Sequence record: PP410321
Direction: 5' to 3' (one strand)
Origin: Escherichia phage vB_EcoM_CUA3
DNA: 64,000 nucleotides
In this document: in pieces, positions 1 to 64,000 of the stretch
Layout of the letters: the number at the start of each line of letters is the position of its first letter
Numbering within the stretch: position 1 is the first letter of the stretch
The notes under the pieces: generated by a model
Seen by the model: only the letters and a program-made list of their open reading frames with translations
The model's database searches: none
What the model was told of the DNA's origin: nothing
Made by a program: the position numbers and the translations under genes

Positions 1-7
1 CTATGCT

Positions 8-706
8 TTAGAACGAGTGGCTTGAGCCTGCTTCCATAGCTAATACATAAGAAGCTTGTGTACCTTCAAACTTAGCTGCAAATCGAGCATCTTGACCTTC
101 ACCGCGTGCCCATAACAACACATGATAATCGGCTGGCATCATTTTCATATTGGTTTTGTTAATGATGAACTTAAAGTCAGGACCATCATGGTCGGCTACT
201 ACCAAAGAATACAGTGGACGAGTTAATTCTTTATCGTCGACTTGTTTATAACCGTTGATAACAATTTTACCATCGTCTACAGTGATTGCAAATGTATCAA
301 TACTCAGACCAGAGGACACACGCATCAACTGTTGATAATCTTCGGCTTTCAGGTCGAAAATAACTTCAGCCACAGGGAACGGAATAGCTTTACTTGGGAA
401 TGCGATTGTGCTTGGGTCAGCAATAGGCCACTTAATTGTTGAACGTTGGTCTTTAATAATTAATGTGGTTTGGTCTTCACTTACCGAAACTTCAGCACTT
501 TCTGATACCAAAGACAGAATACTTAAGAAGCCATTCAAATCATAGATTGCCGCTTCGATATCGAATGTATCACTTACAGTAGCTTCACCATAACTTGCAC
601 CGGTAACAGATCGGGTCAGAATGGTGTTACCTGGTTTAAGCATAATGCCTGGGTTAATACCGGAGAAGTTTTTAAGAATGTTCAGGGTTTCTTTAGAGAA
701 TTTCAT
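8..706 (-). CDS. 45: DNA polymerase sliding clamp (T4 gp45 homolog)
   Basis: 232-aa ORF with near full-length similarity to T4 gp45 as I recall it; expected position next to rpbA/46/47. Confidence 0.9.
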   Translation of the reverse strand: MKFSKETLNILKNFSGINPGIMLKPGNTILTRSVTGASYGEATVSDTFDIEAAIYDLNGFLSILSLVSESAEVSVSEDQTTLIIKDQRSTIKWPIADPSTIAFPSKAIPFPVAEVIFDLKAEDYQQLMRVSSGLSIDTFAITVDDGKIVINGYKQVDDKELTRPLYSLVVADHDGPDFKFIINKTNMKMMPADYHVLLWARGEGQDARFAAKFEGTQASYVLAMEAGSSHSF

Positions 707-731
707 AATGTTTCCTTATCAAGTCAAATTA

Positions 732-1151
732 TTAAGCAATAACGATCATTTGTTTACGAATGGATTCAGGCAGAGATTCAATATACTCTGGAATCTGGGA
801 AGCAACAATAGCACCGGCTTCAAGCAACTGCTCATCAGGGTCGACGCAATAATCATCTTCTAAACGTTCAGAACCGTCGCGGTCGATAACAAGTTTAGCA
901 CCTGCAGCCAGTGAATCATTATAATGGCGACGCATGATTTCTACCCACTTATCAGATACGTCGTTATCAATAATACCGTAGAGCATGAACTTAGTTTCTT
1001 GTGGAAGAGACTGCAATCGACGTGCGGAGTTGGTATCAATATTCAGTACCCATGATTTACGGATACGGTTCTGATTATGTGGGTTGGAATCAGTACGGAT
1101 GGTTTTAACTTGGATATCTTTAACGGTAACGCCATTAGAAGTAGCAAACAT
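732..1151 (-). CDS. rpbA: RpbA-like RNA polymerase-binding protein
   Basis: ORF between genes 45 and 46 as in T4; the track start at 1193 is a TTG, internal ATGs at 1166 and 1151; assignment by position and recalled similarity. Confidence 0.5.
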   Translation of the reverse strand: MFATSNGVTVKDIQVKTIRTDSNPHNQNRIRKSWVLNIDTNSARRLQSLPQETKFMLYGIIDNDVSDKWVEIMRRHYNDSLAAGAKLVIDRDGSERLEDDYCVDPDEQLLEAGAIVASQIPEYIESLPESIRKQMIVIA

Positions 1152-1207
1152 AATATTTTCTCTCATTTGGTTGGTAAATGTATTATAAATCAATATTTTA
1201 AAGCAAT

Positions 1208-1399
1208 TTAATCAAAGTACTCGTAGACAAACCATGCTGGATTTCTATTTGACATGATTTTATCATATTCTGACTTAAAAGCATTTTGGAGATATTCTTC
1301 AGTAACAAGATGTTCATCCCCAGAGAAGTTGTTAACTAAAACATATCTCTTTATTTCCGGAACGGCCAACAAATGCTGGCCCGTTATAAAATTACTCAT
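1208..1399 (-). CDS. hypothetical protein (45.2 position)
   Basis: 63-aa ORF packed between rpbA and gene 46; stop overlaps upstream gene. Confidence 0.4.
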   Translation of the reverse strand: MSNFITGQHLLAVPEIKRYVLVNNFSGDEHLVTEEYLQNAFKSEYDKIMSNRNPAWFVYEYFD

Positions 1400-3078
1400 T
1401 CCATCACCGTGAATCGTCCAACTTTCTTCATTTGAAGATGTTGGCCGTAAGCTTGTGGGTCATGGTCTCGGTGAGAGATAATGAACACGTTCGTATCCTC
1501 AAGGCTATTCAAGATGGTTGCAATGCTCTTAACGCCTTCAGCGTCAGTTGCACTGTCAAATACCTCATCAAGAATCAGTGTGGATATATTAACACCCGAT
1601 ACCTTAGAAGCAATATCACGCCATGTAAAAAGAAGTGCGATATCAATACGTGCTTTCTCACCCTGTGAAAATGAAGCATAACTAAAGTCTTCACGTCCAC
1701 GTGATTTAATCGTCTCATTGAATTCTTCGTCTAGGGTAAAGACGTAGTCCGCTTCCATAATCTTCAAATAAGAATTAATCTGCTTATTAAAGATAGGAAT
1801 GTATTTCTTAATAATGGAACCTTTAATACCAGTATCCTTTAACATTTCTGTCAGAATTCCACGATGATATTTTTCCATTACCAAGGACGATTTGGTAGAG
1901 ACGATTTTATCAAGCTCTGCTTGAAGCGCAGCAATCTCTTCAGCATTACTTACGAACTCAGCTGCTGCCTGGTCAATTAATACCTTAACCTTTTTGGCTT
2001 TCTCGACAGCAGTAATAGCTTGCTGCTTATGAGTAGCTATCTGAGATTTAATAGCCAATGCTTTATTGCGTTGTTCGGTTACTTGGTCTTTAATGAGCTT
2101 GAGTTCTTGGTATTGCTCATTAATCTTATCCAAAGATTTTTGAAGCTCAAAGTTTTTATCCTTAATTTTAGTAAGGATGTTTCCATGCTCTTCTAACCCT
2201 TGCATACACGTAGGGCAGTGGCCACCTGTTTCGTATAACTTAACTACCTTTGTAAAGGTTGCCATATCATTTTTGATTGCAAATCCTTTATTACTCAGGT
2301 CACTCATGGAGTTGCTAGGGTCATCATCTACAATAACATTGAGTAATTCATCAGTCAGGGATTCTATGCTCGCCTTCGCAGTCCTGGCTTCTTTAACGAG
2401 CTCATCGTACATTAATTGCAGACGGGCAGCGTTCTCGCCGGATAATTTACGTTGACGTTCTTCGTTGTCATTATAAATTTTAATTTGTTGGGTAATAGAA
2501 TCCTGTTTAACGTCTATCACCTGGATTTGGCTATTAGTCTCACGAATCAAAGATTTGTTCAACTTATCCATATCCGCTAATACGGAAACCTCTAAAAGGT
2601 CTTCCACCAGCTTTCNNNNNNNNNNNNNNNNNNNNCCCATGAAAGGGGTGTACCCTGCCGTGCCAAGAACGACAATCTGTTTGAAGCTGGCGTAGGACAT
2701 TCCGATAAGCTGTTCAAATTCCGCTTGGAAGTCTTTACTGCTGGCAGATTCATCAAGACGTTCACCGCCACAGGAGATTTCGAAAACATTAGGTTTTTGC
2801 CCACGTTTGATATAGTATTCTTTGCCATCATATTCCATCCACAGTTCGACCAAAAGGTCTTTCTTATTACTTGAGTTAATTAATTGCCCTTTCTTAACAT
2901 CGCGAAAAGGCTTACCAAATAGAGCAAATGTAACGGCTTCAAGGAATGTTGATTTACCTGCACCATTCTTACCTGTGACTAAGGTCTTTTGGACCTTATC
3001 AAGTTGGATTGTGATGGGCTGTTGGCCTACCGACATAATATTTTTATACGTTACTTTCTTTAACTTAAAAGTCTTCAT
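1396..3078 (-). CDS. 46: recombination endonuclease subunit, SbcC/Rad50-like ATPase (T4 gp46 homolog)
   Basis: Walker A GKNGAGKST near N-terminus, long coiled-coil middle, C-terminal LILDEVFDS signature/Walker B region; start set at ATG 3076-3078 (MKTFKLKKV); a short N run lies inside the gene. Confidence 0.9.
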   Translation of the reverse strand: MKTFKLKKVTYKNIMSVGQQPITIQLDKVQKTLVTGKNGAGKSTFLEAVTFALFGKPFRDVKKGQLINSSNKKDLLVELWMEYDGKEYYIKRGQKPNVFEISCGGERLDESASSKDFQAEFEQLIGMSYASFKQIVVLGTAGYTPFMXXXXXXXXKLVEDLLEVSVLADMDKLNKSLIRETNSQIQVIDVKQDSITQQIKIYNDNEERQRKLSGENAARLQLMYDELVKEARTAKASIESLTDELLNVIVDDDPSNSMSDLSNKGFAIKNDMATFTKVVKLYETGGHCPTCMQGLEEHGNILTKIKDKNFELQKSLDKINEQYQELKLIKDQVTEQRNKALAIKSQIATHKQQAITAVEKAKKVKVLIDQAAAEFVSNAEEIAALQAELDKIVSTKSSLVMEKYHRGILTEMLKDTGIKGSIIKKYIPIFNKQINSYLKIMEADYVFTLDEEFNETIKSRGREDFSYASFSQGEKARIDIALLFTWRDIASKVSGVNISTLILDEVFDSATDAEGVKSIATILNSLEDTNVFIISHRDHDPQAYGQHLQMKKVGRFTVME

Positions 3079-3328
3079 CATTATAAGCATCCTTGATGCA
3101 TGATTCAGCCATATGAATTAATGTTTCTGGAGTATCATCTACCATTACATTAAAGCTAAATTCCACAGCCCAATCAGTAGCAACATAGACTTTAATAAGC
3201 TCGTTGGTGTCACGAGTGCTCACAGCTTCAAACCAGAACTTAATTGTATTAGGTTGGCCGTCGTCATCAATAACTATACAGTCGTGTTCCAGTTCAAGTC
3301 CTGATTTTTTGAATTCATCTAAAGTCAT
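3065..3328 (-). CDS. hypothetical protein (46.1 position)
   Basis: 87-aa ORF between genes 46 and 47, overlapping both by a few nt. Confidence 0.4.
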   Translation of the reverse strand: MTLDEFKKSGLELEHDCIVIDDDGQPNTIKFWFEAVSTRDTNELIKVYVATDWAVEFSFNVMVDDTPETLIHMAESCIKDAYNDEDF

Positions 3329-4347
3329 CGTGTAACCTCATTATAAAGTTGCGCAGCCATAGTCTTAAGGGCTTTAACATCGTCTTCAGTGTGGCCATCA
3401 GGAAGGGCATCGATATAATCATACATCATATCCAAGAGGGATTTAACTTCATCTTCCTCTTCAGAATCATCGATATCAACACTATTATCTACCTTAGACA
3501 CAATACGTAAAGAGTGAACAACCTTTTCAAGCTCTGATTCGAACTTAGTAAGACCGTCATCAATTTTATCGACTATAACACGAACTGCGATATTTGTAAA
3601 ATCTTTGTAATCGATAGTCGCGTTAGGATAATGAATCTTACGATGCCAACAGGTTTCATTAATGATGAAATCCATTTTATGAGTTTCGGTATCGAAAATC
3701 CAGAAACCACGAGGGTCGTTCTCATCACCTGCAGTAAGGGTCCATGGAGTACCAATGTACTTAACGTTTGCTGCATCAGAAATAGTGTGGAAGTGGCCTG
3801 ACCAAACTTGCTTATACTTTTTAAGGAAATCAGGTTCTAAACCATGGGATTTCATTCCTTTATAGAAATAGAAACCATTTAATTCCCAGTGGCCGATACA
3901 GAAATCTGCTGTAGTATTTTTGATATGGTCCATGATATCGGTCGTGTTTTCTTCACACATCCATGGAATCAAATCAATTTCGGTGCCATCAAAGTTAACC
4001 GTAGTAGGTTTTTCAATAACCTTGATATGGTCATATTTACCCAGAACTTCAGAAGCAGCGTTAGGAGTCAAGGTATTTTTGTAGTGCATATCATGATTAC
4101 CAACAACGGTATACATGGTAATGCCATTAGCTTTAAGCAAATCAGAGATTTCGCGAGCGAATTCCATACACTTATGGGTAATTGCTTTACGAACATCAAA
4201 AATATCACCGTATTGAATCCATACAGTAATACCGTTTGCTTTAGAATAATTAATAGCGTCTTGGATACCTTGACGTTGGATATTCTGTACCCATACATCA
4301 TCGGCCTTAACTCCAAGGTGCCAGTCACCTGTGTTTAATATTTTCAT
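3325..4347 (-). CDS. 47: recombination nuclease subunit, SbcD/Mre11-like (T4 gp47 homolog)
   Basis: N-terminal MKILNTGDWHLG metallophosphoesterase motif, GNHD motif; 340 aa as T4 gp47 (339 aa). Confidence 0.9.
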   Translation of the reverse strand: MKILNTGDWHLGVKADDVWVQNIQRQGIQDAINYSKANGITVWIQYGDIFDVRKAITHKCMEFAREISDLLKANGITMYTVVGNHDMHYKNTLTPNAASEVLGKYDHIKVIEKPTTVNFDGTEIDLIPWMCEENTTDIMDHIKNTTADFCIGHWELNGFYFYKGMKSHGLEPDFLKKYKQVWSGHFHTISDAANVKYIGTPWTLTAGDENDPRGFWIFDTETHKMDFIINETCWHRKIHYPNATIDYKDFTNIAVRVIVDKIDDGLTKFESELEKVVHSLRIVSKVDNSVDIDDSEEEDEVKSLLDMMYDYIDALPDGHTEDDVKALKTMAAQLYNEVTR

Positions 4348-4530
4348 AANNNNNNNNNNNNNNNNNNNNNNNNNNNNNNNNNNNNNNNNNNNNNNNNNNN
4401 NNNNNNNNNNNNNNNNNNNNNNNNNNNNNNNNNNNNNNNNNNNNNNNNNNNNNNNNNNNNNNNNNNNNNNNNNNNNNNNNNNNNNNNNNNNNNNNNNNNN
4501 NNNNNNNNNNNNNNNNNNNNNNNNNAAAGC

Positions 4531-4551
4531 NAAAAAGGAGCCTAAGCTCCT
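4531..4551 (-). terminator. hairpin plus U-run, candidate intrinsic terminator upstream of gene 47
   Basis: aggagc-ctaa-gctcct palindrome followed on the minus strand by a T-run (partly masked). Confidence 0.4.
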
Positions 4552-4988
4552 TTACCAATTAATATGCCATACAGAGGTTCGCGATTAGACGTGAACTTGA
4601 TTTTCTTATAAGTAATGGTACCTTCATTTTCCGCTTTAATACGAGCAGCTTCAAATTTAAGTATCATCTCATTTTTGTCAGATTTAATCTTATCAAAATC
4701 CATCGAATTCGTCATTCATAAAACCTCTTAAACTTTTTCGTATTCATCATTCATAAGCTTAAAAATCCGGGTGTTCGTCTTNCGTTANNCANNNNNNNNN
4801 NNNANCATCGTTTCCACCATTTCTTAAGTTGATGAGAATCCACCCAAACCTTGGCTACAGGCTCAATCCGAAAAATTTCATCGGAATATTGCCCAACCAT
4901 TTTATATTCGGTTTCGGTCTGCTTAATACAGATATTACCGTATGAGCGAAGTCTAAAGGCGGCTCCAATAAGAAGCCGTTTAAAGGGT

Positions 4989-5300
4989 TTATTTACCAGA
5001 GCCATTGACGATTTCCCAAATTTGTTTGCGGGTGGATTCCCACATCAATTGAACAAGTTCATCAGTAACAGGTTGACGGTAAATACCACGTAATTTAATT
5101 AAAGCGTACTTATATGCTTCAAAGTTGTTTTCAAGTACAGCGCCTTGGGCATGNNNNNNNNNNNNNNNNATTTCACGAGCATTCTTCTTAAGAATCTTAG
5201 CCGCTTGCGAATTAGCTTCTTTAATATTATGCTCTTCTAAACGTTGCTGGGCTTCTTCAATTTGCTCATCAGTCAATTGAGAAATGTCATGGCTTTGCAT
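4989..5300 (-). CDS. hypothetical protein
   Basis: 103-aa ORF between genes 47 and 55, interrupted by a short N run; the 1.2-kb alpha-gt gene present here in T4 is absent. Confidence 0.35.
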   Translation of the reverse strand: MQSHDISQLTDEQIEEAQQRLEEHNIKEANSQAAKILKKNAREXXXXXXHAQGAVLENNFEAYKYALIKLRGIYRQPVTDELVQLMWESTRKQIWEIVNGSGK

Positions 5301-5519
5301 ATTAATCCTTNNNNNNNNNNNNNNNNNNNNNNNNNNNNNNNNNNNNNNNNNNNNNNNNNNNNNNNNNNNNNNNNNNNNNNNNNNNNNNNNNNNNNNNNNN
5401 NNNNNNNNNNNNNNNNNNNNNNNNNNNNNNNNNNNNNNNNNNNNNNNNNNNNNNNNNNNNNNNNNNNNNNNNNNNNNNNNNNNNNNNNNNNNNNNNNNNN
5501 NNNNNNNNNNNNNNNNNNN

Positions 5520-6070
5520 TGAGTTCCATATAAAAAATCCAGTTCACCGACTTTAGGTTCGGCACTCTTATCAGACCCTGGTGCTTTAGTTAAAGAGGTT
5601 TCATACTGTGTCATTTTGTCGTAGATATCTTGGATAAAGGTTTCATCTGCAATACCTACCATGTCGTCATCATTACTGTCGTAGACATTATGGACGAAGT
5701 AGCTATATTTCTTTGCCATTTCTTTACGTTCTTTCTTGATACGCTGAACAAAGGCATTAAAACAAGCCATAGTGATATATGCATGTGGGTTGTCGTATTT
5801 TGTTTCGTCGAAGTTGTGAAGGCCTTTAATAGAAGCTTCGATTCCATCAGCAATCATTTCTTGCTTCCAGGATTGGGTATACCCGGAGAAGTTGAAACGC
5901 TTAGAAAGGCCTTCAGCAATGAGCATAATAGCCAAGCCGATAACATCGTTCTGACGAACTATTTTATTAGGGTCGGTATTTTCTCTGAGTTCCGTTTTCC
6001 ACTGGGTAATGGCTTTCAGAAGCTCCTTATTATTTACATAGTTATTTTTAGTCAGTTTAATTTCGGTCAT
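5520..6070 (-). CDS. 55: late-transcription sigma factor (T4 gp55 homolog)
   Basis: N-terminal about 183 aa visible and highly similar to T4 gp55 (YVNNKELL...[45 protein letters not shown]...); ATG at 6068-6070; 3' end falls in the N run starting 5311. Confidence 0.9.
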
Positions 6071-6396
6071 TGTTACCTCAGATAACTCAAAACATAGGTC
6101 TATTATATCATAGTATTTGGAGACCCGTTTAAAGCATCAACGGAGTAAGCAATAAGCCTGAAATACTGTTTCAAGAATTTTTTTGAACTCNNNNNNNNNN
6201 NNNNNNNNNNNNNNNNNNNNNNNNNNNNNNNNNNNNNNNNNNNNNNNNNNNNNNNNNNNNNNNNNNNNNTGGTTGTATTTGGAAATATGAGACTTCCACA
6301 CTTCAGAAGTCTCTCCACAAATAAACTCAACATTCATATAACTATCTATTAAGAAAAATCCTAAGCCTTCATAAGCTAATGTTATGGATACTGGCG

Positions 6397-6663
6397 TCAT
6401 TGTAGGAATCTGGCTCCTTCTAGTGCATCATCAAGATTATCAAACTCGTCAACGTAATCAATACCGCCGACCTCATCTTTAGCGTATAGCCAGTACTGTT
6501 TAAATTCATATTCGATAATAAAGTGGTCACCCTCAATCTGGAGAACCGCATCACTATTAAATTGAACTGCATAACCAGTAAAGCGAACATCATTCAGGAG
6601 TTCTTCTTTCATAGCAATCATTTCCAAGTTTTTATCGTAATTAGAGAGTTTTATTTTAATCAT
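6397..6663 (-). CDS. hypothetical protein
   Basis: 88-aa ORF, stop/start overlap with neighbours. Confidence 0.4.
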   Translation of the reverse strand: MIKIKLSNYDKNLEMIAMKEELLNDVRFTGYAVQFNSDAVLQIEGDHFIIEYEFKQYWLYAKDEVGGIDYVDEFDNLDDALEGARFLQ

Positions 6664-6995
6664 TTCGCAGCCTTAACAATTTTAAGGTCAACGAATTTTT
6701 TCTTACGTTGATTCTTCATACGACGGATGGTTTTGTCTGTGATTTCACCTGGGTGCCAAGCTTTAGATTCGACACCAAAAGCGGCAACATCAAACTCATC
6801 AAGGATATATTGGACCAGGATTTCACGAATACCATTCTTACCGATTTTCTGGTCTTTAGAATGCATAATTGGTAACAGTTCAGCAACCCATTGGTCAAGA
6901 ACCTGAGGAGTTACAAAGCCAGTTTTCATCAGTTCGTTTACTTTATCGAAAGCGAAAGAGTTCAGTACGTTTTTAATAGCTTGTGACATAATAAT
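6660..6995 (-). CDS. hypothetical protein
   Basis: ORF beginning MSQAIK at ATG 6993-6995 with SD aggaaa; early promoter immediately upstream. Confidence 0.45.
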   Translation of the reverse strand: MIMSQAIKNVLNSFAFDKVNELMKTGFVTPQVLDQWVAELLPIMHSKDQKIGKNGIREILVQYILDEFDVAAFGVESKAWHPGEITDKTIRRMKNQRKKKFVDLKIVKAAK

Positions 6996-7030
6996 TTCCT
7001 CAGTTNNNNAATTTATAATCCGTAGGACCA

Positions 7031-7060
7031 TTATACTCCGGTCCCAAGAGTTTGTAAACT
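7031..7060 (-). promoter_or_regulatory. T4-type early promoter
   Basis: minus-strand GTTTAC (7055-7060), 18-nt spacer, TATAAT (7031-7036); followed by SD and ATG of the 6660..6995 gene. Confidence 0.55.
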
Positions 7061-7259
7061 ATTTTTGTGCTAATGCACCTTTCCAACCTTCGTACATCGC
7101 CGCAGCCGATATTAATATTGCTCCTGCGCATTTTGAATATTTGTTATTCCAAAACCAGTTTAGAAAAACTTCGTCATCAATACCTTGGGCTATCATATTT
7201 TCAAAGAATTGACGACGGGCTTCAGCAACACGTTGTGATAATTTAGATTCAGGATTCAT
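7059..7259 (-). CDS. hypothetical protein
   Basis: 66-aa ORF, Trp/Asn-rich. Confidence 0.3.
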   Translation of the reverse strand: MNPESKLSQRVAEARRQFFENMIAQGIDDEVFLNWFWNNKYSKCAGAILISAAAMYEGWKGALAQK

Positions 7260-7484
7260 TTAAATTTTCCAGTTACCGTTTTCATCAATAAATTTAATCC
7301 AGTCATTTACTGACCACTTAGTCGTATCGCCTTTTGGAGCAACATTTAAAGTGTATAATCCTTGTTTAAAAAGCATACGTTTGATATTCATATTTTCCTC
7401 AGCTATAGTAATAACAGGTATTAGCTTTACGTTTGGCTGTTCGATGTGAAGTATTGTAATCCGGTTCGTCATCCATGTAAACAT
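7260..7484 (-). CDS. hypothetical protein
   Basis: 74-aa ORF directly abutting the downstream gene. Confidence 0.3.
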   Translation of the reverse strand: MFTWMTNRITILHIEQPNVKLIPVITIAEENMNIKRMLFKQGLYTLNVAPKGDTTKWSVNDWIKFIDENGNWKI

Positions 7485-7694
7485 CTTTTTTCAGCTTTCT
7501 CACTTCNNNNNNNNNNNNNNNNNNNNNNNNNNNNNNNNNNNNNNNNNNNNNNNNNNNCATACGTTTCCATTTGTCTGAACGGAAGATATTTTCNNNNNNN
7601 NNNNNNNNNNNNNNNNNNNNNNNNNNNNNNNNNNNNNNNNNNNNNNNNNNNNNNNNNNNNNNNAATTCTTTACGACGGATAGTTTTACCCATAG

Positions 7695-7949
7695 TTACCT
7701 CAGCAGTTTGTATCCAATAAGATTTTTAATGTACTGGACATCTTTGACATCCAAATCCAACTTAATATCTTTCAGGCGTTCAGCCAGAGTAAGAAATGTT
7801 ACGCGTTTCCAATTCTTAACAGGACAGCAATACGTCTTAGGACCGTTGGCGATTTCAATATTTTTATCTGTGACGGTGAGAAAAACCAGACGCTCATCAT
7901 CAAGATTAAGGGTGATGACACTTTTGGTTGAATGTAGTTTCAGGCTCAT
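7695..7949 (-). CDS. hypothetical protein
   Basis: 84-aa ORF; ATGA overlap with upstream small ORF. Confidence 0.35.
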   Translation of the reverse strand: MSLKLHSTKSVITLNLDDERLVFLTVTDKNIEIANGPKTYCCPVKNWKRVTFLTLAERLKDIKLDLDVKDVQYIKNLIGYKLLR

Positions 7950-8122
7950 AATTCAATTTCCTTGGCTATCGAACAAAATATGGCGCGGTCACAAATCATT
8001 TTAATATTAAGTTCAATTATGGTATACCACACGTCCAGGCTAGATATTTCAGTTACTAGAACAGCTTTGCCGTTGATTGAATAATACTGGTCGGCTTTAA
8101 TTTCTTTATCTTGGATAGTCAT
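7946..8122 (-). CDS. hypothetical small protein (58 aa)
   Basis: not in the ORF track (under 60 aa); ATG 8120-8122 preceded by SD gaggag and an early promoter; translates MTIQDKEIKADQYY...; stop overlaps next ATG. Confidence 0.35.
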   Translation of the reverse strand: MTIQDKEIKADQYYSINGKAVLVTEISSLDVWYTIIELNIKMICDRAIFCSIAKEIEL

Positions 8123-8151
8123 AATGTTCTCCTCATGTGTTGATAGGATAG

Positions 8152-8180
8152 ACTATACCACGTGAGGAGAGGAAGTAAAC
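8152..8180 (-). promoter_or_regulatory. T4-type early promoter
   Basis: GTTTAC (8175-8180), 17-nt spacer, TATAGT (8152-8157). Confidence 0.5.
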
Positions 8181-8181
8181 A

Positions 8182-8499
8182 CTAATCTTCAATTAAATCT
8201 CGGTCATAACCAAGTTCAATCAAAAGTGCTTTAAAAGCAGGAATATTTTCTATTTTCTTATTATCAACAAAGATGACAGGATAGCGTATCGCTAAGCTCT
8301 TGAAGCCGGCCCGTTTGGCCAATGATACTATAAGAAGCTTGTCATATACTGCGCCTGACGGCGTCTGATTAATCACAGGATAGAAAGTATGTGGGATAGA
8401 AAGGGAATTTAGGAGCGATAGAACAGCAATGCACCCTGGACAGCGCATGACTGTCTCAGGGATACCGTAAATCTCAATTTTAGTTAACTTTTGGTCCAC
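8182..8499 (-). CDS. glutaredoxin/thioredoxin-fold protein with CPGC active site (NrdH-like)
   Basis: IEIYG...CPGC...PVIFVDNKKI pattern typical of small redoxins; GTG start. Confidence 0.5.
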   Translation of the reverse strand: MDQKLTKIEIYGIPETVMRCPGCIAVLSLLNSLSIPHTFYPVINQTPSGAVYDKLLIVSLAKRAGFKSLAIRYPVIFVDNKKIENIPAFKALLIELGYDRDLIED

Positions 8500-8776
8500 A
8501 GGAAATAACTCCTTGGTAGTCCCAAGTTTTTAGAACTTCGTCCTCATTAGTTCCATATGGAACGTAAATCTGGATAAGGAACCCGGTATCATCAAAAGAG
8601 AAGTAGACAGTAGGTTTAATACCATGAATCTCTGACAGAGCGTAGATGTCCTTGAGGTCGTCTTCCTTATCGACAAAGAATTCCGGGTTCAGGTCGCAGT
8701 CATGGAAGTACCAATCATCACCGAACTTGTCCCATGCGGTCCAATTCAAAGCTACATACTCTTCAAAACGTTTCAT
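8480..8776 (-). CDS. hypothetical protein
   Basis: 98-aa acidic ORF. Confidence 0.35.
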   Translation of the reverse strand: MKRFEEYVALNWTAWDKFGDDWYFHDCDLNPEFFVDKEDDLKDIYALSEIHGIKPTVYFSFDDTGFLIQIYVPYGTNEDEVLKTWDYQGVISCGPKVN

Positions 8777-9000
8777 TCTTTCACCTTCAGCATTTTTGCG
8801 ATAACACTATGAACAGACTGGATTCGTTTGTCGAACTCAGACCCTTCAAGACCCTTTTCAGTACTCAATGCGCCAATAATCATGAACAGCAATCCAAACG
8901 GAATAGCCAGGATTAAAAGGCATACGATAAACAGAACTAATGTAATATTGGCCAGGATATCAGAAACAGCATTACGAAATTTATTCATTAAAGAACCCAC
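8773..9000 (-). CDS. hypothetical small membrane protein
   Basis: 75 aa with a long hydrophobic stretch (LANITLVLFIVCLLILAIPFGLLFMIIGAL). Confidence 0.4.
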   Translation of the reverse strand: MGSLMNKFRNAVSDILANITLVLFIVCLLILAIPFGLLFMIIGALSTEKGLEGSEFDKRIQSVHSVIAKMLKVKE

Positions 9001-9094
9001 ATGTTAGTTACAACAAATAACCATTGAGCTGGATACTCAACACCCATNNNNNNNNNNNNNNNNNNNNNNNNNNNNNNNNAGCCATAAAAATTAA

Positions 9095-9568
9095 TCATTT
9101 AAGCGATTTCCTCAGTTGTTTTTTAAATGAATCCACCATTTGTTTCTTAGTGGCAGATTCATTATAAGTCATTCCATGTGAAAGCATTTCAGCAATCATT
9201 TCTTCCTTACCCAACCTGCTGAACTCTTTGGTTTTATCAGGAACGAAATTAGGATGAATATTGTTTTCAGTATAATCGGTTTTCAGATAGACCAGCAAAT
9301 TCTCTAACCATTCGAGGTAGTCAACGTTTTGACCTTTCAAACCGGAACGGTTGAACTTATGCTTCATTTGTCCTTCTGCAGCATTGCACAGATTACATAG
9401 TAAACCACGAACCTTACCTGCTTTTGGCCCGTTCAATTCATGGTCGTGGTCAAGGTGGTTACTTTGAACATCAGGGTTTAATTCGCGCTTACAAATCAAA
9501 CACTTACCATGTTGTGCATCATAAAGTTTTTGTTTTTCTTCTTTGTATAATTTGCCACTCAGCAACAT
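9095..9568 (-). CDS. 49: endonuclease VII, Holliday junction resolvase (T4 gp49 homolog)
   Basis: 157 aa, near-identical over full length to T4 endo VII as I recall it (MLLxGKLYKEEKQK...CLICxRELNPDVQxNHLDHDHELNGPKAGKVRGLLCNLCNAAEGQMKHKFNRSGLKGQ). Confidence 0.92.
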   Translation of the reverse strand: MLLSGKLYKEEKQKLYDAQHGKCLICKRELNPDVQSNHLDHDHELNGPKAGKVRGLLCNLCNAAEGQMKHKFNRSGLKGQNVDYLEWLENLLVYLKTDYTENNIHPNFVPDKTKEFSRLGKEEMIAEMLSHGMTYNESATKKQMVDSFKKQLRKSLK

Positions 9569-9606
9569 AATAAACCCTTACCATTATTAGATAAGGGTAT
9601 TTATTA
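9569..9606 (-). promoter_or_regulatory. hairpin occluding the gene 49 ribosome-binding site
   Basis: minus-strand CCCTTA-11 nt-TAAGGG stem directly upstream of ATG; 3' arm carries the only SD-like purines. Confidence 0.4.
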
Positions 9607-10377
9607 NNNNNNNNNNNNNNNATAGAACGAACGGTGCAACCGTTTAAATTGACGAATCATCTTTTTGGTAGGACGGGTATACAACCCTATACAAGTGGCC
9701 ATAAACTGGTCAGTAGGACTTCCTTTGATAAGAAGTTTCCAGACCTTGTCACCGTTAAACTTTTCGGTATANNNNNNNNNNNNNNNNNNNNNNNNNNNNN
9801 NNNNNNNNNNNNNNNNNNNNNNNNNNNNNNNNNNNNNNNNNNNNNNNNNNNNNNNNNNNNNNNNNNNNNNNNNNNNNNNNNNNNNNNNNNNNNNNNNNNN
9901 NNNNNNNNNNNNNNNNNNNNNNNNNNNNNNNNNNNNNNNNNNNNNNNNNNNNNNNNNNNNNNNNNNNNNNNNNNNNNNNNNNNNNNNNNNNNNNNNNNNN
10001 NNNNNNNNNNNNNNNNNNNNNNNNNNNNNNNNNNNNNNNNNNNNNNNNNNNNNNNNNNNNNNNNNNNNNNNNNNNNNNNNNNNTTCATCAGAACGCCTTA
10101 TCAGCAAAGCGAAGTTGAGCTTCAAGCCAATGGATATAATCAGCTGCAGCNNNNNNNNNNNNNNNNNNNNNNNNNNNNNNNNNNNNNNNNNNNNNNNNNT
10201 CGTAAAGTGAATGTTCAATCAGACGGCCTTTATGTCGGCCAACTTCAATTTTGGTACTCATATCCAAACTCCATATCGATTAAATCATTGTTTGAAGGTT
10301 CATTATACTCTATTTCGGAATCGTTGTAAACCGGTTCCTCTGGCTCGGTAGTTTCCCACCGAGCGACATACCATGGC

Positions 10378-10686
10378 TTAACGGTCACACCACCAACTAC
10401 TTACTTCAAAATCAGGCTCGCCGTTTTCCCAATACCAAGGGCCAACTGGATGCCAATCGCCATGTTCATCTTCTTCAAATTCTTCAGATTCAAGCCCAAC
10501 GTATTGCCATTGGACTTCATAAGCGGTGCCACCGATTACAACAGTGTTCTCGCCATATGGATGGGCTACAGCAAAGTCTATACCTTCTGCTTTGGCTAAC
10601 CAAACCATATATTCGTATAGCTTATATTCCAGGTCATCTTCGGTGCCATCACCTAGAAAAATGGTTTGTTCGTTTAATTCAATCAT
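10378..10686 (-). CDS. hypothetical protein
   Basis: 102-aa acidic, Trp-rich ORF; overlaps nrdC start. Confidence 0.4.
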   Translation of the reverse strand: MIELNEQTIFLGDGTEDDLEYKLYEYMVWLAKAEGIDFAVAHPYGENTVVIGGTAYEVQWQYVGLESEEFEEDEHGDWHPVGPWYWENGEPDFEVSSWWCDR

Positions 10687-10946
10687 TTGAAATACGCTCG
10701 CAGTTGGTCAAACCCACCGATAGAAGTTCCGTCCGGAGCAAATACCTGAGGCATGGTCAAACCTACTTGAGATTCACGACCAAGAGCAGCCAGGAGTTCA
10801 GCAATCTTCTCATCATCAAATACGCCTTTTTCCGGCATCACGTTAATGAATTCGTAAGGTTGTTTCTTAACATCAAGCAGACGTTTGGCATTATCACAGA
10901 AAACACAACGGTGAATATTTGAATCGTAACCATAAACTTTAAACAT
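10683..10946 (-). CDS. nrdC: thioredoxin/glutaredoxin NrdC
   Basis: 87 aa, near-identical to T4 NrdC as I recall it (MFKVYGYDSNIHxCVxCDNAKRLL...MPQVFAPDG). Confidence 0.9.
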   Translation of the reverse strand: MFKVYGYDSNIHRCVFCDNAKRLLDVKKQPYEFINVMPEKGVFDDEKIAELLAALGRESQVGLTMPQVFAPDGTSIGGFDQLRAYFK

Positions 10947-10947
10947 T

Positions 10948-11184
10948 TTAAATTCCTAATACTTGTTTGAATGCCTCAGAACGGTCAAGTTCTGTTCCAT
11001 ATTTTTCCATGTGCTCATATTTTAAATCATACACATCAGATAGTATATTATTATACGAGCGAGTTAAAGCAGATTTCAATACCGAATAACTGTCCGGGAA
11101 TTTACCGTGCTCTTTATAATAAGCTAGAGTAAGTTCGCGGACTGCCTTATCGGCAGCCTCTACATATTCTTTACGCTTTGCCAT
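10948..11184 (-). CDS. hypothetical protein
   Basis: ORF with ATG at 11182-11184 (MAKRKEY...); upstream part masked. Confidence 0.35.
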
Positions 11185-11388
11185 TTTCAACTCTATCAAA
11201 TTTATGTTTACAATGGCGACATTTNNNNNNNNNNNNNNNNNNNNNNNNNNNNNNNNNNNNNNNNNNNNNNNNNNNNNNNNNNNNNNNNNNNNNNNNNNNN
11301 NNNNNNNNNNNNNNNNNNNNNNNNNNNNNNNNNNNNNNNNNNNNNNNNNNNNNNNNNNNNNNNNCAATATCTTCAGCTAAACGTTGTT

Positions 11389-12399
11389 TCATTTCAACAG
11401 CTCCAGAGCTTGTTCAAGACGGTCTAAACGATTGGTAGACTCTTCCCAAAGTTTCTTGGCGGCAGTATATTGACCGGTAAGTTTTTTGTTAATAGCAAGG
11501 GCATCTTTATACGCTTTTTCCAAAGCAACTATTTCTGGCAACTTAGATTTAGTAATTGGCGTAGGAGCCATGATAGGGCTATTCAAGTCATTAATCAAGT
11601 CTTCTAATGTAGCAGGCTCTTTATCAATGTTCACAATTTCCTCACATTTTTCTTGGTAAATTTCGGCATCAGTTTTTGGAACACGGCATTTGATTTCACG
11701 GACTGTTACTAAGACCTCATATCCTTTCCAGCCTAAGTGGTGTTTAACTTCTTGGGTCTCATATTTCTCTACTGTATCCATCAGAGCTAAAGCTTGTTCG
11801 ATAGTATTCAAGGTATCATAAGCAATATCTTGATACTTTACAACTTCCGCGTCATCTTTAGGTTTCCTATTAGGTGACCAAATAACAGAAATAATTGCTT
11901 TTCCTTTATAACTATTTGTTTTAATCATGCAATTCGCCATAGGGTGAATAGTACGGGAACCACCGGAAACTATGGTTTTAGAGGCCGCTTTGAGAATTAA
12001 TGCAGAGTTAGCCTTGAATTCGGTAACCCAACGTTGTGGAAATAAACTACTAGGGTCCATACCTTTAATTTTGATATAACTTTTTATGGTATCACCAAAC
12101 CATTTGTAGCTAACAGCATGGCTAGAACCCGGATATTTCTCTTTACCGAACTCAGAAAGGATGTCCTTATTGACCAGTCGCGAAAGCAGTCGAGAACCTT
12201 TAAATGTATTTACGATATCAGGAATAAACAAGCGACCCGCGATCTTTTCGATTTCGGCTTTGAAACAGCGCGATAATGCATCATCAATTTGGTCGACCCA
12301 TTTATTGATATTAGAAACTATTACCACATATGGGGTTAATGGAGGGGTGTTGGCAGTGATATACGTAGTAAAGGCATTGATGTATTCAGTACGAGTCAT
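11389..12399 (-). CDS. hypothetical protein
   Basis: 337-aa ORF from ATG 12397-12399 (MTRTEY), SD gaggag; coiled-coil C-terminus. Confidence 0.5.
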   Translation of the reverse strand: MTRTEYINAFTTYITANTPPLTPYVVIVSNINKWVDQIDDALSRCFKAEIEKIAGRLFIPDIVNTFKGSRLLSRLVNKDILSEFGKEKYPGSSHAVSYKWFGDTIKSYIKIKGMDPSSLFPQRWVTEFKANSALILKAASKTIVSGGSRTIHPMANCMIKTNSYKGKAIISVIWSPNRKPKDDAEVVKYQDIAYDTLNTIEQALALMDTVEKYETQEVKHHLGWKGYEVLVTVREIKCRVPKTDAEIYQEKCEEIVNIDKEPATLEDLINDLNSPIMAPTPITKSKLPEIVALEKAYKDALAINKKLTGQYTAAKKLWEESTNRLDRLEQALELLK

Positions 12400-12427
12400 G
12401 ATATTCTCCTCANNAGTTGATAGAAAG

Positions 12428-12457
12428 ATTATACTCCATCCATCCTTGGATGTAAAC
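12428..12457 (-). promoter_or_regulatory. T4-type early promoter
   Basis: GTTTAC (12452-12457), 18 nt, TATAAT (12428-12433). Confidence 0.55.
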
Positions 12458-12458
12458 A

Positions 12459-13364
12459 TTATTTTAGAGCTAATACTGCGGCGCGGAGCTTGTCACGCTG
12501 GAGTTCCATGTTCTTGATGCGAATCAATACGTCTTGAATACTCTTTTTCTCATCTTCGATCTGACCGTTTAAACGGTGGATTGATTCCTGGAGGTGGTCC
12601 TCATGATACTTCTCGATAGGTTTCATCGTAGGGTTAGTAACCACCATAGAATTATCAGGTGTAATTTTCCAATGATACGGTTTGGAATTGAATGGACTAG
12701 GCACCGCGGTGGTTTTGAATTTGTCATAGGCTGCATATTGGCCTACGCTATCACATGATACCGCAGAGGTAGAGATAGAGATACGTCGTTCCATTTGTGG
12801 GTCCTTTTGTTGGGATTGATAAGGGGCATAAGACAAAAGATATTCGCGAGTTAGTTTAACTCTGATATAAACTGCATCAGCTCGCCCAGAACAATCAGCA
12901 TATTCATCGGTTGTAACTTTATATGATTCTACTGCCTTAATACGAGTCATTGCTTCCCTGAATAAGGTTTCGAATGCTTCACGAAGGGCCTTATTGCCTT
13001 TTGAGGTGGGACGGAAACGAACTTGGATACCGTCAGGCAGAATATTAATGACTAGGTTACGAGCCGTAAAATTAATATTCTTGATATTAACAGGAACAGT
13101 AGCAATGCGTCCTGCAGTAGCCAAGAGGTCTTTGATATTAGCTCGCAATGTTGCACCAAACAGTTGGGCTGGGCTACGGCAATAGTCATTCAAAGAGCTG
13201 ATGTAAGTTCCTTTACGGCCTACACCATAAGTATAATTACCATTACAAATATGGCCAAAGTCTGCCAGCCGATCGATAGCGATACGACGTGTGGTATCAA
13301 AATCATATCGGGAATATTCTTTACGTGTTTTAATGTTCATATTAAAGTCCAAATAATTTTTCAT
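12459..13364 (-). CDS. hypothetical protein
   Basis: about 301-aa ORF, ATG 13362-13364. Confidence 0.45.
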   Translation of the reverse strand: MKNYLDFNMNIKTRKEYSRYDFDTTRRIAIDRLADFGHICNGNYTYGVGRKGTYISSLNDYCRSPAQLFGATLRANIKDLLATAGRIATVPVNIKNINFTARNLVINILPDGIQVRFRPTSKGNKALREAFETLFREAMTRIKAVESYKVTTDEYADCSGRADAVYIRVKLTREYLLSYAPYQSQQKDPQMERRISISTSAVSCDSVGQYAAYDKFKTTAVPSPFNSKPYHWKITPDNSMVVTNPTMKPIEKYHEDHLQESIHRLNGQIEDEKKSIQDVLIRIKNMELQRDKLRAAVLALK

Positions 13365-13557
13365 AGAATTTAGCAATAGGCCANNNNAAACANATCATAA
13401 NNNNNNCNAAGCAAAACAGAGGCCATACTAGTGTAATGAATACTGCATCATAGCTTGATTCAATTTCGATTGGATTCCAATCACCTGATTTATGAATGAT
13501 AAAGGTCGTCACGAATCCTAGCACAAAGTAAAGGAGAATAAAACCTACAATTTCCAT
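13342..13557 (-). CDS. hypothetical small membrane protein
   Basis: 71 aa with two hydrophobic segments; short N run inside. Confidence 0.35.
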   Translation of the reverse strand: MEIVGFILLYFVLGFVTTFIIHKSGDWNPIEIESSYDAVFITLVWPLFCXXXXMXCXXWPIAKFYEKLFGL

Positions 13558-13641
13558 ATTAACCTATAATGTTTGAGAAAATTAGCCACAGAACACCCGT
13601 GGCCACGATTACATATCCAAGAACGGCGAGCCATTCCATAA

Positions 13642-14484
13642 TTAATCCTTAAGAAGATTTAGGATATCGATATATTTTTGACGTTCAGCCTTAGCTTTAG
13701 CATTCAGACCAGAGAGTCGGAAAATCTCATCATCTTGTTGTTGGATTGTAACATTCAAGCAAGTAAGCAAATTGCTAAAATACTCGATTTGAGATTGATG
13801 CTTCTCATTGCTGCGCACTGGTACAGGTTCCGGTTTAGGAGCTTCTGAATGCTCTTNNNNNNNNNNNNNNNNNNNNNNNNNNNNNNNNNNNNNNNNNNNN
13901 NNNNNNNNNNNNNNNNNNNNNNNNNNNNNNNNNNNNNGTTCTAGTTCAGACAAAGCCAATCGAAGATGGAATTTCCAGTTGTCATATTGACAACCACTAA
14001 AAGTTGAAGTAAGATACTCGTTTTCGTTACCTGGTTGGTTGACAATATTAAAGATAATCCAATCGCCTGAACCATTAGTCTTAAATGGCATTTGCTTATC
14101 TTGACCTTTTGCAAGGCGAGCACCCAGTGCTAGTAAACGACGTTGGTTAGTACGAAGGTCTTTAACAACTTCATCAAATGACATCGCCGGGATTAAACGA
14201 CCGTAGAGGTCATAGCCTTTGTTATAATTTCTAAGAATAATTCTGGCGTTAGCACGAGTCAACATACCTGTCCTGTGAAGAGATTTCATGACTCGGTCTT
14301 CTAACGTAAACAAACCTTTAGTCTTGTCAAAGATTTTAGTGAATTCATCTNNNACAGTACAAACTTCAAACTTTTCCCACATCATNNNNNNNACCTTTTC
14401 AACCACTTCTTTATNNNTCGGAATACGACCAAATTTAATAACTTTTTTAACTTCAGAACGAATTTGATTAATTGCTTGTGACAT
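13642..14484 (-). CDS. hypothetical protein
   Basis: 280-aa ORF beginning MSQAI; shares an identical 26-nt initiation region with the gene at 6660..6995. Confidence 0.45.
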   Translation of the reverse strand: MSQAINQIRSEVKKVIKFGRIPXXKEVVEKXXXMMWEKFEVCTXXDEFTKIFDKTKGLFTLEDRVMKSLHRTGMLTRANARIILRNYNKGYDLYGRLIPAMSFDEVVKDLRTNQRRLLALGARLAKGQDKQMPFKTNGSGDWIIFNIVNQPGNENEYLTSTFSGCQYDNWKFHLRLALSELEXXXXXXXXXXXXXXXXXXXXXXXXXXXXEHSEAPKPEPVPVRSNEKHQSQIEYFSNLLTCLNVTIQQQDDEIFRLSGLNAKAKAERQKYIDILNLLKD

Positions 14485-14521
14485 AATAATTTCCTCAGTA
14501 AGTAATTAAGAACCTAGAACC

Positions 14522-14548
14522 ATTATACCATCCTTGGTATAAAGCGTT
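14522..14548 (-). promoter_or_regulatory. middle-promoter-like element (MotA-box-like GCTTTA, 12 nt, TATAAT)
   Basis: minus-strand cGCTTTAt-12 nt-TATAAT upstream of the 13642..14484 gene. Confidence 0.4.
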
Positions 14549-15072
14549 TATGCGAGAACCGTCTTTAAACGCTCTTCAAATTTCTGAAGCAGAGCTTGGC
14601 GTTCAGCTCGTTGTGATTTGTACTGCTCGATACGACCTGAAGTGAGGGCGTACTGTTCGTTTACTGATTCCCGCATAAATTCAGGAATCTCTTTACAAGC
14701 TTTGATTTCGTCAAACTTATCAATAACCGCTTGTTCCTCGGCAATCAGATTATCGAAATAAGCGATATCCGATTTAACGTTTGCCAGGTCAGATTCAGTA
14801 GGCATTAAACGTTTGTTACGTTCAGCTTGATAAGCCTGGTTGGTTTCACGACTCCAGTGGAGAGTACGTTTTTTGTTAGTGTTTTTATAGAGCTCTACAA
14901 TACCAACTGAATCGATGATAGCAATCCAGTTCCAACGGCTTTTGTAAATCTCTCCTCCAGATACGGTAATCTCATTACCACAAGCAACGTCGTTAAAGAA
15001 CTTGCTTTGTTTTTCAGATTTGAAATTACCGTTGTTAAAATTAATCAGTGAAAAAATATCTTTAGCGTTCAT
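14548..15072 (-). CDS. hypothetical protein
   Basis: 174-aa ORF, ATG 15070-15072, SD ggaggt. Confidence 0.45.
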   Translation of the reverse strand: MNAKDIFSLINFNNGNFKSEKQSKFFNDVACGNEITVSGGEIYKSRWNWIAIIDSVGIVELYKNTNKKRTLHWSRETNQAYQAERNKRLMPTESDLANVKSDIAYFDNLIAEEQAVIDKFDEIKACKEIPEFMRESVNEQYALTSGRIEQYKSQRAERQALLQKFEERLKTVLA

Positions 15073-15098
15073 GATAACCTCCAGTAGTTGATAGGTCT

Positions 15099-15127
15099 AT
15101 AGTATCATTTCTACTGGAGATGTAAAC
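15099..15127 (-). promoter_or_regulatory. T4-type early promoter
   Basis: GTTTAC (15122-15127), 17 nt, TACTAT (15099-15104). Confidence 0.55.
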
Positions 15128-15471
15128 TACTNNNNNNNNNNNNNNNNNNNNNNNNNNNNNNNNNNNNNNNNNNNNNNNNNNNNNNNTTTCCGTTGGTGTT
15201 TAATACGAATAAGGTATTCATTCCTGATGGCGCAGAGTTCATCTCTGAAGTCGCCTGCCAACTTAACCTGCTTACGGTCTAGATTTATTAAGGCCTGGGT
15301 CTTCGCGGCCAAGGCCAGTCTCTTGTAGTCTCCTTCTTCACAATCGGTTTTATAAACCTTCTCAGCGAATTGGTACTTAAATTCATTATCATAGTCTTCG
15401 ATAGACTGTTTCATGGCATTAGAGTATTTCAACTCTGCTTTTATAAGGTCGTAACTAAATTGTTCGAACAT
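15127..15471 (-). CDS. hypothetical protein
   Basis: 114-aa ORF, C-terminus masked. Confidence 0.35.
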   Translation of the reverse strand: MFEQFSYDLIKAELKYSNAMKQSIEDYDNEFKYQFAEKVYKTDCEEGDYKRLALAAKTQALINLDRKQVKLAGDFRDELCAIRNEYLIRIKHQRKXXXXXXXXXXXXXXXXXXX

Positions 15472-15481
15472 AATTTCACCT

Positions 15482-16462
15482 TTATTTCAGAAGTGTAACT
15501 TCAGCGATTTCGCTCCAGTCATTTTTATCGGTGGCAATGAAGTCCGCCAGATAAAGAGCTGTACGTAATGATACGTTACGAAGGCGAGATACATTAGCCT
15601 TCATCCATGCTAAAGCTTGATAAGTCTCGGCATCGTTCAGACCACGGTTTTGCATCATATCAGTGGACAAGATAACGTCTTCAACACGAACCATAATCTC
15701 TTCGTTTGAGTGAACACCCAAGTCGAGATAAACGGAACGAGATACTAAAGCCTGGAGGTGTGGAGCAAGTTTAGTACCACGTTCTAATTCACGGTCAATA
15801 TCAACGTTGGTGATGAACACGATGGTGCCTTCGTATTCGAATTCTTTATCGATGTTTTTATCATCGAGATAAGAACTTGAAGTGCTCCAACATACCTTAC
15901 GTTTCTCGCCTGTATCCAATGCCGCTTTCAGAAGGTTCAGGATATCCATGTCAGAGAATACATCAACATCATCGATAAGAAGAACACTATTAGGGCCGCG
16001 GTTATTCCAAAGCTGCTCGTAAAGACCGATTCCACTAATCTTTCCGTTGATTGATTTATATTCGATAGTTTCATTTTCGTGGGCATTCTGTAATGCTTTA
16101 TCCAAAGAGTATGTTTTACCAATACCGGCGGCACCAGAGATGATAAGGGAACGAATTTTACCATCGATGATTCCGTTAGTCATCATGTTCATTACTTTAA
16201 AACGTTTGTTGATGCGGTGTTTCATTTCTTCGGCGGATTCGGTAATCGCTACAGGAGCTTCAGCACCTTCCATTTCGATGTCACATTTAAACACCCATAC
16301 ACCACGTTCAACACCATCAATCTGTACAAATACCTTACCATCACCGAGATGAGCTTCAGATTCATGAATTTTATTAGGAAACCAGGTTTTACCTGAACTC
16401 ATGAACGTACCAGAGATTTCATTACCGCGATAGATGCCTTTGTTGATTTTGATAGTTAACAT
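15482..16462 (-). CDS. AAA+/P-loop ATPase of unknown function
   Basis: Walker A ISGAAGIGKT and Walker B LLIDDVD; about 90-aa N-terminal domain; ATG 16460-16462 with SD ggagaa. Confidence 0.6.
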   Translation of the reverse strand: MLTIKINKGIYRGNEISGTFMSSGKTWFPNKIHESEAHLGDGKVFVQIDGVERGVWVFKCDIEMEGAEAPVAITESAEEMKHRINKRFKVMNMMTNGIIDGKIRSLIISGAAGIGKTYSLDKALQNAHENETIEYKSINGKISGIGLYEQLWNNRGPNSVLLIDDVDVFSDMDILNLLKAALDTGEKRKVCWSTSSSYLDDKNIDKEFEYEGTIVFITNVDIDRELERGTKLAPHLQALVSRSVYLDLGVHSNEEIMVRVEDVILSTDMMQNRGLNDAETYQALAWMKANVSRLRNVSLRTALYLADFIATDKNDWSEIAEVTLLK

Positions 16463-16921
16463 TTTATTCTCCTTCACTCAGTAGATTTGATAGGTCCATA
16501 ATAACATGNNNNNNNNNNNNNNNNNNNNNNNNNNNNNNNNNNNNNNNNNNNNNNNNNNNNNNNNNNNNNNNNNNNNNNNNNNNNNNNNNNNNNNNNNNNN
16601 NNNNNNNNNNNNNNNNNNNNNNNNNNNNNNNNNNNNNNNNNNNNNNNNNNNNNNNNNNNNNNNNNNNNNNNNNNNNNNNNNNNNNNNNNNNNNNNNNNNN
16701 NNNNNNNNNNNNNNNNNNNNNNNNNNNNNNNNNNNNNNNNNNNNNNNNNNNNNNNNNNNNNNNNNNNNNNNNNNNNNNNNNNNNNNNNNNNNNNNNNNNT
16801 GATAGGTCTATAATAACNNNNNNNNNNNNNNNNNNNNNNACTTTTTTGCACTAAACCCAAAAAAGGNNNNNNNNNNNNNNNNNNNNNNNNNNNNNNNNNN
16901 NNNNNNNNNNNNNNNNNNNNN

Positions 16922-17892
16922 TCGACGAACTTGTCCCAGAACTTCATGTCCACCTTCGCAGGCATACCATTCTTAGCTGCCCAGATGGCATTGGTTTCGA
17001 CTTCATCAACTATAGCTTCGAGCTCAGCCTGTACATCTTTAAAAGCATGTAGCCCTTGTTTGATTTCAAGGATAAATGGTGCTGTTCGTAAAGGATATTG
17101 AAGGTCACCAGTTTGATAGATTTCCTTCAACTGGTATCCAGCCCGATAAGCATGGCTCAGAGCTTTCCAGTCAATACCTTCATTGGCTTCTGCCTTACGA
17201 GCGCGCTCGCCATATTCAGCATCAAGTTTATTCAGGGATTGCTTGAGCTCTGTAATTGATAACGTTGTTTGGTACTTACGTCCGAGAACAGTATAGAACG
17301 TTTGTGGACCTGTTTTCTCATGGTTATGGAATACCCATTCACAGAACTCGTTTTCAGGGAGTCTGTGTTTGATATCTTCTACCTTAGTACGACGNNNNNN
17401 NNNNNNNNNNNCTTCTTGATAGTCGACCCACTGTTCAGGAATCTGGTTAACGATTGCCAGTACACCACGCAGTGCAGCCAATCGAGAACCTTTAACACCA
17501 TATTTGGAAGCTTGCTTACGGACATACCCTAAATAGGCTTTCATGTTAGTTGTATAGAACCGAGAACGGTTGTCTTGGATAAACTTCCACACATCCGGTA
17601 AATCAGATTTGACTACCAGTTCAGGAGGGGTATGAATCATGTCTAGAGCAACAGTTTCACCTTCAGCGGCCAGTTTAAAGAAATATTTCAGACTATAAAG
17701 CTCATGGTCAATATCGTCTTTTGTATTTTTGGATGCAGTGTTATTCGTGTTCAGGTTGGTATGGTTCATTGCCGTACCCAACAGAATATCACGCGGATGA
17801 GGAACAAAGATTTCTTTAAAATCGACATCAGATTCTGGAGTACTTGTTCCATAAAGATGGCTACCGAAGTAGCCTTTCATAACTGTTCTCAT
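16922..17892 (-). CDS. predicted nucleotidyltransferase (minimal NTase fold), 3' end masked
   Basis: N-terminal GS-x9-SDVDF motif (YFGSHLYGTSTPESDVDF) typical of Pol-beta-superfamily nucleotidyltransferases; ATG 17890-17892. Confidence 0.55.
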
Positions 17893-18341
17893 TTCTTAGC
17901 CTCAAAATGGATTACCGGACACATCTTAGATTTACGAGCTTTAATATATTGNNNNNNNNNNNNNNNNNNNNNNNNNNNNNNNNNNNNNNNNNNNNNNNNN
18001 NNNNNNNNNNNNNNNNNNNNNNNNNNNNNNNNNNNNNNNNNNNNNNNNNNNNNNNNNNNNNNNNNNNNNNNNNNNNNNNNNNNNNNNNNNNNNNNNNNNN
18101 NNNNNNNNNNNNNNNNNNNNNNNNNNNNNNNNNNAACAGGAGTACTCAATACAAAGAACTGCTCCAATATACCGGCACCTGCAACAGTTAAGCCGAAAAT
18201 AGTACTACCTGCAANNNNNNNNNNNNNNNNNNNNNCCCAAACCATTTTCCAGAAGTATGCNNNNNNNNNNNNNNNNNNNNNNNNNNNGNCATAAAAGCGG
18301 TCATGTAATTTAACATGCCAAGAGTTTTCATTGATAATCAT
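17889..18341 (-). CDS. hypothetical protein (mostly masked)
   Basis: ORF ends visible, body N-masked; one hydrophobic segment. Confidence 0.25.
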   Translation of the reverse strand: MIINENSWHVKLHDRFYXXXXXXXXXXAYFWKMVWXXXXXXXXAGSTIFGLTVAGAGILEQFFVLSTPVXXXXXXXXXXXXXXXXXXXXXXXXXXXXXXXXXXXXXXXXXXXXXXXXXXXXXXXXXXXXXQYIKARKSKMCPVIHFEAKK

Positions 18342-18351
18342 AATATTTNCC

Positions 18352-18912
18352 TTAAGGGTTCATAGTTGGGATAACAGAGTTCAGATAAGATACTAAAACT
18401 TTTAGCTCGTCCTTCGTAAATACAACTTCATTTTCACCGTCGTGTCTTTGGACCAAGGATAGCAAATCACGGCCCTGGTGTTGATACACGGTTAGTTCGG
18501 TATCATAATCCATTTCTTCTTCATCACCTTCAAAGGTTTCACTAGAACGAATTACGGCATCTTGACCAGGGACTTTCCATTCAACTTCCGGCTTGCATTC
18601 TTCCTGGAACAGTTTAAAAATACATTTAAAGAAATTACTAGAATCGCTAATGCTCAGACATTCNNNNNNNNNNNNNNNNNNNNNNNNNNNNNNNNNNNNN
18701 NNNNNNNNNNNNNNNNNNNNNNNNNNNNNNNNNNNNNNNNNNNNNNNNNNNNNNNNNNNNNNNNNNTGTTTGTCCAAAACCTTTAAATCATAAAGCGGCT
18801 TGATATCTTGGATAGTCAGTACGATTTTATCGTCTTCTTGTGAAAGCACAATTGCATTATCAACTACTTCAGCAGTCAGGTCACCAAACAGCCCAGATGT
18901 TTCAATAATCAT
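18352..18912 (-). CDS. hypothetical acidic protein
   Basis: 186-aa ORF, middle masked. Confidence 0.35.
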   Translation of the reverse strand: MIIETSGLFGDLTAEVVDNAIVLSQEDDKIVLTIQDIKPLYDLKVLDKXXXXXXXXXXXXXXXXXXXXXXXXXXXXXXXXXXXECLSISDSSNFFKCIFKLFQEECKPEVEWKVPGQDAVIRSSETFEGDEEEMDYDTELTVYQHQGRDLLSLVQRHDGENEVVFTKDELKVLVSYLNSVIPTMNP

Positions 18913-18922
18913 TTTCCGTTCC

Positions 18923-19195
18923 TCACCGGTTATGTTTTAAAATACTATAAAGCTCTTCGACTTGGCTTGCATTCAGACAAATCATATCATTTTCTTGTTG
19001 GAGCGTGATTCCGCCTTTTTCTTCCCAATCTTTAACAAAGATGTCATCGTCAGACTCTTCGACATCTGCCAAAAGGACAATAATACCATCTTCAGAACAA
19101 CCGTTTGGATCGTATAACATTACAGTTTCCTCGCTAACCATGAAAAGAATAAACCTATTAAAACTGGACCAATAAGCATTGTAAGCCAAGCCCAA
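18923..19195 (-). CDS. hypothetical protein
   Basis: 90-aa ORF. Confidence 0.35.
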   Translation of the reverse strand: MGLAYNAYWSSFNRFILFMVSEETVMLYDPNGCSEDGIIVLLADVEESDDDIFVKDWEEKGGITLQQENDMICLNASQVEELYSILKHNR

Positions 19196-19211
19196 GGTTC
19201 AAGATAGTAAA

Positions 19212-19469
19212 TCATCTCATGCTCCTATGCCAGCAGTTACGTGGCTCACGTTTAAAAATTTCATCATGCATTGACTGACAACCTATACAGTATATCACAC
19301 CTTTGATAGCTTGACGTCGTGCTTCAGGAATCTCTTCATCACAATCAAAACAATATTTAGCCGATTCACGTTCAACTGCTACTTGCTTACGGGCGTGTAC
19401 TATAGCGGCCTGAACGACCGCTTCCATTTCTAGCTGTTCAGCTCCGTCCTTAGCAAATCCAACGGCCAT
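19212..19469 (-). CDS. TraR/DksA-family C4 zinc-finger protein
   Basis: CFDCDEEIPEARRQAIKGVIYCIGCQ matches the TraR/DksA zinc-ribbon signature; 85 aa. Confidence 0.65.
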   Translation of the reverse strand: MAVGFAKDGAEQLEMEAVVQAAIVHARKQVAVERESAKYCFDCDEEIPEARRQAIKGVIYCIGCQSMHDEIFKREPRNCWHRSMR

Positions 19470-19920
19470 TATGCTTTCAACTCATTAAGATACTCAACCA
19501 AGGCTGCTTTAGAGTTAGCCAAATCCCGTTTACACTGCTCTATTCCGGAATACGAATAGCCTTCGCAATATTCAACAGCTAGGTCATTGGATGCGTTTTC
19601 AATGTGCTGGGCGAGTTTGATAATTTTCTCAATCTGTTCAGTAGTTAACATAANNNNNNNNNNNNNNNNNNNNNNNNNNNNNNNNNNNNNNNNNNNNNNN
19701 NNNNNNNNNNNNNNNNNNNNNNNNNNNNNNNNNNNNNNNNNNNNNNNNNNNNNNNNNNNNNNNNNNNNNNNNNNNNNNNNNNNNNNNNNNNNNNNNNNNN
19801 NNNNNNNNNNNNNNNNNNNNNNNNNNNNNNNNNNNNNNNNNNNNNNNNNNNNNNNNNNNNNNNNNNNNNNNNNNNNNNNNNNNNNNNNNNNNACTNTTCT
19901 CCTCATTAGTTGATAGGTCT

Positions 19921-19949
19921 ATAGTATCACGTTCCTAGAGGATGTAAAC
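19921..19949 (-). promoter_or_regulatory. T4-type early promoter
   Basis: GTTTAC (19944-19949), 17 nt, TACTAT (19921-19926); drives a masked downstream gene. Confidence 0.55.
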
Positions 19950-19957
19950 ACCAAAAC

Positions 19958-19984
19958 GAAAAAAGGTCCCACCGAAGTGAGACC
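19958..19984 (-). terminator. rho-independent terminator
   Basis: minus-strand GGUCUCAC-UUCG-GUGGGACC hairpin followed by UUUUUU, directly after the stop of the 19990..20373 gene. Confidence 0.6.
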
Positions 19985-19989
19985 TTTGA

Positions 19990-20373
19990 TTATTCTAACG
20001 TTAACAAATACTTAGTTTGGTAAAAGACACCAGTGATGTCGTCCAAAGTCGATTGGATGGCCTTAGGAAGATTTTTGTAGATTTTATCAGACGCTTTAAT
20101 AAGTTCATCAAGAAAATCTATGGGGTCTTTAGGCAGTTCTGAAGCGGATGGGAGTGATGCTTTATATTCTTTGCCACTAAATCCTAGATACTGCTCACTG
20201 AACTGGTCTAGTGGTCCTTGAACTTCTGTATAATAGAAGTCATATGCTTTGTGTCTTGCATAGCTTTTGGTTTCCAAATGGGCTGACTTAAAATAGGCTA
20301 AAGAAACCAACAGCCAACCAATATAAGAATCCACTTCAGTCCCTCGACTAAGTACGAAATCATTGAATTTCAT
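19990..20373 (-). CDS. hypothetical protein (rI.-1 position)
   Basis: 127-aa ORF. Confidence 0.4.
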   Translation of the reverse strand: MKFNDFVLSRGTEVDSYIGWLLVSLAYFKSAHLETKSYARHKAYDFYYTEVQGPLDQFSEQYLGFSGKEYKASLPSASELPKDPIDFLDELIKASDKIYKNLPKAIQSTLDDITGVFYQTKYLLTLE

Positions 20374-20653
20374 TATCTACCTTCATTAGTTTCGCGTATC
20401 GTTCTCCGATAGCCCGACCTTCAATCGAGCAAGACTCTATTGTATTGCAATTTGAAATTTTCCAAGAAGCAGTTACATAAGCCCAGTAGTCTTCGGAGGC
20501 CTTTACACTAGGTTTACTCATTTGCGCATAAACTGGCATCGCACTACTAGCAAAGGCATCCATCAATTTAGGATCGGTTTTGTTTGCTAGTGAAGATGTC
20601 GGGCTTAAACATCCAATCATAAGGATACAAGCCACTGTACGGAAAATACCCAT
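20360..20653 (-). CDS. rI: lysis-inhibition regulator RI-like (signal-anchor protein)
   Basis: 97 aa, N-terminal hydrophobic anchor, Cys-containing C-terminal domain; two genes upstream of tk as in T4; similarity to T4 RI is from memory only. Confidence 0.5.
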   Translation of the reverse strand: MGIFRTVACILMIGCLSPTSSLANKTDPKLMDAFASSAMPVYAQMSKPSVKASEDYWAYVTASWKISNCNTIESCSIEGRAIGERYAKLMKVDNEIQ

Positions 20654-20746
20654 ACAAAAGTCCTTTGTTATTTTATACGAATTTGCCTTTCGGCCTTAAC
20701 CGATAGCGATTACCAAAAGCTAAAGCTCTACGGTTAGTATTACTAT

Positions 20747-21025
20747 TTATAGCTTTTTAAGCTTACGACAATACGAATAGAACACGTCGTTAAAATTATA
20801 TTCAACCCAATTCCTCTGTATAGGCGAGGTAATGGAAAGCATATAATGGGCTTTAATTAAATCCATTCCATTTTTATTAGGACATTCTTTATTATTAGCA
20901 TTATACGTCGCTGCTACAACTTCTATCTCTCTTTTGTAAGCCGCATCATCCATGATGGGCGAAAGAACAATATAAGAGATGGCCACAGCGAACGCTAGAA
21001 TTAAAATCTTTGAATTTAGGTCCAT
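20747..21025 (-). CDS. hypothetical secreted/membrane protein (rI.1 position)
   Basis: 92 aa with N-terminal hydrophobic segment. Confidence 0.4.
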   Translation of the reverse strand: MDLNSKILILAFAVAISYIVLSPIMDDAAYKREIEVVAATYNANNKECPNKNGMDLIKAHYMLSITSPIQRNWVEYNFNDVFYSYCRKLKKL

Positions 21026-21032
21026 AGTACCC

Positions 21033-21605
21033 TCAACTCGTTATTTCTATCCAGTGCTTCCTGCACAATGACACGTAAGAATCGTTGCCACCTATAGAAA
21101 CTTGGGCTCCGTCCTTAATTGCGACACCATCTTGGACCCTAGCAGTCATAGTAGCTTTACGGCCGCAATGGCACACACCTTTGTACTCAACGAGTTTATC
21201 TGCCGTAGCGAGTAATTCAGCAGAACCAGGAAACAGTTTACCCTGAAAATCAGTTCTTAGCCCATAGCACATAACTGGAACATTATAATTGTCTACTATC
21301 TTTGCCAGTTGTTTTATCTGTGCAGGTTCTAAGAACTGTGCTTCATCCACAAATACACAGTGGATATCTTTTTGGGATTCAGCCCAACGATAGAACTCGT
21401 ATAGGTCCATATCCGGAGTCACTGCATTAGCCTCTTGACTAATCCCTATACGAGACGAAATGGTATGGCTTGATTCTCTATTGTCTATCGCAGGCTTTAA
21501 AAGGAGCACGCCCATACCACGTTCTTTGTAGTTATGGGCCGCTGTTAGCAATGAAGCGGTCTTACCTGAGTTCATTGCCGCATAATGAAAATAAAGTTGA
21601 GCCAT
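21033..21605 (-). CDS. tk: thymidine kinase
   Basis: P-loop AAMNSGKTASLL, VFVDEAQF and CxCGxKA motifs; 190 aa, highly similar to T4 Tk. Confidence 0.92.
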   Translation of the reverse strand: MAQLYFHYAAMNSGKTASLLTAAHNYKERGMGVLLLKPAIDNRESSHTISSRIGISQEANAVTPDMDLYEFYRWAESQKDIHCVFVDEAQFLEPAQIKQLAKIVDNYNVPVMCYGLRTDFQGKLFPGSAELLATADKLVEYKGVCHCGRKATMTARVQDGVAIKDGAQVSIGGNDSYVSLCRKHWIEITS

Positions 21606-21614
21606 ATTACCTTC

Positions 21615-21800
21615 TTAAAGACTATTTACATAAGCAATTAATTCGTTTTCTTTCTCATCAAATCGATTAGCAAATTCTTCCAGATGGTCGGCATCTATCG
21701 GGCCATATTCATCGTAAAAAGCGTTTGCTTCGGCATGTTCATCCAAAAGCTCGTGGATAAGCTCAAACAATTTGTCTTTCTGTTCTTTACTCAAACTCAT
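21615..21800 (-). CDS. hypothetical protein (tk.1 position)
   Basis: 61-aa acidic ORF. Confidence 0.35.
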   Translation of the reverse strand: MSLSKEQKDKLFELIHELLDEHAEANAFYDEYGPIDADHLEEFANRFDEKENELIAYVNSL

Positions 21801-22003
21801 TTAGGTTCACCATATCGCACAAATTTAGGATGTTCGCACCCACCAGAATAAAGGCCTTCGCCTTTATGGTTAATGCACCCTTTATTGGAACAGTACCACC
21901 AGTAATCATATTCGCAATTCATTTCATCATTGCATAAAGCTGCGATTACCGGCCATTCACATTTTTCACATTTAGCCGTTTTAAGAATTCTAGCTTGGCT
22001 CAT
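21797..22003 (-). CDS. Cys-rich small protein or C-terminal zinc-ribbon domain of the upstream macro-domain protein
   Basis: CEKCEW...CNDEMNCEYDYWWYCSNKGC...GGCEHP; relation to upstream ORF hidden by N run 22009-22256. Confidence 0.3.
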   Translation of the reverse strand: MSQARILKTAKCEKCEWPVIAALCNDEMNCEYDYWWYCSNKGCINHKGEGLYSGGCEHPKFVRYGEPK

Positions 22004-22256
22004 AACCANNNNNNNNNNNNNNNNNNNNNNNNNNNNNNNNNNNNNNNNNNNNNNNNNNNNNNNNNNNNNNNNNNNNNNNNNNNNNNNNNNNNNNNNNNNN
22101 NNNNNNNNNNNNNNNNNNNNNNNNNNNNNNNNNNNNNNNNNNNNNNNNNNNNNNNNNNNNNNNNNNNNNNNNNNNNNNNNNNNNNNNNNNNNNNNNNNNN
22201 NNNNNNNNNNNNNNNNNNNNNNNNNNNNNNNNNNNNNNNNNNNNNNNNNNNNNNNN

Positions 22257-22651
22257 AATTTAGAAACCTTGTCCCAATCACCGCCAGCAATACCACAACC
22301 TATGCGCGGAATATAAATTCTTGGTTTAAACAAAAGGGTTTCTGCTTGTAGATTTAATTCTATCATACAGTTTACTAAAGCACCGTAATCAAGATTAGGG
22401 CCTGGTTCGTATTGGGTGTATAAATTATAGCANNNNNNNNNNNNNNNNNNNNNNNNNNNNNNNNNNNNNNNNNNNNNNNNNNNNNNNNNNNNNNNNNNNN
22501 NNNNNNNNNNNNNNNNNNNNNNNNNNNNNNNNNNNGCTAATTGACCCGCTACACCTGAACCCATAGTGTGAAAACAATTACACCCATGTGCAATAATATT
22601 ACCTTGGAGAAACAGGGCGACGATATCGCCCTTAATATAATTAATAATCAT
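22257..22651 (-). CDS. macro-domain (ADP-ribose binding/hydrolase-like) protein, C-terminal part masked
   Basis: N-terminal GDIV...GNIIAHGCNC...GSGVAGQL and downstream IYIPRIGCGIAGGD match the two macro-domain signature blocks; ATG 22649-22651. Confidence 0.55.
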
Positions 22652-23004
22652 TTAGAGTTTAGCCCTCGATTGTAAGAGTCAACGAGTCTGTCTACCATAG
22701 ACGCGCACATTTCTTTGTACTTTTTATCAGACGGAACACATTCAGTAACGTTTAGACGTTGCTCGTATCTTTTAGAAAGAGTTTTCTCTTTCATTCGGCG
22801 ATGCTCGACGTCGTTCTGCCCATCTTTAAAAGCAGCTGTTATTTTTGAACTGAATTCAATAACACATTCAGTATTACTCGGATGACAATAATCTTTTGCT
22901 GTACGGGTGGCATACTCGACAATTGAATTATTTGTATCATCAACCTGTGACGCTAATACTCCCGGAGCAATCAACATAAGCGCTATAGTCATCTGTTTAA
23001 TCAT
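22648..23004 (-). CDS. hypothetical secreted protein (vs position)
   Basis: 118 aa with signal-peptide-like N-terminus; positionally equivalent to T4 vs, homology not established. Confidence 0.35.
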   Translation of the reverse strand: MIKQMTIALMLIAPGVLASQVDDTNNSIVEYATRTAKDYCHPSNTECVIEFSSKITAAFKDGQNDVEHRRMKEKTLSKRYEQRLNVTECVPSDKKYKEMCASMVDRLVDSYNRGLNSK

Positions 23005-23544
23005 TTAATATACCGCCTCAAACATCTTTTTAGATTTTAGGTAATTGGCCTTTTCTAGAACTTCAGAAGCATATTTACTACCTGCTTTGACATTCCAGCC
23101 CGCATTATAAGAAGCAATCGCTTTTCTCAGGTCACCTTTGTGAACATCAATCCAATAAGACAGTTCAATGTAGGCCCAAGAGGCACTGTTCTGTCGTTTT
23201 TGGACCATACGAATTATTTCTTTGTCTGACATCTTCCAACCTACCTGTTGAACACGACTTCTTAACGTAGGCAAGTAATTTTGGAACATGCCATAAGCAT
23301 GGTGCTTATCTTTATTTAAACCCTGATTAATTCCGGCAGATGATTCCTGCCATAACAATCCGGCCATTATATATCCTAATCCTTTTTGATTAGGGTTTTC
23401 TTTGAACTTTCCCGACTTTTGGTATTGTTCACCGAAAGCATACGCATAATGTAAATTATCGAGTTGTTCATTACTGAAAGTAGGCTCTACGCTATGGGCA
23501 GACATACTAACTGTCAATAGTAAAGTGGCTAATACTTTTTTCAT
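23005..23544 (-). CDS. vs.1: lytic transglycosylase-like protein (SLT domain), signal peptide
   Basis: N-terminal signal peptide; ...LLWQESS...YNAGW... consistent with SLT family; position as T4 vs.1. Confidence 0.6.
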   Translation of the reverse strand: MKKVLATLLLTVSMSAHSVEPTFSNEQLDNLHYAYAFGEQYQKSGKFKENPNQKGLGYIMAGLLWQESSAGINQGLNKDKHHAYGMFQNYLPTLRSRVQQVGWKMSDKEIIRMVQKRQNSASWAYIELSYWIDVHKGDLRKAIASYNAGWNVKAGSKYASEVLEKANYLKSKKMFEAVY

Positions 23545-23556
23545 GAGACCTCATTA

Positions 23557-24015
23557 TTAAAGATAGATTACTTTCGTGCTGGTTTTACCTTCTAAACGTT
23601 TAGAGTTAACAAATGCCATACGGCATTTTAATGAATATCCTTTATCAGGATGTTTACGGTCTACGGTCATACCCAACCATAAGGTTTTATCGGTAATCTC
23701 GAGACGCAGTGGTCGATACACTTTACCTGGGACAATTTCAGATTCTACATCAGGAAGAGGCTCCTGGATTAAAAATTCATGGATTTCTTTAACATGATTG
23801 TGGAGCTTCTTGAACAAAGAGAAAACATATTTTTCGTCAATTTCACGTTGGATAGCACGGTCCAACAGGTGATTAGAGTACTTAATAAAGAAAGCTGGGA
23901 CACCGCTCTTGACGGCGGCTTTTTTGATGGACGCGTTAAGTTCACGAAATTCGGTTTCGAACTGTCGACGTAATTTGTTGCGGCGGATGAATACTTCTGA
24001 ATTAATTTCTGACAT
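23557..24015 (-). CDS. regB: endoribonuclease RegB
   Basis: 152 aa, high similarity to T4 RegB as I recall it (EVFIRRNKLRRxFExEFR...HLLDRAIQREIDE...LEITD). Confidence 0.85.
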   Translation of the reverse strand: MSEINSEVFIRRNKLRRQFETEFRELNASIKKAAVKSGVPAFFIKYSNHLLDRAIQREIDEKYVFSLFKKLHNHVKEIHEFLIQEPLPDVESEIVPGKVYRPLRLEITDKTLWLGMTVDRKHPDKGYSLKCRMAFVNSKRLEGKTSTKVIYL

Positions 24016-24043
24016 TTTGTAATCTCCTGTAGTTGATAGGTCT

Positions 24044-24072
24044 ATAGTACCACGCCTACAGGAGATGTAAAC
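24044..24072 (-). promoter_or_regulatory. T4-type early promoter for regB
   Basis: GTTTAC (24067-24072), 17 nt, TACTAT (24044-24049); 9-bp inverted repeat pairs the SD with the spacer. Confidence 0.6.
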
Positions 24073-24077
24073 TGCTT

Positions 24078-24356
24078 TTAGTATTTCTCTTCAGGTTGGA
24101 AAACACCACGACAAGCCCACATAGAAGCTTCTTTCAANNNNNNNNNNNNNNNNNNNNNNNNNNNNNNNNNNNNNNNNNNNNNNNNNNNNNNNNNNNNNNN
24201 NNNNNNNNNNNNNNNNNNNNNNNNNNNNNNNNNNNNNNNNNCNTCTTCAAGCGCTTTAAAGATTAATCCCAATCGAACTTCAGCATCTTTGATGGCATTC
24301 ACTTTACCGATTTTATCGTCGGTATGTGGCTTGTAACCTTTGATATCTTCAATCAT
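24078..24356 (-). CDS. hypothetical protein
   Basis: 92-aa ORF, middle masked. Confidence 0.3.
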   Translation of the reverse strand: MIEDIKGYKPHTDDKIGKVNAIKDAEVRLGLIFKALEXXXXXXXXXXXXXXXXXXXXXXXXXXXXXXXXXXXXLKEASMWACRGVFQPEEKY

Positions 24357-24571
24357 TTCACTTCCTCGCCAGTTGCGATATCATATTCTACCAAACGAAG
24401 GCCTTCANNTCCANCNCTNACCGAGATATACGTAGTCGGGTAAACCATTTCTTTACCATTCCACTGACCACCATCCCAGACTTCCAGAAAGTCTTGTTCN
24501 NNNNNNNNNNNNNNNNNNNNNNNNNNNNNNNNNNNNNCTGCATCAGAGCCTTCAATTGTCAATTTAGACAT
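24353..24571 (-). CDS. hypothetical protein
   Basis: 72-aa ORF. Confidence 0.3.
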   Translation of the reverse strand: MSKLTIEGSDAXXXXXXXXXXXXXEQDFLEVWDGGQWNGKEMVYPTTYISXXXGXEGLRLVEYDIATGEEVK

Positions 24572-24860
24572 ATTTTTTCCAGTCAGAAATCATACGAATC
24601 TCTTGGTCATAAGTCAAGAGACTACGAGTAATAATACCCTTACAAGGCCCTGAGATGAACTCGAGAGTGAAGTAAGGAACCAATTTCATTAATCGGATGC
24701 TTGGGGCATGGCATCTAAAACGAGAGCCCTTAAAGGGCCCTGTCATGAATACATATTCCAATGGATAGAAATAAGCATATTCGAAATTTGTAGTAAGGTC
24801 CTCTCTTCGAACCTTACGTGAGAAATAACAGAACTCAAAAAGCTCTTCATCAGTCATCAT
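24564..24860 (-). CDS. hypothetical protein
   Basis: 98-aa ORF. Confidence 0.35.
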   Translation of the reverse strand: MMTDEELFEFCYFSRKVRREDLTTNFEYAYFYPLEYVFMTGPFKGSRFRCHAPSIRLMKLVPYFTLEFISGPCKGIITRSLLTYDQEIRMISDWKKYV

Positions 24861-25384
24861 TGCATTCCTATCACAAAGAACAGCGGCAGAGGTTTAGAAC
24901 CCTGGCACATAAATTTATTAATCATTACCTGGTAAGCTTCATAAAACTTATCCATCGCCGGAAGGCGCATTGGCTCTTCGATAATAATCAATAATCGAGT
25001 AACAGATAGTCCACGATACTTATGGAAATTGTCTTCATCNAANANTGNNCGTACAGTATCATACACAACAAACCCAGGACCTTCTACTTGAAGGTGTGGT
25101 TGGGCCTTAGAAACCCTTTTTATTATATTACAGATTTCTCGTGAGCGATGTGAAGAACTTGACATAACAATTACATCATTACCCTTGGAAACCCAATCAG
25201 CTGCGAACTGGGCAAGGGCGCTTGTTTTACCTGTTTGCCTTCCCCCGTCAAGTCGAAGAGTACCAAACTCTTGCATTCTTGAAGCGGGTTCGTACCAGGT
25301 GTATTGGTCTGAATCTAAGCGTTCAATGGCGCGTTCAGCGAAGGCGTGCATTAAGGTTAGATAAATGGGAGTTAAAAATTTCAT
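24857..25384 (-). CDS. small P-loop NTPase-like protein
   Basis: Walker A-like GGRQTGKTS and hydrophobic-acidic LLIIIEE; 175 aa. Confidence 0.4.
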   Translation of the reverse strand: MKFLTPIYLTLMHAFAERAIERLDSDQYTWYEPASRMQEFGTLRLDGGRQTGKTSALAQFAADWVSKGNDVIVMSSSSHRSREICNIIKRVSKAQPHLQVEGPGFVVYDTVXXXXDEDNFHKYRGLSVTRLLIIIEEPMRLPAMDKFYEAYQVMINKFMCQGSKPLPLFFVIGMQ

Positions 25385-25475
25385 AATTGTCTCTTAGTTG
25401 AGGGGCCGTTCCTTGGCACATAATTCATCCCTTTCTCNGNATTTNNACCCATTACCGCACTTGGGCTCGACCTTA

Positions 25476-25844
25476 TTACAGGTTGGNNNNNNNNNNNNNN
25501 NNNNNNNNNNNNNNNNNNNNNNNNNNNNNNNNNNNNNNNNNNNNNNNNNNNNNNNNNNNNNNNNNNNNNNNNNNNNNNNNNNNNNNNNNNNNNNNNNNNN
25601 NNNNNNNNNNNNNNNNNNNNNNNNNNNNNNNNNNNNNNNNNNNNNNNNNNNNNNNNNNNNNNNNNNNNNNNNNNNNNNNNNNNNNNNNNNNNNNNNNNNN
25701 NNNNNNNNNNNNNNNNNNNNNNNNNNNNNNNNNNNNNNNNNNNNNNNNNNNNNNNNNNNNNNNNNNNNNNNNNNNNNNNNNNNNNNNNNNNNNNNNNNNN
25801 NNNNNNNNNNNNGATTCTGTAATAAATTGTTGATAAGTTTTCAT
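25476..25844 (-). CDS. internal (capsid-injected) protein with capsid-targeting leader, body masked
   Basis: N-terminus MKTYQQFITE matches the T4 internal-protein capsid targeting sequence (MKTYQEFIAE). Confidence 0.55.
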   Translation of the reverse strand: MKTYQQFITEXXXXXXXXXXXXXXXXXXXXXXXXXXXXXXXXXXXXXXXXXXXXXXXXXXXXXXXXXXXXXXXXXXXXXXXXXXXXXXXXXXXXXXXXXXXXXXXXXXXXXXXXXXXXXXNL

Positions 25845-25868
25845 ATTATTCCTTAAGTTGATAGAAGT

Positions 25869-25898
25869 ATTCTATCACGGATTTAATTAAGCGTAAAT
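25869..25898 (-). promoter_or_regulatory. early-promoter-like element
   Basis: ATTTAC (25893-25898), 18 nt, TAGAAT (25869-25874), overlapping the end of denV. Confidence 0.4.
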
Positions 25899-26303
25899 AG
25901 CCTTACCATAATGTTTGTACCAGGTAGGGCGTTGTGCAATTTTTTCATCCAAACGGGCTTGTGAAATAGCGATAGAAGCTTCGTGAGGAACATAATCACC
26001 ACGGAATTCCTGAGGAATGTCGCTAATATCCTGGACCGTAGTATCCTTGATATTAAAACCACGTTTTAAACATTCGGCTATAAGCTCAATTTGGCGTTTA
26101 CGTAAGAACTCTAGCTTATCGTAAAAGAACGTAACATGACCTGTGCCAAGGATAAAAGTAGGACTGATTTTGAAATCACGAACACGTTTACCATTAGCCA
26201 CATGCTTACGAACTGCACCGAAAACACGGGGTAATTCACGATATTCGGCCATAAGATGTTGGTCAGCCAATTCAGATACTAAGGTAAGGTTGATACGAGT
26301 CAT
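25887..26303 (-). CDS. denV: endonuclease V, pyrimidine-dimer DNA glycosylase (DenV)
   Basis: 138 aa, high similarity to T4 endonuclease V ([27 protein letters not shown]...). Confidence 0.9.
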
Positions 26304-26305
26304 TT

Positions 26306-26758
26306 TTAATCTCCTGTAGTTGATAGGTTTATAGTATCATGCCTACAGGAGATGTAAACNNNNNNNNNNNNNNNNNNNNNNNNNNNNNNNNNNNNNNNNN
26401 NNNNNNNNNNNNNNNNNNNNNNNNNNNNNNNNNNNNNNNNNNNNNNNNNNNNNNNNNNNNNNNNNNNNNNNNNNNNNNNNNNNNNNNNNNNNNNNNNNNN
26501 NNNNNNNNNNNNNNNNNNNNNNNNNNNNNNNNNNNNNNNNNNNNNNNNNNNNNNNNNNNNNNNNNNNNNNNNNNNNNNNNNNNNNNNNNNNNNNNNNNNN
26601 NNNNNNNNNNNNNNNNNNNNNNNNNNNNNNNNNNNNNNNNNNNNNNNNNNNNNNNNNNNNNNNNNNNNNNNNNNNNNNNNNNNNNNNNNNNNNNNNNNNN
26701 NNNNNNNNNNNNNNNNNNNNNNNNNNNNNNNNNNNNNAAATTCATTGTAAGTTTTCAT
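26306..26758 (-). CDS. internal protein with capsid-targeting leader (ipII/ipIII-type), body masked
   Basis: N-terminus MKTYNEF; located between denV and e as the T4 ipII/ipIII genes. Confidence 0.55.
26331..26359 (-). promoter_or_regulatory. T4-type early promoter for denV
   Basis: GTTTAC (26354-26359), 17 nt, TACTAT (26331-26336); perfect 9-bp inverted repeat ctcctgtag/ctacaggag. Confidence 0.6.
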
Positions 26759-27480
26759 NNNNNNNNNNNNNNNNNNNNNNNNNNNNNNNNNNNNNNNNNN
26801 NNNNNNNNNNNNNNNNNNNNNNNNNNNNNNNNNNNNNNNNNNNNNNNNNNNNNNNNNNNNNNNNNNNNNNNNNNNNNNNNNNNNNNNNNNNNNNNNNNNN
26901 NNNNNNNNNNNNNNNNNNNNNNNNNNNNNNNNNNNNNNNNNNNNNNNNNNNNNNNNNNNNNNNNNNNNNNNNNNNNNNNNNNNNNNNNNNNNNNNNNNNN
27001 NNNNNNNNNNNNNNNNNNNNNNNNNNNNNNNNNNNNNNNNNNNNNNNNNNNNNNNNNNNNNNNNNNNNNNNNNNNNNNNNNNNNNNNNNNNNNNNNNNNN
27101 NNNNNNNNNNNNNNNNNNNNNNNNNNNNNNNNNNNNNNNNNNNNNNNNNNNNNNNNNNNNNNNNNNNNNNNNNNNNNNNNNNNNNNNNNNNNNNNNNNNN
27201 NNNNNNNNNNNNNNNNNNNNNNNNNNNNNNNNNNNNNNNNNNNNNNNNNNNNNNNNNNNNNNNNNNNNNNNNNNNNNNNNNNNNNNNNNNNNNNNNNNNN
27301 NNNNNNNNNNNNNNNNNNNNNNNNNNNNNNNNNNNNNNNNNNNNNNNNNNNNNNNNNNNNNNNNNNNNNNNNNNNNNNNNNNNNNNNNNNNNNNNNNNNN
27401 NNNNNNNNNNNNNNNNNNNNNNNNNNNNNNNNNNNNNNNNNNNNNNNNNNNNNNNNNNNNNNAGGAGATGTAAACNNNTT

Positions 27481-27969
27481 TTATCTATAAGCGGCCCAAG
27501 TGCCGGTTTTAAAGGTAGAGATAACTCGCTTAGCTCGGTTAGGGGTTTGCTTGTACCAACGAGACTGGGCCAGGTTAACTGCTGCATCGTCCCAACGTTT
27601 TTGCTGAAGCATACGCAGAGAGTTAGTGAACCCTGCTACACCCGCTTCACCCATTTGGAAGACCATATTAATCAATGCACAACGACGAACTTCGTCCAGC
27701 ACATCATAAACAGGTTTCAATTTAGGATTACGCAATATAGCTCTACGAGCATTTTCCACTGAACGATTAAAGAGTTGTTCAGCCTCAGCCATAGTAATAC
27801 GACCATTGCAAACTCGACCCATAAGTTTGTCAAGTTCAGCACGAGCAACATCTTTAGATGGGTTCTTGGTAACTAACTGACCGATACCAATAGTCCAATA
27901 ACCTTCAGTATCTTTATAAAGATTTAAATCAAGACCTTCGTCTTGACGTAACATATCAAAAATATCCAT
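27481..27969 (-). CDS. e: lysozyme (endolysin, T4 e homolog)
   Basis: 162 aa, catalytic E11/D20/T26 context conserved ([25 protein letters not shown]), high identity to T4 lysozyme. Confidence 0.95.
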
Positions 27970-28000
27970 AATTACCTCCTGAGTATAGGAGGTATTTATA

Positions 28001-28450
28001 TTAGAATAACGAACTTAAAACCTTATACATCGATGGACCCATGACATATTCCCATTGCGAACGTTTAATCAAGGCAAAAGCATCGAATTCAGGAATAGTA
28101 CGACCATCAGGGAACGTATGGTAAGCTGTACATTTGCAATCCTTGAACTGCTCGTGTTCCACAGGCACAGTGTATAAGAACAGATGTAGATTCTTATTGC
28201 TTGAGTATTTGAACTCACCTAGGTCTTTCAGGAACGCAGGATCGTATGCAGTGAATCCAATCTCTTCTTCAGTTTCACGCATAGCGGCTTGAATAGGCTC
28301 TTCACCCGGTTCGACATGACCTTTAGGGATGTCCCATTTATGACGCATATTCTCTGGATTACGAGAGCCTGTTACACGACCCATAACCAATTCTTTATCG
28401 GCAGTCATGAACAAAATACCAGCAGATAATTCTTTAACTTTCTTACTCAT
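28001..28450 (-). CDS. nudE: Nudix hydrolase NudE
   Basis: Nudix box [22 protein letters not shown]; start at ATG 28448-28450 (MSKKVKEL). Confidence 0.85.
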
Positions 28451-28679
28451 CGTCTCGTTTCCATGATTGGTTAAAAATATCTTGCATAATAATTTGAAGT
28501 CTATTTTCTGATGATGGACTTTCACTATCAGACACTTGAAGCATATAGTCACCAATAGGACAGAACATATCCATATCGCTTTCTAAGTCTTCTTTAATTT
28601 TCTCTTCTGATGTTCCGGTATCATAGGAATACAGATAAGAATCACACGACTCAGATTTAATATAAATTGCAATACTCAT
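28443..28679 (-). CDS. hypothetical acidic protein
   Basis: 78-aa ORF; ATGA overlap with upstream gene. Confidence 0.4.
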   Translation of the reverse strand: MSIAIYIKSESCDSYLYSYDTGTSEEKIKEDLESDMDMFCPIGDYMLQVSDSESPSSENRLQIIMQDIFNQSWKRDDE

Positions 28680-29263
28680 TTACGGCATTCCTCAATAAAA
28701 GAGTTTAATGTATTTTTCTTGGTTATATCGTCATACACCTTTTTAACTTTAGAAATACGAAAAGGTACTTCGATAACAGAGGTCCATAAAAATGATGCAA
28801 TAAGACCTAAGATAGCCGCAGACATCGCTGAAGCGAATACAGTAACAGGCAGCTCATTATCTGTTGTCAGGAAAAACCCTAGGAGCGGGAAAAATAATAT
28901 ACCCATCCAAACATAGAACCTAGAACTCACCAATTTGTCGTATTCATCACTCCATGCACGAAAGCCATATTTTTTGCTATAACAAATCAATGGGTCCGGG
29001 GTCTGTTCTTTATTAGGTTCTGCTTGCCAACCATTTACGATATAACCCATTTTATATTCCTCAATTAAAAGCTGTTTCATTTCAGCGGTACAACCCGACC
29101 AATCTATTGTACTGGCTGAAATTCCTTCATCACCATCATCAATATTTCGCCAGGACTTTTTAATAACCATATTCTCACCACTTGGGATAATAATTCCAGC
29201 ATTTTCTGACCGACGGATGAAGTTTACATCAACACCCATACAACCCGGTTCGTAAAGGGCCAT
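28676..29263 (-). CDS. hypothetical membrane protein with C-terminal FIEECRK motif
   Basis: 195 aa, two predicted TM helices near C-terminus, then ...NSFIEECRK. Confidence 0.45.
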   Translation of the reverse strand: MALYEPGCMGVDVNFIRRSENAGIIIPSGENMVIKKSWRNIDDGDEGISASTIDWSGCTAEMKQLLIEEYKMGYIVNGWQAEPNKEQTPDPLICYSKKYGFRAWSDEYDKLVSSRFYVWMGILFFPLLGFFLTTDNELPVTVFASAMSAAILGLIASFLWTSVIEVPFRISKVKKVYDDITKKNTLNSFIEECRK

Positions 29264-29949
29264 TACCAGCCCTCCATAGGAAATTCCAGATATACTTGAG
29301 CATTAACGCGGATTTCATTAGTAATCTTTTTAACACGGTCTGTATTACGAGACACACGACCAAACCAACGCCAACCATTACTTACTGCACGGGAACCTGT
29401 ATGCCATGTCTGCCAATCGAACTGGAGCAACGTGCGGTCAGGAGCATCCCACTTGGTTAATTCATTAGACTCAATTTTTTCCAGAACTTCTTTATGCCAC
29501 TGGCGATAGATAAGTTCGCCTTCAGGAATCTGACTGAACTGTGCAGTTCCGGTTGCAAAATGAGTAGGACACACATCAGCGTTAACAAGACCAAGAATAT
29601 GTTCAGAATGGTATCGAGGATTATCATAATCAGGTTGCCCTGCGGTAATAAAGTGTTGACCTACCGGAATATCCGGGCGTGGTACATCATCATGGTGGAA
29701 GCCTGGAATTGCAGGGTACCAACCGGGCATTAACATGTGTACACGGGAATCAAATACAANNNNNNNNNNNNNNNNNNNNNNNNNNNNNNNNNNNNNNNNN
29801 NNNNNNNNNNNNNNNNNNNNNNNNNNNNNNNNNNNNNNNNNNNNNNNNNNNNNNNNNNNNNNNNNNNNNNNNNNNNNNNNNNNNNNNNNNNNNNNNNNNN
29901 NNNNNNNNNNNNNNNNAGCTTTAGAATTAAAAGTTTTTGGACCGTTCAT
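29263..29949 (-). CDS. hypothetical protein (N-terminus masked)
   Basis: C-terminal about 164 aa visible, His/Trp-rich (FHHDD ... WHTGSR ... RVSR). Confidence 0.4.
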   Translation of the reverse strand: MNGPKTFNSKAXXXXXXXXXXXXXXXXXXXXXXXXXXXXXXXXXXXXXXXXXXXXXXXXXXXXXVFDSRVHMLMPGWYPAIPGFHHDDVPRPDIPVGQHFITAGQPDYDNPRYHSEHILGLVNADVCPTHFATGTAQFSQIPEGELIYRQWHKEVLEKIESNELTKWDAPDRTLLQFDWQTWHTGSRAVSNGWRWFGRVSRNTDRVKKITNEIRVNAQVYLEFPMEGW

Positions 29950-29963
29950 AATATTTTCCTCAC

Positions 29964-30176
29964 TTACTTTTTGTTGAAAAAGTACATTTTACCTTTAGGG
30001 GATAAGGATACACGAAGTGCGTTACCAATACCAACTGAACATTTAACCAGGTCAGCAGATTTCAATTCACCAAATGCTTGACGAAGGTCACCGTCACGAG
30101 TGTTAACCATCAGGCATTTAGCACCAGCTGCACGAACTTCGTTTAACATGTTGATTGCTTGGTTAGAAAGTTTCAT
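29964..30176 (-). CDS. hypothetical small protein
   Basis: ATG at 30174-30176 (MKLSNQ...) preceded by SD ggag and an early promoter; the track ORF extends further upstream through the promoter. Confidence 0.4.
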   Translation of the reverse strand: MKLSNQAINMLNEVRAAGAKCLMVNTRDGDLRQAFGELKSADLVKCSVGIGNALRVSLSPKGKMYFFNKK

Positions 30177-30213
30177 TTTATTCTCCATTTCACTCTGTTG
30201 TTTTGATAGGTCT

Positions 30214-30242
30214 ATAGTATCACACCTATAGACCTTGTACAC
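30214..30242 (-). promoter_or_regulatory. early-promoter-like element (GTGTAC variant)
   Basis: GTGTAC (30237-30242), 17 nt, TACTAT (30214-30219); same repeat family as the other early promoters. Confidence 0.45.
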
Positions 30243-30254
30243 TGTTTTATGCAA

Positions 30255-31214
30255 TTATTTTTCGAAAGGGCGAATTAAATGATGGTTATCTTGGAACCGC
30301 TTGATGTAGTCTTCNNNACCTAACGTCTTATACATATTCACTACAGCTTGGTAGTTTTCCCAGGCATACTCACGGAACCACCCGGAAGTAATTGAGGTGC
30401 ACACTTTCTCAAGAGCNNNNNNNNNNNNNNNNNATGGTGAAATATTAAAGTCATTAGGAACCTGCGAACGTTCTAGTGCCAACACACAGGTTTCTTCATA
30501 TACACCAGCTAGTTTAATAGCTTCAGGCAAAGCTTCAAACTTCTCACGAGAGGTCATGACTTCAGAACCATCTTTCATATAAAAGGTATATGCAGGGCGG
30601 CCTGCCAATGCCACGGCTTCATGAATAGAGTCATGGTCCAGCGTATAAATGGTATCGTTAAAGAATGACGATTTATTAACATCCAATTTAGGATGAGAAT
30701 AGCTCAACGTTTCTTTCTGACGTTGCAGCATGATTTCTTGGAGCTCTTCGTTCAAGGTTACACCTTTATTACGAAGGTATTTGATGTGAGACATCGTCTT
30801 CAGAAAGAACGGGTTGTTCTTCAAATAACGATGGCTCATTTTGATGGCCAGACAGATATCAGGAGTAGCCCAATAGAAACCTGTAAGACGGTCTTTCTTA
30901 ATATGGTTTTCAGCATATTTCAAGAGACGATAGCTTGAAGTGAAATCCTCATCTTGAAGTTCGCCAGTAATTTCACGGACATTAGTCAGAGCACGAACGA
31001 TATAAGCTTCAAAATAGGTTTCTTTACCATTGTGCATGCATTTAAAGGCCTGGACATCAGGGTTGTCTACATGTACATGGGCGCCGAACATCCGAGCTTT
31101 AAATTGATTCCATGACCCCTGGTCGGCAATAAAATCCCAATCAGAATTTTCGATATATTTACTTTCAATCAAACCAGCGTGGTGCAGTGCACGAGAACCA
31201 ATAACTAGCATCAT
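30255..31214 (-). CDS. hypothetical protein with nucleotidyltransferase-like N-terminal motif
   Basis: 319 aa; N-terminal VIGSRALHHAG...SDWDF resembles the GS...D-x-D motif of the 16922..17892 protein but with longer spacing. Confidence 0.4.
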   Translation of the reverse strand: MMLVIGSRALHHAGLIESKYIENSDWDFIADQGSWNQFKARMFGAHVHVDNPDVQAFKCMHNGKETYFEAYIVRALTNVREITGELQDEDFTSSYRLLKYAENHIKKDRLTGFYWATPDICLAIKMSHRYLKNNPFFLKTMSHIKYLRNKGVTLNEELQEIMLQRQKETLSYSHPKLDVNKSSFFNDTIYTLDHDSIHEAVALAGRPAYTFYMKDGSEVMTSREKFEALPEAIKLAGVYEETCVLALERSQVPNDFNISPXXXXXXALEKVCTSITSGWFREYAWENYQAVVNMYKTLGXEDYIKRFQDNHHLIRPFEK

Positions 31215-31415
31215 AATATTTTCCTCATTAATAAAGACGAGTTACTTCATATTTACCCAGTTCAGATTTTTTGCTTCAATACGCGTTGCGGCTAGATTAG
31301 CAGCCTCTAGTGAAGAAAATTGGACCACTTGGGAAGTATTCTGCCTTACGCCACCTTGTGGGTGAGTAACAAAAACAATAAGAACATTATACATAATATT
31401 TTCCTCAGAGTAAAC

Positions 31416-31664
31416 TTAAATTTCAGCAACGTAATCGTTATGCAATTCCCACATATCATCAGAATTATTCTTAATGATAGGAATTATCTCATTAGAGATT
31501 TCTTCTGCATAAGGGTCATTGATACAGTGAGCATCTTCAAAACGAACACCGTAATCAGACTTCTTATAGGCAAAGCCATAAATCTTTTTAAACTTGGCAC
31601 GACTAATGCGCACCGGCTCATCAGACTTATCAGACTTATCAGACAGTGGAGAGTAATACCACAT
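31416..31664 (-). CDS. hypothetical protein
   Basis: 82-aa ORF containing an SDKSDKSD repeat. Confidence 0.35.
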   Translation of the reverse strand: MWYYSPLSDKSDKSDEPVRISRAKFKKIYGFAYKKSDYGVRFEDAHCINDPYAEEISNEIIPIIKNNSDDMWELHNDYVAEI

Positions 31665-31708
31665 AATGTTCTCCTCATGTTTGTGTAAGGTAATAGTAAC
31701 ACAAGTTT

Positions 31709-32059
31709 TTAGAGTTGTACATCACTTCTGCAATATTCTAAAAATAATTTATCGCTGTCTACTGTATCCCAACGCCGCCAAGATGGATTCCAGACCAAAG
31801 CGTTGTCACCACAATCATTGAGCTTAAAATGGTCATAGTACATAGCTATGTGTCTAGTCTCGTCACCAGAGAACCCTAGTATAGGCTCGCCATGGGTATG
31901 ATACATATGATGGTGCATTGAGAGGTCGCATTTATAAAACATCTCACGTTTACCACGAACGAACAAGAAAGCTTGCCCGTTCATATAGAATTCTTTATCT
32001 GTTTTCAAAAGATATTTGAATACTGAATCTTTGTGCATAAGTCCTCCTACCACATCCAT
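31709..32059 (-). CDS. hypothetical His-rich protein
   Basis: 116 aa, HHHMYHTHGE cluster. Confidence 0.35.
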   Translation of the reverse strand: MDVVGGLMHKDSVFKYLLKTDKEFYMNGQAFLFVRGKREMFYKCDLSMHHHMYHTHGEPILGFSGDETRHIAMYYDHFKLNDCGDNALVWNPSWRRWDTVDSDKLFLEYCRSDVQL

Positions 32060-32068
32060 GTGATTAAA

Positions 32069-32296
32069 TTATTTTCCTAAAGAAATACGGGTAGGTTTTT
32101 TACCAAAGTATTCTTCATAAGAGCCATCTAAACGACCCGCTTTAGACCGACAATACGAATCGTACTTTTTGTAATAAGTCATCTCGGTATTATAACGCGG
32201 GTGTCTATCGGCCATAATAATACTTAATGGCCAACCTTTGGCATAATCGCGAAGACCATTTATTTTACGAATGTATCTTTTCTTTAATTTTAGCAT
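32069..32296 (-). CDS. hypothetical basic protein
   Basis: 75-aa ORF. Confidence 0.3.
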   Translation of the reverse strand: MLKLKKRYIRKINGLRDYAKGWPLSIIMADRHPRYNTEMTYYKKYDSYCRSKAGRLDGSYEEYFGKKPTRISLGK

Positions 32297-32514
32297 GAGC
32301 TCGGGTACCAGATTTTACCATCAGAACGAGCAACGAAGGTACGTCCAGCTTCTTCACCATAACAAGAGCTGTTCAACCAGTCTTCGAGACGAACTTCACC
32401 GTCATAATCATCGAGCTCAACACCGAAATCCTGAGCAGAAGCCATTTCTTTTACTTTCTTATACAGTGCAGCCAGTTCGAGTGCCGCTTTTTCTAATTCA
32501 TTAATATCAGTCAT
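32290..32514 (-). CDS. small protein, paralog family with C-terminal W-x-S-S-x-C (member 1)
   Basis: 74 aa, N-terminal helix, ends ...GKIWYPSSC. Confidence 0.5.
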   Translation of the reverse strand: MTDINELEKAALELAALYKKVKEMASAQDFGVELDDYDGEVRLEDWLNSSCYGEEAGRTFVARSDGKIWYPSSC

Positions 32515-32526
32515 TTTTTTNANNCC

Positions 32527-32736
32527 TTAGCAAGACATAGAGGAGCTAAACCAGAAACCTTCACCTTCAGGAATACCGTAATCATCACGAACCCATTCGT
32601 AATCATCATATTCCGGACTAGAAGCTGGAATATATTCTTCGCCACCGGCGTGGAAGTGCTGACCTGTTTCGTCAGCCACGGACTGGCCTTTACGTACTAA
32701 TTCACGGATTTGTTTTTCAATTTCATCAATAGTCAT
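32527..32736 (-). CDS. small protein, paralog family member 2
   Basis: 69 aa, ends ...GFWFSSSMSC. Confidence 0.5.
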   Translation of the reverse strand: MTIDEIEKQIRELVRKGQSVADETGQHFHAGGEEYIPASSPEYDDYEWVRDDYGIPEGEGFWFSSSMSC

Positions 32737-32745
32737 TTTATTACC

Positions 32746-32943
32746 TTAGCATTCGTAAGAGGATGATACCCAAGAGGTACCACTAATTGTAATACAACCA
32801 TTATAAAGCGTGATATGACGTTCCAGGTTACGTTGACCATCGATATAGATATCAGCTTCTTCGCGTTCTTCTTTACAAATCTGGATAACGTTTTCAATAG
32901 CTGCGGCTGCAGTACGGATTGCACAATCTAATTCACGAGACAT
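32746..32943 (-). CDS. small protein, paralog family member 3
   Basis: 65 aa, ends ...TSWVSSSYEC. Confidence 0.5.
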   Translation of the reverse strand: MSRELDCAIRTAAAAIENVIQICKEEREEADIYIDGQRNLERHITLYNGCITISGTSWVSSSYEC

Positions 32944-32952
32944 AATATTTCC

Positions 32953-33234
32953 TTAACATTCAGCAGAAGAGGACACCCAGCCGCCATTTTCTAGGTCGGT
33001 TGTGTAGTCATGAGTATTAACAATAGCCCATTCAGGATGACCATGTTCTTCCCAATGAGCAAGGTCAGCTTTCAAGGCGCCAGGAGAATAATAGTCACCG
33101 CCCATACCGCGAGCAGGGTATATATTAAAATGAGTCTCATATTTGTCTGCAATTTCCTCAGCACGACGAATAGCTTTATGGATGTCATTTACTGCGGCCA
33201 GNNNNTCTTTATTTTTACGGTAATCATTCATCAT
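32953..33234 (-). CDS. small protein, paralog family member 4
   Basis: 93 aa, ends ...GGWVSSSAEC. Confidence 0.5.
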   Translation of the reverse strand: MMNDYRKNKXXLAAVNDIHKAIRRAEEIADKYETHFNIYPARGMGGDYYSPGALKADLAHWEEHGHPEWAIVNTHDYTTDLENGGWVSSSAEC

Positions 33235-33243
33235 AGCGTTTCC

Positions 33244-33534
33244 TTAGCACATTGCCGAAGAGGAGACCCAAGCACCAACTGTAACGACACCGTTTTCAAC
33301 TTCGCCGCCGTTGTTTTCAATTTCATCTTTAAACCACTGGGAGCATTCATAACCGACCGGATAGTATGTACGTCCTGAACCATAATCGCCGGTACCGAAT
33401 TGGATACCATACTTATCGGCAATAGCTTCACATTTATGTTCGATGATATCTACTTTACCGAGTAGAGCATAGATAGCCTTTTCTGCAGATTTCTCGTCAT
33501 TGTATTCAGGGATTTCAATTTCAATTTTATTCAT
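33244..33534 (-). CDS. small protein, paralog family member 5
   Basis: 96 aa, ends ...GAWVSSSAMC. Confidence 0.5.
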   Translation of the reverse strand: MNKIEIEIPEYNDEKSAEKAIYALLGKVDIIEHKCEAIADKYGIQFGTGDYGSGRTYYPVGYECSQWFKDEIENNGGEVENGVVTVGAWVSSSAMC

Positions 33535-33884
33535 GATTTACATTCCTTAATAAAGGTTTCAAGGTCATTACGTTTGGTTTGTTTTACATACTCATTATAA
33601 TTAGCCATCTCTAAAGCATATCTCTTACGGATTGGAGCATTCAAAGCATTTGTATGGCAAATATCATACACGAGAGGGATAAAATAAGTCACGACAGCTG
33701 GAGCGATTATCATATAGAAGCCCATCTCAATAGGCTTGACTCCTTCGATTGCCGCCATAACCGTGGTCATTACCAGACCAACCAGACCTCCGAGCATACC
33801 GGTGATAATTCCCGTAAATAAGGAAATAGCAATATCATATTCAGCCAATTGATAAACATGTGATGAAAGATTAGGCCGTTCCAT
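33531..33884 (-). CDS. hypothetical membrane protein with C-terminal FIKECKS motif
   Basis: ATG 33882-33884 with SD aagagg; two TM helices; ends ...ETFIKECKS with ATGA overlap to next gene. Confidence 0.45.
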   Translation of the reverse strand: MERPNLSSHVYQLAEYDIAISLFTGIITGMLGGLVGLVMTTVMAAIEGVKPIEMGFYMIIAPAVVTYFIPLVYDICHTNALNAPIRKRYALEMANYNEYVKQTKRNDLETFIKECKS

Positions 33885-34413
33885 TTTGAACCTCTTTAGC
33901 GTATTCACGGCATTCTTTAATAAAATTATTAAGCTTACGTTGCTGTTTACGACTTTCTAATGTATACTCGTCTGCCAAAATAGTAAGTTCACCTTTATCG
34001 TAATTTTTAATATCCGAATAACTCGGGCGGCGGTCGACCATTCCAAATACATCACCGTTTTCTAGTGCCACATAACATACTAAATGATAATCATCATCTG
34101 CATCATTAATATGTACACAGTCGGTACTCTCGTTTAAAGAATATACCGAATATCTCACTCCGGCGAATTTAGCACTCTGTATACCCAATNNNNNGTCGAT
34201 GATTTCTAAAGCTTCTGCAAAAGAAAGGTCTTCAGCTAAAGCAAAGATAAAGGGTAATTTGGTAGTATCGCCACGGCTAGATGTTCTGCTTAAGAAATCG
34301 TTTGAATAGCCTAGGTCTTGGCGAATTCTATAAAGAACTGAATTGGTTTCATGGGAAAGACCACTATTTTTAAACCAATCAATATTTGATATCAAATTAT
34401 CATATAAACTCAT
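33871..34413 (-). CDS. hypothetical protein
   Basis: 180-aa ORF; contains NNFIKECRE near C-terminus. Confidence 0.4.
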   Translation of the reverse strand: MSLYDNLISNIDWFKNSGLSHETNSVLYRIRQDLGYSNDFLSRTSSRGDTTKLPFIFALAEDLSFAEALEIIDXXLGIQSAKFAGVRYSVYSLNESTDCVHINDADDDYHLVCYVALENGDVFGMVDRRPSYSDIKNYDKGELTILADEYTLESRKQQRKLNNFIKECREYAKEVQNGTA

Positions 34414-34461
34414 AATATTCTCCTCTCCTCCAAATAGGGAGACCGAAGTCTCCCGGTAATA

Positions 34462-35054
34462 TTACTTAAGTGAATTAATGTAGTCTTCGATATCAGCAGA
34501 AGTCGTATCCATTCCAACTTGTGGGCCTTTAAACGTTTCTACACGAAGCAGGGTATCTTCAATATCAATCTTAGTCAGTGCAGCGATTTCAACAACATCA
34601 TCGGCAGTAGCAATACCAAGGGCCGCCATATTACGAGTTTCACGAATGTACTCAAGCTTAACCGCTAGTTCCTGGCGAGAGTCATCAAGTTCCTTGACCT
34701 TAAGCTTAATTTCATTACGCATTTCAACATAATCATCGGCTTTCTTACGAAGTTGAGTAGCCGTACGACGATAAAGGAGGCCAAGTTTAGCATGCACCTG
34801 AACATCAGAGCCTTCTTTAATCAGTTTACGAATTTCTCGTTCTTTAGAACTAGCCAGTTGGTCCTTTTCGTTAGCGAGTTCACGGATACGTTTTTCTTCA
34901 TTCACAGACTTAACATGGGCAGTCTGGAGCTCAGTGATTTTATCAATCAGAGTAGAAGCAGCTTTGGTATACTGGTCTTCGATTGACAGGTTCTGAGTCA
35001 TTGCGGTACCCAGTTTAGAACGGATGAATTCAACGATTTTCTTTAAAGTGTTCA
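34462..35054 (-). CDS. coiled-coil protein of unknown function
   Basis: ATG 35052-35054 (MNTLKK...) behind an early promoter; about 197 aa, heptad-rich. Confidence 0.45.
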
Positions 35055-35098
35055 TAGTATTTCCTTCAGTCGGTTGATATTTTGTAATCCACGAGGAC

Positions 35099-35128
35099 AT
35101 TATACCCTGTCCTCAGAGGTTTGTAAAC
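35099..35128 (-). promoter_or_regulatory. T4-type early promoter
   Basis: GTTTAC (35123-35128), 18 nt, TATAAT (35099-35104). Confidence 0.55.
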
Positions 35129-35132
35129 ATTT

Positions 35133-35531
35133 TTATTTCATTTTTGCGAGGCAGATTTCATTGGCTTCCCATTGAGCTTGCTTAATAATAGCTTTGGATA
35201 CAGGAACCCTTTGACCGTAAGTTTTTGATGTTGAGAGAACAATATGTTTGTTTGCTTCATTATGCCAGCCCCATGATTTTTCGCCATGAGTACCTTTAAC
35301 TACAGCTGACACCTCAACAGAGCAACCACCATCAGAAATCTTGGTTTCAACAATCCATTCATTTCTCTCAGCGGCTTCAATTTCCGATCTCCTTTTTTCT
35401 TCATACATGGCGGCCCAATCAGTTTTCGCCAGGTTGAAAGCAAGAGCTTTCTCTAATTCTTTGGCAGCTTTTTGTTGTTCGGGCGATAACGAATTATACA
35501 ACTCTTGCATTTCTTTATCTTCGATGTTCAT
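35133..35531 (-). CDS. hypothetical protein
   Basis: ATG 35529-35531 (MNIEDKEMQ) with SD aggagag; early promoter -10 upstream. Confidence 0.4.
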   Translation of the reverse strand: MNIEDKEMQELYNSLSPEQQKAAKELEKALAFNLAKTDWAAMYEEKRRSEIEAAERNEWIVETKISDGGCSVEVSAVVKGTHGEKSWGWHNEANKHIVLSTSKTYGQRVPVSKAIIKQAQWEANEICLAKMK

Positions 35532-36241
35532 TATGCTCTCCTTCACTCTGTTGTTTTGATAGGTCTATAGTATCATNTTNNNNNNNNNNNNNNNNNNNNN
35601 NNNNNNNNNNNNNNNNNNNNNNNNNNNNNNNNNNNNNNNNNNNNNNNNNNNNNNNNNNNNNNNNNNNNNNNNNNNNNNNNNNNNNNNNNNNNNNNNNNNN
35701 NNNNNNNNNNNNNNNNNNNNNNNNNNNNNNNNNNNNNNNNNNNNNNNNNNNNNNNNNNNNNNNNNNNNNNNNNNNNNNNNNNNNNNNNNNNNNNNNNNNN
35801 NNNNNNNNNNNNNNNNNNNNNNNNNNNNNNNNNNNNNNNNNNNNNNNNNNNNNNNNNNNNNNNNNNNNNNNNNNNNNNNNNNNNNNNNNNNNNNNNNNNN
35901 NNNNNNNNNNNNNNNNNNNNNNNNNNNNNNNNNNNNNNNNNNNNNNNNNNNNNNNNNNNNNNNNNNNNNNNNNNNNNNNNNNNNNNNNNNNNNNNNNNNN
36001 NNNNNNNNNNNNNNNNNNNNNNNNNNNNNNNNNNNNNNNNNNNNNNNNNNNNNNNNNNNNNNNNNNNNNNNNNNNNNNNNNNNNNNNNNNNNNNNNNNNN
36101 NNNNNNNNNNNNNNNNNNNNNNNNNNNNNNNNNNNNNNNNNNNNNNNNNNNNNNNNNNNNNNNNNNNNNNNNNNNNNNNNNNNNNNNNNNNNNNNNNNNN
36201 NNNNNNNNNNNNNNNNNNNNNNNNNNNNNNNNTATTTATAC

Positions 36242-36269
36242 AAAAAAGGCCCAACCTTTCGGAAGGGCC
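36242..36269 (-). terminator. rho-independent terminator at distal end of the tRNA/stable-RNA cluster
   Basis: minus-strand GC-rich hairpin (ggccc...gggcc) followed by UUUUUU. Confidence 0.55.
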
Positions 36270-36289
36270 TTTAACCTAGGGTAACCTTG

Positions 36290-36439
36290 TCGGGGTTCCA
36301 CCTGCTAGGCAAGTGTTCNGTGCGCCGTTTCAGCTGTGAGATAAGGGACTTTAAGATGAACTCATGTACGCCTTAAAGTCGGGTCTTATTCAGGGAACAT
36401 CAGTCCGACGACTTACCGGTAGCGACCCGGTTTCTTGTT
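36290..36439 (-). ncRNA. candidate small stable RNA between tRNA-Arg and terminator
   Basis: about 150 nt with no ORF, bounded by tRNA-Arg 3' end and a terminator; no tRNA cloverleaf found; T4 encodes stable RNAs of unknown function in its tRNA cluster. Confidence 0.25.
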
Positions 36440-36515
36440 TGGTCGAGACAGTAGGGATCGAACCTACGACCCAGGACTTAGAAGGTCCTTGCTCTTCCTT
36501 CTGAGCTATGCCTCG
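36440..36515 (-). tRNA. tRNA-Arg (anticodon UCU)
   Basis: manual cloverleaf: acceptor cgaggca/tgtctcg, D-arm gctc...gagc, anticodon loop cuUCUaa, T-arm gtagg-ttcgatc-cctac, encoded CCA. Confidence 0.8.
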
Positions 36516-36519
36516 TATT

Positions 36520-36594
36520 TGGCGGACATGCATGGATTCGAACCATGGACCAATTGATTAACAGTCAACTGCTCTACCACTGAGCTACACATCC
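36520..36594 (-). tRNA. tRNA-Asn (anticodon GUU)
   Basis: manual cloverleaf: acceptor ggatgtg/catgtcc with G-U pairs, D-arm gctc-agtggta-gagc, anticodon loop cuGUUaa, T-arm catgg-ttcgaat-ccatg, encoded CCA. Confidence 0.75.
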
Positions 36595-36598
36595 AAAT

Positions 36599-36672
36599 TG
36601 GTGGCCCTGGGTGGAATCGAACCACCATCCAGCGATTATGAGTCGCTCGCTTGACCGTCCAGCTACAGGGCC
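36599..36672 (-). tRNA. tRNA with CAU anticodon (Met or lysidine-type Ile)
   Basis: manual cloverleaf: acceptor ggccctg/cagggcc, anticodon stem agcga/tcgct, loop cuCAUaa, T-arm ggtgg-ttcgatt-ccacc, encoded CCA. Confidence 0.75.
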
Positions 36673-37042
36673 TTAATTNNNNNNNNNNNNNNNNNNNNNN
36701 NNNNNNNNNNNNNNNNNNNNNNNNNNNNNNNNNNNNNNNNNNNNNNNNNNNNNNNNNNNNNNNNNNNNNNNNNNNNNNNNNNNNNNNNNNNNNNNNNNNN
36801 NNNNNNNNNNNNNNNNNNNNNNNNNNNNNNNNNNNNNNNNNNNNNNNNNNNNNNNNNNNNNNNNNNNNNNNNNNNNNNNNNNNNNNNNNNNNNNNNNNNN
36901 NNNNNNNNNNNNNNNNNNNNNNNNNNNNNNNNNNNNNNNNNNNNNNNNNNNNNNNNNNNNNNNNNNNNNNNNNNNNNNNNNNNNNNNNNNNNNTCTATTA
37001 TGAAAGGCTCTTTGAGTGAAGAACCTTTGGTAATAGAGGGTA

Positions 37043-37837
37043 TTAATGATAGAGTAATAATATCATATAATTCTTAAAGCATATTAANNNNNNNNNNNNN
37101 NNNNNNNNNNNNNNNNNNNNNNNNNNNNNNNNNNNNNNNNNNNNNNNNNNNNNNNNNNNNNNNNNNNNNNNNNNNNNNNNNNNNNNNNNNNNNNNNNNNN
37201 NNNNNNNNNNNNNNNNNNNNNNNNNNNNNNNNNNNNNNNNNNNNNNNNNNNNNNNNNNNNNNNNNNNNNNNNNNNNNNNNNNNNNNNNNNNNNNNNNNNN
37301 NNNNNNNNNNNNNNNNNNNNNNNNNNNNNNNNNNNNNNNNNNNNNNNNNNNNNNNNNNNNNNNNNNNNNNNNNNNNNNNNNNNNNNNNNNNNNNNNNNNN
37401 NNNNNNNNNNNNNNNNNNNNNNNNNNNNNNNNNNNNNNNNNNNNNNNNNNNNNNNNNNNNNNNNNNNNNNNNNNNNNNNNNNNNNNNNNNNNNNNNNNNN
37501 NNNNNNNNNNNNNNNNNNNNNNNNNNNNNNNNNNNNNNNNNNNNNNNNNNNNNNNNNNCATATTAATATAGTCAAGTTTAATAGAAGCAATCTTTAAAGG
37601 ATTTTTAAAGATGTCGTATTCGACCAATCCATTTTCAGTTGCGGTATAAAAAGTAAAGTTGACAGAATTATAACGATGGCTGTTAACTTTGAGTTTAACA
37701 CCGCTTGAACTACGGCCAATATTAACCTGTTGAACATCAAGCACAGCATCTTTGCCGTAATTTCGAATCAACAACTCGGCTGCAACCTGATCGGATTTAT
37801 ATCCATTCTCTGGATTAGTAACCTTAACGTATAACAT
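37043..37837 (-). CDS. hypothetical protein (C-terminal two thirds masked)
   Basis: N-terminal 93 aa visible (MLYVKVTNPENGYKSDQ...). Confidence 0.3.
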   Translation of the reverse strand: MLYVKVTNPENGYKSDQVAAELLIRNYGKDAVLDVQQVNIGRSSSGVKLKVNSHRYNSVNFTFYTATENGLVEYDIFKNPLKIASIKLDYINMXXXXXXXXXXXXXXXXXXXXXXXXXXXXXXXXXXXXXXXXXXXXXXXXXXXXXXXXXXXXXXXXXXXXXXXXXXXXXXXXXXXXXXXXXXXXXXXXXXXXXXXXXXXXXXXXXXXXXXXXXXXXXXXXXXXXXXXXXXXXXXXXXXXXXXXXXXXXXLICFKNYMILLLYH

Positions 37838-38023
37838 TTAACCCTCGTCTACAATAGTGTGGGTATTGGCATTAACAATCTGCCACCAGTCAAAACGATT
37901 GGAACCATAACAAGGCTTATTCTCGTTTTCTTTAATGATATCGCGCAGTTCATCTTCAGNGAAGCCTTTNGCGATTAAGTCAGCATAACCGCCACGAGGG
38001 TAATAGTTATCACCCGCAAACAA
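37838..38023 (-). CDS. hypothetical small protein
   Basis: 61-aa ORF. Confidence 0.3.
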   Translation of the reverse strand: MFAGDNYYPRGGYADLIXKGFXEDELRDIIKENENKPCYGSNRFDWWQIVNANTHTIVDEG

Positions 38024-38238
38024 AANNNNNNNNNNNNNNNNNNNNNNNNNNNNNNNNNNNNNNNNNNNNNNNNNNNNNNNNNNNNNNNNNNNNNNNNNNN
38101 NNNNNNNNNNNNNNNNNNNNNNNNNNNNNNNNNNNNNNNNNNNNNNNNNNNNNNNNNNNNNNNNNNNNNNNNNNNNNNNNNNNNNNNNNNNNNNNNNNNN
38201 NNNNNNNNNNNNNNNNNNNNNNNNNNNNNNNNNNNNNN

Positions 38239-38424
38239 TTACTCACCTTTAGAGATTTTATCCATAACGAAAGAGATTGAACCAATTAAGAATGCCACTA
38301 CTAAAGAGATTGTATTCTCGGAAGTTGTAAGCAAATCCAACATGAATCCTGCAAACATACTAAAGCCAAAAGCAGTAACAGCGGCCAGTGCAGTAACATT
38401 TCTAATTAATTCGCAACGTTTCAT
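38239..38424 (-). CDS. hypothetical small membrane protein
   Basis: 61 aa with two hydrophobic segments. Confidence 0.35.
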   Translation of the reverse strand: MKRCELIRNVTALAAVTAFGFSMFAGFMLDLLTTSENTISLVVAFLIGSISFVMDKISKGE

Positions 38425-38786
38425 TTTATTATCCNNNNNCTCATNTGTTTTGATAGGGCTATAGTATCANNNNNNNNNNNNNNNNNNNNNNNNNNNNNNN
38501 NNNNNNNNNNNNNNNNNNNNNNNNNNNNNNNNNNNNNNNNNNNNNNNNNNNNNNNNNNNNNNNNNNNNNNNNNNNNNNNNNNNNNNNNNNNNNNNNNNNN
38601 NNNNNNNNNNNNNNNNNNNNNNNNNNNNNNNNNNNNNNNNNNNNNNNNNNNNNNNNNNNNNNNNNNNNNNNNNNNNNNNNNNNNNNNNNNNNNNNNNNNN
38701 NNNNNNNNNNNNNNNNNNNNNNNNNNNNNNNNNNNNNNNNNNNNNNNNNNNNNNNNNNNNNNNNTAAATTCTTGATAAGTTTTCAT
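38421..38786 (-). CDS. ipI: internal protein with capsid-targeting leader (ipI locus), body masked
   Basis: N-terminus MKTYQEF; located upstream of 57B as T4 ipI; early promoter repeat upstream. Confidence 0.55.
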   Translation of the reverse strand: MKTYQEFXXXXXXXXXXXXXXXXXXXXXXXXXXXXXXXXXXXXXXXXXXXXXXXXXXXXXXXXXXXXXXXXXXXXXXXXXXXXXXXXXXXXXXXXXXXXXXXXXXXDTIALSKXMXXXIIK

Positions 38787-39072
38787 TTTNNNGTTTCCAT
38801 TTGGTTNNNTTTGTTTTGATAGGTCTATAGTATCATNNNTATAGNCCTTGTAAANAACTTTTNNNNNNNNNNNNNNNNNNNNNNNNNNNNNNNNNNNNNN
38901 NNNNNNNNNNNNNNNNNNNNNNNNNNNNNNNNNNNNNNNNNNNNNNNNNNNNNNNNNNNNNNNNNNNNNNNNNNNNNNNNNNNNNNNNNNNNNNNNNNNN
39001 NNNNNNNNNNNNNNNNNNNNNNNNNNNNNNNNNNNNNNNNNNNNNNNNNNNNNNNNNNNNNNNNNNNNNNTT

Positions 39073-39780
<708 letters not shown>

Positions 39781-39788
<8 letters not shown>

Positions 39789-40542
39789 TTTTATTTCCTA
39801 ATAATTTATCAATAGTAGTGTATAGTTCAGAAAGAGTGCCGTTATTTTCAACAACAACGTCACCAGGTAAAATTGGTAGACCCGCTTCAGTGATGTGCGA
39901 GTCTTGTACTTGACCGGTTTCAGCGCGAACTACATGAATAATCGTAGCACCCATCGCTCTGAGCGAATCAATTTCGTGTGTTTGACGAACATCAGGTACG
40001 ACATAGTATTTCGCATCAGAGTATATTTTATCAAAATAGTCTAAAGCGAACAACTTAACCCAATACATCTTATCAAATTGGTTAACAATAATATCAGTCC
40101 CAAGGGTCTGCATGAGACGACGTACTGACCAATTGTTATTTTTATTTATTACTTCAAACAGCTGGTCTTTTGTTTCTTCAGACAGATACTGAACTGGGGT
40201 AAGACCATAATGATACGCGGTACGAACATCAATTCCTGGAATAGGAAGGATATTATTCAGCTTAACAATAGCATGTTCAAAGATATCAATAACATCATAT
40301 GGTTTTAAAGGAAGGGCTTCTTCACGGTCATAACCGATGCCTTCAAAACAATTAAAATCCAATTTAGGCATATAGCTACGGTCGAATACAGGGTCATCAG
40401 ATATGTATTCATAAGCTTCAGCCAGATACTTTTTAATAGGACCCGCGAGTTGGAATTTTACAGAATCCATATTCTCAATTACATAGTTAGCAACGGTATC
40501 CTTACCGCTACGTTTGATTCCTACAATTGATATTAGTTTCAT
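39781..40542 (-). CDS. 1: deoxynucleoside monophosphate kinase (T4 gp1 homolog)
   Basis: P-loop GIKRSGKDT, ...WSVRRLMQxLGTDIIVNxFDxMYWVKLFALDY... highly similar to T4 gp1. Confidence 0.9.
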
Positions 40543-41132
40543 TATTTTCTCATAGATGGATGCATAGACATACGAGCCACACGTTGTTCGGCATACGAAT
40601 CAATTTGTGGACGACCTGTAACTATTGTACCATCTATTTCTACAGCAAACGACTTGAAGTTGAATGTTGCTGTAGCGATTATAGCAGGGTCAGAATCTTC
40701 TTTATACGAGTATTGGATTTCCGATAGGTCGGACGGCCAACCGCCGTAGTAATGAATGCTCATTACGATTTTCTGTTTGTTGTTATCAAGGATATGGAGG
40801 GTAATCGCTTCAGGCAAGCCTTTAGGGTGCCAGGCTTCGGATTCATGTGTTACATAGTTGTTTAATGATAACATCCATTTATAAACGTCCATCCATGATT
40901 TCAACTCACGGTCTACAAGAAAGTTTACAATCAAGGGGTCGAATTCTACTGTAGAACCTGGCAGCTTAGCACGATGTATGCCCTGGGTCGATCCCGGGAC
41001 GTCTGAGATAGGAATATGGATACCAGGTAGTGTTACATCTTGCACGTTCAATTTGAATGACTGCGTCATTCCTGAGTCACTAACCTCTAAGATAAAGTTG
41101 GTAGTGTTAGTTTGGTTAAATAAACCGTTCAT
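40542..41132 (-). CDS. 3: tail completion / sheath stabilizer (T4 gp3 homolog)
   Basis: similar to T4 gp3 from memory; start ATG 41130-41132 or 41067-41069 (the latter gives the T4-like 176 aa). Confidence 0.75.
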   Translation of the reverse strand: MNGLFNQTNTTNFILEVSDSGMTQSFKLNVQDVTLPGIHIPISDVPGSTQGIHRAKLPGSTVEFDPLIVNFLVDRELKSWMDVYKWMLSLNNYVTHESEAWHPKGLPEAITLHILDNNKQKIVMSIHYYGGWPSDLSEIQYSYKEDSDPAIIATATFNFKSFAVEIDGTIVTGRPQIDSYAEQRVARMSMHPSMRK

Positions 41133-41145
41133 AGGATTCCTATAT

Positions 41146-41171
41146 TGCTTAAGTCCCAGACAGTGTATAAT
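41146..41171 (+). promoter_or_regulatory. plus-strand MotA-box/-10-like element between genes 3 and 2 (antisense orientation)
   Basis: tTGCTTAa (41146-41151), 14 nt, TATAAT (41166-41171); the TATAATGGTCCTAGG block also follows the -10 of two minus-strand promoters. Confidence 0.25.
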
Positions 41172-41217
41172 GGTCCTAGGTCTGTTCCATTCAATAACTG
41201 GCTGGGATAATAGATTA

Positions 41218-42045
41218 TTATGCGTTCTTCCATACTTTCTGAGCCGAGTAACGCTTACCTTTAGACATGAACTGTTGAAGTGGAAGCATGACCACATTAG
41301 CCCAATCAGAAGGTTTTATCTCTACTAAAGGTCCCTTGATATTTCCAGGGATATAAGCCTTAATCATCACGTCAGCACCAGCAAATCCTTTTACCTTACT
41401 CCAATCGATTTTTAATTTGGTCGAGTTCGTAATGGTAGGCGTACTCGCGTATTGCTTCAGCAATTCTTCTAGAAATTGTTGGCGTGCTTTAGGCGGAATA
41501 TAGTGTAAGTTCAACCCATACATCAGATTATGCTTACCGAGACCGAGATAAATGATTAAAGGATATTTGTCCCAGTAGGGTAATGTATCCTTGTGTTTAG
41601 CATCGTAGATATAAGCATAAAGCTTACCAGGAGATGGTTTAGATACCTGGTGTCCTCTAATTCCTTTCTTTAATGTTTCTGTAAACCATTTAGCTGATTT
41701 ATTGTTTACAGCAGCGCCTTCGTTAGCAATCTTATCACGAATACTCTTTCTAAAACTATTCACCAAAATCAATTGACGTTCAGCTTTGGTTAATTTATTG
41801 CCAGGTTTCTTCTGGAGTTTTTCGACCTGTACAGCAGTTTTAATTCGACTCGAGTATCGAGACATCGCAGATGTAAAGCTAGAATACTTAATGCCTTTAT
41901 CTTCAGCGAATTTCTTAGCCGAGACACCTTTGGCCTTAGCTTTGGCATATTCAACACCTAAAGCTATCCATTGTTGTTCTGAACGAGTAGGCTTGGAACC
42001 TTTTGTAGTTTCAGTAGCCTCATTGATGTAGGAAAATATACTCAT
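41218..42045 (-). CDS. 2: DNA end-protector protein (T4 gp2 homolog)
   Basis: start at ATG 42043-42045 (MSIFSYI...) with SD aagga, 275 aa (T4 gp2 274 aa). Confidence 0.85.
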
Positions 42046-42491
42046 CCTTTCCATCCTAATTTTTTCAGTGAATGTTCGGTAATCAATCTAAAGGTGATAC
42101 CCATTTTATCTGCTGTAGCTTTAGCTGCTTTCCACTTATCAGTATTAACAGACCAAGTATAGTGTTCGTTGATATATCTCTTTTTAGCAGCCGTAGTCAT
42201 TTTAACAGGCACCGCAGGAGCATGGGTTTCTTTAAAAGGTTTGACTTCAAAAAAGAATTGTTGGCCTGTATCAAATTTAACCCAGAAGTCCATAAAATAT
42301 CGTCTTTTCTTTCCTTCGGCATTGCAAAAGTAAGGAATGACCACCTCTTCTGAATTCCACTGGACTACATTAGGATGGTTGTCAAGCCAACGCATAAACC
42401 ATGCTTCCCATGAGGAACGATATTGGATTTTCTTCCAGTCACCTTTATATTTTTGTAAGTTGGTAGGTTTAAATTTCCCTGAGTAAGCCAT
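42042..42491 (-). CDS. 4: head completion protein (T4 gp4 homolog)
   Basis: start ATG 42489-42491 (MAYSGKF...), 150 aa, high identity to T4 gp4; SD aggagg. Confidence 0.9.
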
Positions 42492-42502
42492 AGTTGCCTC
42501 CT

Positions 42503-42510
42503 TATAAATA
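42503..42510 (+). promoter_or_regulatory. late promoter (TATAAATA) for gene 53
   Basis: exact TATAAATA on plus strand 28 nt upstream of gene 53 ATG. Confidence 0.7.
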
Positions 42511-42517
42511 TTAATAT

Positions 42518-42525
42518 TATTTATA
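42518..42525 (-). promoter_or_regulatory. late promoter (TATAAATA) for gene 4
   Basis: exact TATAAATA on minus strand 27 nt upstream of gene 4 ATG. Confidence 0.7.
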
Positions 42526-42537
42526 CTCGGAGGCCCT

Positions 42538-43140
42538 ATGCTCTTCTCATTTTTCGATCCCATCGATTACGAATCAAAAACAGTCAAGCCGGATTCGGGC
42601 TCATTAACTAATGCCGATGTATTGAGCGTACCGATGACTGATATATTTAGAAATTATAAAGAATATTTTGATAAAGTGGCTAAAAACTATACACTAAAGA
42701 CTTATTATATCAACGGAGCTCCACGTCCTGAAGAACTTGCCAATCTTCTTTATGGCAACGTCCAATTATATTGGGTTCTACTGATGTGTAATAATATATA
42801 CGACCCGTATTATGGATGGATTACCGGCCAAGAAGCGGCCTACCAAGCAGCTGTCCAAAGATATTCTACAGCCGGCGGAAACCAGGTCCTTTACCATGTA
42901 AACGAAAAAGGTGAGAAATTCTGGAATCTTGTCAACACCCCGGAAAATCCATATACTTGGTATGATAAAGGTGATACAGAAAAACGTTATCCTCAATACG
43001 AAGGCCCGTTGGCTGCAGTAGATATTTACGAGGATGCTATTCGCAAAAATGAATATAAGCGCGAAATAAAAATTATAGACCCTAATGATATTGAGTCTTT
43101 TATTTCTGCTCTTATTCGTGAAATGGAGAAAGCCCTCTAA
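42538..43140 (+). CDS. 53: baseplate wedge protein (T4 gp53 homolog)
   Basis: 200 aa, strong similarity to T4 gp53 (MLFxFFDPI...MTDIFRNYK...YYGWIT). Confidence 0.9.
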   Translation: MLFSFFDPIDYESKTVKPDSGSLTNADVLSVPMTDIFRNYKEYFDKVAKNYTLKTYYINGAPRPEELANLLYGNVQLYWVLLMCNNIYDPYYGWITGQEAAYQAAVQRYSTAGGNQVLYHVNEKGEKFWNLVNTPENPYTWYDKGDTEKRYPQYEGPLAAVDIYEDAIRKNEYKREIKIIDPNDIESFISALIREMEKAL

Positions 43141-44882
43141 TGATTAACATGTCTGATAACGTAAGTTGGTTCGTCGGTGTAGTTGAAGACCGAATGGACC
43201 CGCTCCAACAGGGCCGAGTACGCGTACGCGTATGGGGTATGCACCCGTATGAAAAAGTACAGGGCCCTGTAAAAGGCCTTCGTACAGAAGATTTACCATG
43301 GATGTCGGTATTAATGCCCACATCTTCTGCCTCTGTTTCAGGTATACAAACCGCTATGACAGGTATGGTCCCAGGTACACAAGTTTACGGACACTTTCTT
43401 GATAAGTGGAAATTAAACGGGCTTGTCCTAGGTACATATGGTTCAGCTTCAAAACAAAAGGCAAATCCAAACGAAGGTTTTAGCGACCCCACAGGACAGT
43501 ATCCACTTTATTTAGGTAATGATGCCGCTGCACTAAACCGAGGTGGTGAAGTTGGATACGACGCCACTTCTAACGTAATACAAGATGCAAACACTGATGT
43601 GGGTATTAATCCCGATGGGTTGGATTTAAGCCAAGTTAAGCCTGATGATAATCCTAATTTCACAATAGAAAACATGCTTCATCGTGATGAGGGTCTTCGT
43701 CTTAAGGTATATTGGGACACTGAAGGATATCCTACCATAGGTATAGGTCACCTTATTACTCCACAACCTATTAGAGATATGAATCAAATAAACAAAATAT
43801 TATCTAATCAAATAGGTCGTGAAGTTAAAGGAAACCCGGGTGCAATATCAATGGACGAGGCTTCTAAATTATTCCAAGAAGACCTTAAAAAAGTCCAGAG
43901 CGATATAGGCCGTCACAGTGTCGTAGGTCCGGTTTACAATAAAGAAAACCGTTCGAGACAAATGGCCCTTGAAAACATGGCTTTCCAAATGGGGTTAGGC
44001 GGGCTTGCTAAATTNNNNNNNNNNNNNNNNNNNNNNNNNNNNNNNNNNNNNNNNNNNNNNNNNNNNNNNGCTCGTAATTCAGTATGGTTTAACCAAACTA
44101 AGGGACGTGCCTCAAGGGTATCAATGATTATTCTTACCGGTAATATGGAATCATACGGTATTATGGCCCCTAAAGAAAGAGAATTTAATGGCCGTTCTTA
44201 TAGGATGATTCAAACCTTTGCGGCCCCTACAAATTCAGACCCGGCCGACCCATGGACTCCGGAAGATACAAGGATTCTTTTTAAAGAGCCAGATTCCAGT
44301 TATAAAGGCGAATATCCATATGTCCAAACTATGCAAACTGAAGGCGGGCATATCCAAGAATTCGATAACACCCCAGGGCAAGAACGTTACCGATTAATTC
44401 ACCCTACAGGTAGTTATGAAGAAGTTGCTCCTGACGGACGTAAAACTTCTAAGACTGTAGCCGATGGATATTATATGACCCAAGGCGATTCCAATACTTA
44501 TGTTGGTGGTAATAATAAAGTCAATATAGGTGGTGATGAAACCTATTATAATATGGCAAACGTTCGACGTCAAACTGACGGTTCTGAAAGCATTCATATT
44601 CGTGGTAATGAAACCAAAACGGTAGAAGGTGACGGAACCCTTATTGTTAAAGGAAATGTTACGGTTATTGTTGAAGGTAATGCCGATATAACTGTTAAAG
44701 GTGATGCAAAAACCTTAGTCGAAGGCAACCATGATTATACAGTAAATGGAAATGTTAAGTGGTCGGTAAATGGAAACGTTGATATGACTGTTGCCGGTAA
44801 TTGGTCTGAAACTATGTCAACAATGAGTTCAATTGCATCTGGACAATATACTATTGATGGTTCGAGGATTGACATTGGCTAA
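43140..44882 (+). CDS. 5: baseplate hub / cell-puncturing protein with lysozyme domain (T4 gp5 homolog)
   Basis: 580 aa; T4-lysozyme-like central domain (ENMLHRDEGLRLKVYWDTEGYPTIGIGHLI) and C-terminal beta-helix repeats; short N run inside. Confidence 0.92.
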   Translation: MINMSDNVSWFVGVVEDRMDPLQQGRVRVRVWGMHPYEKVQGPVKGLRTEDLPWMSVLMPTSSASVSGIQTAMTGMVPGTQVYGHFLDKWKLNGLVLGTYGSASKQKANPNEGFSDPTGQYPLYLGNDAAALNRGGEVGYDATSNVIQDANTDVGINPDGLDLSQVKPDDNPNFTIENMLHRDEGLRLKVYWDTEGYPTIGIGHLITPQPIRDMNQINKILSNQIGREVKGNPGAISMDEASKLFQEDLKKVQSDIGRHSVVGPVYNKENRSRQMALENMAFQMGLGGLAKXXXXXXXXXXXXXXXXXXXARNSVWFNQTKGRASRVSMIILTGNMESYGIMAPKEREFNGRSYRMIQTFAAPTNSDPADPWTPEDTRILFKEPDSSYKGEYPYVQTMQTEGGHIQEFDNTPGQERYRLIHPTGSYEEVAPDGRKTSKTVADGYYMTQGDSNTYVGGNNKVNIGGDETYYNMANVRRQTDGSESIHIRGNETKTVEGDGTLIVKGNVTVIVEGNADITVKGDAKTLVEGNHDYTVNGNVKWSVNGNVDMTVAGNWSETMSTMSSIASGQYTIDGSRIDIG

Positions 44883-44916
44883 TATTCTACCTATGAGCAC
44901 GGATTTAGGAGACTCC

Positions 44917-45368
44917 ATGGAAGGAGCCTCAATCGATGTTACGTTTACCGCTCAATTAGAAACAAACGAAACATTAGTCGAAATAAATATAACAGAATAT
45001 GAGCCAACAGAAGGCATTATTGTCGATGGGGCTCGTTTATATGGAACCTATGAATCAGTATTTGGATTCTCTGAAGATGCGTTAAAATACCGATTAGGCG
45101 ATGAATTTAAAACAGCCGGTTCATGGAAAGATTTACCAGAGGACAAGAGCACTCAATTATACCTCTGGAAAGCCCCTGGTAATCTCCAGAAGACTTTTTC
45201 CTATACCGTCACATTAATCTATGACTTCCAAGAAGAGTCATCAGGAGGTGATACAGGGAGCTCAGGAGGAAGTAATTCTAGAGCCGGTAGTGAAACCGAC
45301 CCTCCTCCAGCACCAGTAAGAAAAACTCTTACTAAGGTCTATACAAAGGTTATAGTAGGTAATTGGAG
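44917..45368 (+). CDS. hypothetical protein (5.1 position), 3' part masked
   Basis: ATG 44917 with SD aggag; Gly/Ser-rich low-complexity segment; continues into N run 45369-46009. Confidence 0.5.
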
Positions 45369-46014
45369 NNNNNNNNNNNNNNNNNNNNNNNNNNNNNNNN
45401 NNNNNNNNNNNNNNNNNNNNNNNNNNNNNNNNNNNNNNNNNNNNNNNNNNNNNNNNNNNNNNNNNNNNNNNNNNNNNNNNNNNNNNNNNNNNNNNNNNNN
45501 NNNNNNNNNNNNNNNNNNNNNNNNNNNNNNNNNNNNNNNNNNNNNNNNNNNNNNNNNNNNNNNNNNNNNNNNNNNNNNNNNNNNNNNNNNNNNNNNNNNN
45601 NNNNNNNNNNNNNNNNNNNNNNNNNNNNNNNNNNNNNNNNNNNNNNNNNNNNNNNNNNNNNNNNNNNNNNNNNNNNNNNNNNNNNNNNNNNNNNNNNNNN
45701 NNNNNNNNNNNNNNNNNNNNNNNNNNNNNNNNNNNNNNNNNNNNNNNNNNNNNNNNNNNNNNNNNNNNNNNNNNNNNNNNNNNNNNNNNNNNNNNNNNNN
45801 NNNNNNNNNNNNNNNNNNNNNNNNNNNNNNNNNNNNNNNNNNNNNNNNNNNNNNNNNNNNNNNNNNNNNNNNNNNNNNNNNNNNNNNNNNNNNNNNNNNN
45901 NNNNNNNNNNNNNNNNNNNNNNNNNNNNNNNNNNNNNNNNNNNNNNNNNNNNNNNNNNNNNNNNNNNNNNNNNNNNNNNNNNNNNNNNNNNNNNNNNNNN
46001 NNNNNNNNNCNATA

Positions 46015-46308
46015 ATGTCGGGCTTAAGTTATAACCAATGCGTAACGGCAGGTCATGAAGCATGGCCTCCTACAGTAATAAATGCCACCCAGGGTAAAGT
46101 ATTTACAGGTGGCATTCCTGTACTAGTCGATGGGGACCCAATAACTCCTCATACAGAAATTAAAAAACCATATGAAACCCACGGTGGGGTAACCCAACCT
46201 AGAACATCAAAGGTATATGTTACAGGCAAAAAGGCTGTCCAAATGGCAGACCCTATTTCGTGTGGCGATACAGTCGCACAAGCCTCATCTAAAGTATTCA
46301 TAAAATAG
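46015..46308 (+). CDS. 5.4: PAAR-repeat spike-tip protein (T4 gp5.4 homolog)
   Basis: 97 aa, [19 protein letters not shown]...[10 protein letters not shown] near-identical to T4 gp5.4 as I recall it. Confidence 0.85.
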
Positions 46309-46316
46309 GAATTAAA

Positions 46317-48275
46317 ATGGCTACTCCTACGAATTACCAATTAACAAGAACCGTTAACGCTATCCCAAAAGTATTTGTGGGAGCTACGTTTGAAGAAATT
46401 AAAAAGAATATTATAGACTGGCTTTCCAGCCAGGACGAATTTAAGGATTATGATTTCGTTGGTTCTCGAATGAATATCCTTATTGATATGCTTGCTTATA
46501 ATACCCTTTATATGCAGCAATTTGCTAACACAGCTTTATACGAATCTTTTATAGGAACAGCAAACCTTCGTTCTTCGGTTGTCCAAGCGGCACAAGACAA
46601 TGGATATCTCCCTAGTTCTAAGTCTGCAGCCAAAACTAGTANNATGCTAACATGTACGCAAGCCCTTAATGAAAAGAATATTCGTATCCCTAGAGGTACT
46701 AAATTCCTGGCTTATGCACGTGATACATCAGCGGACCCGTATGCTTTTGTGACCACTGATAACGTTATTGCCGTACGTGATGTTAATAACCAATATTGGC
46801 CTATTGTTTCTTTGGCCCAGGGACGTATTATTCGTACCGAACTTAAATATGACCCTAAAACTCCTATTCTTATTCGTGACCCTGATATCGATAGACAAGA
46901 AGTTAGACTTTATGTTGATGGCGCCGAATGGATTAACTGGACTGATAAATCAATGGTTCACGCTGGCAGTACTTCAACAATTTATTATATGCGTGAAACC
47001 GTAGATGGTAATACAGAATTCTTCTTTGGTGAGGGTGAAGCCGAGAAATCTGTTGCAGGTGGAGTATTAGAAGCTAATTATATCGGTGGTCTAAAACCTG
47101 TTAAAGATTCTACTATTGTCATTGAATATCTTCGTACAGATGGTGAAGTTGCTAANNNNNNNNNNNNNNNNNNNNNNNNNNNNNNNNNNNNNNNNNNNNN
47201 NNNNNAAAANATNANNNAAANNTATNNNNNNNNNCCTGATTATGTGGGTGCTGATGGCGGTGGTGACCCTGAAGATATTGAACGTATTCGAGAGCTGGCT
47301 GTAGTTAAGCGTGAAGCCCAGATGCGTGCTGTTACAGGAACCGACTATGATACATTCGTGTCTGAACGTTTTGGTTCTATTGTACAAGCAGTACAAACCT
47401 TTACAGACCCAAATAAACCAGGTTATGCTTTTGTTACCATTAAACCTAAATCAGGATTGTATTTGACCGCGGTTCAACGTGAAGATATCCAGGATTATCT
47501 AAAAGAATTTAACTTAGCCCCTATTACCGCTTCTGTTATTTCTCCAGATTATTTGTTCTTAAAGCATAAAATTAAGGTATCGTATGCCTTGAATAAATTA
47601 CAGGAATCTGAACAGTGGCTATCGGCTCAAATTCTTTCTCAGATAGACCGTTATTATATTAACGAAGTAGAAATTTTTAACCATGGATTCGCTAAGTCAA
47701 AAATGCTGACTTATATTGATAACGCAGACCATAGTATTTTAGGCTCCTCTGCTACCATAACAATGGTTCGCGAGGTATTGAACTTTTTCAAAACTCCTGA
47801 GTCAGGTATTAAATACTATAATCAATACACTAACCGTTCTGTGGTTTCTAGTGAATTTGAGTTTGTCCCTACTAACGTTTCNNNNNNNNNNNNNNNNNNN
47901 NNNNNNNNNNNNNNNNNNACAGATAAAGATGAGCGTGGTGATGGTAAAATAGTTATTGGTCCTTTCCGTCCAGGAGATGTGATTGAAAACCAATATATTA
48001 AACCTTATACAGGAAATGACTTTGATAAAATGCCTGCTCCTGCAGACCAATCTGTTTATTACGTTATAGGTGAAATCGATTATTATTCAGATTTCATTTT
48101 CTGGGANNNNNNNNNNNNNNNNNNNNNNNNNGATCGTTTTGAAGTTCAATCTATAGAACTTTATGCAGGACCTGACCAAGATAACATCTTTACAAAAGAC
48201 GGTTCGTTAATCGTATTTGAAGATGACCTCCGCCCTCAATACACGACCATTGAATTAGAACCTATTACAATATAA
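46317..48275 (+). CDS. 6: baseplate wedge protein (T4 gp6 homolog)
   Basis: 652 aa, position and length as T4 gp6 (660 aa); short N runs inside. Confidence 0.85.
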   Translation: MATPTNYQLTRTVNAIPKVFVGATFEEIKKNIIDWLSSQDEFKDYDFVGSRMNILIDMLAYNTLYMQQFANTALYESFIGTANLRSSVVQAAQDNGYLPSSKSAAKTSXMLTCTQALNEKNIRIPRGTKFLAYARDTSADPYAFVTTDNVIAVRDVNNQYWPIVSLAQGRIIRTELKYDPKTPILIRDPDIDRQEVRLYVDGAEWINWTDKSMVHAGSTSTIYYMRETVDGNTEFFFGEGEAEKSVAGGVLEANYIGGLKPVKDSTIVIEYLRTDGEVAXXXXXXXXXXXXXXXXXXXXXXXYXXXPDYVGADGGGDPEDIERIRELAVVKREAQMRAVTGTDYDTFVSERFGSIVQAVQTFTDPNKPGYAFVTIKPKSGLYLTAVQREDIQDYLKEFNLAPITASVISPDYLFLKHKIKVSYALNKLQESEQWLSAQILSQIDRYYINEVEIFNHGFAKSKMLTYIDNADHSILGSSATITMVREVLNFFKTPESGIKYYNQYTNRSVVSSEFEFVPTNVXXXXXXXXXXXXXTDKDERGDGKIVIGPFRPGDVIENQYIKPYTGNDFDKMPAPADQSVYYVIGEIDYYSDFIFWXXXXXXXXXDRFEVQSIELYAGPDQDNIFTKDGSLIVFEDDLRPQYTTIELEPITI

Positions 48276-48302
48276 GCCTCTTAGGAGGTTTGAGGAGATT
48301 TA

Positions 48303-51300
48303 ATGTCTGTGCAAGCGCCTTCCGTTACTAGTTTGAGAATCGATAAACTCTCGGCTAACCATGTAAGTATTCTTTGGGATGACGTAGGCGCCAATTTCTA
48401 TTATTTTGTAGAACTGGCCCAAACCAAGGATGCGGGTGAATCTATACCCGATGATAAGTTATTTTGGAGAAATTTAGGTTACACCCCTACCAACAATTGG
48501 TTCGAAGAAAGATTTATTTCTCCTAATTCGTTTTATAAAATGCGTGTCGCTGTAGCAGCTCAAGGATTTGAACAATCTGAATGGGTTTATACAGAAGAAT
48601 TCGAGACGTTTTCTACTAACGCATATACCTTCGAGCATATGCGTGAATTTACTTTATCCAATAAATTCATTGAAGAAAAATTTACCAAAAATAANNNNNN
48701 NNNNNNNNNNNNNNNNNNNNNNNNNNNNNNNNNNNNNNNNNNNNNNNNNNNNNNNNNNNNNNNNNNNNNNNNNNNNNNNNNNNNNNNNNNNNNNAATTAT
48801 GTATTAAAGGCCGACCGTTTTCATGAGATTCAAGGAAGTATTCAAGCTGTATGTAAGGACCCTAATCGTTCCATTTTAATGGAGCTTGGTGGTGTACTTT
48901 ATCTTTTAGAAAGATTCCAGAACACTGCTAAGGTGTCTAATGACAAAGCTCAAAACTGGCACTATATTCGTTTGTTTAATGACCGAGTTGGTAATCCGGT
49001 TTCACGTACGGCTCATTACCAAACAGATACCACAACTTATGTTTTAGGTTATGACCGTATATTTTACGGACGTAAATCGAGTGATATCAGATGGTCTGCT
49101 GATGATGTACGTTTTAGCTCACAAGATGTAACTTTTGCTAAAATTGGTAGTGATATCGACCTTNNNNNNNNNNNNNNNNNNNNNNNNNNNNNNNNNNNNN
49201 NNNNNNNNNNTATTTCTACTATAGCAGAGGCAATGTGTGCTTCGGATGATTTTATTTACGTAGCGGCTAGAGACAGAGTTTATAAAGCAAAAACTACTGA
49301 TGCTCCTATTGACACCGACCCAGGTTCACCTACTTACGGTGAAAAAATATTTGAAAGTGGATATTCGACTATAACTGGCAACCCTAAAGCAGTTTGTTAT
49401 AAATTAGACTCCATTCAAGGAAGTACCTTTGCCTTAATTACGGGCGAAGTTAAAGAAGAAAGAATGGACCCTACNNNNNNNNNNNNNNNNNTTGATTCTG
49501 AATCTAAAGGTGTTTATTGGCTTGATGTTGAAACCGATACATGGACCCGAGTATTTGGTAACACTGAAGAAGAGAGACGCCGTATTGAGCATGGTTATAC
49601 CAGCATGTCTACAGACGGTGAAGAAATATTNTTTAGNNNNNNNNNNNNNNNNNNNNNNNNNNNNNNNNNNNNNNNNNNNNNNNNNNNNNNNNNNNNNNNN
49701 NNNNCTTCTGCCGTAAAATATGTTAAGGACGAGCAGTGGATTCATGATAAACATTATCTGATGATGAGCTTTAGAGCCAACAGTAAATCAGATTTTAAAG
49801 AATTCAAACCAGGTCGAATGGCCTATTACGCTGAACCGTTCTTTAGTTGGTCTAGACGCGATGGAACCCGCTCTTGGATTACCACAAGTAATCATGCGAT
49901 GGTGGTTTATAACGATGCGTTATATCAAAAAATNNNNNNNNNNNNNNNNNNNNNNNNNNNNNNNNNNNNNNNNNNNNNNNNNNNNNNNNNNNNNNNNNNN
50001 NNNNNNNNNNNNNNNNNNNNNNNNNNNNNNNNNTTTAAAAAATATTCTTCAGGTATCATGATTCACAAATCNNNNNNNNNNNNNNNNNNNNNNNNNNNNN
50101 NNNNNNNNNNNNNNNNNNNNNNNNNNNNNNNNATTTGGAAGCCTAAAGAAATAATGTTTACTGCAGAGCTCCAAAACCAAGAGCATGAAATTCCATGGAC
50201 CCCTAAAGAAGAAACAGGTGAACAAGACCCTGATTTGCGTCCTTTATTGGTTAAAATGGTTCCTGATAGTTATTTGCTTCAAGATTCCAACTTTGAAAAA
50301 TTCTGCGAATATTACCTTCAGTTTATTAGTGACGGCTCCGGCACTCATTATAATAACCTATTAAATCTTATTCGTAACCAATATCCTAGAGAAGAAGACT
50401 CGTGGGAATACTTATGGTCTGAAATCTATAAACGTAATATCTACCTGTCTAAAGAAAAGCGCGACGAAGTGGTTCGCTTCTTCCAGGCTCGTCAATCGGA
50501 TTTCTGGTCTACAAAAGGTACCGAGGCTTCATATAAATTCCTGTTTAAATTGCTTTACAACGAAGATGTCGAAATTGATATCGAGTCCAAGAACTCTATT
50601 GAATACGATATTATCGTAGAATCCGATAACATCAGTGAAGATATCGTTGGCCAAACAATTTATACCCCTACAGGAAGAAGTAATGTTACTTATATAGAAC
50701 GAAATTATAAAGATGGTAAATTGCAATGGCGTTTAACCATTCATAATCTTTTAGGTCGTTTTATAGTGGGTCAAGAGATTAAATCTGAACGCACATCATT
50801 TAAAGGTATGATAGTGCAGGGTGTACGCGGTAAAGAATTGTTAAGTAACAATATCGATTATATTAACCGCAACCGTTCTTATTATGTTATGACTATTAAA
50901 TCCAACCTCCCTACTTCTCGATATCGTAATGACGTATTGAGATTTGTCCACCCTGTAGGATTTGGTTTTATAGGGATTACATTGCTTTCTATGTTTGTTA
51001 ACGTCGGTTTGACATTAAAGCACACGGAAACCATTATTAATATACTTAAGAACTATAAGTGGGACTCAGGACTTCCATCCGAATGGTACGATAGAGTTGC
51101 TGTAATCGGATTTGATGGTAATATAGAACGAGACCCTAGAACAGGNGCTCCGGTTTATAACGTTGGACCTAAAGCAGGCGAACCTTTTGATATTCCTGCT
51201 GATTATGACGCAGAAAATGATTTCTCTGTATTCCAAGGCCAATTACCTCATGAACGTATTAAAAAGCATAGTCCTTTATTTGACCAAAGTGCAGTAACAT

Positions 51301-51398
51301 TTTCAAAATGGCGTGCTTTAGTTGATGACAGACTTAAAGCTGATATTGGAAACCCTAGAGACCCGCAAGACCCAACTCAGGTAAAAATTGATGATTAA
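48303..51398 (+). CDS. 7: baseplate wedge initiator (T4 gp7 homolog)
   Basis: 1031 aa (T4 gp7 1032 aa), position between 6 and 8. Confidence 0.85.
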   Translation: MSVQAPSVTSLRIDKLSANHVSILWDDVGANFYYFVELAQTKDAGESIPDDKLFWRNLGYTPTNNWFEERFISPNSFYKMRVAVAAQGFEQSEWVYTEEFETFSTNAYTFEHMREFTLSNKFIEEKFTKNXXXXXXXXXXXXXXXXXXXXXXXXXXXXXXXXXXNYVLKADRFHEIQGSIQAVCKDPNRSILMELGGVLYLLERFQNTAKVSNDKAQNWHYIRLFNDRVGNPVSRTAHYQTDTTTYVLGYDRIFYGRKSSDIRWSADDVRFSSQDVTFAKIGSDIDLXXXXXXXXXXXXXXXXISTIAEAMCASDDFIYVAARDRVYKAKTTDAPIDTDPGSPTYGEKIFESGYSTITGNPKAVCYKLDSIQGSTFALITGEVKEERMDPXXXXXXXDSESKGVYWLDVETDTWTRVFGNTEEERRRIEHGYTSMSTDGEEIXFXXXXXXXXXXXXXXXXXXXXXXXXSAVKYVKDEQWIHDKHYLMMSFRANSKSDFKEFKPGRMAYYAEPFFSWSRRDGTRSWITTSNHAMVVYNDALYQKXXXXXXXXXXXXXXXXXXXXXXXXXXXXXXXXXXFKKYSSGIMIHKXXXXXXXXXXXXXXXXXXXXXIWKPKEIMFTAELQNQEHEIPWTPKEETGEQDPDLRPLLVKMVPDSYLLQDSNFEKFCEYYLQFISDGSGTHYNNLLNLIRNQYPREEDSWEYLWSEIYKRNIYLSKEKRDEVVRFFQARQSDFWSTKGTEASYKFLFKLLYNEDVEIDIESKNSIEYDIIVESDNISEDIVGQTIYTPTGRSNVTYIERNYKDGKLQWRLTIHNLLGRFIVGQEIKSERTSFKGMIVQGVRGKELLSNNIDYINRNRSYYVMTIKSNLPTSRYRNDVLRFVHPVGFGFIGITLLSMFVNVGLTLKHTETIINILKNYKWDSGLPSEWYDRVAVIGFDGNIERDPRTXAPVYNVGPKAGEPFDIPADYDAENDFSVFQGQLPHERIKKHSPLFDQSAVTFSKWRALVDDRLKADIGNPRDPQDPTQVKIDD

Positions 51399-52395
51399 CT
51401 CAACAGTAATATATCGTTCTATTGTTACTTCTAAATTTAGAACGGAAAAGATGTACAACTTTTACAGAACAATCGGTGACGGTGAAGACCAGAACACGAT
51501 GTATGTATCTTTCGGGAGAGCCCAACCATGGGCTCCTAACGAAAATGACCCAGGCTTTGCCCCACCGTATCCTGTAGATGATTCTGAGGGCGTAGAGGAC
51601 GTCTGGACAAACATGATGGGTTGTGTTAAGGTTTATAAGAGTATGTTGGATTGTGTTGTTCCTCGCAAAGACTGGGGCGATACCTCTTATCCTAATCCTT
51701 TTACATTCCAGATTGGTGAAATTGTAGTAGCGAATAGCCAGCCACAAAACCGTACTGATGTCGGTGCAGGTTGGATGGTTTATCGTTGTGTGGATGTTCC
51801 TGAATCCGGAGCATGCTCTATTTTATCTCTTGATAATAAAGCCGAGTGTATTAAACTTGGTGGTAAATGGACTGCTAACGTCCCTTCAGTTAAAGCCCCT
51901 GCTGGACAAGGTGATACCGAAGGTATGGTTGATACCGGTGATGGGTATCTTTGGGAATATCTTTATGAGATTCCACCTGATGTGAGTATTAACCGCTGCA
52001 CCAATGAATACATTGTAGTTCCATGGCCGGAAGAAATTGCTGAAGACCCTGAACGTTGGGGATACGAGAATAACCTCACTTGGCAACAAGACGATTATGG
52101 ATTGATTTATCGTATTAAAGCCAATACTATTCGCTTTAAAGCATTCTTAGATTCAGTTTATTTCCCTGAATTTAGTTTGCCAGGGAATAAAGGATTTAGA
52201 CAACTTTCAATAATTTCCAACCCATTGGAAGCTAAAGCCCACCCATCCGACCCGATCATTAAAGCCGAAAAAGAGTACTATGACGTTATAGACCTCTCCC
52301 GCCACTCCGGTGAAATGATTTATATGGAAAACCGTCCTCCGGTTATTCGTTCCATGGACCAAACCGAAGAAATTAACATTATCTTCGAATTCTAA
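51391..52395 (+). CDS. 8: baseplate wedge protein (T4 gp8 homolog)
   Basis: start ATG 51391 overlapping gene 7 stop; high identity to T4 gp8 (VIYRxIVTSKFRTEKM...RCTNEYIVVPWPEE...). Confidence 0.92.
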   Translation: MINSTVIYRSIVTSKFRTEKMYNFYRTIGDGEDQNTMYVSFGRAQPWAPNENDPGFAPPYPVDDSEGVEDVWTNMMGCVKVYKSMLDCVVPRKDWGDTSYPNPFTFQIGEIVVANSQPQNRTDVGAGWMVYRCVDVPESGACSILSLDNKAECIKLGGKWTANVPSVKAPAGQGDTEGMVDTGDGYLWEYLYEIPPDVSINRCTNEYIVVPWPEEIAEDPERWGYENNLTWQQDDYGLIYRIKANTIRFKAFLDSVYFPEFSLPGNKGFRQLSIISNPLEAKAHPSDPIIKAEKEYYDVIDLSRHSGEMIYMENRPPVIRSMDQTEEINIIFEF

Positions 52396-52416
52396 AAAGG
52401 GCCGCAAGGCCCTTTC
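52396..52416 (+). terminator. hairpin after gene 8 (weak terminator or RNA processing site)
   Basis: gggcc-gcaa-ggccc stem after the stop, followed by only three T; downstream masked. Confidence 0.35.
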
Positions 52417-52523
52417 GGGGNNNNNNNNNNNNNNNNNNNNNNNNNNNNNNNNNNNNNNNNNNNNNNNNNNNNNNNNNNNNNNNNNNNNNNNNNNNNNNNN
52501 NNNNNNNNNNNNNAGGCATACCT

Positions 52524-53384
52524 ATGATTAAGCAAACTGGTAAATTACTAATTGACGTTGGTGAAATTGGTAATGCTAGCACCGGCGACATCTTATATGA
52601 CGGTGGTGTTAAACTAAACACCGACTTAAACAACATTTATAATACCTTTGGTGACCAACGTAAAACCGCTCTTACAGGCGAAACTACCGGTCAGAAATTA
52701 CATGCCACTGGATACTATCAAAAATTTGGCGATACCGACCAAGCAGGTTCTGTTGACCTTGGGTCTTTGGTTGATATTGATGCTTCTACAGGTTCTATAG
52801 TGTTAACCACGGTAAAAGGAGCTGTAGGTGAAGGTATTGAAATAATTAACTCCAACGGGAGTATTTCAGCTACCAATTATCTTGAAATCCGTATATTAGA
52901 TNCNNNNNNNNNNNNNNNNNNNNNNNNNNNNNNNNNNNNNNNNNNNNNNNNNNNNNNNNNNNNNNNNNNNNNNNNNNNNNNNNNNNNNNNNNNNGTATGG
53001 GATTATTCTATTGAAAGTATGTTTGGTGATAAACGAGTACCGTTAAATAGAACATATAACATNNNNNNNNNNNNNNNNNNNNNNNNNNNNNNNNNTTCAG
53101 GCCAATATTCTTTGGTCAAGCTTTTAGTTACGGCAGTAAATGCTAATGAAACCATTTATAAAGCTTCTGAATATCTTTTGTTTATGGATAACCAAGCTAA
53201 AAAAATATATTCTACGGAATACGCTGTTATNNNNNNNNNNNNNNNNNNNNNNNNNNNNNNNNNNNNNNNNNNNGATTTTAAATTTGATACATCTAACTAT
53301 ANNNNNNNNNNNNNNNNNNNNNNNNNNNCTATGAGATTNGCAATTAAAGTCGTAGATACCCAAACTATTGGAGTTCCAGTATAA
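52524..53384 (+). CDS. 9: baseplate wedge / long tail fiber socket (T4 gp9 homolog)
   Basis: 286 aa (T4 288), N-terminal IDxGEIGNASTGDILxDGG matches T4 gp9. Confidence 0.9.
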   Translation: MIKQTGKLLIDVGEIGNASTGDILYDGGVKLNTDLNNIYNTFGDQRKTALTGETTGQKLHATGYYQKFGDTDQAGSVDLGSLVDIDASTGSIVLTTVKGAVGEGIEIINSNGSISATNYLEIRILDXXXXXXXXXXXXXXXXXXXXXXXXXXXXXXXVWDYSIESMFGDKRVPLNRTYNXXXXXXXXXXXXSGQYSLVKLLVTAVNANETIYKASEYLLFMDNQAKKIYSTEYAVXXXXXXXXXXXXXXXDFKFDTSNYXXXXXXXXXXMRXAIKVVDTQTIGVPV

Positions 53385-55195
53385 TGAAACAAGAATTAAA
53401 AATAGGCCCCGCCGTTGATGATGGCTCCGGAGATTACCTGCGTGCAGGTGGTCTAAAAATCAATAATAACTTTAANGAGNNNNNNNNNNNNNNNNNNNNN
53501 NNNNNNNNNNNNNNNNNNNNNNNNNNNNNNNNNNNNNNNNNNNNNNNNNNNNNNNNNNNNNNNNNNNNNNNNNNNNNNNNNNNNNNNNNNNNNNNNNNNN
53601 NNNNNNNNNNNATTAACGTTCAGCTTCCTAAAGGCACCCCTTCAGAATATAACTTTGTAATTCGTTTGCGTGACGTTTATTCTTCTTGGCAAGCAAACCC
53701 TGTAACNNNNNNNNNNNNNNNNNNNNNNNNNNNNNNNNNNNNNNNNNNNNNNNNNNNNNNNNNNNNNNNNNNNNNNGACCTTGAACTTGTTTACTGTGCA
53801 CCGGGTCGCTGGGAATATGTCGAGAACAAACAAGTTAACCGTATTCCNAATAACGACCTAGCTACTGTAGCAACCAAACAGTTTATTGCTACNGAAGGCC
53901 AAACTGANNNNNNNNNNNNNNNNNNNNNNNNNNNNNNNNNNNNNNNNNNNNNNNNNNNNNNNNNNNNNNNNNNNNNNNNNNNNNNNNNNNNNNNNNNNNN
54001 NNNNNNNNNNNNNNNNNNNNNNNNNNNNNNNNNNNNNNNNNNNNNNNNNNNNNNNNNNNNNNNNNNNNNNNNNNNNNNNNNNNNNNNNNNNNNNNNNNNN
54101 NNNNNNNNNNNNNNNNNNNNNNNNNNNNNNNNNNNNNNNNNNNNNNNNNNNNNNNNNNNNNNNNNNNNNNNNNNNNNNNNNNNNNNNNNNNNNNNNNNNN
54201 NNNNNNNNNNNNNNNNNNNNNNNNNNNNNNNNNNNNNNNNNNNNNNNNNNNNNNNNNNNNNNNNNNNNNNNNNNNNNNNNNNNNNNNNNNNNNNNNNNNN
54301 NNNNNNNNNNNNNNNNNNNNNNNNNNNNNNNNNNNNNNNNNNNNNNNNNNNNNNNNNNNNNNNNNNNNNNNNNNNNNNNNNNNNNNNNNNNNNNNNNNNN
54401 NNNNNNNNNNNNNNNNNNNNNNNNNNNNNNNNNNNNNNNNNNNNNNNNNNNNNNNNNNNNNNNNNNNNNNNNNNNNNNNNNNNNNNNNNNNNNNNNNNNN
54501 NNNNNNNNNNNNNNNNNNNNNNNNNNNNNNNNNNNNNNNNNNNNNNNNNNNNNNNNNNNNNNNNNNNNNNNNNNNNNNNNNNNNNNNNNNNNNNNNNNNN
54601 NNNNNNNNNNNNNNNNNNNNNNNNNNNNNNNNNNNNNNNNGGCCAGGTTCGTATTACTGATGTGGATAATCCNNNNNNNNNNNNNNNNNNNNNNNNNNNN
54701 NNNNNNNNNNNNNNNNNNNNNNNNNNNNNNNNNNNNNNNNNNNNNNNNNNNNNNNNNNNNNNNNNNNNNGAGAACACAGTGAACCCTAATAACCCTGCAA
54801 CTTATATGGGNNNNNNNNNNNNNNNNNNNNNNNNNNNNNNNNNNNNNNNNNNNNNNNNNNNNNNNNNNNNNNNNNNNNNNNNNNNNNNNNNNNNNNNNNN
54901 NNNNNNNNNNNNNNNNNNNNNNNNNNNNNNNNNNNNNNNNNNNNNNNNNNNNNNNNNNNNNNNNNNNNNNNNNNNNNNNNNNNNNNNNNNNNNNNNNNNN
55001 NNNNNNNNNNNTGATGATAACNNNGGCCCTATTGTTATCGGTGGATGTTTGGTAGACCCGGATGCGCAAGGTCCTGCTTATACCAAATATCGTGAAGATA
55101 AAGCNNNNNNNNNNNNNNNNNNNNNNNNNNNNNNNNNNNNNNNNNNNNNNNNNNNNNNNNNNNNAACCGTTTATCGCTGGGTGAGGATTGCGTAA
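53384..55195 (+). CDS. 10: baseplate wedge pin protein (T4 gp10 homolog), largely masked
   Basis: 603 aa (T4 602); TAATG overlaps with 9 and 11; identity mainly by position and length. Confidence 0.7.
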   Translation: MKQELKIGPAVDDGSGDYLRAGGLKINNNFXEXXXXXXXXXXXXXXXXXXXXXXXXXXXXXXXXXXXXXXXXXXXXINVQLPKGTPSEYNFVIRLRDVYSSWQANPVXXXXXXXXXXXXXXXXXXXXXXXXDLELVYCAPGRWEYVENKQVNRIXNNDLATVATKQFIAXEGQTXXXXXXXXXXXXXXXXXXXXXXXXXXXXXXXXXXXXXXXXXXXXXXXXXXXXXXXXXXXXXXXXXXXXXXXXXXXXXXXXXXXXXXXXXXXXXXXXXXXXXXXXXXXXXXXXXXXXXXXXXXXXXXXXXXXXXXXXXXXXXXXXXXXXXXXXXXXXXXXXXXXXXXXXXXXXXXXXXXXXXXXXXXXXXXXXXXXXXXXXXXXXXXXXXXXXXXXXXXXXXXXXXXXXXXXXXXXXXXXXXXXXXGQVRITDVDNXXXXXXXXXXXXXXXXXXXXXXXXXXXXXXXXXENTVNPNNPATYMXXXXXXXXXXXXXXXXXXXXXXXXXXXXXXXXXXXXXXXXXXXXXXXXXXXXXXXXXXXXXXXXXXXXDDNXGPIVIGGCLVDPDAQGPAYTKYREDKXXXXXXXXXXXXXXXXXXXXXTVYRWVRIA

Positions 55196-55860
55196 TGACT
55201 TTAACAGAAATGAAAAGCGGGTTAAAATCCCGCNTNGCCGACTNNNNNNNNNNNNNNNNNNNNNNNNNNNNNNNNNNNNNNNNNNNNNNNNNNNNNNNNN
55301 NNNNNNNNNNNNNNGCAAACCAAACCCAAAAAGGTGTTTATTATCCTACAGTCCAAAGTGCTATTGATGATATTGCNNNNNNNNNNNNNNNNNNNNNNNN
55401 NNNNNNNNNNNNNNNNNNNGAAAACAGAGCACCGGGCTTTATTCAACAATCAGATNNNNNNNNNNNNNNNNNNNNNNNNNNNNNNNNNNNNNNNNNNNNN
55501 NNNNNNNNNNNNNNNNNNNNNNNNNNNNNNNNNNNNNNNNNNNNNNNNNNNNNNNNNNNNNNNNNNNNNNNNNNNNNNNNNNNNNNNNNNNNNNNNNNNN
55601 NNATTGCCAATAGTTATATTTTAGCAGAAACCTCTATTGACNNNNNNNNNNNNNNNNNNNNNNNNNNNNNNNNNNNNNNNNNNNNNNNNNNNNNNNNNNN
55701 NNNNNNNNNNNNNNNNNNNNNNNNNNNNNNNNNNNNNNNNNNNNNNNNNNNNNNNNNNNNNNNNNNNNNNNNNNNNNNNNNNNNNNNNNNNNNNNNNNNN
55801 NNNNNNNNNNNNNNNNNNNNNNNNNNNNNNNCTTTATATCACTATAAGCGAGTAAGTTAA
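55195..55860 (+). CDS. 11: baseplate wedge / short tail fiber connector (T4 gp11 homolog), largely masked
   Basis: 221 aa (T4 219); overlapping start/stop with 10 and 12. Confidence 0.65.
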   Translation: MTLTEMKSGLKSRXADXXXXXXXXXXXXXXXXXXXXXXXXANQTQKGVYYPTVQSAIDDIXXXXXXXXXXXXXXXENRAPGFIQQSDXXXXXXXXXXXXXXXXXXXXXXXXXXXXXXXXXXXXXXXXXXXXXXXXXIANSYILAETSIDXXXXXXXXXXXXXXXXXXXXXXXXXXXXXXXXXXXXXXXXXXXXXXXXXXXXXXXXXXXXXXXXLYHYKRVS

Positions 55861-57390
55861 TGTCTACAAATACACTAAAACATATAAGTGATAAATCAGA
55901 ATTTAAAACATTCGACCCTACTGGGTCGAATTTNNNNNNNNNNNNNNNNNNNNNNNNNNNNNNNNNNNNNNNNNNNNNNNNNNNNNNNNNNNNNNNNNNN
56001 NNNNNNNNNNNNNNNNNNNNNNNNNNNNNNNNNNNNNNNNNNNNNNNNNNNNNNNNNNNNNNNNNNNNNNNNNNNNNNNNNNNTGCTGTGACCCCGGCTA
56101 CTTTAAAAGGCCGCTTGGACATTCCTACTCAAGCAACTGAAACCTATGTAGGTATCACCCGTTATGCTACTAATGACGAGGCCATCGCTGGGACAGAGAC
56201 CCAGGCGGCAATCGTAGCATCATCTTTGAAGGCNNNNNNNNNNNNNNNNNNNNNNNNNNNNNNNNNNNNNNNNNNNNNNNNNNNNNNNNNNNNNNNNNNN
56301 NNNNNNNNNNNNNNNNNNNNNNNNNNNNNNNNNNNNNNNNNNNNNNNNNNNNNNNNNNNNNNNNNNNNNNNNNNNNNNNNNNNNNNNNNNNNNNNNNNNN
56401 NNNNNNNNNNNNNNNNNNNNNNNNNNNNNNNNNNNNNNNNNNNNNNNNNNNNNNNNNNNNNNNNNNNNNNNNNNNNNNNNNNNNNNNNNNNNNNNNNNNN
56501 NNNNNNNNNNNNNNNNNNNNNNNNNNNNNNNNNNNNNNNNNNNNNNNNNNNNNNNNNNNNNNNNNNNNNNNNNNNNNNNNNNNNNNNNNNNNNNNNNNNN
56601 NNNNNNNNNNNNNNNNNNNNNNNNNNNNNNNNNNNNNNNNNNNNNNNNNNNNNNNNNNNNNNNNNNNNNNNNNNNNNNNNNNNNNNNNNNNNNNNNNNNN
56701 NNNNNNNNNNNNNNNNNNNNNNNNNNNNNNNNNNNNNNNNNNNNNNNACTTTAAACGTTAACGGTACTTTACGTCGTAATNNNNNNNNNNNNNNNNNNNN
56801 NNNNNNNNNNNNNNNNNNNNNNNNNNNNNNNNNNNNNNNNNNNNNNNNNNNNNNNNNNNNNNNNNNNNNNNNNNNNNNNNNNNNNNNNNNNNNNNNNNNN
56901 NNNNNNNNNNNNNNNNNNNNNNNNNNNNNNNNNNNNNNNNNNNNNNNNNNNNNNNNNNNNNNNNNNNNNNNNNNNNNNNNNNNNNNNNNNNNNNNNNNNN
57001 NNNNNNNNNNNNNNNNNNNNNNNNNNNNNNNNNNNNNNNNNNNNNNNNNNNNNNNNNNNNNNNNNNNNNNNNNNNNNNNNNNNNNNNNNNNNNNNNNNNN
57101 NNNNNNNNNNNNNNNNNNNNNNNNNNNNNNNCGTTTCCATAAACATGCCGGTGGTTTTGGTGAACATGATAACGCAGGTGCTTTTGGTAACACNNCTAAC
57201 NNNNNNNNNNNNGGTACTCGTAAAGGACTAGACTGGGATAACCGTNNNNNNNNNNNNNNNNNNNNNNNNNNNNNNNNNNNNNNNNNNNNNNNNNNNNNNN
57301 NNNNNNNNNNNNNNNNNNNNNNNNNNNNNNNNNNNNNNNNNNNNNNNNNNNNNNNNNNNNNNNNNNNNNNNNNNNNNNNNNNNNNNNNNN
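55860..57390 (+). CDS. 12: short tail fiber (T4 gp12 homolog), 3' end approximate
   Basis: N-terminus and AVTPATL...GITRYATNDEAIAG and HKHAGGFGE...GTRKGLDWDNR (zinc-binding receptor domain) match T4 gp12; stop lies in N run after 57245. Confidence 0.85.
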
Positions 57391-58349
57391 NNNNNNNNNN
57401 NNNNNNNNNNNNNNNNNNNNNNNNNNNNNNNNNNNNNNNNNNNNNNNNNNNNNNNNNNNNNNNNNNNNNNNNNNNNNNNNNNNNNNNNNNNNNNNNNNNN
57501 NNNNNNNNNNNNNNNNNNNNNNNNNNNNNNNNNNNNNNNNNNNNNNNNNNNNNNNNNNNNNNNNNNNNNNNNNNNNNNNNNNNNNNNNNNNNNNNNNNNN
57601 NNNNNNNNNNNNNNNNNNNNNNNNNNNNNNNNNNNNNNNNNNNNNNNNNNNNNNNNNNNNNNNNNNNNNNNNNNNNNNNNNNNNNNNNNNNNNNNNNNNN
57701 NNNNNNNNNNNNNNNNNNNNNNNNNNNNNNNNNNNNNNNNNNNNNNNNNNNNNNNNNNNNNNNNNNNNNNNNNNNNNNNNNNNNNNNNNNNNNNNNNNNN
57801 NNNNNNNNNNNNNNNNNNNNNNNNNNNNNNNNNNNNNNNNNNNNNNNNNNNNNNNNNNNNNNNNNNNNNNNNNNNNNNNNNNNNNNNNNNNNNNNNNNNN
57901 NNNNNNNNNNNNNNNNNNNNNNNNNNNNNNNNNNNNNNNNNNNNNNNNNNNNNNNNNNNNNNNNNNNNNNNNNNNNNNNNNNNNNNNNNNNNNNNNNNNN
58001 NNNNNNNNNNNNNNNNNNNNNNNNNNNNNNNNNNNNNNNNNNNNNNNNNNNNNNNNNNNNNNNNNNNNNNGGTCCACATATTGATACGGTAGGTAAACAA
58101 CCGGCNTANNNNNNNNNNNNNNNNNNNNNNNNNNNNNNNNNNNNNNNNNNNNNNNNNNNNNNNNNNNNNNNNNNNNNNNNNNNNNNNNNNNNNNNNNNNN
58201 NNNNNNNNNNNNNNNNNNNNNNNNNNNNNNNNNNNNNNNNNNNNNNNNNNNNNNNNNNNNNNNNNNNNNNNNNNNNNNNNNNNNNNNNNNNNNNNNNNNN
58301 NNNNNNNNNNNNNNNNNNNNNNNNNNNNNNNNNNNNNNNNNNNNNNNNN

Positions 58350-59795
58350 CGTACTGATGTTAATGAGTTAAAAACCATAGTTGGTGCTAGTTCANNNNNN
58401 NNNNNNNNNNNNNNNNNNNNNNNNNNNNNNNNNNNNNNNNNNNNNNNNNNNNNNNNNNNNNNNNNNNNNNNNNNNNNNNNNNNNNNNNNNNNNNNNNNNN
58501 NNNNNNNNNNNNNNNNNNNNNNNNNNNNNNNNNNNNNNNNNNNNNNNNNNNNNNNNNNNNNNNNNNNNNNNNNNNNNNNNNNNNNNNNNNNNNNNNNNNN
58601 NNNNNNNNNNNNNNNNNNNNNNNNNNNNNNNNNNNNNNNNNNNNNNNNNNNNNNNNNNNNNNNNNNNNNNNNNNNNNNNNNNNNNNNNNNNNNNNNNNNN
58701 NNNNNNNNNNNNNNNNNNNNNNNNNNNNNNNNNNNNNNNNNNNNNNNNNNNNNNNNNNNNNNNNNNNNNNNNNNNNNNNNNNNNNNNNNNNNNNNNNNNN
58801 NNNNNNNNNNNNNNNNNNNNNNNNNNNNNNNNNNNNNNNNNNNNNNNNNNNNNNNNNNNNNNNNNNNNNNNNNNNNNNNNNNNNNNNNNNNNNNNNNNNN
58901 NNNNNNNNNNNNNNNNNNNNNNNNNNNNNNNNNNNNNNNNNNNNNNNNNNNNNNNNNNNNNNNNNNNNNNNNNNNNNNNNNNNNNNNNNNNNNNNNNNNN
59001 NNNNNNNNNNNNNNNNNNNNNNNNNNNNNNNNNNNNNNNNNNNNNNNNNNNNNNNNNNNNNNNNNNNNNNNNNNNNNNNNNNNNNNNNNNCCTATTAAAG
59101 CCGATATAACCAAGAATAAAGGTGATATCGTTACTTTAACTGGACGAGTAGCAGCTAATGAAGGCGAAATTACTGATATTAAANTNGATACCGCNAAAAT
59201 AGCTCCTTTAACAACTNNNNNNNNNNNNNNNNNNNNNNNNNNNNNNNNNNNNNNNNNNNNNNNNNNNNNTGTTAAAGTCGAATCCGATAAAGTAGAAGGA
59301 ATTGATACTCGNNNNNNNNNNNNNNNNNNNNNNNNNNNNNNNNNNNNNNNNNNNNNNNNNNNNNNNNNNNNNNNNNNNNNNNNNNNNNNNNNNNNNNNNN
59401 NNNNNNNNNNNNNNNNNNNNNNNNNNNNNNNNNNNNNNNNNNNNNNNNNNNNNNNNNNNNNNNNNNNTGAAGGTAAAGTTAGTACTCTTGAAACGGGCTT
59501 AGCCGCCGTTAAAGTTGAATCGGATAAAGTNGNAGGAATNAATACCCGTTTAGGTACGGTCGAAGGTAAAGTTGGTACTCTTGAAACAGGTTTGGCTGCA
59601 GTTAAAGTTGAATCTGATAAAGTGGCAGGATTAACTACTCGCTTATCTGCGGCTGAAGCTAAAATCACTGCCTTAGAAACAGAATTAGCTAAACGTCCAC
59701 CGGTGGCTCCTGCTGCAGACGGACTTCCGTATGTTCTGGTTGATAACGCATGGGTATTATTGTCTGATTTTGTGACTTTAAATCCAGCACCATAA
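58350..59795 (+). CDS. wac: fibritin (whisker/neck) with C-terminal foldon, 5' boundary masked
   Basis: coiled-coil heptads and C-terminal ...GLPYVLVDNAWVLLSDFV resembling the T4 fibritin foldon ([27 protein letters not shown]). Confidence 0.75.
   Translation, partial: RTDVNELKTIVGASSXXXXXXXXXXXXXXXXXXXXXXXXXXXXXXXXXXXXXXXXXXXXXXXXXXXXXXXXXXXXXXXXXXXXXXXXXXXXXXXXXXXXXXXXXXXXXXXXXXXXXXXXXXXXXXXXXXXXXXXXXXXXXXXXXXXXXXXXXXXXXXXXXXXXXXXXXXXXXXXXXXXXXXXXXXXXXXXXXXXXXXXXXXXXXXXXXXXXXXXXXXXXXXXXXXXXXXXXXXXXXXXXXXXXXXXXPIKADITKNKGDIVTLTGRVAANEGEITDIKXDTXKIAPLTTXXXXXXXXXXXXXXXXXXVKVESDKVEGIDTXXXXXXXXXXXXXXXXXXXXXXXXXXXXXXXXXXXXXXXXXXXXXXXXXXXXXEGKVSTLETGLAAVKVESDKXXGXNTRLGTVEGKVGTLETGLAAVKVESDKVAGLTTRLSAAEAKITALETELAKRPPVAPAADGLPYVLVDNAWVLLSDFVTLNPAP
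59267..59658 (+). repeat. tandem 96-nt (32-aa) coiled-coil repeats inside fibritin
   Basis: EGKVxTLETGLAAVKVESDKVxGxxTRL repeated at 59467-59562 and 59563-59658, partial copy at 59267-59311. Confidence 0.7.
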
Positions 59796-59796
59796 T

Positions 59797-59818
59797 AAAA
59801 GGGCTTCGGCCCTTTTTT
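59797..59818 (+). terminator. rho-independent terminator after wac
   Basis: aaaaGGGC-ttcg-GCCCtttttt directly after the stop codon. Confidence 0.55.
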
Positions 59819-59820
59819 GC

Positions 59821-59828
59821 TATAAATA
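59821..59828 (+). promoter_or_regulatory. late promoter (TATAAATA) for gene 13
   Basis: exact TATAAATA 22 nt upstream of gene 13 ATG, SD agagga. Confidence 0.7.
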
Positions 59829-59849
59829 CGGTTATTAGAGGAATAAAAC

Positions 59850-60785
59850 ATGGCAAGTGAATCATTTAACCCTAAGCAACTCAAGGACGCTATTCTGCGC
59901 CGCCTGGGTGCACCGATTACAAATATTGAAGTAACTACAGACCAAGTATACGATTGCATCCAGCGCGCTCTAGAGCTCTACGGTGAATACCATTATAACG
60001 GATATAACAAAGGCTACCAGGCTTTTTATATCGGCCATGACGATGAAGAAAAATTCCGTAATGGTGTATTTGACCTTAAAGGACGTAATATATTTGCAGT
60101 AACACAAATTTTGAGAACTAATGTTGGTTCGTTAACATCTATGGACGGGCAAGCAACCTATCCGTGGTTTACTGATTTTGTATTAGGTTTAGCTGGGATT
60201 AATGGCGGCCTTGGGTCTTCATGTAATAGTTTTGGGCCTAATGCCTTCGGTGCCGACCTTGGTTATTTTACCCAGCTAATGCAATACCGTTCTATGATGC
60301 AAGACCTTTTAGTTCCACTCCCGGATTATTGGTATAATGATGCCACAGAACAATTGAAGGTAATGGGTAACTTCGTTAAAGGCGATTTTATTGTAATTGA
60401 AGTTTATACTCGCTCTTTTAATGGGGTAGATTCTATGGTTGGAAATACCGTAGGCTATGGTTATGCTTCNNNNGGCNGTGGTGAAAATGAATGGAGTCCT
60501 GGTGCTATTTGGGATAACCCAGCTCGTCGTATTTCCGGTATGCGTGTAGGCGAGGACCTTGGCCTTCAAGACGGTGCATATAATAACCGTTGGGTTAAAG
60601 ATTATGCCACTGCATTGGTTAAAGAAGTCAATGGCAATATTCTAGCCAAACACCAAGGCATGCAACTTGCAGGTGGAACCACTGTAGATGGTATTCGATT
60701 GATTGAAGAAGCTCGTTTAGAAAAAGAACGTCTTCGTGAAGAATTAGATTTGCTCGACCCACCAACACCTATTTTAATTGGATAA
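59850..60785 (+). CDS. 13: neck protein (T4 gp13 homolog)
   Basis: 311 aa (T4 309), position after wac. Confidence 0.85.
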
Positions 60786-60787
60786 TT

Positions 60788-61561
60788 ATGGCTACTTTCG
60801 ATTCGAGTTTATTCGCTAAGCTAGAAGATAATACTGGCTATGCTAATACGAACGAAACTGAAATAATGAACCCATTCGTCAACTTTTATCGCCATGAGAA
60901 TACCCAAACATTGGCTGATGCTTTAGTTGCTGAGTCTATTCAAATGCGTGGTATCGAGCTTTATTATATACCACGTGAATATGTTAAACCAGACCAACTA
61001 TTTGGCGAAGACCTTCAGAACAAATTTACTAAAGCCTGGAAGTTTGCAGGTTATTTGGATTCCTTTGAAGGTTATTCCGGTGACAATACTTATTTCAGTA
61101 AGTTCGGTATGATGGTTAATGATGAAGTAACAATCACAATTAACCCTAACCTTTTTAAACATCAATGTAATGGTACTGAACCTGTTTCAGGTGACTTGAT
61201 TTATTTCCCTATGGACAACAGTCTATTTGAAATTAATTGGGTTCAACCTTACGACCCGTTCTATCAAGTTGGTACAAACGTCCAGCGTCGTATTACTGCT
61301 ACCAAGTTCATTTATAACGGTGAAGAACTTCGTCCTGAATTACAGAGAAATGAAGGCATTAATATTCCTGAATTCAGTGAGCTTGATTTAATGCCTGTTA
61401 AAAATATCGACGGGTTGGCTGATATCTCTGATATCCAATATGAAGAGGTTAATGAGATTAATGCTGAAGCAGAGGAATTCGTACATCCTTATGTGGTGAT
61501 TAATGGTAGAGGAGAAGATGCTCCTCCTACAGCATTTGATGATGCTTTTTTAGATGATTAA
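60788..61561 (+). CDS. 14: neck protein (T4 gp14 homolog)
   Basis: 257 aa (T4 256), acidic C-terminus. Confidence 0.85.
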
Positions 61562-61568
61562 ATAATAC

Positions 61569-61591
61569 ATGGCGCATAGTGCGCCATTTTA
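61569..61591 (+). terminator. hairpin between genes 14 and 15
   Basis: atggcgca-tag-tgcgccat stem followed by tttt, then SD aggagg. Confidence 0.4.
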
Positions 61592-61600
61592 GGAGGTTTG

Positions 61601-62463
61601 ATGTTTGGACATTGGTATAATAGTTCGCTACGTCGCTATATTGTTTTGATGGGTGATTTATTTTCCCATGTTCAAGTAGCACGTCAAAGAGAAGATACAG
61701 GGCTTAAATTTATTAAGGTTCCTATTACGTATGCTTCTAAAGAAAGATTTATGGCTAATTTAGGTAAGTGGACAGCAGTACAGAATATCCCAAATCCTAA
61801 TATGTCCCCAAAAGAAAGGGCTGAACAAAAAGCTAAAGTGGAAACTGTTCTTCCACGTATGAACCTTCAAATGGTTGACATGCTTTATAACTCACAATAC
61901 AAAACGGCTCTTCAAAATAGAACACAAATTCAATTTGAGAATGGAGACCCTCGGAAAAGAGTCAGCCAATATTCTCCTACTCCAGTAAAAATGATTTTTG
62001 AACTGGGTATTTACACTAGAACTCAAGATGATATGTTCCAGATTGTGGAACAAATTATGCCGTATTTCCAACCTCACTTTAATACAACAATTACCGAACT
62101 CTATACAAACGAAATTAAATTTGACCGTGATATTCGTATTGTGTTCCAATCTATAGCAATGGACGAACAATTAGAAGGTGATACCACTTCACGTCGTCGC
62201 TTAGAATGGTCTATGATGTTTGAGGTTAACGGATGGTTATATCCTCCTGTTAAAGAAATGGAAGGCGAAATCAAAACCATTTATCTTGATTTCTTTGCCA
62301 ACTCTAAAGAACTCGCTCCTGAAGGTAATTTTGAATCGGTTGATAGCGAAGTAGTTCCTAGAGGTGTAGAAGAAAAAGAATGGGATGGTAAGTCCATTCA
62401 AACGTATTCACAAGATATTCCGGTGCCTGTTGAACCAGAACCTCCAGCACCAAGGAGAAACCC

Positions 62464-62467
<4 letters not shown>
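61601..62467 (+). CDS. 15: tail sheath stabilizer / tail terminator (T4 gp15 homolog)
   Basis: ATG 61601 with SD aggagg; 288 aa (T4 272). Confidence 0.85.

Positions 62468-64000
<1,533 letters not shown>

Follow-up and report, generated by a model that had tools for sequence, protein, structure and literature searches.

Two genes of a T4-like phage, about 7.5 kb apart, open with the same 26 nucleotides, a stretch that runs from the SD sequence across the start codon into the first codons of two unrelated proteins. The question raised by this arrangement is what the identity means. Such a block could be a translational operator shared by the two messages, it could be the trace of recombination between the two start regions, or it could be a likeness that two ordinary ribosome-binding sites have each reached on their own. 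The sections below take up the sequence and its setting, the history of each copy among related phages, and the explanations that have to be weighed against each other.

The repeated block and the genes it opens

The window (the whole 64-kb stretch of DNA that was analyzed) belongs to a JS98/JS10-like Dhakavirus (Straboviridae) and is about 92-94% identical to published genomes. Gene names (55.2, nrdC.6) were taken from the JS10 annotation. Many runs of the window are masked with N, including 7006-7009, 14351-14353, 14386-14392 and 9700-10090; the first of these places 4 N directly upstream of the 55.2 copy of the block, and JS10 sequence was substituted where the mask interfered. The features needed for the argument are as follows.

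6660-6989, minus strand: gene 55.2, 109 aa (DUF7570, phrog_1475), homologue of T4 gp55.2
6979-7004, minus strand: block copy 1, the 55.2 start region, with SD GAGG at 7001-6998, ATG at 6989-6987 and codons 2-4 TCA CAA GC; the 31/32 identity reaches 6973
7025-7059, minus strand: early sigma-70-type promoter of 55.2, with -35 GTTTACA and -10 TATAAT (7035-7030); a hairpin GGACC/GGTCC (7025-7045) lies over the -10
13642-14484, minus strand: gene nrdC.6, 280 aa (phrog_2257), no known function
14474-14499, minus strand: block copy 2, the nrdC.6 start region, with SD GAGG at 14496-14493 and ATG at 14484-14482; the 31/32 identity reaches 14468
14522-14546, minus strand: middle-type promoter of nrdC.6, with -10 TATAAT (14527-14522) and a MotA-box-like cGCTTTA (14546-14540) right after the nrdC.8 stop codon

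Read on the plus strand, the block is GCTTGTGACATAATAATTTCCTCAGT, of which the window has exactly two copies, direct repeats with 0 mismatches at 6979-7004 and 14474-14499. The initial annotation had noticed this identity correctly, though its coordinates (6970-6995 and 14467-14492) were shifted by 9 and 7 nt. A search of the window that allowed 3 mismatches found no third copy, and the number of matches expected by chance, estimated from 100 dinucleotide shuffles, is 0. When the comparison is extended, 31 of 32 positions agree (6973-7004 versus 14468-14499, repeat family D7). Both genes are encoded on the minus strand, where the block DNA is ACTGAGGAAATTATT-ATG-TCACAAGC and the corresponding RNA is ACUGAGGAAAUUAUU-AUG-UCACAAGC. 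It contains an SD sequence GAGG separated by 8 A/T nucleotides from the ATG, after which S, Q and A are encoded, giving the N-terminus MSQA(I). At both sites GAGG stands 8 nt 5' of the ATG, and the earlier description of the block as a translation-initiation region (SD, ATG, MSQAI start) is thereby confirmed. Each of the two reading frames opened by the block has orthologues in JS10, T4, SP18 and Mosigvirus. One specific element can be set aside at once. The RegB endoribonuclease acts on GGAG in the SD region of early mRNA (PMC3014915), and the block contains GAGG and lacks GGAG, which rules out a RegB site.

T4 gp55.2 is a non-essential, fitness-raising inhibitor of host topoisomerase I that is toxic if over-expressed (PMC4396842). 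The view that 55.2 and NrdC.6 are unrelated proteins holds up: BLASTP gave no alignment between the two, hhalign gave a probability of 2.9% with columns 1-8 alone aligned, the two fall in different PHROGs, and Pfam DUF7570 matches 55.2 only. These comparisons bear directly on the idea that the genes share an ancient 5' module, in the form of paralogous N-termini or a duplicated start cassette, with the block as its remnant. Both proteins do begin MSQAI(K/N), and the eight columns aligned by hhalign are the kind of signal that this idea predicts. However, upstream of the block each leader has its orthologues at a different locus, and taken with the protein comparisons this makes a common module highly improbable; paralogy of the proteins themselves is effectively refuted.

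A separate likeness concerns the neighborhood of nrdC.6. In translation, nrdC.4, a 305-aa ORF at 12459-13376, nrdC.6 and nrdC.8 (window 11389-15072) have similar Leu/Lys/Glu-rich, coiled-coil-looking C-termini (...LDRLEQALELLK, ...LRAAVLALK, ...YIDILNLLKD and ...FEERLKTVLA), which may represent a common C-terminal module or a paralogous family. Another repeat, at 59469-59654, consists of two tandem 93-nt in-frame copies that are 80% identical (D13) and encode an EGKV(S/G)TLETGLAAVKVESDKV-like heptad-rich sequence; judging from this translation, it is probably part of a fibrous or coiled-coil structural gene.

Promoters and leaders

Different promoters stand in front of the two copies, an early one for 55.2 and a MotA-type one for nrdC.6, as the initial annotation had proposed. 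The 55.2 promoter is TTTACA-17-TATAAT, an 11/12 match as scored on the JS10 orthologue, the window having 4 N beside the site. No sigma-70 -35 hexamer was found at the nrdC.6 promoter. Its TATAAT is preceded, 12 nt upstream, by cGCTTTA, which agrees in position and core with a MotA box as known from T4 middle promoters. Inspection of the sequence alone also shows an inverted repeat, TATACCA/TGGTATA (14524-14541), lying over the nrdC.6 -10.

The hairpin over the 55.2 -10 shows compensatory changes at 4 of its 6 stem pairs among 8 genera-level variants. It is kept as a terminator-like hairpin in T4 and in contig L027, where the promoter is lost. Sites orthologous to it (7025-7045 in the window) were seen in L003-L042, L002 and L059, and in many other genera it is replaced by a TTTGCTATAG...CTATGTCAAA element with an inverted repeat of its own.

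The leaders themselves were folded from the predicted transcription start to +40. Their minimum free energies are -3.8 and -3.7 kcal/mol, less stable than those of shuffled sequences (z +1.07 and +1.48). With folds weaker than shuffles and no helix in common, an RNA structure shared by the two leaders is ruled out, and unstructured leaders fit an accessible ribosome-binding site.

How unusual is the pair

The window offers its own null model, in the form of 96 candidate start regions (ATG, an SD-like tetramer before it, at least 40 codons after it) that make up 4,560 pairs. Identity over the 15 nt upstream of the ATG occurs in one other pair (8122 and 31664), and identity over 13 nt in three pairs. 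Downstream of the ATG, every other pair among the 4,560 has at most 7 nt in common, and at most 3 N-terminal residues. The 55.2/nrdC.6 pair is thus the extreme of the null, mainly because the first four codons coincide too. When the two halves of the block are taken as independent, coincidences of 15+3+8 nt are expected at about 1e-4 to 5e-4 pairs in the window and about 1e-3 to 1e-2 per genome. On these figures chance alone is not a comfortable account of the 26-nt identity, and either a copying event or shared selection could be the source of the excess. A wider sample, 22,601 pairs taken from 44 T4-like loci, has 24, 19 and 18 nt as its next longest runs of identity in start regions; long identical start regions are rare but recurrent in T4-like genomes.

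Several individual cases of such sharing deserve mention. A second pair of unrelated genes in the window has an identical 19-nt start region, ACATGAGGAGAACATTATG, at 8120-8138 and 31662-31680, and the 16-nt TGAGGAAAATATTATG is common to the start regions of three genes at about 29949, 31214 and 31394. On an unrelated T4-like contig (L040), adjacent small genes at 10877 and 11118 have at least 24 nt of identical start region, AGAACTTGAGGAATATTTGAATGA, which is possibly a local tandem duplication.

Distribution and ancestry of the two copies

Looking for the block in other T4-like genomes was the check that had been suggested at the outset. Both genes are present in several hundred complete Straboviridae genomes. 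With CAR allowed at the third codon, the exact block is present in six genomes among 2.9 million viral contigs, all of them Dhakavirus with 2 copies each, and JS10 also carries it; among the same contigs it was found in no other group. Comparison of the two sites within single genomes gives 25-26 identical positions of 26 in Dhakavirus, 17 in Gaprivervirus SP18, 15 in Mosigvirus F31, and 10 in both T4 and AV120. By this measure the two sites are not co-conserved as a pair outside Dhakavirus.

The history of the 55.2 copy was traced through 40 IMG/VR loci encoding gp55.2 relatives (56-100% protein identity). In most genera the protein begins MSQAIKNVLN behind an SD region of the ACTGAGGAAA type, and on this comparison MSQAIKNVLN is ancestral and the T4 N-terminus, MTIQIKN, is derived. 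Comparison with T4 had raised the idea that 55.2 got its start from nrdC.6; the 40 loci rule it out. Of the 26 block positions, 20-24 are retained even in orthologues whose proteins are 56-65% identical, and MSQAIKNV is invariant in most. Their differences are confined to the spacer (ATTATT, AATAAT, AATACT, ATTGCT and others) and to synonymous third positions, which across genera include TCA/T/C/G, CAA/G, GCT/A and ATT/C. This variation matches selection on the SD and at the protein level, not an RNA element read base by base. Farther upstream, the 55.2 leader (GGATAATAAAATTTTAA) is orthologous across genera, T4 included.

NrdC.6 relatives were searched both as a single sequence and as an alignment, which brought in Dhaka-, Gapriver- and Tequatrovirus-type contigs, with Mosigvirus added from GenBank. 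From the end of nrdC.8 through the middle promoter to the leader, the sequence can be aligned among Dhakavirus, Gaprivervirus (SP18, L049), Mosigvirus (F31) and Tequatrovirus (T4, AV120), and the promoter downstream of nrdC.8 is about 96% identical to that of T4 over 46 nt (window 14485-14547 versus L002 14304-14358). In T4 the orthologous promoter drives nrdC.7, which encodes a predicted membrane protein. This gene is absent from Dhaka-, Gapriver- and Mosigvirus, where the same promoter drives nrdC.6 directly. The start region of T4 nrdC.7, (C/T)TGAG-ATTATTATG, equals the UTR half of the block minus GAA. In SP18 the nrdC.6 start is ATTGAGGAAATTATTATGTCACAAGCAATTAAT, one base off the window, and other Gapriver-type contigs have the spacer AATAAT. 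Tequatrovirus nrdC.6 itself starts ATGTCAGTAG(T/C)AATTAAT (MSVVIN or MSVAIN), 2-3 nt from the coding half of the block. Given that the leader is orthologous to the T4 nrdC.7 leader and that the Tequatrovirus nrdC.6 start is so close, the nrdC.6 copy, like that of 55.2, consists of sequence that belongs to its own locus in both halves.

Within Dhakavirus, the window, JS10 and JS98 have CAA as codon 3 of nrdC.6, and five other genomes have CAG. All 8 genomes compared have an unchanged 15-nt UTR half at each of the two sites, and the leader just upstream of it varies; such invariance is predicted by selection on the SD and spacer, and equally by an operator. Recent duplication of a whole promoter-leader cassette was also considered and is ruled out: upstream of ACTGAGG there is only AT-rich background similarity between the two loci, and each leader aligns with its own positional orthologues.

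Possible recombination between the start regions

A recombination junction had been put forward as one source of the identity. In its most specific form, a short-tract ectopic gene conversion, or a crossover of the PeSL type, would have acted on the two start regions before Dhakavirus and Gaprivervirus diverged, and the identity would be a neutral scar. Prior microhomology (..TGAGGAAA.. and ATGTCA..AGC.ATTAA) could have seeded the conversion, which would make the nrdC.6 start identical to the 55.2 start. The direction is reasonable, in that the 55.2 MSQAI is clearly ancestral, and what sets nrdC.6 apart from its Tequatrovirus orthologue, two bases (GT to CA) and the length of the spacer, is exactly what makes it identical to 55.2. 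A conversion from 55.2 to nrdC.6 that brought in these two bases and the longer spacer would remove the statistical discomfort of a 26-nt coincidence that is improbable if the halves are independent. That said, the UTR half of nrdC.6 (..TGAG..ATTATTATG) already stands behind the orthologous promoter in T4, AV120 and SP18, so a 55.2 donor is not needed for it. Nor is there a sign of ongoing homogenization, as the copies still differ at +12 (GCT versus GCA) and in CAA/CAG. We consider such a conversion or crossover unlikely.

The setting of the two sites also has to be considered. PeSL (promoter-early stem-loop) cassettes were described by Arbiol et al. (2010, PMC2839356). In RB49 and phi1, cassettes of this kind have been shown to cross over in the interval from the -10 to the ATG (PMC2839356). 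The 55.2 site resembles these cassettes in having a sigma-70-like early promoter, a covarying stem-loop over the -10, and the SD and ATG at the 3' end. The nrdC.6 site resembles them in its inverted repeat over the -10 and in lying at a junction of gene presence and absence relative to T4, where nrdC.7 is missing at exactly this point. Both copies are therefore placed at the 3' ends of promoter/stem-loop cassettes, which counts in favor of an exchange. The likeness has limits, however. The nrdC.6 promoter is of the MotA type, not early, and the block covers the SD-ATG end and the codons rather than the promoter and stem-loop part by which PeSL homology is defined. Moreover, homology extends into neither flank, no flank has been exchanged between the loci, and no shuffling between the 55.2 and nrdC.6 cassettes was observed. 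Loss of the 7.2-7.9 kb interval between the copies is seen in no genome, and the 8 Dhakavirus genomes show neither deletion nor rearrangement there. What survives of the suggested junction is the missing nrdC.7 and the cassette-like position of both sites; the swapped flank that a junction implies is not found.

Other repeats in the window look more like classical PeSL cassettes. Five 57-nt repeats (D4), 63-93% identical to a reference copy, lie at 15071-15127, 19893-19949, 24016-24072, 26303-26359 and 30186-30242. On the minus strand they read GTTTAC-ATCTCCTGTAG...TATAGACCTATCAA...CTACAGGAGAT, which amounts to an early promoter whose -10 region lies within an inverted repeat. Judged by sequence, they resemble the classical PeSL cassettes known from the hyperplastic nrdC-tk region, and more clearly so than do the sites of the block.

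A possible RegA operator at the start sites

The initial annotation suggested a shared translational operator, for example one for a RegA-type repressor. RegA is in fact the most plausible candidate for such an operator, and the site would cover the SD and AUG. RegA would then shut off both mRNAs together once middle-phase proteins accumulate, a useful arrangement given that gp55.2 is toxic at high dose. In JS10 regA is annotated just beyond the position of the window edge.

RegA sites in T4 overlap or abut the AUG and are A+U-rich with a 5' A tract, showing neither structure nor a clear consensus (PMC3014915). Selection in vitro (SELEX) gave the consensus aaAAUUGUUAUGUAA for the T4 protein, and RB69 RegA selects AAUAAUAAUAAnA (PMC3014915). 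Recognition is degenerate and extends to about 30 different mRNAs, and as of the 2010 review there was no structure of a RegA-RNA complex (PMC3014915).

Measured against this description, the block (GGAAAUUAUUAUGU) has the form of a RegA site, since it lies at the SD-AUG and is A+U-rich, unstructured and provided with a 5' A tract, features loose enough to be shared by many start regions. In these respects it resembles the T4 and RB69 operators of gene 44, rIIB and dexA. The AUG-anchored sequence GAAAUUAUUAUGUCA within the block agrees with the T4 SELEX consensus at 12 of 15 positions, the highest score of the 96 start regions of the window and of 20 JS10 genes. A further point of contact is gene 44, a classic RegA target in T4. 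Its start region in JS10, CTGAGGAAATTAATATG, is identical to the UTR half of the block plus ATG at 17 of 18 positions. That JS10 carries regA, that both leaders lack structure and that over-expressed gp55.2 is toxic (PMC4396842) would all suit this kind of control, and binding of RegA to the block is plausible from its sequence.

The difficulty lies in the identity itself. Degenerate recognition of the kind described for RegA neither needs nor explains 26 identical nucleotides (PMC3014915). The two sites are not co-conserved outside one genus, the identity of the candidate operators being lost in T4, RB69-like and SP18 phages, and synonymous positions within the block drift. The SELEX score, too, turns out to carry little weight. 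JS10 orthologues of known T4 targets score 5-10 of 15 (regA 8, 62 5, 44 9, 45 9, rpbA 10), within the range of other genes, and SELEX similarity was dropped as a predictor of RegA sites because it does not discriminate the orthologues of known targets from other genes. No RegA control of 55.2 or nrdC.6 is reported in PMC3014915 or PMC4396842. A RegA operator that accounts for both copies, together with the joint shut-off it would bring about, thus seems doubtful, somewhat more so than a conversion event. The comparative data lend no support to a dedicated operator shared by the pair as originally pictured, in that the pair identity is confined to Dhakavirus, synonymous positions vary, and each half is locus-specific.

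A variant of the RegA explanation groups the block with the near-identical gene 44 start as a putative class of high-affinity operators, in which spacer variants would track the RegA specificity of each lineage. The spacer AUUAUU of Dhakavirus resembles the T4 SELEX motif, and AAUAAU, present at Mosigvirus 55.2 and some Gaprivervirus nrdC.6 genes, resembles the UAA repeats selected by RB69 RegA. As a proposal that builds further on these resemblances, it is more speculative still.

Probably two ordinary initiation regions

The explanation we prefer, with a probability of roughly 0.6, is that the block consists of two ordinary near-consensus initiation regions of the T4 type, and that their identity is a Dhakavirus-specific coincidence of locus-native SD and spacer sequences with N-terminal codons. 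On the unstructured leader of each message, GAGG would pair with the 3' end of 16S rRNA, and the 8-nt A/U-rich spacer leads on to the AUG and to first codons that are likewise A/U-rich. One kind of signal would serve both pre-replicative messages, that of 55.2 from its early promoter and that of nrdC.6 from its middle promoter.

The state found in the Dhakavirus lineage would have been put together from pieces that are each native to their own locus. On the 55.2 side, the leader, SD and MSQAIKNVLN N-terminus are an inheritance common to many T4-like genera. On the nrdC.6 side, the leader (C/T)TGAG..ATTATTATG is part of the conserved middle-promoter cassette 3' of nrdC.8, and MS(Q/V)AIN is the native NrdC.6 N-terminus. 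SD/spacer selection and protein-level selection would suffice to maintain these pieces, and no factor reading the 26-mer as a unit would be required. The locations of the copies, the orthology of their parts and the pattern of variation are direct observations. For the coincidence that is left over, we infer chance or convergence on the consensus rather than copying.

Compared with the canonical T4-type initiation region, the two sites show the same SD GAGG 8 nt before the AUG, the same A/U-rich spacer and first codons, and the same unstructured leader. Near-identical variants occur at many genes of the window, for example TGAGGAAAATATTATG at three of them. There is no difference in kind; the one unusual feature is an identity as long as 26 nt, which the copies reach because their first four codons coincide as well. 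No element at these sites falls outside known kinds.

Implications

Should the block act as a RegA site after all, the RegA regulon would gain two targets, one of them an inhibitor of host topoisomerase I with toxic effects at high dose, and studies of RegA-RNA recognition would gain a natural sequence near the SELEX optimum. If the high-affinity class exists, gp55.2 and NrdC.6 would be co-repressed with replication genes. The two block copies, as 26-nt direct repeats with 7.5 kb between them, also offer a potential substrate for deletions or mini-circles across the gene 49-nrdC segment.

As found, the block matters little in itself. Its broader meaning is that consensus translation signals, together with conserved N-termini, can produce long stretches of identical start-site sequence in T4-like genomes. 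Scans for repeats will pick up blocks of this sort, and these should therefore be checked against orthologues before they are called operators.

What the first reader, a model, noticed from the sequence alone, without database searches (positions are those of the whole stretch)
19212..19469. TraR/DksA-type zinc-finger protein in a phage early region
The C-x2-C...IPEARR...C-x2-C block is the hallmark of TraR/DksA RNA-polymerase secondary-channel binders. In this position it could modulate host RNA polymerase during takeover, a function I do not associate with T4 itself.
Basis: partly seen in the sequence, partly recalled or inferred. Interest (0 to 1): 0.5.

Follow-up and report, generated by a model that had tools for sequence, protein, structure and literature searches.

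The report
YbiI-type TraR/DksA zinc-finger gene
A small early gene of a T4-like (JS98-type) coliphage encodes a zinc-finger protein of the TraR/DksA family, whose tested members bind host RNA polymerase; the gene is real, but it is already annotated and published as present in many T4-like phages though not in T4, and its function there is untested.

Summary

The window is a Dhakavirus (JS98/JS10-like). Identical proteins are already deposited as "YbiI", "PA4870" or "zinc finger". [quoted passage not shown] I confirmed that T4 has none.

The new detail is that this protein, like every T4-type homologue I checked, belongs to the YbiI branch and not the TraR branch. Its tip reads FxxDxA instead of DxxDxA, it has two extra N-terminal residues, and it carries a conserved basic tail. 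All experimentally tested phage homologues came from temperate phages.

The RNA-polymerase contact residues P48, E49, R51, R52 and G57 are invariant, and the tip is under strong purifying selection. The gene lies third behind a recurrent early-type promoter.

Binding in the polymerase secondary channel is the most likely mechanism, but it is inferred, not shown. Family membership is solid. Novelty is low.

The parts
19212..19469 (-). 85-aa YbiI-type TraR/DksA-family zinc-finger protein gene, stop codon included
19434..19469 (-). Codons 1-12, MAVGFAKDGAEQ: the N-terminal tip with F5-x-x-D8-x-A10, the counterpart of TraR D3-x-x-D6-x-A8
   Evidence: It is near-invariant in 43 phage-clade sequences. 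11 of 12 codons vary only synonymously. The register comes from tip-Asp to first-Cys spacing: TraR 31, YbiI 31, window 32 with a one-residue linker insertion.
19278..19352 (-). Residues 40-64: the C4 zinc ribbon (C40, C43, C61, C64). It encloses I47-PEARR-52 (19314-19331) and G57.
   Evidence: C40, C43, I47, P48, R51, R52, G57, C61 and C64 are invariant in alignments A1 and the phage clade. They correspond to TraR P45, E46, R48, R49 and G54, residues probed experimentally.
19215..19256 (-). Residues 72-85, FKREPRNCWHRSMR: a conserved basic and aromatic C-terminal tail that TraR lacks. It aligns with the YbiI tail ...YNRRGSKDSQLR.
   Evidence: R77-N-C-W-H-R82 is invariant in 43 sequences. The tail is kept with different codons in PBECO4, which has no overlapping downstream gene. 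It aligns to YbiI-type tails. AlphaFold2 confidence here is low.
19921..19949 (-). Early-type sigma-70 promoter GTTTAC-N17-(TG)ATACTAT heading the operon
   Evidence: Searches show the site. The motif GTTTAC-N16-18-TANNAT occurs 10 times in the window, all on the minus strand, against 0.73 expected. Four copies share about 50 nt of promoter, leader and Shine-Dalgarno sequence.
19962..19987 (-). Terminator-like hairpin plus T-run after rI.-1, insulating the operon from upstream transcription
   Evidence: 11-pair stem with 5 GC pairs, followed by TTTTCGTTTT.
19656..19892 (-). First gene of the operon, 78 aa with no family hit. It is N-masked in the window and its coordinates were transferred from phage UP19.
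   Evidence: L001 4757-4993. No Pfam hit.
19469..19651 (-). Second gene, mobD.3-like (DUF7438, 60 aa). Its stop overlaps the zinc-finger gene's start (TAATG).
19120..19215 (-). Downstream 31-aa hydrophobic ORF. Its ATG overlaps the zinc-finger stop (ATGA), and its Shine-Dalgarno sequence AGGAG lies in codons R82-S83.
   Evidence: The same ORF is annotated in Mosigvirus DCP548.

Best explanation
The gene encodes a YbiI-type member of the TraR/DksA zinc-finger family. It is transcribed early in infection by unmodified host sigma-70 RNA polymerase, as the third gene behind a strong early-type promoter.

The protein most likely docks on host RNA polymerase the way TraR does:
- The zinc-ribbon domain (I47-PEARR-52, G57) sits on the beta-prime rim helices and Si3 at the mouth of the secondary channel.
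- The N-terminal helix runs down the channel, so the tip (G4-F5-A-K-D8-G-A10) reaches the active-site region.
- The short C-terminal helix (62-71) faces the beta lobe and Si1.

Bound in this way, it would change initiation kinetics without ppGpp. It would lower transcription from short-lived open complexes such as host rRNA and ribosomal-protein promoters, or at least keep DksA and Gre factors out of the channel. Either effect would free polymerase and nucleotides for phage genes.

Shown here: family membership, a TraR-like predicted fold, conservation of the contact residues, purifying selection on the tip, and the early-type promoter. Inferred: RNA-polymerase binding, which promoters are affected, and the benefit to the phage.
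For: Family and fold:
- Pfam zf-dskA_traR scores above its cut-off.
- Among NCBIfam models, YbiI-type PRK11019 scores best at 76 bits.
- PDB sequence hits are YbiI and RNA-polymerase-bound TraR.
- Foldseek hits are YbiI, TraR and DksA.

Contact residues:
- TraR P45, E46, R48, R49 and G54 correspond to window P48, E49, R51, R52 and G57. All are invariant in A1, and E49 is near-invariant (42 of 43) in the wider phage clade. Their roles in TraR are described.

Tip:
- D8 and A10 match TraR D6 and A8. TraR D6N abolishes function.
- The tip is the most constrained segment, with 11 of 12 codons varying only synonymously across four genera.

Precedent:
- All five tested phage homologues bind RNA polymerase and inhibit rrnB P1.
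- X. bovienii Gp34 lacks the first Asp, yet binds as well as TraR and complements a dksA deletion.
- YbiI itself is reported to rescue the dksA auxotrophy when overproduced.

Expression:
- A terminator and an early-type promoter stand upstream.
- That promoter class is strongly over-represented on the coding strand.
- No MotA-box motif lies between the promoter and the gene.
Against: - The first Asp of DxxDxA is replaced by Phe. Orf73 D3N is much less active, and D3 is described as required in TraR.
- There are two extra N-terminal residues, although TraR S2 already lies 4.3 A from the catalytic Mg. The authors suspect that an N-terminal extension lowers the activity of VHML Orf8.
- TraR P43, whose P43A variant binds poorly, corresponds to E46 here and is not conserved.
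- Scores fall below NCBIfam's curated cut-offs for both the TraR subfamily (51.5 against 59.7) and the YbiI equivalog (76 against 96).
- No YbiI-type protein has published RNA-polymerase data. [quoted passage not shown]
- The gene is dispensable. It is absent from T4 and decayed to a chimera in a Mosigvirus.
- Model confidence is only moderate, and both tip and tail are poorly modelled.
Confidence: 0.55

Rival explanations
1. Passive channel plug. The protein binds the RNA-polymerase secondary channel through the conserved zinc-ribbon surface, but it lacks TraR-like allosteric activity because the first Asp is missing. Its role would be to exclude host DksA/ppGpp and GreA/GreB, as Rnk does. 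This would blunt a host stringent response or change elongation and backtracking behaviour during infection.
For: The binding residues P48, E49, R51, R52 and G57 are conserved, while the catalytic-site motif is incomplete, FxxDxA. In DksA the tip aspartates are needed for function but not for binding. Rnk is a precedent for a binder that only competes.
Against: The tip is the most strongly conserved part of the protein, which a plug that only needs to bind would not require. Gp34, which lacks D3, still regulates transcription. YbiI is reported to substitute for DksA, not to antagonise it.
Confidence: 0.2
2. A role specific to the YbiI branch and unrelated to RNA polymerase. The zinc ribbon, the conserved N-terminus and the basic aromatic tail ([W/Y]-[H/N]-R...) bind some other partner, such as a nucleic acid, a ribosome-associated factor or a metal-homeostasis component. 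The resemblance to TraR would then be shared ancestry only.
For: The YbiI branch has its own conserved N-terminus, MAxG[W/F], and a tail absent from TraR. Some C4 proteins of this family do not act like DksA. YbiI was considered more likely linked to iron metabolism and is still listed as of unknown function. Scores are below the curated TraR subfamily cut-off.
Against: The residues conserved across the TraR and YbiI branches are exactly those that touch RNA polymerase in TraR. The whole TraR chain superimposes on the model. Bacterial YbiI-type genes show no conserved neighbourhood pointing to another pathway. YbiI rescues a dksA mutant when overproduced.
Confidence: 0.2
3. Not a functional gene: a chance ORF or a decaying remnant.
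For: The gene is accessory. It is absent from T4 and reduced to a chimeric 55-aa ORF in Mosigvirus DCP548.
Against: The full-length protein is conserved from Dhakavirus to Moonvirus, Marfavirus and the roughly 350-kb Asteriusvirus. Substitutions are overwhelmingly synonymous in the tip and the zinc ligands. 671 phage records hold a homologue. The gene is tightly coupled to its neighbours by TAATG and ATGA overlaps.
Confidence: 0.02

Closest known systems
E. coli YbiI (PDB 2kgo; NCBIfam PRK11019), an 88-aa DksA/TraR-family zinc-finger protein of unknown function
   Same: - It is the best sequence match among solved structures (E 3.6e-9) and among NCBIfam models (76 bits).
- The N-terminus has the same layout: MAxG[W/F]A-x-D-x-A, with the Asp at position 8.
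- It shares the IP(E/Q)ARR block, has a similar length, and carries a C-terminal extension with an aromatic-[N/H]-R core.
   Different: - Identity is only about 37%, and the score is below the curated equivalog cut-off of 96 bits.
- The phage clade has Phe where YbiI has Trp, a one-residue longer linker, and its own invariant tail PRNCWHRSMR instead of YNRRGSKDSQLR.
- It is phage-encoded and driven by an early promoter, not a chromosomal rpoS-dependent gene.
F-plasmid TraR (PDB 5w1s, 6n57) and its tested temperate-phage homologues: lambda Orf73, P2 Orf82, VHML Orf8, VP882 Orf61 and X. bovienii Gp34
   Same: - It has the same three-part architecture: N-terminal helix, C4 globular domain, C-terminal helix.
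- Equivalents of TraR D6, A8, P45, E46, R48, R49 and G54 are conserved.
- It is small and carried by a mobile element or phage.
- The likely mode of action is the same: ppGpp-independent binding in the RNA-polymerase secondary channel.
   Different: - The first Asp of DxxDxA is Phe, there are two extra N-terminal residues, and P43 is not conserved.
- It has a 14-residue conserved tail beyond the C-terminal helix.
- Identity to TraR is 25% in alignment A3.
- Scores are below the TIGR02419 (51.5 against 59.7) and PRK13715 cut-offs.
- It is carried by a strictly lytic T4-type phage, whereas all tested homologues come from temperate phages or a plasmid.
DksA (151 aa; PDB 7khi, 5vsw)
   Same: It shares the C4 zinc-ribbon globular domain and the D-x-A tip element (DksA D74 and A76). 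It is a weaker structural hit.
   Different: It has no two-helix coiled coil and no ppGpp-contacting region. The NCBIfam DksA_like score is 13.4 against a cut-off of 105. It is about half the length of DksA.
'DksA-like zinc-finger protein' genes of other T4-type phages: Moon gp109, CC31p107, JD18 gp090, Ac42p137 and 44RR ORF130c
   Same: Moon gp109 is an orthologue, 76% identical at the same locus. The others are YbiI-type homologues, about 36-47% identical in alignment A3 and encoded in T4-type (Straboviridae) genomes; Ac42's lies next to rI. [quoted passage not shown]
   Different: CC31, JD18 and Ac42 carry the bacterial-type tail YNRRGSKDSQLR and a GWGPSD tip. The Dhakavirus, Moonvirus, Marfavirus and Asteriusvirus clade has GFAKDGA and PRNCWHRSMR.

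Membership tests
Pfam PF01258 zf-dskA_traR (TraR/DksA C4 zinc-finger superfamily) | HMM score at or above the gathering threshold | tested here: met
   38.1 bits against a cut-off of 24.9, E 1.6e-9, residues 38-66.
Pfam PF01258 zf-dskA_traR (TraR/DksA C4 zinc-finger superfamily) | Four Cys ligands arranged as CxxC-N17-CxxC | tested here: met
   C40, C43, C61 and C64 are invariant in 43 clade members.
Functional TraR class (Gopalkrishnan et al. 2017 and 2022) | DxxDxA motif at the tip of the N-terminal helix | tested here: not met
   The tip is F5-A-K-D8-G-A10. The second Asp and the Ala are present, but the first Asp is Phe (Trp in YbiI). The register rests on tip-to-Cys spacing. Gp34 also lacks D3 and is still active at a lower level.
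Functional TraR class (Gopalkrishnan et al. 2017 and 2022) | Globular-domain residues equivalent to R48 (rim helices) and R49 (beta-prime Si3), plus P45 and E46 | tested here: met
   P48, E49, R51 and R52 are present; P48, R51 and R52 are invariant and E49 is in 42 of 43 clade members. The P43 equivalent is E46 and is not conserved.
Functional TraR class (Gopalkrishnan et al. 2017 and 2022) | C-terminal helix after the fourth Cys, which contacts beta Si1 | tested here: met
Functional TraR class (Gopalkrishnan et al. 2017 and 2022) | Binds RNA polymerase, inhibits rrnB P1 without ppGpp and complements a dksA deletion | not testable with these tools
   This needs biochemistry and genetics. The only related datum is the YbiI 'data not shown' remark.
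NCBIfam TIGR02419 C4_traR_proteo (phage and conjugal-plasmid TraR subfamily) | Score at or above the curated cut-off | tested here: not met
   51.5 bits against 59.7.
NCBIfam NF008243 PRK11019 (YbiI equivalog) | Score at or above the curated cut-off over the full length | tested here: not met
   76 bits against 96. The match covers residues 1-71 and stops before the tail. This is still the best-scoring model, so the protein is YbiI-like but not an equivalog.
YbiI-type branch, as delimited here | N-terminus MAxG[W/F]xxDxA with Asp at position 8, and a C-terminal extension with an aromatic-[N/H]-R core | tested here: met
   Alignments A1 and A3. In the tip tally of 150 representatives, 54 have WxxDxA, 11 have FxxDxA and 25 have DxxDxA.
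DksA proper | N-terminal coiled coil of two long helices, ppGpp site 2 residues, and a length of about 150 aa | tested here: not met
   The protein is 85 aa with a single N-terminal helix. NF033459 scores 13.4 against 105.

The most novel reading that the evidence does not exclude
The YbiI branch, including the copies carried by lytic T4-type and jumbo coliphages, may be a mechanistically distinct class of secondary-channel effector. It has an aromatic residue in place of the first tip Asp, a two-residue N-terminal extension that could reach or occlude the catalytic centre, and a conserved basic tail with no counterpart in TraR. In that reading it does something TraR does not. It might directly block catalysis on unmodified host polymerase, or shield the channel from DksA/ppGpp and Gre factors. 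That would be an unrecognised layer of RNA-polymerase takeover in T4-like phages other than T4.
Probability: 0.15. Interest if true: 0.6.

Novelty: already known. Interest (0 to 1): 0.27.

Why it matters
T4 is the textbook case of phage takeover of host RNA polymerase, through Alt, ModA, AsiA, MotA, Alc and gp55/gp33. None of those factors uses the secondary channel.

Many T4 relatives, though not T4, carry this small zinc-finger gene. If the protein does bind the channel, it would add a ppGpp-independent, TraR-like step to early takeover in lytic phages. So far that activity has been shown only for a plasmid protein and proteins of temperate phages.

It would also give the first function for the widespread YbiI branch, including E. 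coli YbiI itself.

As it stands, the finding is a correct family assignment that is already in public annotation and in a 2015 genome note. Its value lies in a cheap, well-defined experiment, not in a discovery.

Tried and rejected
1. **T4 remnant.** I asked whether T4 hides a diverged copy at the syntenic spot (mobD.2, mobD.2a). Their translations and six-frame tblastn and phmmer of all 168,903 bp show nothing. The best E for this protein is 0.28, with no Cys4 pattern of this type. The TraR and YbiI queries were verified exactly against PDB chains.
2. **Tail conserved only through DNA overlap.** The tail might have been conserved only because its last codons carry the Shine-Dalgarno sequence and start of the next ORF. 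Rejected: PBECO4 keeps the same residues with different codons (AGA TCT, TAA stop) and has no overlapping gene.
3. **Second metal site.** I considered a site built from H25, C79 and H81, which are invariant in the phage clade. It is unlikely, because the divergent relative P0082 has Val at position 79 yet keeps WHRSMR.
4. **Bacterial gene context.** The context of bacterial YbiI-type genes was examined as a clue to a role away from RNA polymerase. The neighbours are unrelated in both loci, so there is no lead.
5. **Middle promoter.** No MotA-box promoter lies directly upstream, either in the window or in UP19, which covers the N-masked stretch.
6. **Recent transfer.** Base composition gives no sign of it. 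GC is about 0.40-0.43, like the neighbours.
7. **Neighbouring genes.** Pfam gives only DUF families (DUF7438, DUF7189, DUF5856) and the T4 y05I-like mobD.1, so no functional module is implied.
8. **Literature.** Searches for functional work on T4-type or YbiI-type proteins found nothing beyond annotation-level mentions.

Full report
**1. The observation**

Window 19212-19469 is a complete ORF on the minus strand, 85 codons plus a TGA stop. Its product is MAVGFAKDGAEQLEMEAVVQAAIVHARKQVAVERESAKYCFDCDEEIPEARRQAIKGVIYCIGCQSMHDEIFKREPRNCWHRSMR. The only competing ORF on the other strand is 40 aa.

The match is not chance:
- Pfam zf-dskA_traR scores 38.1 bits against a gathering score of 24.9.
- PHROG 54 'DksA-like zinc-finger protein' gives E 4.6e-20.
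- The best NCBIfam model is the YbiI-type PRK11019 at 76 bits. Next come the TraR subfamily TIGR02419 (51.5), F-plasmid TraR (29.2) and DksA (13.4). All four are below their curated cut-offs.
- Among solved structures the best sequence hits are E. coli YbiI (2kgo, E 3.6e-9) and TraR from its RNA-polymerase complexes (5w1s and 6n57, E about 2e-4).

**2. Where it sits**

The window is 96-97% identical in DNA to Escherichia phages Esco_phi_B-01, JS10 and MN04, and about 95-96% to UP19 and JS98. These are JS98/JS10-type phages; JS10 and UP19 are classified in genus Dhakavirus, Tevenvirinae. The 85-aa protein is identical in MN04, JS10 and UP19.

The T4-style gene order is nrdC.11 - membrane protein - mobD.1 - DUF7189 gene - 31-aa hydrophobic ORF - zinc-finger gene - mobD.3 - 78-aa ORF - rI.-1 - rI - tk. 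Everything is on the minus strand.

Directly after rI.-1 there is a terminator-like hairpin (19987-19962). It is followed by GTTTAC-N17-TGATACTAT (19949-19921), a GAGGAG ribosome-binding site, and then three tightly packed genes. The zinc-finger gene is the third. It is joined to its neighbours by TAATG and ATGA overlaps.

The promoter motif GTTTAC-N16-18-TANNAT occurs 10 times in the window, all on the minus strand, against 0.73 expected. Four copies share about 50 nt of promoter, leader and Shine-Dalgarno sequence. This resembles the promoter-early/stem-loop cassettes described for T4-type hyperplastic regions (PMC2839356).

No MotA-box motif lies between this promoter and the gene, in the window or in UP19, which covers the N-masked stretch. 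So 'early region' is supported by sequence. Expression timing itself was not measured.

**3. Is it absent from T4?**

Yes. I assembled the whole T4 genome and searched it in six frames with this protein, TraR, YbiI and DksA. The best E for this protein is 0.28. There is no Cys4 pattern of this kind. The small T4 ORFs at the syntenic place, mobD.2 and mobD.2a, are unrelated.

**4. Prior knowledge**

This is not new:
- Nolan et al. 2006 listed the Pfam dksA/traR hit for Aeromonas phage 44RR ORF130c (PMC1524935).
- Public records name the gene 'ybiI', 'hypothetical protein PA4870', 'C-4 type zinc finger protein', 'TraR family zinc finger protein' or 'DksA-like zinc-finger protein'.
- 671 phage records hold a homologue.

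**5. What kind of family member is it?**

The Gourse laboratory showed that F-plasmid TraR and five homologues all bind RNA polymerase, inhibit rRNA and r-protein promoters without ppGpp, and complement a dksA mutant. The five are lambda Orf73, P2 Orf82, VHML Orf8, VP882 Orf61 and X. bovienii Gp34. Four are encoded by temperate phages and Gp34 by a likely prophage.

The determinants they name are an N-terminal helix with DxxDxA, a C4 globular domain with R48 and R49, and a C-terminal helix facing beta Si1. They also stress that not all C4 proteins of this family act like DksA (PMC9239242).

Against these criteria:
- **(b) Globular contact residues.** TraR P45, E46, R48, R49 and G54 correspond to P48, E49, R51, R52 and G57. 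P48, R51, R52 and G57 are invariant in 43 clade members and E49 is in 42 of 43. TraR P43, whose Ala variant binds poorly, corresponds to the non-conserved E46.
- **(c) Tip.** Tip-Asp to first-Cys spacing is 31 in TraR, 31 in YbiI and 32 here with a one-residue linker insertion. The TraR and YbiI reference sequences were verified. On that register, D8-G-A10 corresponds to TraR D6-E-A8, and TraR D3 corresponds to F5 (Trp in YbiI). There are also two extra N-terminal residues. This register is an inference. MAFFT alone shifts it by one residue.

D6N abolishes TraR function (PMC2613031). D3N or D6N each cripple Orf73. Gp34, which naturally lacks D3, still binds RNA polymerase as well as TraR and works at a lower level. 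TraR S2 lies 4.3 A from the catalytic Mg (PMC6970531), so a longer N-terminus could matter.

**6. The YbiI branch**

Among the 150 closest cluster representatives, tips fall into two main classes: MAxG[W/F]xxDxA (54 Trp, 11 Phe, plus relaxed variants) and MxDxxDxA (25). The first class often ends in ...[Y/F]NRRGSKDSQLR, as E. coli YbiI does.

The window protein belongs to the first class. So do all the other T4-type phage homologues I fetched: Karamvirus CC31, Jiaodavirus JD18, Acinetobacter phage Ac42 and Aeromonas phage 44RR.

The clade formed by Dhakavirus, Moonvirus, Marfavirus and Asteriusvirus has its own invariant tail, PRNCWHRSMR. Its W-H-R core aligns with YbiI's Y-N-R.

Codon analysis across window, JS10, Moon, EK29 and the roughly 350-kb phage PBECO4 shows two things:
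- In the tip, 11 of 12 codons vary only synonymously, with no amino-acid change.
- The tail is kept at the protein level even where no downstream gene overlaps it.

The only functional statement for YbiI is that it rescues the dksA auxotrophy when overproduced. That was reported as data not shown, and the authors leaned toward an iron-related role. It is otherwise listed as an rpoS-dependent gene of unknown function.

**7. Mechanism**

The best-supported reading is a TraR-like, ppGpp-independent binder of the RNA-polymerase secondary channel, made early in infection. I put this at about 0.55. Family membership itself I put at about 0.97.

Three alternatives remain:
- a binder that only blocks the channel to host factors (about 0.2);
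- a YbiI-specific role unrelated to RNA polymerase (about 0.2);
- a non-functional ORF (about 0.02, contradicted).

**8. Dispensability**

The gene is accessory. T4 lacks it.

Mosigvirus DCP548 carries a 55-aa chimera. A copy of the start of the neighbouring DUF7189 gene is fused to the last 30 residues of the zinc-finger protein, without the N-helix or the first CxxC. This chimera accounts for the second PHROG hit, phrog_25948.

**9. Verdict**

The finding is already in the literature and in public annotation. What this analysis adds is the assignment to the YbiI branch, the incomplete tip motif, the conserved tail, and the early promoter cassette.

Noticed in passing
L012 1459-1626 (Mosigvirus DCP548); also proteins P0044, P0048, P0063 and P0065: This is a chimeric 54-64 aa ORF. 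A duplicate of the N-terminus of the neighbouring DUF7189 gene (MLYD...) is fused to the last 30 residues of the zinc-finger protein (VIYCVGCQSMHDEIFKREPRNCWHRSMR). The N-helix and the first CxxC are lost. It forms its own PHROG (phrog_25948) and looks like a decayed remnant kept in RB69-like phages.
   Followed up: partly
window 19120-19215 (-): This is a 31-aa strongly hydrophobic ORF, MIYYLEPWAWLTMLIGPVLIGLFFSWLARKL. It is translationally coupled to the zinc-finger gene by an ATGA overlap, and its AGGAG Shine-Dalgarno sequence lies inside codons R82-S83. It is not annotated in JS10 or UP19, but it is annotated and nearly identical in Mosigvirus DCP548.
   Followed up: partly
window 15099-15127, 19921-19949, 24044-24072 and 26331-26359 (all minus strand): Four copies of a roughly 50-nt cassette: GTTTACATC...TGnTACTATAGACCTATCAACTAC.GGAG, covering promoter, leader and Shine-Dalgarno sequence. 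They are part of 10 early-type promoter matches, all on the minus strand, against 0.73 expected. They resemble the PeSL regulatory cassettes proposed to drive gene shuffling in T4-type phages.
   Followed up: partly
window-wide, e.g. 1182, 9161, 33594, 37057 (minus strand): The MotA-box-like motif TGCTT-N13-15-TANNNT occurs 25 times against 8.7 expected, mostly on the minus strand. This is consistent with T4-type middle promoters in this phage.
   Followed up: no
L010 1501-1758 (Escherichia phage PBECO4, KC295538); also phage UB, MH383160: These roughly 350-kb jumbo coliphages (PBECO4 is an Asteriusvirus) encode a 67%-identical copy of the same zinc-finger protein, but the gene is not annotated in those records. 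The presence of the clade in an unrelated jumbo-phage genus implies horizontal exchange.
   Followed up: partly
window 19656-19893 and other stretches, e.g. within 17000-18800 and 21900-22500: The window contains runs of N, that is, masked sequence. The two genes upstream of the zinc-finger gene had to be read from the near-identical phage UP19 (L001).
   Followed up: yes
window 36440-36672 (-): A cluster of three tRNA genes: Arg-TCT, Asn-GTT and Met-CAT.
   Followed up: no
window 18352-18912 (-): The mobD.1 homologue matches the Pfam families T4_y05I_N and T4_y05I_C ('y05I-like putative transcription factor'). It is another uncharacterised putative transcription protein, three genes downstream of the zinc-finger gene.
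   Followed up: no

Follow-up and report, generated by a model that had tools for sequence, protein, structure and literature searches.

A Dhakavirus ortholog of T4 tk.4 (adfM) encodes a stand-alone macrodomain with a predicted SCO6735-type active site

The window (the whole 64,000-nucleotide stretch of Escherichia phage vB_EcoM_CUA3 DNA analysed here, record PP410321) carries, on its minus strand, the Dhakavirus ortholog of the T4 gene tk.4, also called adfM (Table 1). The best overall explanation of this gene, and one that we regard as probable, is that it encodes a TARG1-like (ALC1-like) macrodomain that counters DarTG2 by hydrolysing thymidine-ADP-ribose; its most likely function would be to remove the ADP-ribose that DarT2 adds to the thymidines of phage DNA. 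Tk.4/AdfM and its anti-DarTG2 role are already known from T4; the sequence-only reading of this locus, which had recognised a macrodomain and suggested that a phage copy could reverse ADP-ribosylation-based host defence, is supported, but what it proposed is not new.

Table 1. Features of the tk.4 locus in the window.
Feature	Position	Strand	Basis or remark
tk.4/adfM, stand-alone macrodomain, inferred 155 aa	22184..22651	-	start read, 3' end by alignment
tk.4 visible codons 1-38 and 74-131	22536-22651; 22257-22432	-	
tk.4 masked codons 39-73; 132-155 plus stop	22433-22535; inside 22009-22256	-	
HGCN, codons His22-Gly23-Cys24-Asn25	22577..22588	-	read directly
Gln80 (CAA) in NLYTQ	22412..22414	-	profile-to-PDB alignments and MAFFT column
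Second ADP-ribose-binding loop, P115-R-I-G-C-G-I-A-G-G-D-W126	22274..22309	-	
tk.3 (DUF7202, 70 aa), inferred	22000..22212	-	masked except for the last 9 bases
Separate 68-aa Cys-rich gene (JS98 orf102 type)	21797..22003	-	own ATG at 22003, overlapping the tk.3 stop
T4-early-type promoter-like site (TTTACA, 16 nt, TACTAT, with TG), upstream of regB	24044..24071	-	consensus scan

The macrodomain had been read as part of a single 284-aa minus-strand open reading frame at 21797-22651. Direct minus-strand translation showed that both macrodomain motif blocks are where that reading had placed them: MIINYIKGDIVALFLQGNIIAHGCNCFHTMGSGVAGQL is the translation from the ATG at 22651 (22536-22651), and CYNLYTQYEPGPN...IYIPRIGCGIAGGDWDKVSK, at 22257-22432, lies in the same frame, 3' of a 103-nt run of N. 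The 284-aa frame itself, however, is an artefact of N-masking that joins three separate genes. As listed, it spans two N runs translated as X, and the same stretch of dhaeg and JS98 contains tk.4, tk.3 and a separate 68-aa Cys-rich gene. The second N run is 248 nt long, a length identical to that of its equivalent in dhaeg and JS98, where it takes in the tk.4 stop, the complete tk.3, which is read in another frame, and the first part of the third gene. In dhaeg, JS98 and fDHCT2 the stretch that corresponds to the first masked run is longer by 12 nt (4 codons), a difference that leaves the frame unchanged. The start codon of tk.4 overlaps the stop codon of vs (ATGA), and the stop codon of dhaeg and JS98 tk.4 aligns to 22186-22184, giving a predicted protein of 155 aa, as in JS10 and T4 (155-159 aa in relatives), of which about 40% is masked. 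The preserved reading frame and length suggest that the gene is intact. Among the database records compared, none reproduces the window. An exact 32-mer with the QAETLL variant of the window led to one IMG/VR contig (L006), which is 90-96% identical around the gene; the record closest to the visible middle block, fDHCT2 (98.9%), nevertheless has a 159-aa Tk.4 and lacks tk.3, and Esco_phi_B-01 agrees in overall length at the locus only owing to a shorter tk.2.

The window belongs to a Dhakavirus (T-even) genome. At the DNA level it is most similar to Dhakaviruses, with 93-96% identity (dhaeg and JS98 being the closest, at about 95-96%), and the order regB, vs.1, vs, tk.4, tk.3, (Zn gene), tk.2, tk is as in T4. 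The description of the macrodomain gene as lying next to tk needs correction, since tk is at 21033-21605 and the Zn gene, tk.2 and the predicted tk.3 intervene. We place tk.3 in the window because the masked run has the length found in the tk.3-bearing dhaeg and JS98; the phages that lack tk.3 (CLB_P2 and fDHCT2) are ~200 nt shorter at the locus. In relatives, tk.3 and tk.4 share 29 nt, read in different frames, and the tk.3 ortholog of dhaeg matches Pfam DUF7202 (E 2.5e-37). The visible bases TGGTTATGA (22008-22000, TGG TTA TGA) fit the end of tk.3, in which WL is followed by a stop codon that overlaps the start codon (ATG) of the Cys-rich gene. A programmed frameshift from tk.4 into tk.3 was considered and set aside, the overlap in relatives containing no slippery sequence and that in T4 being only 4 nt. 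The zinc-ribbon-like Cys-rich segment noted behind the macrodomain is indeed present, but not in the same protein: it is a complete 68-aa gene, annotated as its own CDS in dhaeg, JS98 and JS10, and it matches Pfam PF23895 ‘Phage zinc binding domain’ over its full length (E 2.1e-28) and PHROG 2306 (E 2.7e-31). A macrodomain-zinc-ribbon fusion was accordingly discarded, tk.4 and the Cys-rich gene being separate in dhaeg and JS98, with tk.3 between them in the other frame. Scans of the region revealed the promoter-like site upstream of regB and no minus-strand terminator-like site between that site and tk. Promoter-like sites were no commoner in the region than shuffling predicts, the counts from the promoter and terminator scan equalling the shuffled expectation, so that the operon is only weakly indicated, and it is with low confidence that we suggest that the site may start a regB-vs.1-vs-tk.4...tk transcript. 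A homolog of vs.4/Acb2, a signal sponge, lies 1.5 kb upstream of tk.4.

Assignment of the product to the macrodomains was confirmed by comparison with profiles and by structure prediction. The unmasked orthologs scored above the Pfam Macro (PF01661) gathering threshold of 22 bits (dhaeg 33.7, JS10 32.8 and T4 27.7 bits). The window's own X-masked 155-aa protein reached 18.1 bits (E 0.0026), falling short of that cut-off because 40% of its residues are masked, and it matched PHROG 335 with an E value of 2.3e-42; taken alone, the visible fragments are short, and the N-terminal 38 aa had no Pfam match and the middle 58 aa scored 13.7 bits (E 0.063). Overall, the macrodomain signal far exceeds what chance would give. 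Over the 96 visible residues, identity is 99% with fDHCT2, 97% with dhaeg and 69% with T4 Tk.4, and the position of the gene between vs and tk.3/tk.2/tk is kept, as in T4. The AlphaFold (AF2) model of a homolog (P0005) that is 96% identical to the visible residues of the window had a pLDDT of 94.3 and a pTM of 0.88, and its top PDB folds in Foldseek were TARG1, BT1257, Poa1p, DarG and SCO6735, all of them macrodomains. The model, together with the loops MGSGVAG and PRIGCGIAGG readable in the window, has the three-layer alpha/beta/alpha fold with two Gly-rich ADP-ribose-binding loops. A profile built from 108 sequences matched BT1257 (6e-22), SCO6735 (2e-19), TARG1 (3e-18), Poa1p (3e-15) and DarG (3e-11). 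By tblastn, relatives of the tk.4 family were found in 2,782 of 50,697 phage records, in most of which the gene is labelled ‘hypothetical’ or ‘phosphatase’.

The sequence-only reading had stated that loss of the catalytic-site residues would count against it. No such loss was seen; Asn25, Gln80 and both Gly-rich loops are unmasked and intact. In the MAFFT alignment, Asn25 shares a column with SCO6735 Asn27 and PhiKZ AdfM Asn23, and Gln80 falls at the position of the catalytic lysines of TARG1 (Lys84) and DarG (Lys80) and of the essential Gln85 of SCO6735. Asn25 and Gln80 do not vary among 108 homologs, which reach down to 35% identity, and neither do His22, Gly23 and Ala122, the last of which occupies the TARG1 Asp125 position. 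The Gln/Lys column rests on HMMER alignments to SCO6735 and TARG1, on the MAFFT column and on a published structural alignment (PMC9411070); an hhalign comparison of the Tk.4 profile with PhiKZ AdfM placed this column one residue off, in a low-confidence stretch, and was set aside. With Gln in place of the TARG1/DarG lysine, the Asn of HxCN, no equivalent of TARG1 Asp125 and a stand-alone domain, the active site is of the SCO6735/BT1257 type and not of the DarG/TARG1 lysine type. In SCO6735, N27S almost abolished activity and Q85A was inactive (PMC9411070), and N23A reduced the activity of PhiKZ AdfM (PMC13309987).

In T4, tk.4 was the sole significant hit in a transposon screen on a DarTG2 host, and a clean deletion of tk.4 sensitises the phage to DarTG2; this evidence, which is genetic, comes from a November 2025 preprint in which tk.4 received the name adfM, for anti-DarT factor Macrodomain (bioRxiv 10.1101/2025.11.20.689424). 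T2 and T4 without adfN, and T4 without both adfA and adfN, are still resistant to DarTG2, implying a further factor (PMC11825919). Thymidine-ADP-ribose DNA is cleaved by SCO6735, which also rescues cells poisoned by DarT (PMC9411070); thymine- and uracil-linked ADP-ribose is cleaved by TARG1, DarG and SCO6735 (PMC13036486, PMC12879935); and PhiKZ AdfM, a phage macrodomain, takes off DarT2 marks in vitro (PMC13309987). Given that SCO6735 hydrolyses thymidine-ADP-ribose DNA in a Gln- and Asn-dependent manner, the SCO6735-type signature of Tk.4 points to removal of DarT2 marks as its likely function. According to the mechanism that we propose, tk.4 would be expressed within the early/middle regB-vs-tk gene string, with its translation coupled to that of vs. 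Host DarT2, the toxin of DarTG2, would ADP-ribosylate thymidine N3 in single-stranded phage DNA, and Tk.4 would bind the ADP-ribose and hydrolyse the thymine-ribose N-glycosidic bond, restoring thymidine and releasing free ADP-ribose, after which phage replication and packaging could continue. Since the site is of the SCO6735/BT1257 type and not of the lysine type, lysine-independent catalysis would be expected, in which Gln and Asn would hold the distal ribose and a water molecule in place. The DarTG2 role was shown for T4 Tk.4; the copy in the window would probably share that role, and hydrolysis of thymidine-ADP-ribose and the expression timing are likewise predictions. Counted against this explanation were the masking of about 40% of the copy, the weak similarity to DarG, whose catalytic Lys is missing, the middle block of the closest relatives, which is 4 codons longer than the masked one of the window, the lack of conservation in Tk.4 of the SCO6735 DNA-binding helpers Lys34 and Lys89, and the resemblance of the N-terminal half to Poa1p, which is as strong as that to any DNA hydrolase.

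T4 Tk.4/AdfM has the same genome position as the window gene, the same length of 155 aa, the HGCN, NLYTQ and PRIG-G-G-W motifs and membership of PHROG 335, but overall it is about 55-57% identical to the Dhakavirus orthologs, and its loop PRIGAGIGKGNW is PRIGCGIAGGDW in the window gene. The best sequence and profile matches of Tk.4 are SCO6735 (Streptomyces coelicolor, PDB 5E3B) and BT1257 (Bacteroides, PDB 2FG1/2AFC), which are likewise stand-alone domains of about 155 aa with HxCN, Gln at the DarG/TARG1 lysine position and GCG(I/L)AGGxW; SCO6735 is an orphan antidote to DarT and a thymidine-ADP-ribose DNA hydrolase (PMC9411070). Both, however, are cellular, non-phage proteins that are 26-29% identical to Tk.4, and Val25 of SCO6735 is Gly23 in the window gene, in which the longer mobile loop of SCO6735 is not conserved. 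Human TARG1/OARD1 (PDB 4J5R/4J5S) is the top structural match (Foldseek E 1.2e-9, TM 0.72-0.82), has the MGxG(I/V)A and PRIGCG loops in common with Tk.4 and also cleaves thymidine-ADP-ribose (PMC13036486, PMC12879935), whereas its catalytic dyad Lys84/Asp125 is Gln80/Ala122 in Tk.4.

The DarG macrodomain of DarTG2 (PDB 5M3I, 5M31 and 7OMU) is of the same fold class (Foldseek E 6e-8, TM 0.73), with the same presumed substrate, thymidine-ADP-ribose in single-stranded DNA, and the same logic of neutralising DarT2. Its catalytic Lys80 (FPTK), in contrast, is Gln80 in Tk.4, and at 155-159 aa, compared with a 338-position model, Tk.4 is without the C-terminal DarT-binding domain of DarG. Against the NCBIfam DarG model NF048014 it scored 28.3 bits, below the 250-bit cut-off, with only model positions 1-142 of 338 covered, and against the PADLOC DarG model it scored 28.5 bits. 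No darT toxin or ADP-ribosyltransferase gene was found among the neighbours of tk.4 (vs, tk.3, the Zn-binding gene, tk.2 and tk). PhiKZ gp104, also named ‘AdfM’ (Cell Rep 2026, PMC13309987), is like Tk.4 a single phage macrodomain countering DarTG2, with the first-loop Asn conserved, and it too falls in the broad PHROG 335. It differs in scoring 137.8 bits with NCBIfam DarG (28-30 bits for Tk.4), in matching Mtb DarG (E 9e-25) and in retaining the FPTK lysine. On these comparisons, T-even AdfM and the DarG-like PhiKZ ‘AdfM’ appear to be distinct macrodomain lineages with a shared name and role.

Other readings of the gene give the macrodomain a different task. The protein might be a housekeeping ADP-ribose-1''-phosphate phosphatase or O-acetyl-ADP-ribose deacetylase that clears NAD-derived by-products and does not repair DNA, an explanation that we consider distinctly unlikely. 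RefSeq labels tk.4 of T4, JS98 and JS10 ‘phosphatase; contains A1pp phosphatase motif’, and a JGI label reads ‘O-acetyl-ADP-ribose deacetylase’, but these labels derive from domain names. Over its N-terminal 80 residues, Tk.4 aligns with Poa1p, the Appr-1''-p phosphatase of yeast (E 5e-10), and its His22 and Thr29 stand at the positions of the mutated Poa1p residues His23 and Ser30; the C-terminal half matches poorly. The Tk.4 profile is nearer to BT1257, SCO6735 and TARG1 than to Poa1p. To our knowledge, T4 RNA repair by PNK and RNA ligase yields no Appr-1''-p. The only phenotype on record for the ortholog is DarTG2 sensitivity (bioRxiv 10.1101/2025.11.20.689424). Stoichiometric inhibition of DarT2, in which the toxin would be neutralised mainly by binding of a substrate or product mimic and not by erasure of its mark, is unlikely as well. 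DarT is inhibited in vitro even by catalytically dead SCO6735 (Q85A), DarG (K80A) and TARG1 (K84A), and most strongly by SCO6735 (PMC9411070), but PhiKZ AdfM works enzymatically (PMC13309987). The middle segment of Tk.4 varies strongly among close phages (JS98 type versus JS10/T4 types), as a toxin-contact surface in an arms race might, yet Tk.4 is without the domain by which DarG binds DarT, and the invariance of the active-site residues across very distant homologs favours catalysis.

We think it very unlikely that Tk.4 erases ADP-ribose from protein or RNA, whether to tune the phage's own Alt/ModA/ModB marks or to reverse host ADP-ribosyltransferase toxins. Alt and Mod modify arginine, and we know of no cleavage of arginine-ADP-ribose by TARG1-like macrodomains. 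T-even phages do encode three ADP-ribosyltransferases (discussed in PMC9503650), and SCO6735 and TARG1 also remove protein-linked and RNA uracil-linked ADP-ribose (PMC9411070, PMC13036486), but CmdTAC, an mRNA ADP-ribosyltransferase system, defends robustly against wild-type T4, which bears tk.4 (PMC11618068), and tk.4 came up only in the DarTG2 screen (bioRxiv 10.1101/2025.11.20.689424). The sequence-only reading had offered, as its second alternative, the processing of an ADP-ribose-derived signal, so that the protein would bind or degrade immune signals such as the gcADPR of Thoeris. Macrodomains generally bind ADP-ribose derivatives, and another sponge, the Acb2 homolog, is encoded nearby; Tk.4, however, is unrelated in sequence to Tad1, Tad2 and the other sponges known, its hydrolase residues are conserved, and the literature searched contained no link between tk.4 and Thoeris. 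This alternative found no support, and we regard it as extremely improbable.

Erasure of DarT2 marks by a macrodomain with a Gln/Asn site is thus our preferred reading. DarTG stops phages by ADP-ribosylating DNA, and phage enzymes that erase the marks decide host range; the presence of tk.4/adfM in a genome predicts DarTG2 resistance, which is useful in choosing therapeutic T-even phages. What the present analysis adds is mechanistic: the T-even enzyme has the Gln/Asn site of SCO6735, without the DarG lysine, so that SCO6735 is the model to follow in mutagenesis and inhibitor design. It also indicates that one name, AdfM, covers two distinct lineages. We suggest tentatively, giving the idea a little less than even weight, that T-even AdfM is no captured DarG but an independent recruit from the Gln-type (SCO6735/BT1257) branch of TARG1-like macrodomains, that it erases by a lysine-independent, water-mediated route, perhaps with wider substrates, and that anti-DarT2 macrodomains were acquired at least twice. 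If so, phages would have gained such macrodomains at least once from a DarG-like source, as in PhiKZ, and once from an SCO6735-like one, as in T-even phages. The hypervariable middle segment, which in the window is masked and 4 codons shorter than in its nearest relatives, could then be an arms-race surface contacting DarT2, and SCO6735-like action on protein Glu/Asp-ADP-ribose or RNA uracil-ADP-ribose might widen the counter-defence of T-even phages beyond DarTG2.

Translation of the minus strand from position 22651 gives MIINYIKGDIVALFLQGNIIAHGCNCFHTMGSGVAGQL and then enters a run of 103 Ns (22433-22535), beyond which the same frame reads CYNLYTQYEPGPNLDYGALVNCMIELNLQAETLLFKPRIYIPRIGCGIAGGDWDKVSK up to a second run of 248 Ns (22009-22256) and continues past it as VMSQARILKTAKCEKCEW...GEPK to a stop codon. 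Both macrodomain motif blocks quoted in the sequence-only reading are real, since they are read in frame in this visible translation, but the 284-aa ORF to which they were assigned spans three genes and is only apparent, because N runs are read as X and hide stop codons. The window carries 149 N runs (13,011 masked bases, 20%), and any ORF listed across one of them is a possible false fusion of the same kind.

Megablast assigned the window to the genus Dhakavirus (JS98-like T-even phages), with best matches to dhaeg (96.3%), JS98 (94.6%), and CLB_P2 (94.6%). In dhaeg, JS98, and JS10, the equivalent of 21797-22651 is annotated as tk.4 (155 to 159 aa), tk.3 (70 aa, overlapping tk.4 in another frame), and an ORF of 68 to 70 aa, followed by tk.2 and tk, and the ORF listing of dhaeg bears out this three-gene layout. 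In a three-way DNA alignment, the 248-nt mask was identical in length to the corresponding stretch of dhaeg and JS98; CLB_P2 and fDHCT2, neither of which has tk.3, are ~200 nt shorter here. The 9 bases directly after this mask (TGGTTATGA) match the end of tk.3 overlapping the ATG of the next gene. The 103-nt mask falls 12 nt below the dhaeg, JS98, and fDHCT2 length, which keeps the frame; the protein is then 155 aa long, as are its JS10 and T4 counterparts. The Cys-rich gene is by itself a complete member of its family (Pfam PF23895, “Phage zinc binding domain,” E = 2.1e-28; PHROG 2306); a fusion of macrodomain and zinc ribbon was rejected. Two kinds of variation were seen here. tk.3, kept in dhaeg, JS98, and JS10 and missing in CLB_P2 and fDHCT2, is a presence/absence polymorphism adjoining adfM. 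The middle of Tk.4 (approximately residues 39 to 73) differs clearly among otherwise near-identical phages, being of a 159-aa type in JS98 and dhaeg and of 155-aa types in JS10 and T4; the window gene combines JS98-like flanks around the 103-nt mask with the shorter of these lengths, suggesting that the segment has undergone mosaic exchange or is evolving rapidly.

The tk.4 product is a macrodomain, as had been proposed. Against a Pfam Macro cutoff of 22 bits, the unmasked orthologs scored 33.7 (dhaeg), 32.8 (JS10), and 27.7 (T4); the masked window protein scored 18.1 bits (E = 0.0026) and matched PHROG 335 at E = 2.3e-42. A database search returned 353 homologs. P0005 is 96% identical to the 96 visible window residues, and a structure model of it was built with a 108-sequence alignment (pLDDT 94.3, pTM 0.88). 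Foldseek comparison of this model with the PDB placed TARG1 (E = 1.2e-9, TM 0.72 to 0.82), BT1257, Poa1p, DarG, and SCO6735 above viral nsp3 and MacroD-type macrodomains.

In sequence, Tk.4 is nearer to BT1257 and SCO6735, both of them stand-alone proteins, than to DarG, the macrodomain antitoxin of DarTG2. E values were 2e-10 (BT1257), 5e-10 (Poa1p), 1e-7 (SCO6735), 3e-5 (DarG), and 3e-3 (TARG1) with the single sequence and 6e-22 (BT1257), 2e-19 (SCO6735), 3e-18 (TARG1), 3e-15 (Poa1p), and 3e-11 (DarG) with the 108-sequence profile, and the DarG models of NCBIfam and PADLOC gave Tk.4 only ~28 bits (NCBIfam cutoff, 250). Columns were compared in HMMER alignments and in a MAFFT alignment with BT1257, SCO6735, TARG1, two DarG macrodomains, and the PhiKZ protein gp104. 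These put the Gln of NLYTQ in one column with SCO6735 Gln85, TARG1 Lys84, DarG Lys80, and a PhiKZ lysine; Asn25 (of HGCN) pairs with SCO6735 Asn27 and PhiKZ Asn23, and Ala122 occupies the position of TARG1 Asp125. None of the 108 homologs, at identities down to 35%, departs from His22, Gly23, Asn25, or the NLYTQ Gln. SCO6735, which lacks the catalytic residues of TARG1 and DarG, strips ADP-ribose off thymidine in single-stranded DNA and rescues cells from DarT; its Q85A variant is fully and its N27S variant almost fully inactive, and the mechanism proposed is water mediated, with the distal ribose positioned by Gln85 (PMC9411070). TARG1, DarG, and SCO6735 alike cleave thymine- and uracil-linked ADP-ribose (PMC13036486, PMC12879935).

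T4 has the same gene order as the window, and its Tk.4, also of 155 aa, is 69% identical to the window protein across visible residues. T4 lacking adfA and adfN is still DarTG2 resistant (PMC11825919), which predicts a further factor. A November 2025 preprint describes HIDEN-SEQ of a T4 transposon library on a DarTG2-expressing host, with tk.4 as the sole significant hit; a clean tk.4 deletion was DarTG2 sensitive, and the authors named the gene adfM and noted that AdfM resembles the DarG macrodomain of Mycobacterium tuberculosis (10.1101/2025.11.20.689424). The idea that the phage protein reverses ADP-ribosylation-based defense, together with the DarTG test suggested for it, has thus already been borne out for T4. 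The window gene is the ortholog of a characterized counterdefense gene, so its novelty is low; the main idea was correct, its interpretation being supported and the underlying observation partly confirmed.

Since the active-site columns match SCO6735, and in view of the published activities, we predict that the window protein would act on DarT2-modified phage DNA by hydrolyzing the bond between thymine N3 and ribose, using an SCO6735-type active site. Released ADP-ribose could then serve as a substrate for NudE, the Nudix hydrolase of the phage. T4 NudE is said, in work by Xu et al. of 2002, to be active on ADP-ribose, and the window encodes a homolog with a clear Nudix box.

Binding of the DarT toxin without catalysis is conceivable, because catalytically dead SCO6735, DarG, and TARG1 all still inhibit DarT (PMC9411070), but the invariant active site points to catalysis. 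The protein may, as a side activity, also reverse ADP-ribosylation of protein or RNA, although CmdTAC, a system that ADP-ribosylates mRNA, gives good protection against wild-type T4 (PMC11618068). A phosphatase or deacetylase role, a reading drawn from transferred domain names and from the N-terminal similarity to Poa1p, is unlikely, and processing of signaling nucleotides, the alternative offered by the sequence-only reading, found no support.

The start codon of tk.4 and the stop codon of vs overlap within ATGA, and regB through tk are minus-strand genes packed head to tail. A consensus scan placed a T4-early-type promoter-like site upstream of regB; between it and tk, no minus-strand terminator-like sites were found, but the scan is weak evidence, because site counts were no higher than in shuffled sequence. 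The vs.4 (Vs.4/Acb2) homolog is identified as an anti-CBASS cyclic-nucleotide sponge, because its dhaeg ortholog matches Pfam PF24729 (“Acb2/Tad1 hairpin domain,” E = 3.5e-16), which places two counterdefense genes within one early gene string. Several public names in this region mislead: vs.1 is called “endoribonuclease” in dhaeg, vs “valyl-tRNA synthetase” in CLB_P2, and, in RefSeq, tk.3 “Tk.2” (T4, JS10) and tk.4 “phosphatase.” Elsewhere in the window, the 175-aa ORF, whose dhaeg ortholog had no Pfam match, may be a small uncharacterized P-loop protein. The starts of the two ORFs flanking denV resemble the sequence that targets T4 internal proteins to the capsid. In the window, ~1.2 kb separates denV from the lysozyme gene e, whereas the two are adjacent in dhaeg. 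The JS98 annotation likens the DksA/TraR-type protein to P. aeruginosa PA4870.

Positions of the genes and other features discussed
Feature	Position	Strand	Remarks
DksA/TraR-type C4 zinc-finger protein, 85 aa	19212-19469	-	Pfam PF01258, E = 2e-9 on dhaeg ortholog
Cys-rich gene	21797-22003	-	inferred coordinates
tk.3 (DUF7202)	22000-22212	-	inferred; presence judged by length
tk.4	22184-22651	-	inferred coordinates
Gln80 (NLYTQ) codon	22414-22412	-	visible sequence
vs.4 homolog, 92 aa	24078-24356	-	middle masked; 1.5 kb upstream of tk.4/adfM
175-aa ORF	24857-25384	-	Walker-A-like GGRQTGKTS, Walker-B-like LLIIIEEP; at JS98 vs.8 position
Two largely masked ORFs flanking denV	25476-25844, 26306-26758	-	starts MKTYQQFITE, MKTYNEF
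NudE (e.1)-like homolog	28001-28450	-	
tRNA genes Arg-TCT, Asn-GTT, Met-CAT	36440-36672	-	match dhaeg annotated tRNA block

Relatives of Tk.4 were found by tblastn in 2,782 of 50,697 phage records. Among these are T4-like phages and numerous further large phages of Escherichia, Klebsiella, Salmonella, Pseudomonas, Vibrio, Acinetobacter, and Aeromonas, and most of the relatives carry the label “hypothetical protein” or “phosphatase.” The name AdfM is shared with PhiKZ gp104, shown in a 2026 article in Cell Reports to erase DarT2 marks in vitro, an activity reduced by N23A (PMC13309987). The NCBIfam DarG model scores gp104 at 137.8 bits, compared with 30.3 for T4 Tk.4 and 28.3 for dhaeg Tk.4, and gp104 also retains the FPTK lysine and matches M. 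tuberculosis DarG with E = 9e-25, features that identify it as a genuine DarG-type macrodomain. The two proteins have their role and broad PHROG in common, but because gp104 is DarG-like in score and lysine and Tk.4 is not, they appear to belong to different branches. This difference, stated in the available text of neither report (10.1101/2025.11.20.689424, PMC13309987), is the sole, modestly new observation made here: the T-even and PhiKZ proteins named AdfM would represent different macrodomain branches.

Follow-up and report, generated by a model that had tools for sequence, protein, structure and literature searches.

Internal-protein cassettes with a shared leader at two T-even-type loci of a probable Dhakavirus relative

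The window, as the whole 64,000-nt stretch of DNA analysed is called here, is with a probability of about 0.8 the sequence of a Dhakavirus relative (of JS10, JS98 and WG01) given in JS10 coordinates, in which two standard T-even-type internal-protein (ip) loci carry cassettes that share a leader and are exchanged by recombination. As a finding this is already known: these are the usual freely swapped internal-protein cassettes, in a T4-like coliphage of the JS10/WG01 group. Three real MKTY..F leaders open at minus-strand ATGs (25844, 26758 and 38786), those of ORF1 and ORF2 flanking denV and that of ORF3 lying between 57B and trna.4, and both the leaders and their positions support the proposal of a sequence-only reading that internal-protein genes occupy two known ip loci. 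The same reading took the locus to be expanded relative to T4, which is borne out by the cassette downstream of denV; as a novelty the arrangement does not stand, being the annotated layout of JS10 and its genus, in which cassettes vary from 0 to 4.

Reference register of the window

The window pairs gap-free with positions 32001-96000 of JS10 (NC_012741) throughout its length, while genuine relatives aligned to the window carry indels. Differences affect 3,338 of the 50,989 readable bases (6.5%, mostly synonymous), rising to 21% mismatch in some readable 100-nt stretches, and 20% of the window is given as N. The differences look natural in their pattern: they number 770, 124 and 62 at codon positions 3, 1 and 2, alter 730 codons synonymously and 140 non-synonymously, and comprise 687 transitions and 269 transversions. 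Given the gap-free register together with this divergence and the N runs, the window looks like the sequence of a relative laid on JS10 coordinates; it would then be a reference-frame consensus in which N presumably marks what failed to align to JS10. Dhakaviruses are mosaic in, or lack, the segments on which the N runs fall, and one run also covers the optional mobE homing-endonuclease gene of JS10. Each of the five leader-bearing cassettes of JS10 is 89-100% N in the window, against 20% window-wide, a level reached by only 4-9% of random placements of each cassette length. Any N run may conceal a replacement, an insertion or a deletion. Since the sequence stands in reference coordinates, N-run lengths, the ORFs that span them and gene counts in the variable regions are not data, and this is the practical lesson.

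The closest phage records are about 93-96% identical to the window. Exact-protein look-ups with e, 57B and vs.7 either gave no match or led only to contigs with 92-97% identity to the window; for denV, two IMG/VR contigs of Dhakavirus size encode an identical protein (100%). Exact and degenerate searches with the ORF1 leader gave no match in IMG/VR or the JGI metagenomes, nor did a window-specific 28-mer adjoining an N block in IMG/VR or the GTDB genomes. The window ends inside gene 17, and genes 21 (the prohead protease) and 22 would lie beyond it.

A scan of the window with a degenerate 21-nt leader pattern, for which about 0.13 matches are expected by chance, returned the three leaders and a TTG site at 31988 with three mismatches, which is not a leader. 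ORF1 fits the capsid-targeting consensus M-K-T/S-Y/F-x-E-F-I/L-x-E at all 10 positions except position 6, where Gln replaces a near-invariant Glu, and ORF2 and ORF3 fit it at their seven visible residues, residues 8-10 being N. The check proposed for the leader, a cleavage motif at its end, gives a positive answer for ORF1 only, whose leader ends in I-T-E before Ser and so fits L/I-x-E, the site cut by the prohead protease gp21 (PMC9026906); in ORF2 and ORF3 the motif lies under N, and the JS10 counterparts read IAE then Ala and IKE then Ser. The limits first given for the three ORFs hold at their starts and fail at their ends, since 25476, 26306 and 38421 are each the first stop after an N run and the JS10 genes end at 25545, 26360 and 38493; the quoted ORF tails translate intergenic or promoter DNA and are read-through artefacts. 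With bodies that are 89-100% N, no internal-protein body of the three ORFs is readable for size, charge or family.

The denV-side and ipI loci

The denV-side locus is bordered by vs.8 (24857..25384, minus strand) on the left and the lysozyme gene e (27481..27969, minus strand) on the right, both conserved, with denV (endonuclease V; 25887..26303, minus strand) as a conserved anchor between the cassettes. The early-type promoter of denV (26305..26359, minus strand; TTTACA, a 16-nt spacer, TACTAT, TG) begins with the 13-mer GTTTACATCTCCT and lies within a stem-loop (11 bp, -19.3 kcal/mol, z = -5.8) to which the denV Shine-Dalgarno also belongs. The same 13-mer recurs at 27463..27475 (minus strand), where it holds the -35 of the JS10 ipIII promoter, and the cassette block is enclosed by this pair of direct repeats. 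Between them the ORF2 leader MKTYNEF (26738..26758, minus strand) is an island of 21 nt separating two N runs: 26360..26737, in JS10 the body of a 132-aa leader ORF (PHROG 15461) that ends with a leader-like MKTYK and a stop, and 26759..27462, in JS10 ipIII (26800-27396) and its 5' region. A fourth promoter copy had been read at 27469-27474 and taken to announce a further gene in 26759-27462. What lies there is only a -35 hexamer inside GTTTACATCTCCT, the -10 being N, and the gene is a matter of synteny with the ipIII of JS10, in the reference an ordinary IPIII (86% identical to that of T4; Pfam label Phage_T4_IpIII, PHROG 5341).

It is a real if doubtful possibility that the e-to-denV block, ORF2 and ipIII together, is deleted as in dhabil, and that the ORF2 island has been cross-aligned from a leader gene elsewhere in the genome. 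One 13-mer forms both readable edges (27463-27475 and 26347-26359), which when joined give the e-to-denV junction of dhabil; ipIII is absent from this interval in 4 of the 15 Dhakavirus loci examined, with dhabil, EcWhh-1, IME281 and IME341 lacking it here; and an ipIII of the usual similarity (87-94% DNA identity to JS10 among Dhakavirus relatives) should have aligned. Furthermore, the ORF2 21-mer, which in relatives heads four or more unrelated protein bodies, equals the leaders of 154-207 aa ORFs beside tRNA genes in ABTNLsp5-like contigs, and the window is ABTNLsp5-like at its 57B junction. However, ipIII does occupy the interval in the other 11 of the 15 loci, the island stands exactly at the JS10 ORF2 start with 21 of 21 bases identical, and the alignment could also have failed through a change of gene order such as that of WG01 and QL01. 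The position of ORF2 is uncertain because its DNA matches exactly unrelated cassettes elsewhere in relatives, and ipIII is doubtful in the phage of the window and may be absent, given that the readable edges also fit a direct e-to-denV junction; the ORF2 cassette, too, may be missing here.

Downstream of denV the visible start of ORF1 (25813..25844, minus strand; ATG at 25844) reads MKTYQQFITE and then TC., hence Ser, and unmasked DNA continues from it to the denV stop codon. A promoter-like site of sigma-70 type precedes it (25869..25897, minus strand; TTTACG, a 17-nt spacer, TAGAAT, TG), with its -35 in the last denV codons. The body is an N run (25487..25812), for which the JS10 equivalent is a 99-aa 'internal head protein' (25545-25844). 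The remark that this is not a T4 position is right for T4, in which 26 nt separate vs.8 from denV, but the place is no oddity: it is the norm in JS10, JS98, WG01 and others, and a leader ORF stands downstream of denV in 23 of 39 T4-like denV loci. The leader of ORF1 matches that of WG01/PSD9 gp115 only, with 11 of 11 residues identical and 30 of 32 nt the same, both differences being synonymous. Among 94 distinct leader-body pairs in the survey, Gln6 is found in the WG01/PSD9 pair alone. The 3' flank (25385-25486) resembles JS10 beside vs.8 and WG01 on the far side. ORF1 is thus most likely a cassette of the WG01 gp115 type (119 aa, PHROG 3966), an assignment whose whole support is the 3' flank and the 11 leader residues, among them the rare Gln6 and Ser11; the region probably has a WG01-like content, a 119-aa cassette with perhaps one of 85 aa after it.

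A large protein search with the WG01-type protein returned a single near-identical cluster only, and neither it nor the 99-aa and 132-aa proteins of JS10 had a meaningful sequence match to any solved structure. A single-sequence AlphaFold model of the WG01-type protein was of moderate quality (pLDDT 68, pTM 0.57) and had no PDB match at E <= 0.001; the top hit, the nuclease inhibitor NuiA (E = 0.36, TM-score 0.27), was rejected as chance, and among viral models only the protein's own family matched. In the Pfam copy searched, which predates the names IpII, IpIII and IPI_T4 that precomputed tables contain, no model matched the JS10 cassettes. The idea of a structured RNA in the G+C-rich vs.8-ORF1 spacer was discarded, given the lack of an Rfam hit and a fold no better than that of shuffled sequence (z = -0.48).

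The ipI locus lies between two conserved borders, 57B (39073..39528, minus strand; Pfam Acb1 in relatives) and trna.4 (38239..38424, minus strand). ORF3 is visible at its start (38765..38786, minus strand) as MKTYQEF followed by A.., the first base of codon 8 (Ile in JS10), and this 22-mer is common, in exact matches, to at least 10 unrelated protein bodies. Its body is an N run (38470..38764) that corresponds to an unannotated 97-aa ORF of JS10 (38493-38786, PHROG 27873), and upstream lie an early-type promoter and ribosome-binding region (38787..38862, minus strand) that include, at 38816-38835, the 20-mer TGATACTATAGACCTATCAA, a repeated promoter element with nine occurrences. The next N run (38863..39070) covers the fifth leader ORF of JS10, which starts with GTG at 39076, encodes 69 aa and reads VKSYKEFLTE then Ala (PHROG 23867). 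This run is probably a deletion, because the window is without GTG 39076 and its junction after 57B follows ABTNLsp5, a phage devoid of that cassette, and not JS10.

It is unlikely that at least one of the N runs conceals an internal-protein family that public data lack, and with it a new injected anti-defence allele. Such a family could account for all five cassette positions being unalignable to JS10 despite flanks that are about 94% identical, and for the N over the 99-aa allele, whose DNA is 95-99% conserved among other Dhakaviruses; the pool to draw on is also large, the survey having found, in about 60 loci, 92 unique leader ORFs whose leader is near-invariant and whose bodies form 22 unrelated families. 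Nevertheless, a cassette unalignable to JS10 is not for that reason new, no body residue is visible, a deletion is the best reading of one N run and a possible reading of another block, and the leader and flank of ORF1 point to an allele that is already in 13 GenBank phage records. With N in place of the bodies, the claim of new alleles in the sequence-only reading is not tenable, and the only allele whose type can be suggested is that of ORF1.

Roles of the packaged proteins

In T4, an internal protein docks by its leader in the scaffolding core of the prohead, and gp21 cuts the leader off (PMC9026906). Several hundred copies of the mature protein enter the head with the DNA and accompany it into the cell on injection. 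In work of 2025 a separate GmrSD type IV restriction enzyme proved to be inhibited by each of T4 Ip1, Ip2 and Ip3 (PMC12373910), and ipIII is needed on strain ECOR17 (PMC9391042), so that the suggestion of an anti-restriction role agrees with both studies. For the cassettes considered here an anti-GmrSD role would be by analogy with T4 Ip1-3 only, with PHROGs 2667, 15461, 3966, 27873 and 23867 as candidates. It would be a long shot that one or more of the cassettes belong to an internal-protein family new to public databases that, delivered with the DNA, disarms a first-response defence other than the GmrSD variants which T4 Ip1-3 target. The wider interest is that internal proteins form a ready library of injected anti-restriction factors, in which any new allele may lead to a new variant of a host enzyme.

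That the packaged proteins serve chiefly as structural or DNA-condensing components of the head, and not as defence inhibitors, is quite improbable. T4 mutants lacking IPIII or all three internal proteins do accumulate polyheads, and the internal proteins co-purify with gp22 (PMC9026906); moreover, the 99-aa family (PHROG 2667) is unusually conserved across genera, which fits a housekeeping role better than an arms race. Against this, none of the T4 internal proteins is essential and each acts as an inhibitor of one particular GmrSD variant (PMC12373910), leaderless IPIII provided in trans restores infection (PMC9391042), and a range of 0 to 4 cassettes within one genus argues against a required role. 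Lastly, it is scarcely credible that the shared 5' sequence is kept as DNA or RNA, as a recombination linker or translation-initiation region, and not as a targeting peptide: Lys2 is always AAA, GAA and TTT predominate, and the identical 21-22 nt leaders on unrelated bodies in relatives would suit a linker, but Thr3 uses all four codons (44/20/16/8), Tyr4 both and Ile/Leu8 six with the amino acid kept throughout, a sign of selection on the peptide, the differences between ORF1 and WG01 are all synonymous, and the function of the leader has been shown experimentally in T4 (PMC9026906), the two roles not being exclusive.

Comparison with known T4-type phages

The preferred reading, two standard ip loci with exchangeable cassettes, includes a proposed mechanism in which cassettes would be exchanged, duplicated and lost by recombination in shared flanks, that is, in about 21-30 nt of leader DNA and in repeated early-promoter/stem-loop elements. 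Exchange of this kind may be why precisely these stretches failed to align to JS10. Identical 21-22 nt leaders on unrelated bodies, a chimeric allele in L018, the MKTYK end of the JS10 132-aa ORF and the bracketing copies of GTTTACATCTCCT could all be scars of such recombination. In the variable regions of RB49 and phi1, repeats that pair an early promoter with a stem-loop (PeSL) lie beside small non-essential genes and have been proposed as sites of modular shuffling (Arbiol et al. 2010, PMC2839356). The window shows the same association of a sigma-70-like early promoter and a stable stem-loop with variable genes, at the denV promoter (26358-26331, 11-bp stem), and is PeSL-like also in the ninefold 20-mer promoter block and in the GTTTACATCTCCT direct repeat around the cassette block; it differs in that the coding leader is presumably an additional shared patch for recombination.

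Polymorphism of the internal proteins has been known since 1994, with at least 10 reported (Repoila et al. 1994, via PMC3012670 and PMC12373910), and diverse internal proteins with only the leader in common are described in PMC3012670. As far as the 1994 work is represented in these later papers, the T-even ip genes are many unrelated small genes, with only the leader in common, that are exchanged at fixed loci, and nothing visible in the window differs from that description.

JS10 (NC_012741), JS98 (NC_010105) and WG01 (NC_031928) share with the window the order and coordinates of the conserved flanking genes and have an 'internal head protein' downstream of denV, and the window adds nothing beyond them; it differs by a nucleotide divergence of about 6% in the readable parts and in cassette bodies that are unalignable to JS10. 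Within Dhakavirus the cassettes between vs.8 and e number 0 in dhabil, 2 in EcWhh-1, 3 in JS10/PSD9 and 4 in C6/WG01, and their order varies. T4 has the same leader, IPII and IPIII starting with MKTYQEFIAE then Ala and IPI with MKTFKEF...ITE then Ala, at the same two loci, denV-e and trna.4-57B. The annotated order is vs.8, 'internal head protein' (99 aa), denV, 132-aa ORF, ipIII and e in JS10, and vs.8, denV, ipII, ipIII and e in T4, which has no cassette between vs.8 and denV and a single gene, ipI, in the ipI locus, whereas JS10, the reference of the window, has two there, and the window itself departs from T4 in showing a leader downstream of denV, that of ORF1, with Gln6.

Leaders and gene order at the internal-protein loci

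Three minus-strand ATG codons in the window, at 25844 (ORF1), 26758 (ORF2) and 38786 (ORF3), open an MKTY..F capsid-targeting leader, which bears out the count of three made in the sequence-only reading. ORF1 begins MKTYQQFITE followed by TC. (Ser), ORF2 reads MKTYNEF and is N (masked bases) from there on, and ORF3 reads MKTYQEF plus the first base of codon 8. A 21-nt degenerate leader pattern, for which ~0.13 matches across the window are expected by chance, matched these three leaders and, with three mismatches, a TTG site at 31988, which is not a leader. The sequence behind all three leaders is entirely N. The proposed ORF ends at 25476, 26306 and 38421 do not hold, as these are the first stops past the N runs, inside intergenic or promoter DNA, and are artefacts of an ORF listing that read through the N runs to the first stop.

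The identity of the two internal-protein (ip) loci, vs.8-denV-e and 57B-trna.4 (the ipI locus), and their expansion relative to T4 are supported by leaders at both loci and by a cassette, a small internal-protein gene with such a leader, downstream of denV. That this is not a T4 position is true of T4, where the order is vs.8, denV, ipII, ipIII, e and the vs.8-denV gap is just 26 nt; in Dhakavirus, however, the position is normal. The annotation of JS10 (NC_012741) gives the order vs.8, 'internal head protein' (99 aa, leader MKTYQEFITE before Ala), denV, a 132-aa ORF (leader MKTYNEFIAE before Ala), ipIII (198 aa), e. Similarly, the ipI locus of T4 holds the single gene ipI whereas that of JS10 holds two unannotated leader ORFs, of 97 and 69 aa. 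At least one leader ORF lies downstream of denV in 23 of 39 T4-like denV loci (IMG/VR), and the number of Dhakavirus cassettes between vs.8 and e ranges from 0 (dhabil) and 2 (EcWhh-1) to 3 (JS10, JS98, PSD9) and 4 (C6, WG01). Their order also varies, with the 132-aa ORF preceding ipIII in QL01 and WG01, and one contig carries the 99-aa gene upstream of denV. Across ~60 surveyed loci, 92 unique leader ORFs fall into 22 families with unrelated bodies (the protein part behind the leader), yet the leader is near-invariant, M-K-[TS]-[YF]-x-E-F-[IL]-x-E. Given that its codons vary synonymously at Thr3, Tyr4 and Ile/Leu8, the leader peptide is under selection. The locus layout and the internal-protein phenomenon are already known.

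Masked bases and a probable projection onto JS10 coordinates

Among phage records, the Dhakaviruses JS10, JS98, WG01 and their relatives come closest to the window, at ~93% identity, with none nearer. The window pairs base for base with JS10 NC_012741 32001-96000, with zero gaps over 64 kb and 3,338 mismatches, mostly synonymous, in 50,989 readable bases (6.5%); N makes up 20% of the window. The differences look natural in their pattern, numbering 770/124/62 at codon positions 3/1/2, with 730 synonymous versus 140 non-synonymous codon differences and 687 transitions versus 269 transversions. Real relatives that are about as divergent do carry indels relative to the window. Given the gapless register, the natural differences and these indels, we infer that the window is consensus-like, the projection of a relative's sequence onto JS10 coordinates, with N at unalignable places. 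The N runs fall on segments that are mosaic or missing in other Dhakaviruses and cover all five leader-bearing JS10 cassettes (89-100% N versus 20% window-wide), a level reached by only 4-9% of random placements of matching length; in the readable part, a 100-nt stretch can differ at up to 21% of its positions. It follows from the projection that N-run lengths are JS10 geometry and that any run may hide replacement, insertion or deletion.

Also in line with the projection, the N run at 45369-46009 is nearly coextensive with JS10 mobE, an optional homing-endonuclease gene (window 45401-46015), and this mobile gene is probably missing from the source phage. N runs are also dense at 53908-59090, over the JS10 genes for gp10, gp11, gp12 (short tail fibre) and wac (fibritin), so that host-recognition and whisker proteins are likewise unalignable to JS10.

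Gene content behind the leaders

Unmasked DNA joins the ORF1 leader to denV without a break. All 11 residues that can be read, among them Ser11 and a Gln6 that occurs in just 1 of 94 distinct leader-body pairs, are those of WG01/PSD9 gp115; the DNA agrees at 30 of 32 nt, both differences being synonymous. The 3' flank resembles WG01 on the far side and JS10 on the side adjacent to vs.8. The 119-aa gp115 (PHROG 3966) has no known function and occurs at ≥93% identity in 13 phage records and at ~36% in 78 others; in WG01 it is followed by a second cassette, of 85 aa. A moderate-confidence structure model of the WG01-type protein found no informative structural neighbour among PDB and viral models.

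The visible leader DNA of ORF2 and ORF3 is non-diagnostic of the body, since exact matches front at least 4 unrelated bodies for ORF2 and at least 10 for ORF3. A 'fourth gene' proposed in the N run 26759-27462 is not confirmed. All that can be seen of it is the 13-mer GTTTACATCTCCT at 27463-27475, which in JS10 includes the ipIII promoter's -35 element and which has a second copy at 26347-26359, opening the denV promoter. Joined, these visible edges form the same direct e-to-denV junction as in dhabil, where no cassette lies between the two genes. The JS10 gene at this position is an ordinary IPIII, 86% identical to that of T4, and ipIII DNA of relatives is 87-94% identical to JS10 and should have aligned. 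Given both the rejoined edges and this expected alignment, the source phage may lack ipIII, and even ORF2, or may carry them elsewhere. Overall, the earlier observation is confirmed for its leaders but not for its ORF extents and 'fourth gene'.

At the ipI locus, the N run 38863-39070 is probably a deletion, because the 57B stop junction, TAAAA, is of the type found in phage ABTNLsp5, which lacks JS10's 69-aa cassette there. Outside both classical ip loci, ABTNLsp5-like contigs (L087 7172-7636, L089, L090) carry leader ORFs of 154-207 aa (MKTYNEFL...) close to tRNA genes. At their window counterpart, 35580-36232, all bases are N, and a late-promoter consensus, TATAAATA, precedes this stretch at 36233-36240. 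The only Rfam matches within the window are three minus-strand tRNA genes at 36443-36672 (Arg, Asn and Met in the JS10 annotation).

Function and proposed cassette shuffling

In T4, the 10-residue leader sends the internal protein to the core of the prohead, gp21 cleaves after L/I-x-E, and ~360 copies per internal protein are retained in the head and then injected (PMC9026906; PMC3012670). Among the type IV restriction enzymes of the GmrSD family, T4 Ip1, Ip2 and Ip3 each block a different one, and it has been proposed that all genes of both ip loci target GmrSD variants (PMC12373910; PMC9391042). By analogy, Dhakavirus cassettes would act as the T4 proteins do, and an anti-restriction role for those of the window is plausible. 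In precomputed tables for relatives, 57B (39073-39528, minus strand) carries a Pfam Acb1 (anti-CBASS nuclease) domain and the vs.4 homologue (24078-24356, minus strand) an Acb2/Tad1 hairpin domain, so known anti-defence genes adjoin both ip loci.

The cassettes are likely to be shuffled via recombination in shared flanks. Unrelated bodies stand behind identical leader DNA, the direct repeat GTTTACATCTCCT flanks the cassette block on both sides, and one surveyed locus (L018 4794-5096) holds a natural chimera, MKTYQEFITESAKVPKAFQ..., whose first residues come from the 87-aa family and whose body is that of the 99-aa family, with the crossover just past the leader. The 132-aa ORF ends in ...NWMKTYK* (JS10 locus L003, 26357-26377; also WG01, IME281 and JS98), apparently a recombination scar in what was the leader of a downstream cassette, since lost. 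The 20-mer TGATACTATAGNCCTATCAA, comprising a -10 element and transcript start, has nine minus-strand copies in the window (15088, 16487, 19910, 24033, 26320, 30203, 35556, 38450 and 38816; 0.01 expected by chance) and is a genome-wide early-promoter block, not specific to ip genes. The denV promoter (26305-26359, minus strand) lies inside an 11-bp stem-loop, ATCTCCTGTAG...CTACAGGAGAT (-19.3 kcal/mol, z = -5.8), with the denV Shine-Dalgarno sequence in its 3' arm; the ribosome-binding site would be hidden in read-through transcripts and free in those from the local promoter. The evidence for shuffling fits the PeSL promoter/stem-loop cassette model (PMC2839356; PMC4122927).
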